From positions 270,001 through 302,000 of the forward strand of contig NZ_BCZP01000006.1 in NCBI RefSeq assembly GCF_001598795.1: 32,000 bases of DNA, read 5' to 3'. This DNA is from Delftia acidovorans NBRC 14950 (lineage in GTDB: Bacteria > Pseudomonadota > Gammaproteobacteria > Burkholderiales > Burkholderiaceae_C). This document shows positions 1 through 32,000 of this stretch, in pieces (within the stretch, counting starts at the first letter, position 1; each line of letters starts with the position of its first letter). The position numbers and the translations under genes are program-made. The notes under the pieces are model-generated. The model was not told the DNA's origin, did no database searches, and saw only the letters and a program-made list of their open reading frames with translations.

Positions 1-1637
1 AGTCGCCCAACGTGCTCAAGCTGCACGCCGGCGACGCGCTCACCGGCACGCTGTACTTCAACCGTGCAGGCGCCGACGGCGAGGCCGATGCCGCCCTCAT
101 GAACACCGTCTGCTTTGACGCCTTCACGCTGGGCAACCACGAGTTCGACAAGGGCGACAGCGGCCTCAAGTCCTTCCTGGACCGCCTGCGCACAGGCAGC
201 TGCAAGACGCCCGTGCTCAGCGCCAACGTGCGCTTTGGCGCCAACTCGGCCCTGAACGCGGCCAAGGCGCCCGGCTATGTGAACCCCTCCACCGTGGTGG
301 AGCGCGGCGGCCAGAAGATCGGCATCGTCGGCCTGACCATTGCGGGCAAGACCAAGGCATCGTCCAGCCCCGATGCCGACACCACCTTCGAGGACGAGGC
401 CACGGCGGCCCAGCGCGAAATCGACGCGCTGCGCGCCAAGGGCATCAACAAGATCATCGTCATGAGCCATGTGGGCTATGAGTACGACCGCCAGATCGTG
501 CCCAAGCTCAGCGGCGTGGACGTGGTCGTGGGCGGCGACTCGCACACCCTGCTCGGCCCCGACGTGCTCAACACCACCGGCGTTGGCACACCGGGCGGCG
601 CCTACCCCACGCGCCTGGCCGACAAGGACGGCAGCCCCGTCTGCGTGGTCCAGGCCTGGGAGTACGCCCAGGTCGTCGGCGACCTCAAGGTCCAGTTCGA
701 CGCCGACGGCCGCGTCACCCAGTGCACGGGCACGCCCCATGTGCTGATCGGCGACAGCTTCACCATCGCCGGCAAGGCCGCAACCGATGCGCAAAAGACC
801 GCCCTCAAGGCCAGCGCCGCCGCCACCGGCGTGCTGCGCGTGACCACGCCCTCGGCCAAGGCCACGGCCGCGCTGCAGCCGTTCAAGGACAAGGTCGCCC
901 AGTTCAACCTCAAGCAGGTCGCCACCGTGCCCCAGGAACTGTGCTCGCGCCGCGTGCCCGGCGGCGTCGGCACCATGAACTACAGCCAGTCCAGCGCAGC
1001 CTGCAATGCCGAAGGCAGCGTGAGCGTGCGCGGCGGCGACATCCAGCAGCTCGTGGCCCAGGCCTACCTGGAAGAAGCCAACCGCCACTACGGCGGCGCC
1101 GACATCACCCTGCAAAGCGGCGGCGGCGTGCGCATCCCGCTGCTGGGCCAGACCACGGCCGCCCAGGTCATCCAGGTCCTGCCCTTCGGCAACAAGCTGT
1201 TCCGCCTGGACATCACCGGCACGGAAGTCAAGGGCATGCTCGAAGACGGCCTGCAGGCCGTGTACGGCCCCAGCGGCACGACCGGCCCCTACCCCTACAC
1301 GGGCGGCCTGCGCTTTGACGTGAATGCGGCAGCGGCGGCCGGCCAGCGTGTGTCGGGCATCGAGGTGTACGACAACGCGAGCAAGACGTGGAAGCCGCTG
1401 GATACGGCGCGCACGTACAAGCTGTTCGTGCTGAGCTTCAATGCCACGGGTGGCGATGGCTACAAGACGCTGGCGGCCGTGCCTGATGCGCGCCGTCTGG
1501 ACATTGGTGTGCTCGATTCCGATGTGTTCTTCAACTACATCGAGAGGCAGCCGGTGGATGCGGTGTCTGGTCTGCCGCTGCTGTCGCGGCTGCCGATGGA
1601 TCTGTACAGCACGCGTAGTTTTCAGGGTGGGCGCTGA
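1..1637 (+). CDS. Bifunctional metallophosphatase/5'-nucleotidase (UshA/NadN-like), 5' end outside the window
   Basis: The frame is open to the window edge; the GTG at 12 is only the tracker's start. It has the metallophosphatase motif GNHEFD, then SHVGYEYD and GGDSHT, and a C-terminal 5'-nucleotidase-type domain. Third codon positions are G/C-rich. Stop codon at 1635-1637. Confidence 0.85.
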   Translation, partial: SPNVLKLHAGDALTGTLYFNRAGADGEADAALMNTVCFDAFTLGNHEFDKGDSGLKSFLDRLRTGSCKTPVLSANVRFGANSALNAAKAPGYVNPSTVVERGGQKIGIVGLTIAGKTKASSSPDADTTFEDEATAAQREIDALRAKGINKIIVMSHVGYEYDRQIVPKLSGVDVVVGGDSHTLLGPDVLNTTGVGTPGGAYPTRLADKDGSPVCVVQAWEYAQVVGDLKVQFDADGRVTQCTGTPHVLIGDSFTIAGKAATDAQKTALKASAAATGVLRVTTPSAKATAALQPFKDKVAQFNLKQVATVPQELCSRRVPGGVGTMNYSQSSAACNAEGSVSVRGGDIQQLVAQAYLEEANRHYGGADITLQSGGGVRIPLLGQTTAAQVIQVLPFGNKLFRLDITGTEVKGMLEDGLQAVYGPSGTTGPYPYTGGLRFDVNAAAAAGQRVSGIEVYDNASKTWKPLDTARTYKLFVLSFNATGGDGYKTLAAVPDARRLDIGVLDSDVFFNYIERQPVDAVSGLPLLSRLPMDLYSTRSFQGGR

Positions 1638-1682
1638 TTAGTTCACGCTCTTTTTTGAGACCCTGCCGGGGGGGTGTTTTTC

Positions 1683-1837
1683 GAGGCCGGGTCTCGGCCC
1701 GGCGGCCCACCTACCTTCTTTTGCTTCGCCACCGGTACGCCGGCCGAAAGAACGTAGGCCAAGAAAAGGCGACCCGGATGTCCGCGACCCCTTCGCTTCG
1801 CTGCGGGGCAACCTGCGTCGTGGCGGTTGCGGGGGAG
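1683..1837 (+). repeat. Copy A of a ~150-nt structured REP/MITE-like repeat element
   Basis: Its termini (gaggccgggtctcggcccggcggccc ... gaccccttcgcttcgctgcggggcaacctgcgtcgtggcggttgcgggg) match the reverse complement of 2713-2850 at roughly 85% by eye. The centre is an imperfect hairpin (cctaccttcttt...aaagaacgtagg). Confidence 0.55.
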
Positions 1838-2216
1838 TTTTTTCGGGCCGTCGCTGTGCTCGGCCTGGGGCTTTGGCCTCGCTTTTCTTTCAAAGCCTCT
1901 ATCATTCCGAGCGGCCCCTTGTACCGGGGCTGGTGCTTCAAAACACCTTTTCTCAAAGCGGTGCGGCCTCCCCGTCAACGAGGCCTTGTCACGTCTGGAT
2001 CACTGGACTGTGGGCGCCTGCCCACGTCCCTACGGTTACGGGCGGGATGGGGCTACCCGTAAGGGCGTCCGCACGTCTTTGAGCGTGTTTTGAACATCCC
2101 GTCCACCTTCTTCGCGCTTCAAAACGTGAACGGGTGGCTTCAAGTCTCTCAAAGGAGCACCGAACCATGCACACAGCGCATTTGACCCTGGCCCCCTGCA
2201 CACGGAAGGCCAGGCC

Positions 2217-2486
2217 ATGAAGCAGGAAGTCCGATCCAACAACGCCAGGACAACGCAGTTGAACATGGCCATCGCAGAGATGAACACCATGGTTCAGTCA
2301 GGCTGCAACGAGGTTTCGGCCCTGTCCCAACTCGCGCAGTCATGGCTGAAAACGCCCGAGGGCCTGCGCGATCCGGATGTGGTGATCAACGCCCTGCGCT
2401 CCATCCAGCACAGCGCCGAGCGGCTGGCCACCTCCATGGACGACGAAATCCACGTCCTGCGCAACACCGCCAGGCCCGAACCCTGA
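2217..2486 (+). CDS. Hypothetical small protein (89 aa, predicted helical), no family recognised
   Basis: About 85% G/C at third codon positions, like the host genes. GGAAGG lies 7 nt upstream of the ATG. A strong intrinsic terminator follows 24 nt after the stop. An alternative in-frame ATG is at 2262. Confidence 0.5.
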   Translation: MKQEVRSNNARTTQLNMAIAEMNTMVQSGCNEVSALSQLAQSWLKTPEGLRDPDVVINALRSIQHSAERLATSMDDEIHVLRNTARPEP

Positions 2487-2509
2487 CGCCGCACCCAACT
2501 CCATGAAAA

Positions 2510-2548
2510 CAGCCGAGCGCACCAATGCGCATCGGCTGTTTGTATTTC
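2510..2548 (+). terminator. Rho-independent terminator (possibly bidirectional)
   Basis: 12-bp stem cagccgagcgca/tgcgc(a)tcggctg with one bulge and a ccaa loop. An AAAA tract precedes it and tttgtattt follows it. The 3' arm and T-tract are partly duplicated as a 16-nt tandem unit (ggctgtttgtatttNt, about 2.4 copies, 2534-2572). Confidence 0.7.
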
Positions 2549-2598
2549 TGGCTGTTTGTATTTTTGGCTGTTCCCCAGCCTCCCCCCTTCTGCCCACG

Positions 2599-2739
2599 CC
2601 TGCGTTGGGCGGGATGCGGGGTGGCAAGCCTGCCGAAGGACAGGCTTGCTTCGTCATCTGACTTGCCGCAGTTGTTTGAGCGAAGCGCGCCAGCGCGCAG
2701 CGAGTTCTGCGGCACACCCCGCATCCCGCCCAACGCAGG
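2599..2739. repeat. Perfect 25-bp inverted repeat with a 91-nt structured spacer
   Basis: cctgcgttgggcgggatgcggggtg (2599-2623) is the exact reverse complement of 2715-2739. Nested hairpins inside the spacer: gcaagcctg/caggcttgc (2624-2649) and tgccgcag/ctgcggca (2664-2714). Confidence 0.8.
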
Positions 2740-2850
2740 TCGCCCGCAGCGAAGCGAAGGGTCGTGGGCAGTTCGGGGCGCGCTTCTTTGCCCCGCTTTC
2801 TTGTCGCGCGACAAGAAAGCGGGTCGGCCGCCGGGCCGAAACCCGGCTCC
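2713..2850 (-). repeat. Copy B of the same ~150-nt repeat element, inverted relative to copy A
   Basis: Its reverse complement aligns to copy A at both termini. The centre carries a perfect 30-nt palindrome, ccgctttcttgtcgcgcgacaagaaagcgg (2793-2822). Confidence 0.55.
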
Positions 2851-2894
2851 TGCCACCAGAGGCACAACAGAATCAAAAACAGGTCAACCAGAAA

Positions 2895-4622
2895 TCAGCC
2901 AATCCGAGCAATCACAGCCCCCAACACCTGCGCCTTCCCCGCCTCAGCCACCAAAGCCACCACCCCACTGCGATGCGCAGTCACCTGCATCTCCATCTTC
3001 ATGGCCTCCATGACGGCAATCACATCGCCCTCCTGAACGGTGTCGCCATCGGCCACCTTCCACGCATGCAGATTCCCTGCAATGGGTGAGGTGACGGCAG
3101 CGGGGTCCACTGCAGATTCGGCAGCCGGCGCGGCAGCCACACCCCCGCCAGCCGATGCCAGCCCCTGCAGCAGCACCGCAGGCAGGCCCAGCGACACCCG
3201 TCGCCCGTCGATCTCGACCGCGCAGCGCACCAGGCTGGCGTCGGGCAGCGGCTCGGCGCGCACGGCGGCGGCCAGGGGTTCGGCGAAGTCGGATTCGATC
3301 CAGCGCGTGTGGACCTTGAAGCCGTCGTTGCCCACGAAGTCGGCATGGCCGATGACGGCGCGGTGGAAGGGCAGGACGGAGGACAGGCCTTCGATGCGGA
3401 ACTCGGCCAGCGCGCGGCGGGCGCGGGCCAGGGCCTGTTCACGCGTGGCGCCGCTGACGATGAGCTTGGCCATCAGCGAGTCGAAGCTGCCGGGCACGAC
3501 CGAGCCGGTCTGCACGCCCGTGTCCAGGCGCACGCCGGGGCCCGAGGGCGGATCGAACCGCACCACGGGGCCGGGCGTGGGCAGGAAGCCCCGGCCCACG
3601 TCTTCGGCGTTGATGCGGAATTCGATGGAGTGGCCCAGCGGCGCCGGGGTTTCGGTGATGGACAGGGGCAGGCCATCGGCCACGCACAGTTGCTCGATCA
3701 CCAGGTCCACGCCCGTGGTCTGCTCGGTCACGGGGTGCTCGACCTGCAGGCGCGTGTTGACTTCGAGGAAGGAGATGGCGCCCGTCTGGCTCAACAGGAA
3801 TTCCACCGTGCCCGCGCTGACGTAGCCGGCCGCCGCGCAGATGTCGCGTGCGGAGCTGTGGATGCGGGCGCGCTGCTCGTCGCTGAGGAAGGGCGCCGGG
3901 GCCTCTTCCACCAGCTTCTGGTTGCGCCGCTGCAGCGAGCAGTCGCGCGTGCCCAGCACGACCACGTTGCCGTGGGTGTCGGCCAGCACCTGGGCCTCGA
4001 TGTGGCGGGGGCGGTCCAGGAATTGCTCGACAAAGCATTCGCCGCGGCCGAAGGCGGTGACGGCCTCGCGCACGGCCGAGTGAAAGAGTTCCTCCACCTC
4101 GTCCATGCGCCACGCGATCTTCATGCCGCGCCCGCCGCCGCCGAAGGCGGCCTTGATGATGATGGGCAGCCCGTGCTGCTGGGCAAAGGCCAGCACTTCG
4201 CCGGCATCCTTGACGGGGTCGGGCGTGCCGGCCACCAGGGGAGCGCCGACCTGCAGGGCGATCTTGCGCGCCTCGACCTTGTCGCCCAGCTTGGCGATGG
4301 TCTCGGGCGTGGGGCCGATCCAGCGCAGGCCCGCATCCAGCACGGCGCGCGCAAAGGCTTCGCTTTCGGACAGGAAGCCGTAGCCGGGGTGCACGGCGTC
4401 GGCGCCGCTCTTGTGCGCGATGGCGATGAGCTTGGCGATGTTCAGGTAGGTGTCGGCCGGGCGCTCGCCGTCCAGGCCATAGGCCTCGTCGGCCATGCGC
4501 ACGTGCAGGGCGTCGATATCGGCATCGGCGTAGACGGCCACGGATTTCACGCCGTAGTCGGCGCAGGCGCGGGCGATGCGGACGGCGATCTCGCCACGGT
4601 TGGCAATCAGGACTTTTTTCAT
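2895..4622 (-). CDS. Biotin carboxylase fused to a biotin carboxyl carrier domain (acyl-CoA/urea-carboxylase alpha-type); no carboxyltransferase domain
   Basis: N-terminus [19 protein letters not shown], an ATP-grasp region, and a C-terminal biotinyl motif EAMKMEMQV. Length 575 aa. Confidence 0.9.
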
Positions 4623-4671
4623 GATCAGCTTCTTTCAGTTGCGGGCAGGCGCCACCGGGCGCTCCCCGCGT

Positions 4672-6267
4672 TCAGTTCTTGGAGCCTTGCGCGCCGGGGG
4701 TGTATTCCTCGAAAGCGCGGATGGGGTTGAAGCGGATCCAGGCGCCCACGGGAATCTGGCCGGCCAGATCCAGGTGGTGCGGCGCCACGCAGCCGATGAC
4801 GGGATAGCCGCCCGTCAGCGGATGGTCGGCCAGGAACAGCACGGGCTGGCCGCTGGGGGGCACCTGGATGGCGCCCAGCGGCGTGCCTTCGCTGGGCAGT
4901 TCGCCGGCCACGGCGCGCGCCAGGGGCTGCTCGCCCGCCACGCGCAGGCCCACGCGGTTCGATTGCGGCGTGACCTGCCAGCGCTGCGCTGCCAGCAGGG
5001 CCACGGCCTCGGGCATGAACCAGTCGGTACGCGGGCCCAGCTCCACGTCCAGCACCACGTCCTGCCCGGTGGTGGGCAGGGACTCGGGCGGCAGCTCGGG
5101 TGCGGCCACGGCCTTGCGGTCCGCAGGCCGAACGGGCAGGACCTGGCCCACGGCCAGGGCGGCTGGGCCGACATTCGCCAGGGTGTCGGTGCAGGCGCTG
5201 CCCAGCACGGGCGTGACGGCAAAGCCGCCGCGCACGGCCACATAGCAGCGCGCACCGGCCACGGGCTGGCCCACGGTCAACTGGTCGCCATCGGCCAGGG
5301 CCACGGCCTGGTAGCGCGGCACGCTCCAACGCTGGCCGGACCCGGTGGTCACGGTCAGGGGCGCATCGGCACCCGTGATGGCGACCACCGTCTCGCCCTG
5401 GCTTTGCAGCGACAGGCCACCGCCCACGGTCTCCAGCACGGCCAGGTCGCTGGCATTGCCGACCAGGCGGTTGGCAGCCTTGAAGGCTGCCTGGTCCATG
5501 GCGCCCGAGGCCGAGACGCCCTGCCCGGCCTGGCCCAGGCGGCCCCGGTCCTGGAACAGCGTCATCAGGCCCGTGGCCTTGACGCGCAGCGCGTTGCCTT
5601 CATGCGGCGCGGCCTGCGCCACGGCGGGCGCGGGCGCCTCATCCACCTGGGCCATGCCGGCCGCATCGACAAAGCGCACGCGGTAGCCGGGCTGCAGCAG
5701 CGCGGGCAGCTCGCGCGCCAGGTCCCACATGCGGGCCGAGGTGCGGCCTATCAGTTGCCAGCCGCCCGGGCTGGCCTGGGGATAGACGGCGCTGAACGTG
5801 CCGCCCAGCGCCACCGAGCCGGCCGGCACGCGCGTGCGCGGCGTGGTGCGGCGCGGCACGTTGAAGATCGGATCGCCCCCGCTGAGGTAGGCAAAGCCGG
5901 GCGCGAAGCCCGTGAAGGCCACGGCGTACTCGCTGCCCGTGTGGCGGCGCACGACTTCCTCGGGCGTGATGCCCAGCAGCTGCGCCACGTCGGCCAGGTC
6001 CTCGCCGTCGTAGTGCACGGGAATCTCGACCAGCACATTGCTGCGCTCCGCACGCTGGCCCAGGTCGCGCGCGGCAATGCGGCGCACCAGCTCGGCCACG
6101 CCCAGCCTGGCGGGAGCGAACTGCACGAGCACGGTGCGCGCGGCCGGCACCAGCTCCTGCACGCCATCGATGGGCTCGCGCTGCAGCGAGCCCAGCAGGG
6201 CCAGGGTTTCATCGAGATCGGCCAGCTCCACCATCAGGGCCTGCCGGTTGACGGGTAGAAAACGCAT
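4672..6267 (-). CDS. Fused PxpB-PxpC (KipI-KipA / allophanate hydrolase subunit 1+2 family; 5-oxoprolinase/urea-amidolyase family)
   Basis: The N-terminal ~205 aa is KipI-like (FAPGFAYL, GGWQLIGRT). A short Ala/Pro linker follows. The C-terminal ~300 aa is KipA-like (FQDRGR..GQ..GVSASGAMD, PLTGGYPVIG). Confidence 0.85.
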   Translation of the reverse strand: MRFLPVNRQALMVELADLDETLALLGSLQREPIDGVQELVPAARTVLVQFAPARLGVAELVRRIAARDLGQRAERSNVLVEIPVHYDGEDLADVAQLLGITPEEVVRRHTGSEYAVAFTGFAPGFAYLSGGDPIFNVPRRTTPRTRVPAGSVALGGTFSAVYPQASPGGWQLIGRTSARMWDLARELPALLQPGYRVRFVDAAGMAQVDEAPAPAVAQAAPHEGNALRVKATGLMTLFQDRGRLGQAGQGVSASGAMDQAAFKAANRLVGNASDLAVLETVGGGLSLQSQGETVVAITGADAPLTVTTGSGQRWSVPRYQAVALADGDQLTVGQPVAGARCYVAVRGGFAVTPVLGSACTDTLANVGPAALAVGQVLPVRPADRKAVAAPELPPESLPTTGQDVVLDVELGPRTDWFMPEAVALLAAQRWQVTPQSNRVGLRVAGEQPLARAVAGELPSEGTPLGAIQVPPSGQPVLFLADHPLTGGYPVIGCVAPHHLDLAGQIPVGAWIRFNPIRAFEEYTPGAQGSKN

Positions 6268-6276
6268 GGTGTGCCC

Positions 6277-7035
6277 TCAGCCCACGAAGGAGGAAATGCG
6301 CACGCCCTCCTGCTCGAAACGTTCGCGCAGGTGGCGTGCAATGGCCACGGCACCGGGGCTGTCGCCGTGCACGCAGATGGAGTCGGCGGCAATGCGCACC
6401 AGGCTGCCATCGACGGCCTCGACCACGCCGTCGCGCACCAGGGACAGCATGCGCGCGGCGATCTGGTCCACATCGTGCAGCACGGCGCCCGGATCGCGGC
6501 GCGAGACCAGGGTGCCCTCGGGCGTGTAGCCGCGGTCGGCAAAGGCCTCGGCCACCACGGTCAGGCCCGCATCGCGCGCCCAGTCGATCAGCGGCGAGCC
6601 GGCCAGCGCCACCAGCACCAGGCTGGGGTCGATGGCGCGCATGGCGGTGATCACATCGGTGGCCTGGCGCCTGTCGTGGGCGATGGTGTTGTAGAGCGCG
6701 CCGTGCGGCTTGACGTAGCGCACCTCGGTGCCGGCCACGCGGGCCAGGCCCTGCAGCGCACCGATCTGGTAGATGACGCCGGCCACCAGGTCGGCGCTGG
6801 CCACATCCATGTTGCGCCGGCCGAAGCCGACGAGGTCGGGATAGGACACATGGGCGCCGACGATGGCGCCGCGCGCGCGGGCGGCCTTGAGCGTCTCCAG
6901 GATGCCTGCCGGATCGCCGGCATGGAATCCGCAGGCCACGTTGGCGCTGCTGACGATATCGAGCATGGCGGCATCGTCGCCCATGCGCCATCCACCCAGG
7001 CTCTCGCCAAGATCACTGTTCAGGTCAATTTTCAT
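6277..7035 (-). CDS. pxpA: 5-oxoprolinase subunit A (LamB/YcsF family)
   Basis: [14 protein letters not shown]...[14 protein letters not shown] is the hallmark LamB/YcsF N-terminus. Length 252 aa. The stop lies 9 nt before the pxpBC start. Confidence 0.9.
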
Positions 7036-7069
7036 CGTTCTCTCCTCGCCGGACTCGGTGCACAGGCTC

Positions 7070-7738
7070 TCAGTGCAGCTGGCCGGCGTTTTCCTTCAGA
7101 TCCTGGGTCACGGTCAGGGCCGTGCGAATGGTCTCGCGCACGGCAGCCACCTGGTCGGCCAGGCACATGCTGGGCATGCCCGGCTTGCGCGCTGCCTGCT
7201 CGGGCAGGGCCGGCACGTGGATGAAGCCGCCACGCGCGCCCGGCGCCGCCTTGCCCTGGGCCAGCCAGTGCATGAGCGCGAAAAACACGTGGTTGCAGAC
7301 AAAGGTGCCCGCCGTGTTGGACACGGAAGACGGAATGCCGCGCGCACGCAGGTTGTGCACCACGGCCTTGATGGGCAGCGTGGAAAAGTACGCGGCGGGC
7401 GCGCCCGGGATCACCACCTGGTCCACGGGCTGGCGCGCCGCATGGTCGGGAATGCGGGCGTCGTCGATATTGATGGCCACGCGCTCGGGCGTGAACTCGC
7501 TGCGGCCGCCGGCCAGGCCCAGGCTGATGACCAGCACCGGCTGCAGTTGCGCCAGCGCCTCCTGCAGCTGGCGCAGCGATTCGCCGAACACGCAGCGCAG
7601 CTGCAGGCCGTGGACGGTGGCGCCCTCCACGATCTCGCCATGCAGGGCACGCGCCACTTCCCACGAGGGATTGACAGGGTCCTGCTCGAACGGCTCGAAG
7701 CCGGTCACCAGGATGCGCGGGGAAGTGGAATCGGTCAT
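7070..7738 (-). CDS. pcp: Pyroglutamyl-peptidase I
   Basis: ILVTGFEPF, the catalytic Glu context ERVAIN, the Cys context AGTFVCNH and the His context GFIHVP are all present. Length 222 aa. Confidence 0.9.
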
Positions 7739-7754
7739 GGCAACAGTCCGTCCT

Positions 7755-8708
7755 TTAACGGAACATCAGGAAATACATGAGGAAGACGTTGGCCGTCAAC
7801 AGGGCCAGGGCCGTGGGCACCTGGGCGCGGATCACGGCATTCTTGTCGATCTCCAGCAGCGCGGCGGGCACCAGGTTGAAGTTGGCCGCCATGGGCGTCA
7901 GCAGGGTGCCGCAGTAGCCCGAGAGCATGCCGATGGCCGCCATCACGGCCGGGTCGCCATGGTAGACGCCCACCAGGATGGGCACGCCCACGCCGCCCGT
8001 CATCACGGGGAAGGCGGCAAAGCCGTTGCCCATGACCACGGTGAACAGCGCCATGCCCAGCACGTAGACGGCCACGGCCACGAAGCGGATGTCCATGTTG
8101 ATATAGGTGGTGGTCACATAGGCCACGGCCTTGCCCACGCCGGCGTCCGAGAACACCAGGCCCAGCATGCCCAGCATCTGGGGCAGCACCAGGGCCCAGC
8201 CCAGCGCATCGGTCAGGCGGCGCGATTCGCGCATGCCCTGGGCCGGCGTCTCGCGGGTCAGCCAGCAGGCCAGGCCCAGCGCCAGCACGCAGCCCACGCC
8301 CAGGCTCACCAGCGTGGTGGCCTTGGGGTCCAGCAGGGGCGTGCCGCCGAAGACCAGGTGCGAGGCGCTGAGCGTGCCCACCATGGTGATCAGCGGAATC
8401 GCCAGGGCCGGCACGAACAGCTTGTTGCCCAGGCGCTTGGCGCTGGCCAGGTACTCGGCATCGCTGCGCGGCGCATGGCGGCCACTGCCCACGCCGCCGA
8501 AGCCGGCGATCAGGGCCATGGCCACGGCAATCACGCCCACCACCATGGGGGGCAGCTCATGGCCCACCAGGAAGACGGCCGCATACAGCGCCCAGAACAG
8601 GCCGCTGGACCAGCGCTTGGGATTGCTGGCATCGCGCAGCGTCATCACGGCCGTGACGGCCAGGACGAAGCCGACCAGGTAGTACAGGTGTTGGATGGTC
8701 AGCGTCAT
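7755..8708 (-). CDS. Polytopic membrane protein, DUF979-like (putative 5-oxoproline/pyroglutamate uptake subunit)
   Basis: Highly hydrophobic multi-TM protein. I prefer the ATG at 8708, which gives TGAAATG with the upstream stop, over the ATG at 8762, which would overlap the upstream gene by 53 nt. The family name comes from recollection of the DUF969-DUF979-pcp gene neighbourhood. Confidence 0.65.
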   Translation of the reverse strand: MTLTIQHLYYLVGFVLAVTAVMTLRDASNPKRWSSGLFWALYAAVFLVGHELPPMVVGVIAVAMALIAGFGGVGSGRHAPRSDAEYLASAKRLGNKLFVPALAIPLITMVGTLSASHLVFGGTPLLDPKATTLVSLGVGCVLALGLACWLTRETPAQGMRESRRLTDALGWALVLPQMLGMLGLVFSDAGVGKAVAYVTTTYINMDIRFVAVAVYVLGMALFTVVMGNGFAAFPVMTGGVGVPILVGVYHGDPAVMAAIGMLSGYCGTLLTPMAANFNLVPAALLEIDKNAVIRAQVPTALALLTANVFLMYFLMFR

Positions 8709-8709
8709 T

Positions 8710-9459
8710 TCAGGCTCCCTTGGCTTGGGTGGCGTTGGCGTTGGCTGCGTCAGCTTCGACACCGGCCTTGTACTGGGCCAGCTCGCGCTCGAGCATGCGG
8801 TCCAGGCGGCCCAGGCGCCAAGCGTGGATCACGAAGGCGCAGATGGCCGTGGGAATGCCCCACAGCGCCACGTGGATGGGCTCGACCTCGATGCCGGCTT
8901 CCTTCAGGAAGGTGGTCATCAGCACGATGGCGCCGAAGGCCACGAAGATGTCCTCGCCGAAGAACAGGCCCACGTTGTCCGTGGCGGCCGAGTAGGCGCG
9001 CAGCTTGTCACGCACCTTGGCGGGCAGGATGCCGAAGCGCGACTGGGTCGCACCTTCGGCCATGGGCGCCAGCAGCGGGCGCACCATCTGCGGATGCCCG
9101 CCCAGGCTGGTCAGGCCCACGGCGGCCGTCAGCTGGCGTGCGGCCAGGTAGACGATGAGCAGGCGGCCTGCGGTGGCCGACTTGATGGAGCTGATCCAGT
9201 TCTGCGCGTGCTGGCGCAGGCCATGGCGCTCCAGCAGGCCGATCACGGCCAGCGGCAGCAGGATGATCAGCGGCAGGTTGCGCGTCTTGATGAAGCCCGT
9301 GCCAATGGTGGCCAGCACCTTGTCGACGGGGAAGCCCGCCGCCAGTGCCGTGCCGATGGCCGTGACGATCACGACCAGCATGGGATTGAAGCGCAGCACG
9401 AAGCCCGCAACGATGATGGCCACTCCGATAAGCGGCCAGAGATTGACGTCAGTCAGCAT
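8710..9459 (-). CDS. Polytopic membrane protein, DUF969-like (putative partner of the DUF979 protein)
   Basis: Hydrophobic 249-aa protein and first gene of the operon. AAGGGGGA lies upstream of the ATG at 9459. Confidence 0.65.
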   Translation of the reverse strand: MLTDVNLWPLIGVAIIVAGFVLRFNPMLVVIVTAIGTALAAGFPVDKVLATIGTGFIKTRNLPLIILLPLAVIGLLERHGLRQHAQNWISSIKSATAGRLLIVYLAARQLTAAVGLTSLGGHPQMVRPLLAPMAEGATQSRFGILPAKVRDKLRAYSAATDNVGLFFGEDIFVAFGAIVLMTTFLKEAGIEVEPIHVALWGIPTAICAFVIHAWRLGRLDRMLERELAQYKAGVEADAANANATQAKGA

Positions 9460-9486
9460 GTTGATTCCCCCTTCACACCCCGCGGT

Positions 9487-9512
9487 GCGGGGCGGCCGTC
9501 AAGCCGCCCCGC
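9487..9512 (-). promoter_or_regulatory. Perfect 10-bp GC stem-loop in the 5' leader of the DUF969-pcp-pxp operon
   Basis: gcggggcggc / gccgccccgc with a 6-nt loop, 27 nt upstream of the ATG. No U-tract follows. A 14-nt stretch (ggtgcggggcggcc) recurs at 14031-14044. Confidence 0.3.
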
Positions 9513-9551
9513 AGGCCCAACCCGGTGGCGTGGAGTGCGCTGCCAACCTGG

Positions 9552-9608
9552 TTTTGTTCAACAAAACAAAGAATTTGTCTTACAGAAACGAATTGTGAAT
9601 AAGACAAT
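9552..9608. promoter_or_regulatory. Two AT-rich palindromes in the divergent promoter region (candidate operators)
   Basis: gttttgtt-c-aacaaaac (9552-9568) and ttgtctta-N17-taagacaa (9576-9608). Both sit in an AT-rich island between divergent genes. Confidence 0.3.
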
Positions 9609-9862
9609 CAGCGCATGCTGATAGTACAAACCCGCATATCGTTGCCCAGGGATTGAGCACGCACGGGTTTTTCAAATGTCAAAAACTATCGAATATTGAA
9701 CATCCATAGAAGGCATGAACACAACAATGCCCCTGCCCCGGTATCGCCTGTGACGAGGCCGCCTCCTACAATGGGCCGCCCTCCCGGCCTGCGGCGCACG
9801 CGTGGCAGTCGGCGTGAATGGCACCTTCCTGCTCCCATCCCTTTTGTCCGAGCTCTGAATCC

Positions 9863-11029
9863 ATGCAACGCCGTCAACTTGTTTCCCTGCTTCCCCGTGC
9901 TGCAGCCATCGCAGCGGTTCCCGCGCTGGCGCCGGCCTTCGTGCGCAATGCCTTCGCCGATGAGGCAGGCCTGTCCGCCAAGACCATCACCATCGGCTGC
10001 TCGGCCGCCATGAGCGGCCCGCTGGCCGGGTTCGGCTCCGACATCAAGCTGGGCACGGAAGCGGCCATGGCGCAGATCAACGCACGGGGCGGCATCCAGG
10101 GCCGCACGCTGCAGCTGCAGATGGTTGACGACGGCTACGTGCCCCAGCGCACGGCCGACAACGTGCGGCAGATGCTCTCCAAGGGCACGGCCTTTGCCCT
10201 GCTGTCCTGCGTGGGCACGCCCAACAACGCCGCCGTCATCCCGCTGATCGAGGAAGCCGGCGTTCCCTATGTGGCGCCCTTCACGGGCGCCTCGTCGCTG
10301 CGCAAGGCATCGCGCAACGTCTTCCATGTGCGCGCCAGCTACACCACCGAGGTCCGCCGCCTGGTCCAGCGCCTTGCGGGCATGGGGCTCAAGGGCATTG
10401 GCATCGTCTACCTGGACAACGCCTACGGCCGCGAAATGCTGGAGGACGCCACGCACGCCCTGGAGGCCGAGAAGATGGCTCCCGCCGTGCAGGCGGCCAT
10501 CGCCACCGATGGCAAGAATCTGGCCGATGTGTTGAACAAAGTGGACGCGGCCCACCCCTCGGCCGTGCTGCTGGCCACGGCTGGCACGGTGTCGGTCGAT
10601 CTGGTGCGCGGCCTGCGCAAGAGCGCGCCCGGCGTGCTGCTCACCGGCCTGAGCGTGACCCTGCCCAACGACAGCCTCAAGCCGCTGGGCGAGGACGCCC
10701 GGGGCATTGCCCTGACCATGGTCGTTCCCGCGCCGCACCAGGCCAAGCTGCAGGTGGTGCGCGACTACCAGGCCGCCATGCGAGCCCACGGGCAGCAGGA
10801 GTTCTCGCTGGGCACGCTGGAAGCCTATGTGAACACACGCGTGCTGGCCGAGGGCCTGGAACGCGCAGGCCGCGACCCCAGCCAGGCCAAGCTGCGCTCG
10901 GCGCTGGCCGGCATCCGCAACTGGGACATGGGCGGCTTCGTCATCGACTACAGCGGCCAGGCGCCCCATGTCGGCTCCAGCTTCATCGACCTGGGCGTGC
11001 TGGGCAATGCGGGGCGCTTCATCGGTTGA
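9863..11029 (+). CDS. Periplasmic solute-binding protein, LivK/branched-chain-amino-acid type (type I PBP); orphan
   Basis: MQRRQLVSLLP...ALAPAF is a Tat-like signal. GCSAAMSGPLAGFG..GTEAAMAQINARGGIQGR is typical of this family. The ATG at 9863 is preferred over 9818. No permease or ATPase gene is adjacent. Confidence 0.85.
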   Translation: MQRRQLVSLLPRAAAIAAVPALAPAFVRNAFADEAGLSAKTITIGCSAAMSGPLAGFGSDIKLGTEAAMAQINARGGIQGRTLQLQMVDDGYVPQRTADNVRQMLSKGTAFALLSCVGTPNNAAVIPLIEEAGVPYVAPFTGASSLRKASRNVFHVRASYTTEVRRLVQRLAGMGLKGIGIVYLDNAYGREMLEDATHALEAEKMAPAVQAAIATDGKNLADVLNKVDAAHPSAVLLATAGTVSVDLVRGLRKSAPGVLLTGLSVTLPNDSLKPLGEDARGIALTMVVPAPHQAKLQVVRDYQAAMRAHGQQEFSLGTLEAYVNTRVLAEGLERAGRDPSQAKLRSALAGIRNWDMGGFVIDYSGQAPHVGSSFIDLGVLGNAGRFIG

Positions 11030-11111
11030 TGAAGGCGGGTGGCTTGCGGGCCAGGCCGCTGGCGGATCGGCCCATCGTTTCTTCCTGTCGCTGCACCAAG
11101 GAGCCTTCGCC

Positions 11112-12149
11112 ATGCCTGCCGAACGTCACCCACTTCCGCACCCCGCCTTGCACCCTGCCTTGCACCCTGCTGCACATCCCGCCTCCCACCGGGGCCTGCA
11201 GCGCCGCCTGCTCATCGTGGCAGCGGCTGCCCTGCCCGGTCTTGCGCTGGCGCAGAAATGGCCTGCACAGCCCGTGCGCATCGTCGTGCCCTACACGGCC
11301 GGAGGCGGCTCGGACAACATCGCCCGCGCGCTGGGCACGGAGCTGTCGCGCGAACTGGGCCAGCCCGTGGTCGTGGACAACAAGCCCGGCGCCTCGGCCA
11401 TGCTGGGCGCCGAGCTGGTGGCACGCGCCGCGCCCGACGGCTACACGCTGCTCCTGGCCGACATGCCGCACACCATCACACCCAGTCTCTACAAGACACC
11501 GTACGACGCGCTCAAGGACTTCACGCCCGTGGCCCTGATCGGCTCCTCGCCGCTGGTGCTGGCCGTCAACCCCAAGCTCAAGGCGCAAAGCGTGAAGGAA
11601 TACATCGCGATGGCCCGGGCCCGGCCCGGCCAGATCAACTTCGCCTCGGGCGGCACGGGCACGGCCACGCATCTGGCAGGCGAGCTTTTCAAGCAGCAGA
11701 CGGACACCTTCATCACCCACATTCCCTACAAGGGCTCGGGCCAGGCCGTCGCCGACGTGGTGGCCGGCCATACCGAGAGCATGTTCTCCTCGGCCCCCAC
11801 CGTGATTCCCCATATCAAAAGCGGCGCGCTGCGCGCCCTGGCCACCACGGGTGCCCAGCGCTCGCCGGCCCTGCCCCAGGTGCCCACGATGGCCGAAAGC
11901 GGCGTGCGCGGCCTCACCGTGCTGCACTGGTTCGGCCTGCTGGCGCCTGCCCGGTTGCCCCCCGGCATACAGACCGCGCTGCACGATGCCGTGGCCCGCG
12001 CCATGGCCACGCCCCCGCTGCAGGCCAAGCTGCAGTCCCTGGGGCTGGAACTAACGCCCCGCACTGCGGCGGAGTTCGGCGCCCAGATGGAGACCGACGC
12101 CGCACGCTGGGCCCGCGTCATCAAGGAACGCAACATCAAGGCGGACTGA
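11112..12149 (+). CDS. Bug-family (TctC-like) tripartite tricarboxylate transporter substrate-binding protein; orphan
   Basis: AAGGAG lies 8 nt upstream of the ATG at 11112. Signal RRLLIVAAAALPGLALA, then PVRIVVPYTAGGGSDNIAR and FASGGTGTATHLAGE. No tctA or tctB is adjacent. Confidence 0.9.
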   Translation: MPAERHPLPHPALHPALHPAAHPASHRGLQRRLLIVAAAALPGLALAQKWPAQPVRIVVPYTAGGGSDNIARALGTELSRELGQPVVVDNKPGASAMLGAELVARAAPDGYTLLLADMPHTITPSLYKTPYDALKDFTPVALIGSSPLVLAVNPKLKAQSVKEYIAMARARPGQINFASGGTGTATHLAGELFKQQTDTFITHIPYKGSGQAVADVVAGHTESMFSSAPTVIPHIKSGALRALATTGAQRSPALPQVPTMAESGVRGLTVLHWFGLLAPARLPPGIQTALHDAVARAMATPPLQAKLQSLGLELTPRTAAEFGAQMETDAARWARVIKERNIKAD

Positions 12150-13205
12150 ATGCCCTCCCTGCACCATCACCACGACGCCGTGGACCTGCGCAGCGACACC
12201 GTCACACGCCCCACGCCGCAGATGCTTGAAGCCATGGCCTGCGCCCCGCTGGGCGACGACGGCCTGGACGGCGACCCGACGGTGCGTGCGCTGGAAGAGA
12301 CGGCGGCCCAGCGCTTTGGCAAGGCCGCAGGCCTGTTCGTGGCCAGCGGCACCATGGGCAACCTCGTGGCCGTGCTCGCCCATGGCCGCATGCCCGGCGA
12401 GGTGCTGGCCGAGGCCGGCAGCCATCTGCTGAACGCCGAGCGCGCAGCCGCGGGCCTGACCGGCATGCACTACCGCAGCCTGCCCGGCGACGGTGGCCTG
12501 ATCGCCCTGCCCGCGCTGGAGGCGGCGCTGGACACCTCGGCATCCGCGCGCTGCCCCAGCGCCCTCGTGGCCGTGGAGAACACCCACAACGCACGGGGCG
12601 GCAGCGTGGCGGCGCCCGAATCGCTGGCGGCCCTGCATGCCCTGGCCGCCCGCCATGGCGTGCCCGTGCACACCGATGGCGCACGCCTGTTCAATGCCGC
12701 CGTGGCACTGGGCCTGTCCTGCCGCGAGATCGCCGCGCACACGGACTCGGTCACCGTCTGCCTGTCCAAGGGCTTGTCGGCTCCGGTGGGCTCGGTGCTC
12801 ATGGGCCCGGCCGACTTCATCACGCGGGCGCGCGGCATACGGCGCATGCTGGGCGGCACCATGCGCCAGGCCGGCGTGATCGCGGCGGCGGGCCTGGTGG
12901 CGCTGGAGCACATGGTCGATCGCCTGGCCGAGGACCACGCACGCGCCCGCCGCCTGCACCAGGGCCTGCGCGCCATCCACCCGGCATGGTGCGCGGCCGA
13001 ACTGCCGCAGACCAACATCGTGCAGGTGCGCGTGGGCACCAGCGCGGCCGATGCGCGCCTTTGGGAGGCACGCCTGGCCGAAGCCGGCGTGCTGGTGCGC
13101 ACGGGCAGCGCAGGCCTGCTGCGCCTGGTCACGCACCGCCACATTGACGACAAGGCCGTGGACAGCACCCTGCAGGCCTTCACGCGACTGCACCACGACA
13201 ACTGA
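12150..13205 (+). CDS. ltaE: Low-specificity L-threonine aldolase (PLP-dependent)
   Basis: DLRSDTVTRPT, GDDGLDGDPTV, SGTMGNL and the PLP-lysine context CLSKGLSAPVGS. The start abuts the upstream stop (TGAATG). Confidence 0.85.
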   Translation: MPSLHHHHDAVDLRSDTVTRPTPQMLEAMACAPLGDDGLDGDPTVRALEETAAQRFGKAAGLFVASGTMGNLVAVLAHGRMPGEVLAEAGSHLLNAERAAAGLTGMHYRSLPGDGGLIALPALEAALDTSASARCPSALVAVENTHNARGGSVAAPESLAALHALAARHGVPVHTDGARLFNAAVALGLSCREIAAHTDSVTVCLSKGLSAPVGSVLMGPADFITRARGIRRMLGGTMRQAGVIAAAGLVALEHMVDRLAEDHARARRLHQGLRAIHPAWCAAELPQTNIVQVRVGTSAADARLWEARLAEAGVLVRTGSAGLLRLVTHRHIDDKAVDSTLQAFTRLHHDN

Positions 13206-13276
13206 GCACCGCGCGAGGCCGGAAGGAGTGCCGGCCCTGGCTACACTGCCCATCGACCCTTGCATCCCCCATCACC

Positions 13277-13951
13277 ATGACCCGCAGCACCGATATCCTC
13301 AACCTGACCGACCGCGTGACCGAGCAGCTGCGCAGCAAGCTCATCGATGGTGCCTGGGAGCCCGGGCAAAAGCTGTCGGAGGCCTCACTCAGCGAAAGCC
13401 TGCAGATCTCGCGCAACACGCTGCGCGAGGCCTTCCGGCTGCTGACCAAGGAGGGGCTGCTGGTGCACGAGCCCAACAAGGGCGTGTCGGTGGCGGCGCC
13501 CAGCATCGCCTCCATCATCGACATCTACCGCGTGCGCCGCATGGTGGAGTGCCAGGCGCTGGCCCAGGCCTATCCCATGCACCCGGCGCGCAGCCTGATG
13601 CGCGAAGCCGTGGAGGCAGCGCAGCGCCACCGCGAGGCCCAGGACTGGTCGGGCGTGGGCACGGCCAACATGAGTTTCCACAAGGCCGTGGTGCAGCTGG
13701 CCGACAGCGAGCGCCTGGACACCATGTTCGAGCATCTGCTGGCCGAGCTGCGGCTGGCCTTCGGCCTGCTGCGCGACCCGCACTTCCTGCATGCCCCCTA
13801 TGTGGACATGAATGCGCGCATCCTGCAGCAATTCGAGGACGGCAAGCCGGCCGAGGCCGCTGCCGCGCTCAATGACTACCTGGTGCATTCGGAGCGGCTG
13901 ATCCTCGCCGCCTACGCCCGCCGCCTGGCTGAGAAGGGCATCAAGGTGTGA
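13277..13951 (+). CDS. GntR-family transcriptional regulator (FadR/FCD subfamily)
   Basis: N-terminal winged helix-turn-helix (LSEASLSESLQISRNTLREAFRLLTKEGLL) and a helical C-terminal FCD-like domain. Length 224 aa. Confidence 0.9.
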   Translation: MTRSTDILNLTDRVTEQLRSKLIDGAWEPGQKLSEASLSESLQISRNTLREAFRLLTKEGLLVHEPNKGVSVAAPSIASIIDIYRVRRMVECQALAQAYPMHPARSLMREAVEAAQRHREAQDWSGVGTANMSFHKAVVQLADSERLDTMFEHLLAELRLAFGLLRDPHFLHAPYVDMNARILQQFEDGKPAEAAAALNDYLVHSERLILAAYARRLAEKGIKV

Positions 13952-13970
13952 AAACAATAGACACCCCCTG

Positions 13971-14020
13971 AGGCGCTTACGCGCCTTCCCCCTCTCTACT
14001 CGCTTCGCGAGGGAGGGGGA
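13971..14020. repeat. Stem-loop cluster between convergent genes (REP-like; possible bidirectional terminator)
   Basis: aggcgc-ttac-gcgcct (13971-13986), then tccccctc/gaggggga (13987-14020) enclosing ctcgc-ttc-gcgag. No U-tract. Confidence 0.4.
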
Positions 14021-14117
14021 CGACACCCTCGGTGCGGGGCGGCCCTACCTCGGTGTCCCTGGCTTTGGGCAGCGCCGATTTCATAGGCAGTGTTCAGCGC
14101 ACAGCACTGGCTCGCAT

Positions 14118-14561
14118 TCAACGCCGTGCGTCCAGGCTCCAGCGCGCCACGGGCGCCAGCATCAGTTGCACGAATCCCCCGGCGATCGCCAGGTTCTTCA
14201 GGAACTGCACCAGCTGGCCCTTGTCGCCGAACTGGTTGTGGAACATCAGCGCCGACATGACGCTGAACACGGCCATCACGGCCGCGGCCTCGCGGGTGCG
14301 CCAGCCCAGCAGCAGGGCCGTGGCCACGCCCAGCTCCACCACCAGCGCCATGGCATACGACAGCATGGGCAGCGGCAGGCCCGCCTTGGCGATATAGGCC
14401 ATGGTGCCCTCCGGCCCCATCAGCTTGCCGATGCCGCTGTAGATGAACAGCAGGCTCAGCAGCACCCGGGCCAGCAGCGGTGCGAAGTCGGCCCAGGGCG
14501 ATGCTGCGGCGTGGGCAGCGCGATGCGTGGCGGCGCGCGTCATCGCATCAGCCCGGGACAC
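14118..14561 (-). CDS. DoxX-family membrane protein
   Basis: LLSLLFIYSGIGKL...VELGVATALLLGWRTR...FHNQF is typical of DoxX. An alternative start at 14543 would remove the 14-nt overlap with the upstream gene. Confidence 0.85.
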   Translation of the reverse strand: MSRADAMTRAATHRAAHAAASPWADFAPLLARVLLSLLFIYSGIGKLMGPEGTMAYIAKAGLPLPMLSYAMALVVELGVATALLLGWRTREAAAVMAVFSVMSALMFHNQFGDKGQLVQFLKNLAIAGGFVQLMLAPVARWSLDARR

Positions 14562-14907
14562 GGCCGGAACCCTGGCCTTCTGCCGCCTTCACCGAGCCGC
14601 CCAGGCGCTGCACTTCGGCCAGGTACTCGGGGCCGCTGCGCATGCGCTGGTACTGGGCCAGGCGCTGCTGGTAGTCGGCATCCCAGTGGTTCACGTCGGA
14701 CTCGCGGTAGACGTTGAGGCCGGCGCGGTTCCACAGGGCCAGGTCGGCCTGCACTTCGGCGCGCGACAGCGCGGGGCCGGAGGCGACGGGCTCGGCGCCG
14801 AACCAGGTTTCTGCAGATACCGTGGCGGCCGGTGCAGCCGAGGCCATGCCCGACCACAAGGCGGAGGAAAGGGAAACGATGGCGAAGAGGGTCTTTGCGT
14901 GCTTCAT
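14548..14907 (-). CDS. Small secreted protein, DUF4148-like
   Basis: Signal peptide MKHAKTLFAIVSLSSALWSGMASA. The SRAEVQADLALWNRAGL motif resembles DUF4148. AAGGA lies 7 nt upstream of the ATG. Confidence 0.65.
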   Translation of the reverse strand: MKHAKTLFAIVSLSSALWSGMASAAPAATVSAETWFGAEPVASGPALSRAEVQADLALWNRAGLNVYRESDVNHWDADYQQRLAQYQRMRSGPEYLAEVQRLGGSVKAAEGQGSGRVPG

Positions 14908-15030
14908 GGCGAATCCTTTGTCAAATCCTGCAGCGCGTGATTGCGTTCTGCATGGCTGCAGTCTCGTCTTCGCCCGCCTGCACGTCAGTGCCTAAACGCA
15001 CAGCTTTGCGCAAACTCTCCGGTTCCCGCG

Positions 15031-15081
15031 CTCACTGTCCACGCTCACTGTCCACGCTCACCATCCACGCTCACGGCCACT
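15031..15081. repeat. 13-nt tandem repeat, about 4 copies
   Basis: ctcactgtccacg, ctcactgtccacg, ctcaccatccacg, ctcacggccac(t). The last unit contains the cyclase stop codon (15071-15073). Confidence 0.8.
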
Positions 15082-16723
15082 GCAGGCCGGGTCGCGCCAC
15101 ATGCAGGGCCTGCAAGGGCTCGGAGCGCCCGCGCACCTGCACCTGCCGGACTTCGCCCAGGCCATCGGCCACGCCCGCGCGGCGCGCCACCTCCAGCGAC
15201 AGCACCAGCCGGGCCTGGGCGCTCTTGGTGTATTCCTGCAGGCGGCTGGCCGTGTTGACCACCTCGCCCACGGCCGTGAAGGTGGTGGTGTGCTCGAAGC
15301 CCACGCGCCCCACGGCGGCGCGCCCCGCATGCAGGCCCATGCCGAAATCCACCGGCTGGCCGAACTGCGCCTCAAAGGTGTGGCTCCATTCCTGCATGCG
15401 CCGGTCGATGAGGGCGCTGGCCTGCACGGCCTGGCAGCAGGCCGTGTCCAGGTCGGTGTCCAGGCCGAAGATGGCCATCACGCTGTCGCCGATGAACTGG
15501 TTGGCCATGCCGCCGCTGTCGTGCACGGCCTGGCCCACGCGCTCGAAATACTGGTCCAGCACCCAGGACAGGTCCACGGGCCATTGCCGCTCGGCCAGGC
15601 CCGACCAGCGGCGCAGGTCCACGAACAGGATGGCCACCGCGCGCACTTCGCGGACCTCGCGCTGCTCGTCACCTCGCCCGGCCTGGGCGGCTGCCGGCGA
15701 GCGGAACAGCGGCGCCACCTGCACATCGCCCGTGGGCCGCAGCTGGCAGGCCAGCCGCACGTCCTGCGGCGCGCCCACGCGCTCCAGCGTGAGGCGCTCG
15801 TCCCGCCCCGGCGCAGGCAGGTGGGCCGCCGGGCCGGACACGCGCACCCGGCAGGTGGAGCAACGCGCCCTGCCGCCGCACAGCGACAAATGGGCAATGC
15901 CATGCTCGCGGCTGGCTTCGAGCACGCTCATGCCCTGGGCCACCTGCACGGTGCGGCCCGGATAGTGCAGCAGCACCTGGCGGGCGCCGCGCAGGCGCAT
16001 GCGCCGCCACAGCCAGGGGCCGGCCAGCAGCGCGGCCAGGCAGGCCAGCCAGCCCTGGCGCAGCCCGGCCGTCAGCGCGCGCAGCCACTGCGATGCCTCG
16101 GGCGAGGGGCCGGCCGGCACTGGCAGGCCGGCCGCCGCGATCTCGCGCGCCATGGAGACGATGCCCAGCGCCGCCAGCACGGGCAGCAGCACGGCGGCCG
16201 TGAGCAGCAGCGGCTGCCAGCGCCCCCACCAGCCGCGCGCACGCAGGGCCATGTGCAGGCCCATGCAGCCATGGGTCCAGGCGGCCGTCATCAGCAGCAG
16301 CTGGATGGACATGCTGGACGGATTCCAGGAAGAACGCACGATGCGCGCATACGAGGGGTCCACGCCCCAGGCCTCCTGCGCCAGCCGCGTGGCCGGCACG
16401 TGCAGGGCCAGCAGCAGCGGCAGGCCCAGTCCCAGCAGCAGCCGCACGGCCTCCAGCGCCGGCATGCGCAGGCTGCGCCGCCGCGCGAGCGCCTGCAGCG
16501 CCAGCCCCATGTGCACGGCCAGCGCGCCGTAGAGCAGCAGGCTGCCGGGCAGGGATCGCCACACGCCGTGGACCAGCTCGCGCACGGCCTCGGCCGTGCC
16601 CAGCGAGACCAGGCCCAGGGCGTGATTGAACAGGTGCAGCGCCGCATAGGTCCACAGCACCAGGCCGGTGGACCAGTGGAGGCTGCGCAGGGACGGCAGA
16701 GCCGGATGAGGGACACGGGCCAT
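15071..16723 (-). CDS. Membrane-anchored [2Fe-2S] ferredoxin-domain class III adenylate/guanylate cyclase
   Basis: The start is set at MARVPHP (ATG 16723). About six His-rich TM helices come first. A ferredoxin-like domain follows (SLCGGRARCSTC...LACQ). The cyclase domain has ILFVDLRR, FIGDSVMAIFG and VGEVVNTASRLQ. The upstream 289 aa of the tracker's 839-aa ORF overlaps the crp gene and is rejected. Confidence 0.85.
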   Translation of the reverse strand: MARVPHPALPSLRSLHWSTGLVLWTYAALHLFNHALGLVSLGTAEAVRELVHGVWRSLPGSLLLYGALAVHMGLALQALARRRSLRMPALEAVRLLLGLGLPLLLALHVPATRLAQEAWGVDPSYARIVRSSWNPSSMSIQLLLMTAAWTHGCMGLHMALRARGWWGRWQPLLLTAAVLLPVLAALGIVSMAREIAAAGLPVPAGPSPEASQWLRALTAGLRQGWLACLAALLAGPWLWRRMRLRGARQVLLHYPGRTVQVAQGMSVLEASREHGIAHLSLCGGRARCSTCRVRVSGPAAHLPAPGRDERLTLERVGAPQDVRLACQLRPTGDVQVAPLFRSPAAAQAGRGDEQREVREVRAVAILFVDLRRWSGLAERQWPVDLSWVLDQYFERVGQAVHDSGGMANQFIGDSVMAIFGLDTDLDTACCQAVQASALIDRRMQEWSHTFEAQFGQPVDFGMGLHAGRAAVGRVGFEHTTTFTAVGEVVNTASRLQEYTKSAQARLVLSLEVARRAGVADGLGEVRQVQVRGRSEPLQALHVARPGLQWP

Positions 16724-16849
16724 GGAAAGCGATGATGCGCCCGACGGCGGAAGAAGACAGGAGAAGACCGGAAGAACGGCAGCTTGAAGGAACTTAGGCC
16801 GGGCCTGGCCGATCCAGAATCTTTGTACCTTACGCCCGCTATTGGTTCC

Positions 16850-17557
16850 ATGGCCCACCCCACCCAGCCCTCCAGTTTCGCCCTGCGCGGCATCGCCCTG
16901 TTCGAGGGCCTGGGCAGCGCCAGCCTGGACCGCATCGCCGCCGACTGCGAATGGCGCCCGCTGCAGGCCCGCCAGCCCGTGTTCAGCCGCTGCTCCACGG
17001 GCAGCGACGTGTTCTTCCTGGTCAGCGGGCGCGTGCGCATCACCACCTATTCGCCGGGCGGGCGCGAGGTCAGCTTCCGCGACTACGGGCCCGGCGAGCA
17101 CTTCGGCGACCTGGCGGCCATTGACGGCCAGGCCCGCTCCACCGACGTGGTCACCCTGGAATCCTCGCTGCTGGCCAGCCTCTCGCGCCAGGACTTCCTG
17201 GCCCTGCTGGCGCGCGAGCCCGCCGTTGCCCTGCGCATGATGGAAGGCCTGGCCGGCCTGGTGCGGCGGCTGACCGACCGCGTCATGGAGCTGAGCACCC
17301 TGGGCGTGCCCACGCGCCTGCACATGGAGCTGCTGCGCCTGGCCCGGGAGGCGGGCATCTCGCCCGAGCACACGGCCCTCATCAGCCCCGTGCCTTCGCA
17401 CTCGGTGCTGGCCAGCAAGATCAGCACCAACCGCGAGCAGGTCACGCGCGAGCTGGGCGCCCTCACCCGGCGCGGCCTGCTGCGCAAGGAGGGACGCCAG
17501 GCGCTGCTGGTGACCGATGTGCGCGCGCTGCAGGCGCTGATAGCGCAGGAAAGCTAG
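16850..17557 (+). CDS. CRP/FNR-family cyclic-nucleotide-binding transcriptional regulator
   Basis: cNMP-binding beta-barrel (FFLVSGRVRI..GREVSFRDYGPGEHFGDLAAIDG) and a C-terminal helix-turn-helix (HSVLASKISTNREQVTRELGAL). The ATG at 16850 is preferred over the TTG at 16784. Confidence 0.9.
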   Translation: MAHPTQPSSFALRGIALFEGLGSASLDRIAADCEWRPLQARQPVFSRCSTGSDVFFLVSGRVRITTYSPGGREVSFRDYGPGEHFGDLAAIDGQARSTDVVTLESSLLASLSRQDFLALLAREPAVALRMMEGLAGLVRRLTDRVMELSTLGVPTRLHMELLRLAREAGISPEHTALISPVPSHSVLASKISTNREQVTRELGALTRRGLLRKEGRQALLVTDVRALQALIAQES

Positions 17558-19167
17558 GCGGACTCCATTCGCCAGCCCTGCGGCGACCACACCAGGCGGT
17601 CGGTCAGCCCGATGGCCTGCAGAAAATCCTCGTCATGCGAGACCACGACCAGCGTGCCGGCGTAGCCGCGCAGCATGGCCTCCAACGCCTGCAGGGAAGG
17701 CAGGTCCAGGTGGTTGCAGGGCTCGTCCAGCAGGAGCAGGGGCGCGGGCGGCTCGGCATGCAGCGCGCAGGCCAGGGCGGCCTTGAGCTGCTCGCCGCCG
17801 CTGAGCCGGCCCGCGGGCTGCTCCACCTGCCGGGCCGCCAGCCCGAGCCAGGCCAGGCGCGTGCGCAACACATCCACGGGGGTGCCGGGGCAGGCGTCCT
17901 GCAACTGCTCCATCACCGTGCGCCCGGGCTGCAACAGGGACAGGCGCTGGTCCAAGTAGGCACAGGCCTGCATGCGGCGCACCTCGCCCGCCTGGGGCGC
18001 AAGGCGGCCCGACAGCACATCCAGCAGGCGCGTCTTGCCGCAGCCGTTGGGACCGGTCACGGCCAGGCGCTGGCCGCCGTACAGAGACAGGTTCAGGCGC
18101 GGCCCCGTGGACAACGAAAACGGCAGCAGCACATCGTCCAGCAGCGCCACCACGTCGCAGGGAGCACCGGCCGGGGGCGGCGCCTGCATGCGGATGCCGG
18201 CCTGCAGGTCGATCTGGCGCGCCGCCTCGCGCACGCGCTGGTCCAGCGCCTCGCGCGTGTCTGCATGCTGGCGGCGCAGCCGGCCGGCCGACGCCTCGCT
18301 GCGCTCCTTTTGCCGGTCCAGCAGAATGCGCGCCTGGTTGGCCTCCTGGCCCTGGCGGCGGCCGCGCGCCTCGCGGCGCTGCTGGCGCTCCTGCTGCTCG
18401 CGCAGCTGCTGCGTTTCGCGGCGGCGCTCCAGCTTGCGCTGCTCCAGCAGTTGCACCGCCGAGGCCATCTCGCGCGCCTTGGCTTCGGCATAGAAGGCGT
18501 AGCCGCCGCCGTAGCTGCGCAGCCCCTGCGGCGACAGCTCCACGATGCGTTCCATGCCCTGCAGCAGACTGCGGTCATGGCTGACCACGACCAGGCCACC
18601 GGGCCAGCGCTGCAGTTGCGCGGCCAGGGCCTGGCGGCTTTCGCGGTCCAGGTGGTTGCTGGGCTCGTCCAGCACCAGATGGTCGGCGCCCGACAGCAGC
18701 GCGCCCGCCAGGGCCACGCGCATGGCCTCGCCGCCGCTGAGGGCGTGGCCCGGCGTATCGGCACGCAGATGGCCCAGGCCCGCCAGCTCCAGCTGGGCCT
18801 GCAGGCGCTGGCGCAGATCCCAGCGGTCGGCCAGCCGCTCGAAGTCCCGGGTATCGCAGCTGCCGCCCTCGATGCGCGCCAGCGCCTCCAGCGCGGGCTG
18901 CAGCCCGGCCAGCGCCGCCACCGAAGGCTGGTCGTGCCAGTCCGTGCGCTGGGCCAGGTACAGCACCTGCCCCGAGCGCAGGCAGCGGCCCTGCGAGGGC
19001 GCATCCAGCCCGGCCAGGATGCGCGCCAGCCGCGACTTGCCCACGCCGTTGCGCCCCACCAGGCCGGTGCGGCGGTGGTCGAGGGTTTCGGAAAGATCGG
19101 AGAAAAGGGGGCTGCCATCGGGCAGCACGCAGGAAACGCCGTCGAGCGTGATCGTGGTATTCGTCAT
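17554..19167 (-). CDS. ABC-F family ATPase (two ABC domains, charged Arg/Gln/Glu-rich inter-domain linker, no TM domain)
   Basis: Two Walker A sites (GRNGVGKSRL, GPNGCGKTRL), two signature motifs (LSGGEAMR, LSGGEQLK) and a linker rich in R/Q/E. The start is uncertain (19167, 19179 or 19215). I chose 19167 from the usual family N-terminus. Confidence 0.9.
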   Translation of the reverse strand: MTNTTITLDGVSCVLPDGSPLFSDLSETLDHRRTGLVGRNGVGKSRLARILAGLDAPSQGRCLRSGQVLYLAQRTDWHDQPSVAALAGLQPALEALARIEGGSCDTRDFERLADRWDLRQRLQAQLELAGLGHLRADTPGHALSGGEAMRVALAGALLSGADHLVLDEPSNHLDRESRQALAAQLQRWPGGLVVVSHDRSLLQGMERIVELSPQGLRSYGGGYAFYAEAKAREMASAVQLLEQRKLERRRETQQLREQQERQQRREARGRRQGQEANQARILLDRQKERSEASAGRLRRQHADTREALDQRVREAARQIDLQAGIRMQAPPPAGAPCDVVALLDDVLLPFSLSTGPRLNLSLYGGQRLAVTGPNGCGKTRLLDVLSGRLAPQAGEVRRMQACAYLDQRLSLLQPGRTVMEQLQDACPGTPVDVLRTRLAWLGLAARQVEQPAGRLSGGEQLKAALACALHAEPPAPLLLLDEPCNHLDLPSLQALEAMLRGYAGTLVVVSHDEDFLQAIGLTDRLVWSPQGWRMESA

Positions 19168-19318
19168 ATCGCAGTTCATGGATGCCAACGCAGTTCCTTG
19201 CCGCTTTGCATGCATTGCGCGTGCGGTGGGCAGGGTCGGGAAAAGCGGGCCGCTGGGACAGCGGCAGCATCAATGGCGCATGGGACGAATACCTCCTGCA
19301 ATGGCGAACGAAACCGCC

Positions 19319-19324
19319 ATTATA
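19319..19324 (-). promoter_or_regulatory. Candidate -10 hexamer (perfect TATAAT) upstream of the ABC-F gene
   Basis: The minus strand reads TATAAT, about 150 nt upstream of the ABC-F start. The -35 is poor (cagcat, 17-nt spacer). Confidence 0.3.
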
Positions 19325-19553
19325 GAAATCATGGGACGGACATGCTGGCCGTGCCGGAGGGGGCGCCACCGGCGCCATCGGCGCCAAGGGGGCCGGCATG
19401 CGCACCTGCGTTTGCACGCGGCGGCTCGGGTCCGGTGGGCCCGGCCTGCCGCTTAGGGGCTGCAGGCGCCGATGGCGCGCAAGGGTTTGAAGACTGTGCC
19501 GGCGGGCGGCCCTGAAAGCACAGGGCGTTGAGCGCGATCCAGAGAGGCATGGT

Positions 19554-22500
19554 TCAGGTTCCGGGGTCGGCAGCGGGCGGCGGCCGGCGCGCGCTGCCGC
19601 GCGGCCCGGCGATGCGCCGCTGCCATTCAAGGACGAAGACGAAGAAGACGGGCACGAAGAACACGGCCAGCACCGTGCCGCTGACCATGCCGCCGAACAC
19701 GCCCGTGCCGATGGCGTGCTGGGTCTCGGCGCTGGCGCCCGATGCCAGCATCAGCGGCACCACGCCCAGCGCAAAGGCCAGCGAGGTCATGAGGATGGGC
19801 CGCAGCCGCAGGCGCGCGGCCTTGATGGCGGCCTCGCGCAGGTCCTGGCCTTCCTCGCGCAGTTGCTTGGCGAACTCCACGATCAGGATGGCGTTCTTGG
19901 CCGACAGGCCGATGATGGTGATCAGCCCCACCTTGAAGAACACATCGTTGGGCATGCCGCGCAGCAGCACGGCCGCCACCGCGCCCAGCAGGCCCAGGGG
20001 CACGACCAGCATCACCGACAGCGGGATGGACCAGCTCTCGTACAGCGCGGCCAGCACCAGGAAGACCACCAGCATGGACAGGGCCATGAGCAGCGGCGCC
20101 TGCGCGGCCGACTGGCGCTCCTGCAGCGACTGGCCGGTCCAGGCCACGGCAAAGCCGGGCGGCAGCTGGGCCGCCAGCCGCTCCATCTCGGCCATGGCCG
20201 CGCCGCTGGACGTGCCGGGCGCAGGCGTGCCCGAGATGCGCGACGCCAGGAAGCCCTGGTAGCGCACCAGCTGCAGCGGCGTCTCCGACCACACGGGCGT
20301 GGCGAACTCGGCCAGGGGCACCATGCCGCCCGAGGCATTGCGCACATTCAGCCGGAGCACGTCATCGACCTGCATGCGCGCGGGCGCGTCGGCCTGCACG
20401 ATGACCTGCTGCATGCGTCCGGCGTTGGGGAAGTCGTTGACGTACAGCGAGCCCATGGCCGTGGACAGCGTCTCGCTGATGGCGGCAAAGCCCACGCCCA
20501 GGGCCTGGGCCTTCTGGCGGTCGATCTCCAGCCGCACGCTGGTACCCGAGGGCAGGCTGTCCTGGTAGGCCGAGCCCAGCACGCTGCTGCTGCCGGCCAG
20601 CGTCAGCAACTGGTCGGTGGCCGACTTGAGCGCGGCATGGCCCTGGCCCGTGCGGTCCTGCAGGTACATGGTGAAGCCCGAGGAGGTGCCCAGCTCGTCG
20701 ATGGCCGGGGGCTGCAGCACCATGATGGCGCCCTCGGGCGCGTGTTCCATGGCCTTTTGCGCGAGCGAGACTTCCTCGCCCGCCGTGGCGCCGTCGCGCT
20801 GGTCCCAGTCCTTGAGCGTGGTGAAGGCCATGGCCGCGTTCGGGCCCGAGCCCGCGAAGCTGAAGCCCAGCACCGAGATGCTGGAGGCGATGCCGGGGCG
20901 CTGCGCCACATGCTCCTCATAGCGCTTGACCACGTCCAGCGTGCGCTCGGCCGTGGCATCGGCCGGCAGCTGGATGGACGCCATGAAGTAGCCCTGGTCC
21001 TCCTCGGGCAGAAAGGCCGAGGGCAGCTGGCGCAGCGCAAACACCAGGATGGCCACGATGGCCGCGAACAGCAGCATCATGCGGCCCGTGCGCCGGACCA
21101 GGCCCGTGACATGGGCCTCGTAGCGGTTCGTCAGCCGCTCGAAGCCGCGGTTGAACCAGCCGAAGAAGCCCTTCTTCTCGTGGTGGCCCGCCGCCACCGG
21201 CTTGAGCAAGGTGGCGCACAGCGCCGGCGTCAGGCTCAGGGCCAGGAAGGCCGAGAACAGGATGGACACGGCCATGGACAGCGTGAACTGCTGGTAGATC
21301 ACGCCCACCGAGCCGCTGGCGAACGCCATGGGAATGAACACCGCCGTCAGCACCAGGGTGATGCCGACGATGGCGCCCGTGATCTCCTTCATGGCCTTGA
21401 GCGTGGCATCGCGCGGCGACAGGCCTTCCTCGGCCATGAGGCGCTCCACGTTCTCCACCACGACGATGGCGTCGTCCACGATGATGCCGATGGCCAGCAC
21501 CATGCCGAACATGGTCAGCACGTTGATGGAAAAGCCCGCCACCAGCATCACGGCGAAGGTGCCCAGCAGCGCCACGGGCGCCACGATGGCCGGGATCAGC
21601 GTGTAGCGCAGGTTCTGCAGGAACAGGTACATCACCAGGAAGACCAGCACCATGGCCTCGACCAGGGTCTGCACCACCTTCTCGATGGAGATCTTGACGA
21701 AGGGCGCGGTATTGAACGAGATGGTGTGCTCCATGCCCCTCGGCAGGATGGAGGCCAGCTCGGCCATGCGCTTTTGCACGGCGGCGGCCGTGCGCACGGC
21801 ATTGGCGCCCGGCGACAGCTGCACGGCGGCGCTGGTGGCGGGCTTGCCATCCTCGCGGTTGGAGAAGGCATAGGACTGCGCGCCCAGCTCCACGCGCGCC
21901 ACGTCGCCCAGCACCAGGCGGGAGCCGTCGGCATGGGCGCGCAGCACGATGGCCGCGAACTGCTCGGGCGAGGTCAGCTGGCCCTGCACGGTGAGCGGCG
22001 TGGTCACGCGCTGGCCCGGGGCGATGGGCGCATCGCCCACGCGGCCCGGGGCGATCTGCATGTTCTGCTGCTGGATGGCCTGGGTGAGGTCGCCCATGGA
22101 CAGCCCGTAGGAGATCAGCTTGGCCGGATCGACCCAGACGCGCATGGCGCGCTCGGTGCCGAACAGCTGCACGCGGCCCACGCCCTCGATGCGCCGCAGT
22201 TCCTCGACGATATTGCGCGCCATGTAGTCATTGAGTGCCAGCTCGTCGAACTCGCCGCCCGGCGAGATCAGGCCCACCAGCAGCAGAAAGCTCGACGTGG
22301 CCGACTCCACCTGCAGGCCGTTCTGGCGCACGGCCTGCGGCAGGCGCGGCTCCACGGCCTTGATGCGGTTTTGCACATCCACCTGGGCCAGCTCGGGGTT
22401 GGTGCCAGGTTTGAAGGTGGCCTTGATCTCGGCCGAGCCCGAGGTGTCCACCGAGGACTCGAAGTACAGCAGGTGGCGGACGCTGGACAGCTCGCGCTCG

Positions 22501-22694
22501 ATCAGCGAGACCACGGAATCATTGAGCGTCTTGGGCGTGGCACCCGGATAGGTGGCATACAGGCTCACCGTGGGCGGCGCCACCGTGGGATAGCGCGAGA
22601 TCGGCAATTGCGGAATGGCAAGCACACCCAGCAGCACGATGAACAACGCGATGACCCAGGCAAAGACGGGCCGGTGAATGAAGAACTGTGGCAT
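19554..22694 (-). CDS. RND efflux permease, HAE1 (AcrB/AcrD/MexB-like) family
   Basis: MPQFFIHRPVFAWVIALFIVLLG N-terminus. Length 1046 aa with the 12-TM, two-large-loop architecture typical of AcrB. Confidence 0.95.
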   Translation of the reverse strand: MPQFFIHRPVFAWVIALFIVLLGVLAIPQLPISRYPTVAPPTVSLYATYPGATPKTLNDSVVSLIERELSSVRHLLYFESSVDTSGSAEIKATFKPGTNPELAQVDVQNRIKAVEPRLPQAVRQNGLQVESATSSFLLLVGLISPGGEFDELALNDYMARNIVEELRRIEGVGRVQLFGTERAMRVWVDPAKLISYGLSMGDLTQAIQQQNMQIAPGRVGDAPIAPGQRVTTPLTVQGQLTSPEQFAAIVLRAHADGSRLVLGDVARVELGAQSYAFSNREDGKPATSAAVQLSPGANAVRTAAAVQKRMAELASILPRGMEHTISFNTAPFVKISIEKVVQTLVEAMVLVFLVMYLFLQNLRYTLIPAIVAPVALLGTFAVMLVAGFSINVLTMFGMVLAIGIIVDDAIVVVENVERLMAEEGLSPRDATLKAMKEITGAIVGITLVLTAVFIPMAFASGSVGVIYQQFTLSMAVSILFSAFLALSLTPALCATLLKPVAAGHHEKKGFFGWFNRGFERLTNRYEAHVTGLVRRTGRMMLLFAAIVAILVFALRQLPSAFLPEEDQGYFMASIQLPADATAERTLDVVKRYEEHVAQRPGIASSISVLGFSFAGSGPNAAMAFTTLKDWDQRDGATAGEEVSLAQKAMEHAPEGAIMVLQPPAIDELGTSSGFTMYLQDRTGQGHAALKSATDQLLTLAGSSSVLGSAYQDSLPSGTSVRLEIDRQKAQALGVGFAAISETLSTAMGSLYVNDFPNAGRMQQVIVQADAPARMQVDDVLRLNVRNASGGMVPLAEFATPVWSETPLQLVRYQGFLASRISGTPAPGTSSGAAMAEMERLAAQLPPGFAVAWTGQSLQERQSAAQAPLLMALSMLVVFLVLAALYESWSIPLSVMLVVPLGLLGAVAAVLLRGMPNDVFFKVGLITIIGLSAKNAILIVEFAKQLREEGQDLREAAIKAARLRLRPILMTSLAFALGVVPLMLASGASAETQHAIGTGVFGGMVSGTVLAVFFVPVFFVFVLEWQRRIAGPRGSARRPPPAADPGT

Positions 22695-23077
22695 GGACGC
22701 GAGGTCTGGTTTTCAATGCACGCCAGGGCGCGCTGCGGAAAAAATACGGCGCCTGGCGCCGATACATCTGAGGGGCCATCCGGATGCAAATCCAGATTGC
22801 CAGGAGGCATGGGGATGGAGGAAACTCCTGCCGGTGCGGCTTCGGCCTGCGGCGTGTTGCCGCCAGGGCCATTCATCCATGGAGCCGCTGCAAAGCTAAC
22901 AGCTCTCCCACCCGCTCATACGGCATTGCCGCTGTGACTTCATATTCAGGGATTTGTTTCGCATGCCGGCCAATTGCGGCGGCACAGGGAAACAGCTTGC
23001 GTTCTTTCGATGGCATTTCGGCCCGGGAAATGTGGAAGAACGATGGAGATGAACACAGCCCCCGCCGCGACCCCAAA

Positions 23078-23812
23078 ATGGCTTCTATCATTGCCCAGCC
23101 CTTGCCTTTCCAGCCATCGACATCGCTCATCCTCGTTGCCGAGGACGAGCCCGAGATCGCAGACATCCTGTGCGCCTACCTGGCCCGCAGCGACCTGCGC
23201 ACCGTGCATGCCGCCGATGGCCAGCAGGCCCTTGAACTGCACCACCACTTGAAACCCGATCTCGTTCTTCTCGACGTGCAGATGCCACGCCTCGACGGCT
23301 GGCAGGTGCTGTCCGAAATCCGCCGGCGCGGCGACACGCCCGTCATCATGCTCACCGCCCTCAACCAGGACGTGGACAAGCTCATCGGCCTGCGCATTGG
23401 CGCGGACGACTACGTGGGCAAGCCCTTCAACGCGGCCGAGGTCGTGGCGCGCGTGCAGGCCGTGCTGCGCCGCTGCGGCCAGGGCCGGCTCCGCGATACC
23501 AAGCTGCTGCAGGCCGGCCCCTTTCGCGTGGACCTGGACAGCCGCGAGGTCAGCGTGCAGGTGCAGGGCGCCACGCATGTGCCCGAACTCACCGTGACCG
23601 AATTCAACCTGCTGGCCAGCCTGGTGCGTTCGCCCCGGCGCGTGTTCAGCCGCGCCGAGCTGCTGCTGAGCTGCCTGCCCGAAGGCCACACGCTGGAGCG
23701 CACCGTGGACAGCCACATCAGCAAGCTGCGCAAGAAGCTCGAAGGCCTGGGCCTGCAGGGCATGCCCGACAGCGTGCGCAGCGTGGGCTACCGGCTGGGG
23801 ATGGACCCATGA
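23078..23812 (+). CDS. OmpR/PhoB-family response regulator
   Basis: Receiver domain (ILVAEDEP, LVLLDVQMPRLDG, MLTA, GADDYVGKPF) and winged-helix output domain (LTVTEFNLL..VDSHISKLRKKL..VGYRL). The start is chosen at MASII; the ATG at 23030 is also possible. Confidence 0.9.
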   Translation: MASIIAQPLPFQPSTSLILVAEDEPEIADILCAYLARSDLRTVHAADGQQALELHHHLKPDLVLLDVQMPRLDGWQVLSEIRRRGDTPVIMLTALNQDVDKLIGLRIGADDYVGKPFNAAEVVARVQAVLRRCGQGRLRDTKLLQAGPFRVDLDSREVSVQVQGATHVPELTVTEFNLLASLVRSPRRVFSRAELLLSCLPEGHTLERTVDSHISKLRKKLEGLGLQGMPDSVRSVGYRLGMDP

Positions 23813-24882
23813 GCGCAGCGGCCGGGCTGCGCCGGCAGGTGGTGCTGACCATGTCGGCCGTCACGCTGGCCGTGGTGGTGCTGTGCGTGCTGGGCTCGTA
23901 CGCCTTCTATGCGCTGCTGCTGACCTTTCACCCGGCCAGCGTCTCCGACGGCTGGATGCCCTCCAGCGTGGAGCTGGCCTGGGTGCTGCTGACCCTGGTG
24001 GTGGCCATGCTGATTGCCATCTTCGTGGCCACGCGGCTGTCGCGGCGCATCCTGCCCTCGCTGGACTCGGTGGCCATCAGCCTGCGCCAGCTGGCCGAGG
24101 GCGACCTGTCGGCGCGCGCCAGCACGGACGACAGCGCGCTGCACGAGGCCGCGCAGCTGGTGCACGACTTCAACAGCCTGGCCCGGCGCCTGGAAGGCAT
24201 GGCGCAGGAGCGCGCCTTCTGGAGCGCGGCCATCGCCCATGAGCTGCGCACGCCCGTGACCATCCTCAGCGGGCGGCTGCAGGGCCTGTCCGACGGCGTC
24301 TTCCTGCCCAGCAAGGACATGCTGGCCAGCCTGATGACCCAGGTCGAGGGGCTGACCCGCCTGATCGACGACCTGCGCCTGCTGGGCCTGCAGGAAAACG
24401 GCCATCTGCAACTGCAGCTGCGCCAGACCTGCCTGGCCGGCGAGGTGCGCTCGGTGGCCCTGGCCGTGGGACCGGCGCTGGAGCAGGCCGGCCTGCAGCT
24501 GGCGATGGAGCTCGATGACCAGCCCGTGGTCTGCGACCCCGTGCGCATACGCCAGGCCCTGCTGGCCCTGCTGGAAAACGCCATGCAATATGCCCAGCCC
24601 GGCCCCCTGCTGGTGGCCGCGCGCGTGCGCCACGGCCTGTGCACCGTGCGCGTGGAAGACAGCGGCCCCGGCGTGGCGGCGGACCTTGCGCCGCGCATCT
24701 TCGACGCTTTCCAGCGCGGTGAAGGCGCCCGCAGCCGAAGGAATGCCAGCGTGGGTGCAGGCAACGGCAGCGGACTGGGCCTGGCCGTGGTGCAGGCCAT
24801 TGCCCAGGCCCATGGCGGGCGGGCGCAGTGCCTGCAGGGCGAGCGTGGCGGCGCGCTGTTCGAGCTGAGCTGGCCGGCCTGA
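23809..24882 (+). CDS. Sensor histidine kinase (2 TM, ~17-aa external loop, HAMP, HisKA, HATPase)
   Basis: ATGA overlap with the response-regulator stop. H-box AIAHELRTPVT, N-box LLENAMQYA, G1 VEDSGPGV and G2 GSGLGLAVV. Confidence 0.9.
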   Translation: MSAAAGLRRQVVLTMSAVTLAVVVLCVLGSYAFYALLLTFHPASVSDGWMPSSVELAWVLLTLVVAMLIAIFVATRLSRRILPSLDSVAISLRQLAEGDLSARASTDDSALHEAAQLVHDFNSLARRLEGMAQERAFWSAAIAHELRTPVTILSGRLQGLSDGVFLPSKDMLASLMTQVEGLTRLIDDLRLLGLQENGHLQLQLRQTCLAGEVRSVALAVGPALEQAGLQLAMELDDQPVVCDPVRIRQALLALLENAMQYAQPGPLLVAARVRHGLCTVRVEDSGPGVAADLAPRIFDAFQRGEGARSRRNASVGAGNGSGLGLAVVQAIAQAHGGRAQCLQGERGGALFELSWPA

Positions 24883-24900
24883 CCTCTTCAGAGCCGCAGA

Positions 24901-25569
24901 TCAGCCTGCGAAATCATCGGCCCGCACATGGCGTGCGTCCCAGGCGGCGGCCAGCGCAGCGGCCCGGCCCAGGCGCACGCGGCCTGATTCAAAGTCCACG
25001 ATGCCTGCCTCCTGGGCCGCCGCAGGCCGCGCGGGCCGCTCGCGCGTTCGGCCGTCGGTGAGCACCCACAGCCAGCCCTGGCAGGAGGCATCTGCGCCGC
25101 AATGGCGCTGCAGCAACTGGCCCGCCTGCTCCACGGCCGCCTGCAGCGGCGTGCCGCCGCCTCCGCCAATGGGAGCGATCCAGTCGTCATTCCAGGCCGC
25201 TGCCTTGCGCGGCGGCAGGCGCAACTCCACGCGCGTGCCCGCAAAGCAGATCAGCGCCACCTGCTCGCGGCGGCGGTAGGCCTCTTCCATCAGCGACAGC
25301 AGCACGCCCTTGGCCCGCGCCAGTGCGCCACTGCCGGCCATGGAGGCCGAGCAATCGAGCACAAAGCAATGCAGCCGCGTGGCCTGTGGCGGCTCACGGC
25401 GGCGCTGCAGATGTTCGGGTGCCAGCGCCTGGGCGCCGCGTGCGGCCAGCGTGCGCGGCCAGTCCCAGCTGCCGGTGGCCTGCCCGCCTTGCGCCTGGGC
25501 CAGCCGGGGCTGGCCCGCCCCCGCAGCCCTTGCCTGTGGCGCGGGGCCGCGGGGGCTCAGGCTTTTTTT
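24901..25569 (-). CDS. chlD: vWA/MIDAS domain of a ChlD-type medium chelatase subunit. It is encoded in the -1 frame with no plausible start codon of its own, so it is probably expressed as a 598-aa fusion with 25563-26696.
   Basis: The MIDAS motif is complete: DCSAS ... GGGTPL ... LTDGR. The frame is open from 25665, but the first ATG/GTG/TTG is the GTG at 25362, inside beta-strand 1 (LHCFVLDCSASM). Confidence 0.7.
   Translation of the reverse strand, partial: KKSLSPRGPAPQARAAGAGQPRLAQAQGGQATGSWDWPRTLAARGAQALAPEHLQRRREPPQATRLHCFVLDCSASMAGSGALARAKGVLLSLMEEAYRRREQVALICFAGTRVELRLPPRKAAAWNDDWIAPIGGGGGTPLQAAVEQAGQLLQRHCGADASCQGWLWVLTDGRTRERPARPAAAQEAGIVDFESGRVRLGRAAALAAAWDARHVRADDFAG
25517..25556 (-). 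promoter_or_regulatory. Stimulatory stem-loop 6 nt downstream of the heptamer
   Basis: GCCCCCGCGGCCC (25556-25544) pairs with GGGCUGCGGGGGC (25529-25517). That is 13 bp with one G-U pair and a 14-nt loop. Confidence 0.6.
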
Positions 25570-26696
25570 GTGGCGGACACTCCCGCCTTTGCGGCCTCGC
25601 GGGCCAGCAATGAGGGCACGGCGACACGCAGCAGGCCCACGGGCTCGGGCGGCATGGCGCCCCAGTCAGCCTCGGAGGGCGGGCTGTCGCCTGCGCCGTT
25701 GGCCGTGGATTCTGCAGGCGGCCGGCTTTGTGCCGGCGACTGCGAAGGCGGATTCGATGGCGCTTGCTGTGGGGATGGCTGCTGCTGCGGCTGCGGCGCC
25801 CCCGGCTTGCGGCGGTGCACCAGCACCAGCTCGGCCACGGCCTGCACATGGTCGGGCGTGACCTCGGCATCTCCCAGCCAGGCGGCCCAGGCGCGGGCGG
25901 CGCGCAGCAGCACCAGGTCGGCGCGCAGGCCGTCCACCTGGGCGGCAATGCACAGCGCGCCCGCGGCCTGCAGCACATAGTCGGACCAGGGCAGCGCGCC
26001 GGCCGGCTGCAGGCGCTCGCGTGCCGTGCGCAGCTGCGCGGCGAGCGCGGCCTGGGCGTCTGCATGGCGGGCGCGGAAGGCTGCGGGGTCGGCATCGAAC
26101 AGCAGCCGCGCGCGCACGATGGCCTGGCGCTGGGCCGCATCCTCCACATTGGCCAGGCGCACGCACAGGCCCAGGCGGTCCAGCAGCTGCGGGCGCAGCT
26201 GGCCTTCCTCGGGGTTCATGGTGCCCACCAGCACGAAGCGCGCCGCGTGGCGGTGCGAGATGCCGTCGCGCTCGACCACGTTGACGCCGCTGGCGGCGGC
26301 ATCCAGCAGCACATCGACCAGGGCATCGGGCAGCAGGTTGATCTCGTCCACATAGAGCACGCCGCCATGGGCGCGCGCCAGCAGGCCGGGCGCGAATTTG
26401 AGTGCATGGCCGGCCATGGCCTGGCCCAGGTCCAGCGAGCCGGCCAGATGCTCCAGCGAGGCGCCCAGCGGCAGCGTGACGAAGGGCGCGGCATCGATGA
26501 GCTCGGCCAGGGCGCGCGCGGCCGTGGACTTGGCCGTGCCGCGCGGCCCCTCGATCAGCACGCCGCCCAGTTGCGGGTCGATGGCGGCCAGCAGCAGCGC
26601 CTGGCACAGCAGGGGCTGGCCGGCAATGGCGGCAAAGGGAAACAGCGGCGGCAGCGCGGGCTGGGCGCCGCTGCCCAGGTCAGGGGAGGCGGTCAT
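25557..26696 (-). CDS. chlI: ChlI/BchI-type AAA+ chelatase ATPase with C-terminal Pro/Gln-rich linker (zero-frame product, 379 aa; small subunit)
   Basis: Walker A GPRGTAKST, Walker B VLYVDEINLL, then VERDGIS, VGTMNPEEG and LRPQLLDRLGL, followed by the linker KPGAPQPQQQPSPQQAPSNPPSQSP. ATGA overlap with the cobN stop. The frame stops one codon after an A7 run. Confidence 0.85.
   Translation of the reverse strand: MTASPDLGSGAQPALPPLFPFAAIAGQPLLCQALLLAAIDPQLGGVLIEGPRGTAKSTAARALAELIDAAPFVTLPLGASLEHLAGSLDLGQAMAGHALKFAPGLLARAHGGVLYVDEINLLPDALVDVLLDAAASGVNVVERDGISHRHAARFVLVGTMNPEEGQLRPQLLDRLGLCVRLANVEDAAQRQAIVRARLLFDADPAAFRARHADAQAALAAQLRTARERLQPAGALPWSDYVLQAAGALCIAAQVDGLRADLVLLRAARAWAAWLGDAEVTPDHVQAVAELVLVHRRKPGAPQPQQQPSPQQAPSNPPSQSPAQSRPPAESTANGAGDSPPSEADWGAMPPEPVGLLRVAVPSLLAREAAKAGVSATKKA
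25563..25569 (-). promoter_or_regulatory. Candidate -1 frameshift (or transcriptional slippage) heptamer A AAA AAA
   Basis: The zero frame reads ACA AAA AAA GCC TGA, and the -1 frame reads CAC AAA AAA AGC CTG. GGGAG (25584-25580) lies 10 nt upstream. Confidence 0.6.
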
Positions 26697-29600
26697 CCGC
26701 GCAATCCTTCGAGGTGGTTTTCATGTTCCAGCAGCAGGTCTTCCAGCTGCTGGCGATAGTCGCCGGGCTGCTCCCACAGGCCGCGCTGCATGGCTTCGAG
26801 CAGGCGCTCCAGCATGTCGCGCAGGGCCTGCGGATTGTGCTGCACGAGAAAGTCGCGCGTGGCCGCATCCAGCACATAGGCATCGGCCACCAGGGCGTAC
26901 TGGTGGTCGCCCACCTGCTGCGTGGTGGCATCGAAGCCGAAGAGATAGTCCACCGTGGCCGCCATCTCGAAGGCGCCCTTGTAGCCGTGGCGCTTGGCGC
27001 CGTCCATCCACTTGGGATTGGTGACGCGCGAGCGCACCACGCGCGCAATCTCTTCCTTGAGCGAGCGCACGCGCGGCTGGGCCGGGTTGGCGTGGTCGCC
27101 GTGGTAGAGCGCGGGCTGGCGGCCCGAGAGGTGGCGCACGGCCGAGGCCATGCCGCCCTGGAACTGGAAGTAGTCGCCCGAGTCGAGGATGTCGTGCTCG
27201 CGGCTGTCCTGGTTGTGGGCCACCACGTCGAGCTCGCCCAGGCGGCGGCGCAGCGCATCGCCTGCGGGCACGCCCTCGGCGTCCTGGCCGTAGGCGTGCT
27301 GGCTCCAGCCCAGGTAGGCCTGGGCCAGGTCGGCATCGCCCTGCCAATCACCGCTCTGGAACAGTCCGCCCAGGCCCGATCCATAGTGGCCGGGCGGCGC
27401 GCCGAACACGCGCCAGCCGGCCTGCAGGCGGGCCTGCACGGCGTCCATGCCCTGCGCCTGCAGTTGCTCGGCCTCGGCCAGGATGCGCGCGCGTATGGGG
27501 TTGTCCTCGGCGTCTTCGTCCAGCGCGGCCACGGCCTGCACGGCCGCATCGAACATCTGCACGGCGCCCGGGAAGGCGTCGCGGAAAAAGCCCGAGATGC
27601 GCAGCGTCACATCCACGCGCGGCCGGCCCATGCCCACGCGCGGCACCACCTCGAAGTCCACCACGCGCTGGCTGCCGGACGCCCATTTGGGGCGCACGCC
27701 GATCAGCGCAAAGGCCTGGGCGATGTCGTCGCCGCCCGTGCGCATGGTGGCCGTGCCCCAGACCGACAGGCCCAGGGTGCGCGGGTACTCGCCATGCTCC
27801 TGCAGATAGCGCTCCAGCAGCCTGAGCGTGGCCTGCTGGCCCAGCTCCCAGGCGGCCTGGGTGGGAATGGCGCGCGTGTCCAGCGTGTAGAAATTGCGCC
27901 CCGTGGGCAGCACGTCGGGCCGCCCGCGCGAGGGTGAGCCGCTGGGCCCGGGCGGCACGAAGCGGCCCTGCAGCCCGCGCAGCAGCTGGCGCAGTTCCTC
28001 GCCGCCGCAGGCATCCAGCGCGGGCGCCAGCACGGCATGCACCTGTTCCAGCGCGGCGCGTGTCTGCGGCCAGTCACCGGCCGGGGCCTCACCTTCCAGC
28101 AGTTGCTGGGCCAGCAGTTCCAGGCGCTCGCGCGTGTCGCCCTCATGGCGCCAGGGCTCGTCGCTCACGGCCTGCAGGGCGGCGGGGCGCGCGCCGATCC
28201 AGGGGCGTGCAGGCTCCATGCGCAGCGGGTCGAACCCGGGGCTGTCCAGCAGGTCGGCGGCCAGCGCCTGTATCAGGCCCTGGCCTTCGTCCGACGGGAA
28301 GCGCGCCAGCGCCAGCAGCGTGTCGCGGCGCTGGCGCCCTTGCGGCGAGGCGCCGAAGACATGCAGGCCGTCGCGGATCTGGGTTTCCTTGAGCTCGCAC
28401 AGGTAGGCGTCTATGCGTTCGAGCACGGCATCGTCGTCCTGCGCGGCACCGGGCGCCAGGTCCAGCTCCTGGTCCAGGTGCTGGCGGCGCACGATGTCCA
28501 GGATCTGGCGGCGCAGCAGCGCGCCGCGCCGCGCATCGACCAGCAGGGCATCGTAGTACTCGTCCACCAGGCGCTCCAGGTCCTGCAGCGGGCCGTGGTT
28601 TTCGGCGCGCGTCAGCGGCGGCATCAGGTGGTCGATGATCACGGCCTGGCTGCGGCGCTTGGCCTGGGCGCCTTCGCCGGGATCGTTGACGATGAAGGGG
28701 TACAGGTGCGGCAGCGGGCCCAGGATGGCATCGGGCCAGCACGCGCCCGACAGCGCCAGGCTCTTGCCCGGCAGCCATTCGAGGTTGCCATGCTTGCCCA
28801 CGTGGACCATGGCGTCCACGGCAAAGCGGTCGCGCAGCCAGAAGTAGAAGGCCAGGTAGCCGTGGGGCGGCACCAGCTCGGCATCGTGGTAGCTCGCATA
28901 GTCCTGCGCGCCCATGCCTTTACCGCCCAATGCACGCGCCGGCTGTATGCCGACAAAGACATGGCCCAGGCGCAGGCCCGCGATCATGAAGCGGCCCTGG
29001 CGCAGCAGCGGGTCGGCCTCGGGCGCGCCCCAGCGCGCAGTGATGGCGTCGGCCATGCCGTCCGGCAGCGCGGCCAGGCGCGCCAGGTACTCGTCCAGCG
29101 CATAGCTTTGCCAAGCCGGGCGCAGCGGCCACTGGGCTGGGTCGTTGGCAATGCCCTGCTGCAGGGTGTGCATCAGCGCCTCGCCATCGGCGGGCAGCTG
29201 CGCGGGGTCGCCCAGCTCGTGTCCTTCGGCAGCCAGGTGCTGCAGGATGGCGATCACCGAGGCCGGCGTATCCAGCCCCACGCCGCTGCCGATGCGGCCT
29301 TCGCTGCCCGGATAGTTGGCCAGCACCAGGGCCAGGCGCTTGTCGCGCGCGGGCAGGCTGCGCAGGCGGCACCAGCGCCAGGCCAGGTCGGCCACGAAAT
29401 CCACGCGGTCGGGCTCGGGCTGGTAGGCCACCACGTCGGCCTGGGTGAAGGCGCAGCGGTGGGACAGGCCCTTGAAGCTGATGGCGCGCGTGATGATGCG
29501 GCCATCCATCTCCGGCAGCACCACCTGCATGGCGATGTCGCGCGGGCGCAGGCCCTGGCTGTCGGCCCACCAGTCCTCGCGGTTGCCACCGCTGGCAATG

Positions 29601-30517
29601 ACTTGCAGCACGGGCGCATCGCCGGCCAGGGCCGTGCCCGATTCCAGCGCCGAGAACGCCGTGGTGTTGAGCACCAGCTGCACGGCATGGTCTTCGCAGA
29701 GCTGGCGCAGGGTGGCCAGGCACAGCGGGTCCTTGAGCGAGTCCAGCGCCACGGGCAGCGGGTTCATGCCGCGCTGCTGCAGCGACAGGGCCATGGCGTC
29801 GAAGGCCGCCGTATTGCCCGCCAGCAGGTGGGAGCGGTAGAACACCAGGGCCACGGTGGGCGCGCCCGGCGTCCAGGCGCGCTGCAGGTCGTCGATGCCG
29901 GCCACGTCATGGGCATGGGCCTGGACCTGGGCATGGCTCCGGGCAGCGAACAGCGCGGGGGGAACGTGGACAGCCGCCTGCGGCAGGGTGCGCGGCGGCA
30001 GCGGCGCATCGCCCCGGTCCAGCCCGTGGTAGACGGTGGCCTTGAGGAATTCGCGCGCATTGGCCGCGCCGCCCGAGCGCAGGTATTGCCACAGCTGGCG
30101 GCAGGCGGCGGCCGGCAGCGTGCTGCGCGCCAGCAGGTGCGGGTCTTCCTGCAGGTCACCCGAGAACATGGCCAGGCGCTGGCCCTTGCGGCGCGCCAGA
30201 GAGCCGATCTGCTCGATGCCGTAGGGCCAGGCCGATTCCGAGCCCAGGTGGTCCACGATGACCACGCGCGCATGGCGCAGCACCTCGTCCACATACAGGT
30301 CCAGCGAGGCCGGCTGGCGCAGGTACAGCAGATTGGCCAGCCGCACCGAAGGAAAGTCCGCCGACGCCCCGGCCAGCGCGGCCACGGCCGAGGACAGCAG
30401 GGCCAGCGTGGTGTCGGCCGAGCTCAGGATGACGATGTCGGCCGGCGTCTGGTCGAGGCGGGTGACGATGCTCTCGTCCTCGACGAAGCCGCCGGGGCGC
30501 GTGGACAGCAGGTGCAT
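26693..30517 (-). CDS. cobN: Cobaltochelatase large subunit CobN
   Basis: 1274 aa, matching CobN in length. The N-terminal ADIVILSSADTTL stretch and CobN/ChlH-type sequence run throughout. Confidence 0.9.
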   Translation of the reverse strand: MHLLSTRPGGFVEDESIVTRLDQTPADIVILSSADTTLALLSSAVAALAGASADFPSVRLANLLYLRQPASLDLYVDEVLRHARVVIVDHLGSESAWPYGIEQIGSLARRKGQRLAMFSGDLQEDPHLLARSTLPAAACRQLWQYLRSGGAANAREFLKATVYHGLDRGDAPLPPRTLPQAAVHVPPALFAARSHAQVQAHAHDVAGIDDLQRAWTPGAPTVALVFYRSHLLAGNTAAFDAMALSLQQRGMNPLPVALDSLKDPLCLATLRQLCEDHAVQLVLNTTAFSALESGTALAGDAPVLQVIASGGNREDWWADSQGLRPRDIAMQVVLPEMDGRIITRAISFKGLSHRCAFTQADVVAYQPEPDRVDFVADLAWRWCRLRSLPARDKRLALVLANYPGSEGRIGSGVGLDTPASVIAILQHLAAEGHELGDPAQLPADGEALMHTLQQGIANDPAQWPLRPAWQSYALDEYLARLAALPDGMADAITARWGAPEADPLLRQGRFMIAGLRLGHVFVGIQPARALGGKGMGAQDYASYHDAELVPPHGYLAFYFWLRDRFAVDAMVHVGKHGNLEWLPGKSLALSGACWPDAILGPLPHLYPFIVNDPGEGAQAKRRSQAVIIDHLMPPLTRAENHGPLQDLERLVDEYYDALLVDARRGALLRRQILDIVRRQHLDQELDLAPGAAQDDDAVLERIDAYLCELKETQIRDGLHVFGASPQGRQRRDTLLALARFPSDEGQGLIQALAADLLDSPGFDPLRMEPARPWIGARPAALQAVSDEPWRHEGDTRERLELLAQQLLEGEAPAGDWPQTRAALEQVHAVLAPALDACGGEELRQLLRGLQGRFVPPGPSGSPSRGRPDVLPTGRNFYTLDTRAIPTQAAWELGQQATLRLLERYLQEHGEYPRTLGLSVWGTATMRTGGDDIAQAFALIGVRPKWASGSQRVVDFEVVPRVGMGRPRVDVTLRISGFFRDAFPGAVQMFDAAVQAVAALDEDAEDNPIRARILAEAEQLQAQGMDAVQARLQAGWRVFGAPPGHYGSGLGGLFQSGDWQGDADLAQAYLGWSQHAYGQDAEGVPAGDALRRRLGELDVVAHNQDSREHDILDSGDYFQFQGGMASAVRHLSGRQPALYHGDHANPAQPRVRSLKEEIARVVRSRVTNPKWMDGAKRHGYKGAFEMAATVDYLFGFDATTQQVGDHQYALVADAYVLDAATRDFLVQHNPQALRDMLERLLEAMQRGLWEQPGDYRQQLEDLLLEHENHLEGLRG

Positions 30518-30546
30518 GGAACAGGTTTCAGTGCGGAATCGGAAGG

Positions 30547-31596
30547 TCAGGCGGCCACATTCTCCAGGCCCTTGCGCAGCGCTGCTTCGTCAAGGTCTTG
30601 CCCGATGAACACCAGGCGCGTGCCGCGTGCCTCGCCCTCGCGCCAGGCGCGGTCGAAATGGTGGTCGAAGCGGCGGCCCACGCCCTGCAGCAGCCAGCGC
30701 ATGGGCTTGCCCGGGATCTCTGCAAAGCCCTTGACGCGCAGGATGCTGTGCTGCTCCACCAGCGTCTCCAGCGCGGCCAGCAGGCGGTCGCGGTCCACGG
30801 CGGGCAGGTCGATCACGTAGGAGTCGAAGTCGTCGTGGTCATGGTCCTCGTCGTGGTCATGGTGGCTCACGCGCTGGTCGATGGTGGTCTCGGCCGCCTT
30901 GGCCAGGCCCAGCACCACGTCCAGCGGCAGGCGGCCCTGGGACGATTGCACGATCTTGACCTCGGGCGGCAGCTCCTCGCGCACCAGGGCGGTCACGCGG
31001 GCCAGGGCCTCGGCATCGGCCAGGTCGGTCTTGTTGAGCACCACCAGGTCGGCCGCGCCCAGCTGGTCCTCGAACAGTTCGTGCAGCGGCGATTCGTGGT
31101 CCAGGTTGGGGTCGGCGCGGCGCAGCTCGTCCACGGCCTGGGGATTGGCGGCGAACTGGCCGCTGGCGGCCGCTGGCGTGTCCACCACGGTGACCACCGC
31201 GTCCACGGTGAACACGTTGGCGATCTCGGGCCACTGGAAGGCCTGGACCAGGGGCTTGGGCAGGGCCAGGCCCGAGGTCTCGATGATCACGGCATCGATC
31301 TGGTCGCGGCGCTCGGCCAGCGCGCGCATCACGGGGAAGAACTCTTCCTGCACCGTGCAGCACATGCAGCCGTTGGCCAGCTCGTACAGCGCGCCTTCGC
31401 GCTCGTTGCCGTCGTCGTCGCAGCCGATGCCGCAGCCCTTGAGGATCTCGCCGTCGATGCCCAGCTCGCCGAACTCGTTGACGATCACAGCGATTCGCCG
31501 GCCATCGGCGTTGTCCAGGATGTGGCGCAGCAGCGTGGTCTTGCCGCTGCCCAGGAAGCCGGTGACGATGGTGGCGGGAATCTTGGCGGTTTGCAT
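30547..31596 (-). CDS. cobW: CobW (COG0523 G3E-family metallochaperone GTPase)
   Basis: P-loop GFLGSGKTTLL, CxCC motif GCMCCTV, and a His/Asp-rich stretch HHDHDEDHDHDD. GGAG lies 8 nt upstream of the ATG. Confidence 0.9.
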   Translation of the reverse strand: MQTAKIPATIVTGFLGSGKTTLLRHILDNADGRRIAVIVNEFGELGIDGEILKGCGIGCDDDGNEREGALYELANGCMCCTVQEEFFPVMRALAERRDQIDAVIIETSGLALPKPLVQAFQWPEIANVFTVDAVVTVVDTPAAASGQFAANPQAVDELRRADPNLDHESPLHELFEDQLGAADLVVLNKTDLADAEALARVTALVREELPPEVKIVQSSQGRLPLDVVLGLAKAAETTIDQRVSHHDHDEDHDHDDFDSYVIDLPAVDRDRLLAALETLVEQHSILRVKGFAEIPGKPMRWLLQGVGRRFDHHFDRAWREGEARGTRLVFIGQDLDEAALRKGLENVAA

Positions 31597-31623
31597 GGAA
31601 GGTTCTCCAGAAAAAAGAGGAAG

Positions 31624-32000
31624 TCAGACGGTGGCGAAAGGCACGGCGCTGCGCAATGAAGGGAGAACCTCCTGCGCAAACAGTTCCATGCCGGCGAGGG
31701 CCTGGGCATCGCTCCACAGGCCGTTGGCGTTGAAGACGCAGCGCAGCTGGCCAATGCCCGTGCGCTCGCGCAATGCGGTGATCTGCGCATGGCACTGCTC
31801 GGGCGTGCCATGGATGAATTGTTCGGCCAGCACGCGCGGCACATCGATGGGCAGCACCTGGTCGGCCGGCACGCCGCGCTTGCCCGCAAAGTACACGCGC
31901 CGCTGGTACAGCTGCGGCCACAGCGTGGCCAGCTGGGCCTGCACGGCGGCCTCATCGGCACCGATGCAGACATAGCGCGCCAGCGATGAACGCGCACGCA
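31624..32000 (-). CDS. C-terminal part of a probable LLM-class (luciferase-like) flavin-dependent oxidoreductase; 5' end outside the window
   Basis: The frame is open to the window edge. The C-terminal ...FIHGTPEQCHAQITALRERTGIGQL..F pattern resembles LLM C-termini. The assignment is tentative. Confidence 0.45.
   Translation of the reverse strand, partial: RARSSLARYVCIGADEAAVQAQLATLWPQLYQRRVYFAGKRGVPADQVLPIDVPRVLAEQFIHGTPEQCHAQITALRERTGIGQLRCVFNANGLWSDAQALAGMELFAQEVLPSLRSAVPFATV

Follow-up and report, generated by a model that had tools for sequence, protein, structure and literature searches.

Downstream of cobN in the 32-kb stretch of DNA analysed here (the window), a chelatase-type AAA+ coding region ends at a stop codon and a vWA coding region continues in the -1 frame, which raises the question of how many proteins this gene, chlD, makes and by what route. 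We consider it very probable that this single cobN-linked gene gives rise to two cobaltochelatase subunits by ribosomal -1 frameshifting at a dnaX-like signal, and that a Delftia-type betaproteobacterium is the source of this cobW-cobN-chlD cluster, a judgement that covers mechanism and locus jointly. Frameshifting in chlD is already known, having been published in 2013 and 2020, and the gene has stood in the literature since then as a clean bacterial case of recoding, with two enzyme subunits made from one gene at a set ratio; the window contributes one further Delftia strain only. The matter bears chiefly on annotation: the routine call for chlD in such genomes is a pair of ORFs, an "ATP-binding protein" and a truncated vWA ORF. 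With the gene split in this way, the B12 cobalt chelatase loses its medium subunit from the annotation and the pathway appears incomplete.

The gene cluster and the predicted chlD products

The cobN stop overlaps the chlD start in an ATGA at 26696-26693 (Table 1). The product of cobW matched Pfam cobW and CobW_C and scored 511 bits against NCBIfam TIGR02475 CobW (cut-off 332), and that of cobN scored 1553.7 bits against NCBIfam TIGR02257 cobalto_cobN (cut-off 822), besides matching Pfam CobN-Mg_chel. Searches covering the 32-kb window found no second ChlI-like sequence, CobS or CobT, which bears out the original prediction that separate chlI, cobS and cobT genes are missing beside cobN. An Rfam search of the whole window gave no family at gathering score; in the 400 nt upstream of cobW no cobalamin riboswitch was found, and the sole Rfam match there, to a microRNA (E 0.98), was dismissed as chance.

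Table 1. Features of the cobW-cobN-chlD region, in window coordinates
Feature	Position	Strand	Description
cobW	30547..31596	minus	cobalt metallochaperone GTPase; opens the cobW-cobN-chlD run
cobN	26693..30517	minus	large catalytic subunit of aerobic cobaltochelatase
chlD zero-frame ORF	25557..26696	minus	379 aa; ChlI/BchI-type AAA+ ATPase and Pro/Gln-rich linker
Shine-Dalgarno-like GGGAG	25580..25584	minus	exactly 10 nt upstream of heptamer; putative stimulator
Slippery heptamer A_AAA_AAA	25563..25569	minus	in phase with zero frame, ACA_AAA_AAA_GCC_TGA
Zero-frame stop TGA	25557..25559	minus	one codon (GCC) 3' of heptamer
Downstream stem-loop	25517..25556	minus	13-bp stem with one G-U pair, 14-nt loop
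Second hairpin	25497..25516	minus	8 bp; directly 3' of main stem
chlD -1-frame part	24901..25563	minus	220 aa; linker, W-x-WPRTLAA motif, vWA/integrin-I domain

The zero-frame ORF was reproduced with the type, motifs and end that had been predicted: it carries an intact Walker A (GPRGTAKS) and Walker B (LYVDEIN), the linker PGAPQPQQQPSPQQAPSNPPSQSPAQSRPP and the C-terminus ...GVSATKKA ahead of the TGA. It matched Pfam AAA_5, Mg_chelatase and AAA_lid_2, and, in the PDB, BchI (1g8p, E 4e-71) and ChlI (8osf, E 1.5e-69); the Walker A, Walker B, sensor and Arg residues of the AAA+ part were invariant in an alignment of 18 sequences. TIGR02030 scored 295.8 bits on the 379-aa product, under its equivalog cut-off of 467, so that this product is ChlI-like and not an equivalog of the photosynthetic BchI. 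Its AAA+ type, intact Walker motifs and arginine finger are those expected of a ChlI/BchI small subunit, and standard decoding of the gene is predicted to yield it as the small subunit of the chelatase.

The -1 frame is open from 25665 to a stop at 24903-24901 and encodes ...LHCFVLDCSASM...GGGGTPL...LTDGR, with the MIDAS residues DCSAS, T and D; translation and a match to Pfam VWA_2 (E 2.9e-10) confirmed the complete MIDAS that had been claimed for this frame, and the BchD integrin-I domain (PDB 2x31_A) was matched with an E value of 9e-10. NCBIfam TIGR02442 (putative cobaltochelatase) matched the gene collinearly, the N part at positions 87-343 and the C part at positions 456-640, and TIGR02031 BchD-ChlD matched both halves, with scores that stay under the full-length cut-off since each half was scored by itself. 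A shift at the heptamer would produce a protein of 598 aa with the junction ...SATKK followed by SLSPRGPAPQAR; this junction and both product lengths were reproduced from the minus strand as predicted. Such a protein, with its AAA+ module, Pro-rich linker and integrin-I/vWA domain carrying a MIDAS, would have the make-up of a ChlD/BchD medium subunit, and the predicted medium and small subunits are identical over their first 378 residues. Neither CobS nor CobT was among the Pfam or NCBIfam matches of the chlD products, whose best matches were to ChlI/ChlD-type families and TIGR02442; judged by these families, the two products would be functional analogues of CobS and CobT that stand outside those families.

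Anatomy and conservation of the frameshift signal

At the overlap of the two frames, the in-phase heptamer was found at the coordinates originally given, and so were the GGGAG upstream and the G+C-rich stem downstream, the latter recovered by folding. The stem, which pairs GCCCCCGCGGCCC (25556-25544) with GGGCUGCGGGGGC (25529-25517), begins 6 nt past the heptamer, the spacer being made up of GCC and TGA together. This anatomy exceeds chance expectation in several respects: (i) apart from the A7 run, the 32-kb window, with 69.8% GC, has no A/T homopolymer of at least 7 nt, (ii) the fold of the 111-nt region, at -71.2 kcal/mol (z = -3.25), was equalled by none of 200 shuffles, and (iii) a helix of at least 13 bp anchored at the stem offset appeared in none of 500 dinucleotide shuffles. 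The duplex of GGGAG with the 3' end of 16S rRNA, at -7.3 kcal/mol, lies in the top 4% of positions within its own ORF. The second hairpin (GGGCCAGC / GCUGGCCC) is present in the minimum-free-energy fold and may stack upon the main stem. A further hairpin overlapping the GGGAG (GGCGGG/UCCGCC in the window) had a mean z of 0.06 and was significant in only 3 of the 47 orthologues listed, and it was discarded as a part of the signal.

A genome scan returned at least 80 related loci; no Delftia was among the matches listed, and Delftia loci were obtained separately by exact-protein look-up. Among the matches listed, the vWA part lies in the -1 frame at 47 of 80 loci, from Comamonadaceae, Burkholderia, Paraburkholderia, Caballeronia, Pseudomonas and Ectothiorhodospira. 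At a further 32 of the 80 listed, mostly from Actinobacteria but also from Dyadobacter and Methanosarcina, the two parts share one frame, and in 31 of them that frame runs on without a stop from the AAA+ part to the vWA part. One Acidovorax (L002) carries an in-frame fused ChlD gene. Linkage to cobN separates the two arrangements among these matches, with cobN immediately upstream at 45/47 of the -1 loci versus 4/32 of the same-frame loci. At the position matching the window's heptamer, 46 of the 47 listed -1 loci have an in-phase A_AAA_AAA or A_AAA_AAG and the remaining one has C_CCA_AAA, and in all 47 the zero-frame stop comes exactly 3 nt (one codon) past the heptamer.

To examine the downstream structure, helices were sought with the heptamer as anchor and compared with dinucleotide shuffles, and base pairs were counted in an arms-only alignment. 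A MAFFT alignment spanning positions -22 to +60 relative to the heptamer was set aside, as it left the 3' arms out of register owing to loop lengths that vary among clades. In the 47 listed orthologues the helix begins 5-6 nt past the heptamer, and the mean longest helix is greatest at offset 6, reaching 9.9 bp where the background is about 4; the anchored helix reached p <= 0.05 against shuffles in 37 of them. Compensatory changes on both sides were found in 7 of the first 9 stem pairs and 95.6% of cells were paired in the listed orthologues, values matched by none of 500 shuffles. Placing the 3' arms by complementarity biases these pair counts towards structure, and the shuffle test of the anchored helix serves as their independent control. 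Of the conservation asked of the orthologues, the heptamer, the spacer and the covarying stem stood, and the GGGAG proved to be limited to certain lineages. Among the matches listed, 9 of 11 Comamonadaceae sequences, counting the window, have an element of similar strength, as do Caballeronia and the P. putida group, and it is absent from Burkholderia, Paraburkholderia and most Pseudomonas. Because the GGGAG is not kept across the chlD family, its contribution is only putative. With its vWA part in the -1 frame, its in-phase A-rich heptamer in the overlap and its predicted downstream RNA structure, the window gene shares these features with fs-chlD, the programmed -1 frameshift chlD of cobalamin producers. 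These comparative results amount to a compact description of the proteobacterial signal, consisting of a universal stop, a covarying stem and a lineage-restricted Shine-Dalgarno-like element, a description that may overlap with that of Antonov 2020.

The proposed mechanism and its alternatives

In the mechanism that we propose, ribosomes on chlD would reach A_AAA_AAA with tRNA-Lys in both the P and the A site and would be held there by the 13-bp G+C-rich stem 6 nt downstream, probably with the assistance, in the Delftia lineage, of pairing between the GGGAG 10 nt upstream and the anti-Shine-Dalgarno sequence. The majority would decode GCC and stop at TGA, releasing the 379-aa ChlI-like AAA+ ATPase as the small "motor" subunit, and a minority would slip back one base into the -1 frame and complete the 598-aa AAA+/linker/vWA protein as the medium "adaptor" subunit. 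Both would act as working subunits that join CobN for cobalt insertion in aerobic cobalamin synthesis, and their ratio in the native host would be fixed by the efficiency of frameshifting. At least 47 related loci and a published cassette assay, described below, support the original prediction that one gene makes two subunits by means of a dnaX-like -1 signal. A further reading, which we hold to be unlikely as a whole, regards the ratio as tuned by lineage through parts of the signal such as the lineage-restricted Shine-Dalgarno-like element. In this reading the invariant stop, which lies where the stem begins and one codon past the heptamer, could set termination against slippage and thereby couple the subunit ratio to translation or termination conditions. 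If true, the site would be a regulated stoichiometry switch and not a fixed-ratio one.

The same ...TKKSLSPR... fusion would arise with the ribosome unshifted if RNA polymerase added one A to the A7 run and thus made an A8 mRNA, and the sequence indicates that such an inserted A yields a protein identical to that of a -1 ribosomal slip. The efficiencies reported in 2013 (PMC3711429) rise with the length of the A run, a trend that polymerase slippage would fit as well, and the reporter assay behind them is blind to mechanism. Among the matches listed, however, the Pseudomonas and Ectothiorhodospira sequences and one Comamonadaceae orthologue carry A_AAA_AAG, merely six As followed by G. This heptamer is a classical ribosomal slippery site and is generally too short for efficient polymerase slippage. 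Programmed transcriptional realignment, moreover, typically involves A/T homopolymers of at least nine residues, conserved whatever their phase; the run here has seven As, and the phase of the heptamer is invariant across the listed -1 loci. The covarying stem is kept at the canonical spacing of 5-6 nt, and a stem of this kind has a known role in ribosomal slippage and no known one in transcriptional slippage. We therefore regard slippage by the polymerase as improbable, though it may occur at a low level, and a slip of the ribosome as the preferred explanation.

A different reading would take chlD for two genes, with a free vWA subunit whose translation starts internally or through termination-reinitiation past the TGA, and indeed gene callers annotate a separate vWA ORF of 146-217 aa in -1 genomes and a Delftia tsuruhatensis-like relative has a -1-frame ATG just past the stem. 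Against this, the sole ATG, GTG or TTG that the -1 frame of the window offers ahead of the vWA core is the GTG at 25362, which sits 195 nt beyond the zero-frame stop and within the first beta-strand of the vWA domain; our codon scan gave nothing but CTG and ATT codons 5' of it and agrees with the claim that the first available start would truncate that strand. Start codons in the -1 frame of the orthologues are sporadic, without a conserved position, and are lacking before the conserved W-x-(W/L)P-x-TL motif in 7 of 48 sequences (among the matches listed, window included), whereas the -1-frame peptide ahead of any candidate start is conserved. An independently started vWA gene devoid of heptamer and stem was thus not what the orthologues displayed, 46 of the 47 listed having the heptamer. 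An independent start was rejected on these grounds, which leaves the two-gene reading very improbable, and the -1-frame part is predicted to be expressible solely as the C-terminal portion of the 598-aa protein, the predicted medium subunit. Even less credible is a homopolymer error of sequencing or assembly, or a decaying pseudogene; the gene would then in truth be an A8 fusion read in one frame, or else non-functional. Homopolymers are prone to error, and other lineages, as well as the Acidovorax mentioned above, do have ChlD genes fused in frame. Yet the gene region is identical at 1796/1796 nt in three independent assemblies (GCA_000741825.1 and two independent Logan run assemblies), an identity that makes a one-off miscall unlikely; the -1 arrangement, heptamer and stop are common to at least 47 species-level genomes of several families, and the vWA MIDAS and AAA+ motifs are intact. 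Frameshifting by the ribosome is thus retained as the preferred reading.

Relation to the published element and to other systems

The discovery and the reporter test of the chlD frameshift element are due to Antonov et al. 2013 (NAR, PMC3711429), in whose Table S2 a "Magnesium chelatase" cluster (131733585), with the genus Delftia among its members, is represented by cassette 286671156. Compared with window positions 25589-25518, the cassette is identical at 69 of 72 nt, including the whole of the GGGAG, heptamer, GCC_TGA spacer and stem; the three substitutions, where the cassette reads GTG_GGA_GCG_CCC and the window GCG_GGA_GTG_TCC, all lie 5' of the heptamer. The window element differs from the published one at strain or species level only. 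The cassette gave a low 10 +/- 6.25% frameshifting in E. coli, the sole measurement, in a heterologous GST-MBP reporter, and the same source reports efficiencies that follow poly-A length (63% with 11 As, 40% with 9 As, 10% with 7 As) and describes how internal initiation was tested separately, with a His-tag, in the reporter system. That a single chlD gene supplies both cobaltochelatase subunits, small and medium, is proposed by Kuznetsov et al. 2022 (PMC9227772), who cite Antonov 2020 (Mol Biol Evol 37:2268) for this point, a citation that confirms the 2020 paper named in the original prediction.

Outside the chelatases, the closest likeness in layout is to E. coli dnaX, which likewise makes two subunits of one complex, tau and gamma of DNA polymerase III, from one gene. 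The dnaX site is built around an A_AAA_AAR heptamer read by tRNA-Lys, preceded at about 10 nt by a Shine-Dalgarno-like element and followed at 5-6 nt by a stem-loop. The chlD signal, with its GGGAG at -10, A_AAA_AAA and stem at +6, reproduces this three-part layout as predicted, a likeness that stops at the layout: dnaX and chlD are unrelated genes, conservation of the upstream element does not extend through the chlD family, and the heptamer ends in A in chlD and in G in dnaX. The outcome is also reversed, since the shift in dnaX leads to near-immediate termination and the short product, whereas in chlD it would lead to the long one, and it is the unshifted ribosome that terminates one codon past the heptamer.

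A similar expression logic is found in the IS3-family transposases (for example IS911 OrfA/OrfAB) and the phage tail assembly chaperones G/GT, where a short product and a -1 C-terminally extended fusion are made at an A-rich heptamer with a downstream structure. There, too, the ratio of two proteins is fixed, although the proteins and their biology are unrelated to chlD, whose products, unlike theirs, would both be subunits of a metabolic enzyme and share a common AAA+ module. With the three-gene chelatases ChlI/ChlD/ChlH (BchI/D/H) and CobS/CobT/CobN, the chlD-cobN locus shares the large/medium/small organisation. Those systems have a separate small-subunit gene, whereas none is present in the 32-kb window; the AAA+ part encoded here is of the ChlI/BchI type and not of the CobS type, and its partner is a bona fide CobN.

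Two reading frames of one chelatase gene

Judged by homology, the two frames of chlD jointly encode one ChlD-type protein, since the N-terminal part matches the structures of BchI (1g8p, E 4e-71) and cyanobacterial ChlI (8osf, 6l8d), residues 440-551 of the conceptual -1 product match the BchD integrin-I domain (2x31_A, E 9e-10), and both halves match NCBIfam TIGR02442 ("putative cobaltochelatase") collinearly (positions 87-343 and 456-640). No CobS or CobT family was found among the Pfam and NCBIfam matches of these parts. Translation reproduced the 379-aa zero-frame product of the original prediction, with its Walker A (GPRGTAKS) and Walker B (LYVDEIN) motifs, Pro/Gln-rich tail and C-terminus ...GVSATKKA; by sequence, this first part alone is a complete ChlI-type ATPase. 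The catalytic motifs of the AAA+ part are unchanged across homologues, and its closest named relatives are from Delftia sp. WSY_7 (95%) and D. tsuruhatensis (82%). The vWA domain was likewise recovered in the -1 frame with a full MIDAS signature (DCSAS, GGGGTPL, LTDGR; Pfam VWA_2, E 2.9e-10), and conceptual translation gave the expected 598-aa fusion, in which ...SATKK is joined to SLSPRGPAPQAR.

Features of the chlD region (window positions)
Feature	Position	Strand	Remarks
cobW	31596-30547	minus	first of cobW-cobN-chlD run
cobN	30517-26693	minus	stop overlaps chlD start
chlD	26696-24901	minus	last gene of run
chlD zero-frame ORF, 379 aa	ATG 26696 to TGA 25559-25557	minus	from translation
chlD -1 frame, vWA domain	open 25665 to stop 24903-24901	minus	from translation
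GGGAG	25584-25580	minus	10 nt upstream of heptamer
A7 slippery heptamer	25569-25563	minus	at frame overlap, in phase: ACA_AAA_AAA_GCC_TGA
Stem, GCCCCCGCGGCCC with GGGCUGCGGGGGC	25556-25544 / 25529-25517	minus	begins 6 nt past heptamer
Second 8-bp hairpin, GGGCCAGC / GCUGGCCC	25497-25516	minus	directly 3' of the 13-bp stem
Histidine kinase	23809-24882	plus	convergent with chlD
Response regulator	22784-23812	plus	convergent with chlD

The signal at the frame overlap and its conservation

Heptamer, GGGAG and stem were all found at the proposed positions and spacings. The signal is unlikely to be due to chance, because the A7 is the sole A/T run of at least 7 nt in a window of 69.8% GC, the fold of the frameshift-site region beats 200/200 shuffles (z = -3.25), and the 1796-nt chlD region is identical in GCA_000741825.1 (KN046795.1) and two independent run assemblies.

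Scanning genomes, one per species, yielded at least 80 chlD loci, whose frames were assigned by tblastn with both halves. Among the 80 listed, the vWA part is in the -1 frame in 47 (Comamonadaceae, Burkholderia, Paraburkholderia, Caballeronia, Pseudomonas, Ectothiorhodospira) and in the frame of the AAA+ part in 32, mostly Actinobacteria but also Dyadobacter, Methanosarcina, a Thermodesulfobacteriota MAG, one gammaproteobacterial MAG and one Acidovorax; one, from Cupriavidus basilensis, has no vWA part. All but one of the listed same-frame loci (31/32, the exception being L080) have no stop between the two parts. In the listed -1 loci the zero-frame stop lies exactly one codon past the heptamer (47/47), and in 46/47 the overlap contains a heptamer in phase, A_AAA_AAA in betaproteobacteria and A_AAA_AAG in gammaproteobacteria and one Comamonadaceae MAG; the Rubrivivax MAG locus L071 (3975-3987), otherwise typical, has C_CCA_AAA there instead, likewise one codon ahead of the stop. 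Among the loci listed, cobN is immediately upstream in 45/47 -1 loci versus 4/32 same-frame loci.

The longest anchored helix peaks sharply at offset 6 after the heptamer (mean 9.9 bp versus ~4 bp elsewhere, 47 loci), and 37/47 sequences beat 95% of their own dinucleotide shuffles, 30/47 beating 99%. Stem sequence is clade-specific (GCCCCCGC in Delftia, GCCACCSC in other Comamonadaceae, GCCATCGR in Burkholderia/Paraburkholderia, GCATYCGCC in Pseudomonas), and despite this 95.6% of cells pair, compared with merely 32-48% in registers slid out of place. Seven of the first nine stem pairs have changes on both sides, and 0/500 shuffles reached the observed scores; since the 3' arms were found by complementarity, these pair counts lean towards structure, for which the anchored-helix shuffle test is an independent control. 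The stem sits in a poorly conserved linker, and the pairing is therefore not explained by protein constraint.

Among the -1 loci, heptamer, spacing and covarying stem are conserved, but GGGAG is not. The latter pairs with the 16S 3' end at -7.3 kcal/mol (top 4% of positions within its own ORF), and comparable elements occur in 9/11 Comamonadaceae sequences (window included), the P. putida group (GAGGTG) and Caballeronia, but not in Burkholderia, Paraburkholderia or most Pseudomonas among the loci compared. Because of this restriction, it is plausibly an accessory enhancer in some lineages rather than a feature that defines the signal. Also upstream, a hairpin overlapping GGGAG in the window was dropped as a component, as it is not general among orthologues.

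Probable ribosomal frameshifting and its alternatives

The element is already known, and the original prediction was right about earlier work on chlD frameshifting: Kuznetsov et al. 2022 (PMC9227772) cite Antonov 2020 (Mol Biol Evol 37:2268) for small and medium cobaltochelatase subunits encoded by a single chlD gene. Antonov et al. 2013 (PMC3711429) describe a "magnesium chelatase" cluster comprising 23 genes that contain a -1 frameshift and come from Pseudomonas, Burkholderia, Delftia, Herpetosiphon, Methanocaldococcus and Methanococcus, and assayed three cassettes in E. coli, each placed between GST and MBP. One of these, 286671156, gave 10 +/- 6.25% frameshifting and is identical to window 25589-25518 at 69/72 nt; all three substitutions precede the heptamer, and none touches GGGAG. 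The window element is a strain-level variant of this cloned and measured one, and the value of the present analysis beyond it is mainly an annotation correction.

With a conserved signal and a near-identical measured cassette, we judge the proposed interpretation right: very probably, -1 programmed ribosomal frameshifting at A_AAA_AAA makes both a ChlI-like and a ChlD-like subunit. Tandem tRNA-Lys slippage would be stimulated by the +6 stem and, in the window, probably also by contact of GGGAG with the anti-Shine-Dalgarno; unshifted ribosomes would terminate one codon later, yielding the ChlI-like subunit, and shifted ones would yield the ChlD-like subunit. Transcriptional slippage in the A7 run would give an identical protein and is compatible with the reporter data, but the A6G sites found in orthologues, a heptamer phase that does not vary and the covarying stem favour the ribosome and make it improbable. 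Independent initiation of the vWA protein is less probable still, as the -1 frame was confirmed to hold no ATG, GTG or TTG before GTG 25362 (only CTG and ATT codons), that GTG falls within the first beta-strand (...LHCF-V-LDCSAS), and start codons in this frame are scattered and unconserved across orthologues. That the frame break reflects a sequencing error or a pseudogene is scarcely credible: the identity of the three assemblies means that it is not a one-off error, and the -1 arrangement recurs with heptamer and stop in the 47 listed loci.

Atypical loci and genomic neighbourhood

In Acidovorax sp. SUPP3334 (L002:3850-4120) chlD is a genuine in-frame fusion with a shortened linker, and KKA-stop, A-run and stem are all absent from it; the recoding site seems to have been lost through deletion, and the gene could therefore yield the long product only. 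Cupriavidus basilensis OR16 (L012:4000-4300) retains the A7 and the ...PAKKA-stop ending, and its -1 frame (KKSLSHR...WPRTLAAK) breaks off without a vWA domain; the 3' part of the gene looks truncated or disrupted. A Delftia tsuruhatensis-like contig (L084:4113-4180) shares GGGAG, A7, GCC_TGA and stem with the window, and changes within its stem compensate each other; a -1-frame ATG just past its stem (MPGQPRL), which the window lacks, is the gene callers' start of a 217-aa vWA ORF. Eight Pseudomonas loci (L020, L023, L026, L028, L030, L032, L035, L058; ~5780-6150) have a second AAA+-like tblastn match ~1.8 kb downstream of chlD (E ~1e-7, 34-40% identity over ~95 aa), far too weak to be chlI.

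Within the 32-kb window no separate small-subunit gene accompanies cobN, as the original prediction states, and no second ChlI-like sequence was found in it. No Rfam family matched anywhere in the window, and no cobalamin riboswitch was found upstream of cobW (31597-32000) or elsewhere in it; any element through which B12 regulates the operon would lie further upstream or be of another kind. The chlD and histidine-kinase stop codons are ~18 nt apart (24882-24901), an AcrB-type pump gene lies beyond the kinase and response regulator, and the remaining genes belong to unrelated metabolism and transport. Two adjacent plus-strand ORFs without a Pfam match, 14718-15965 (415 aa) and 15966-16532 (188 aa), have high GC at third codon positions.
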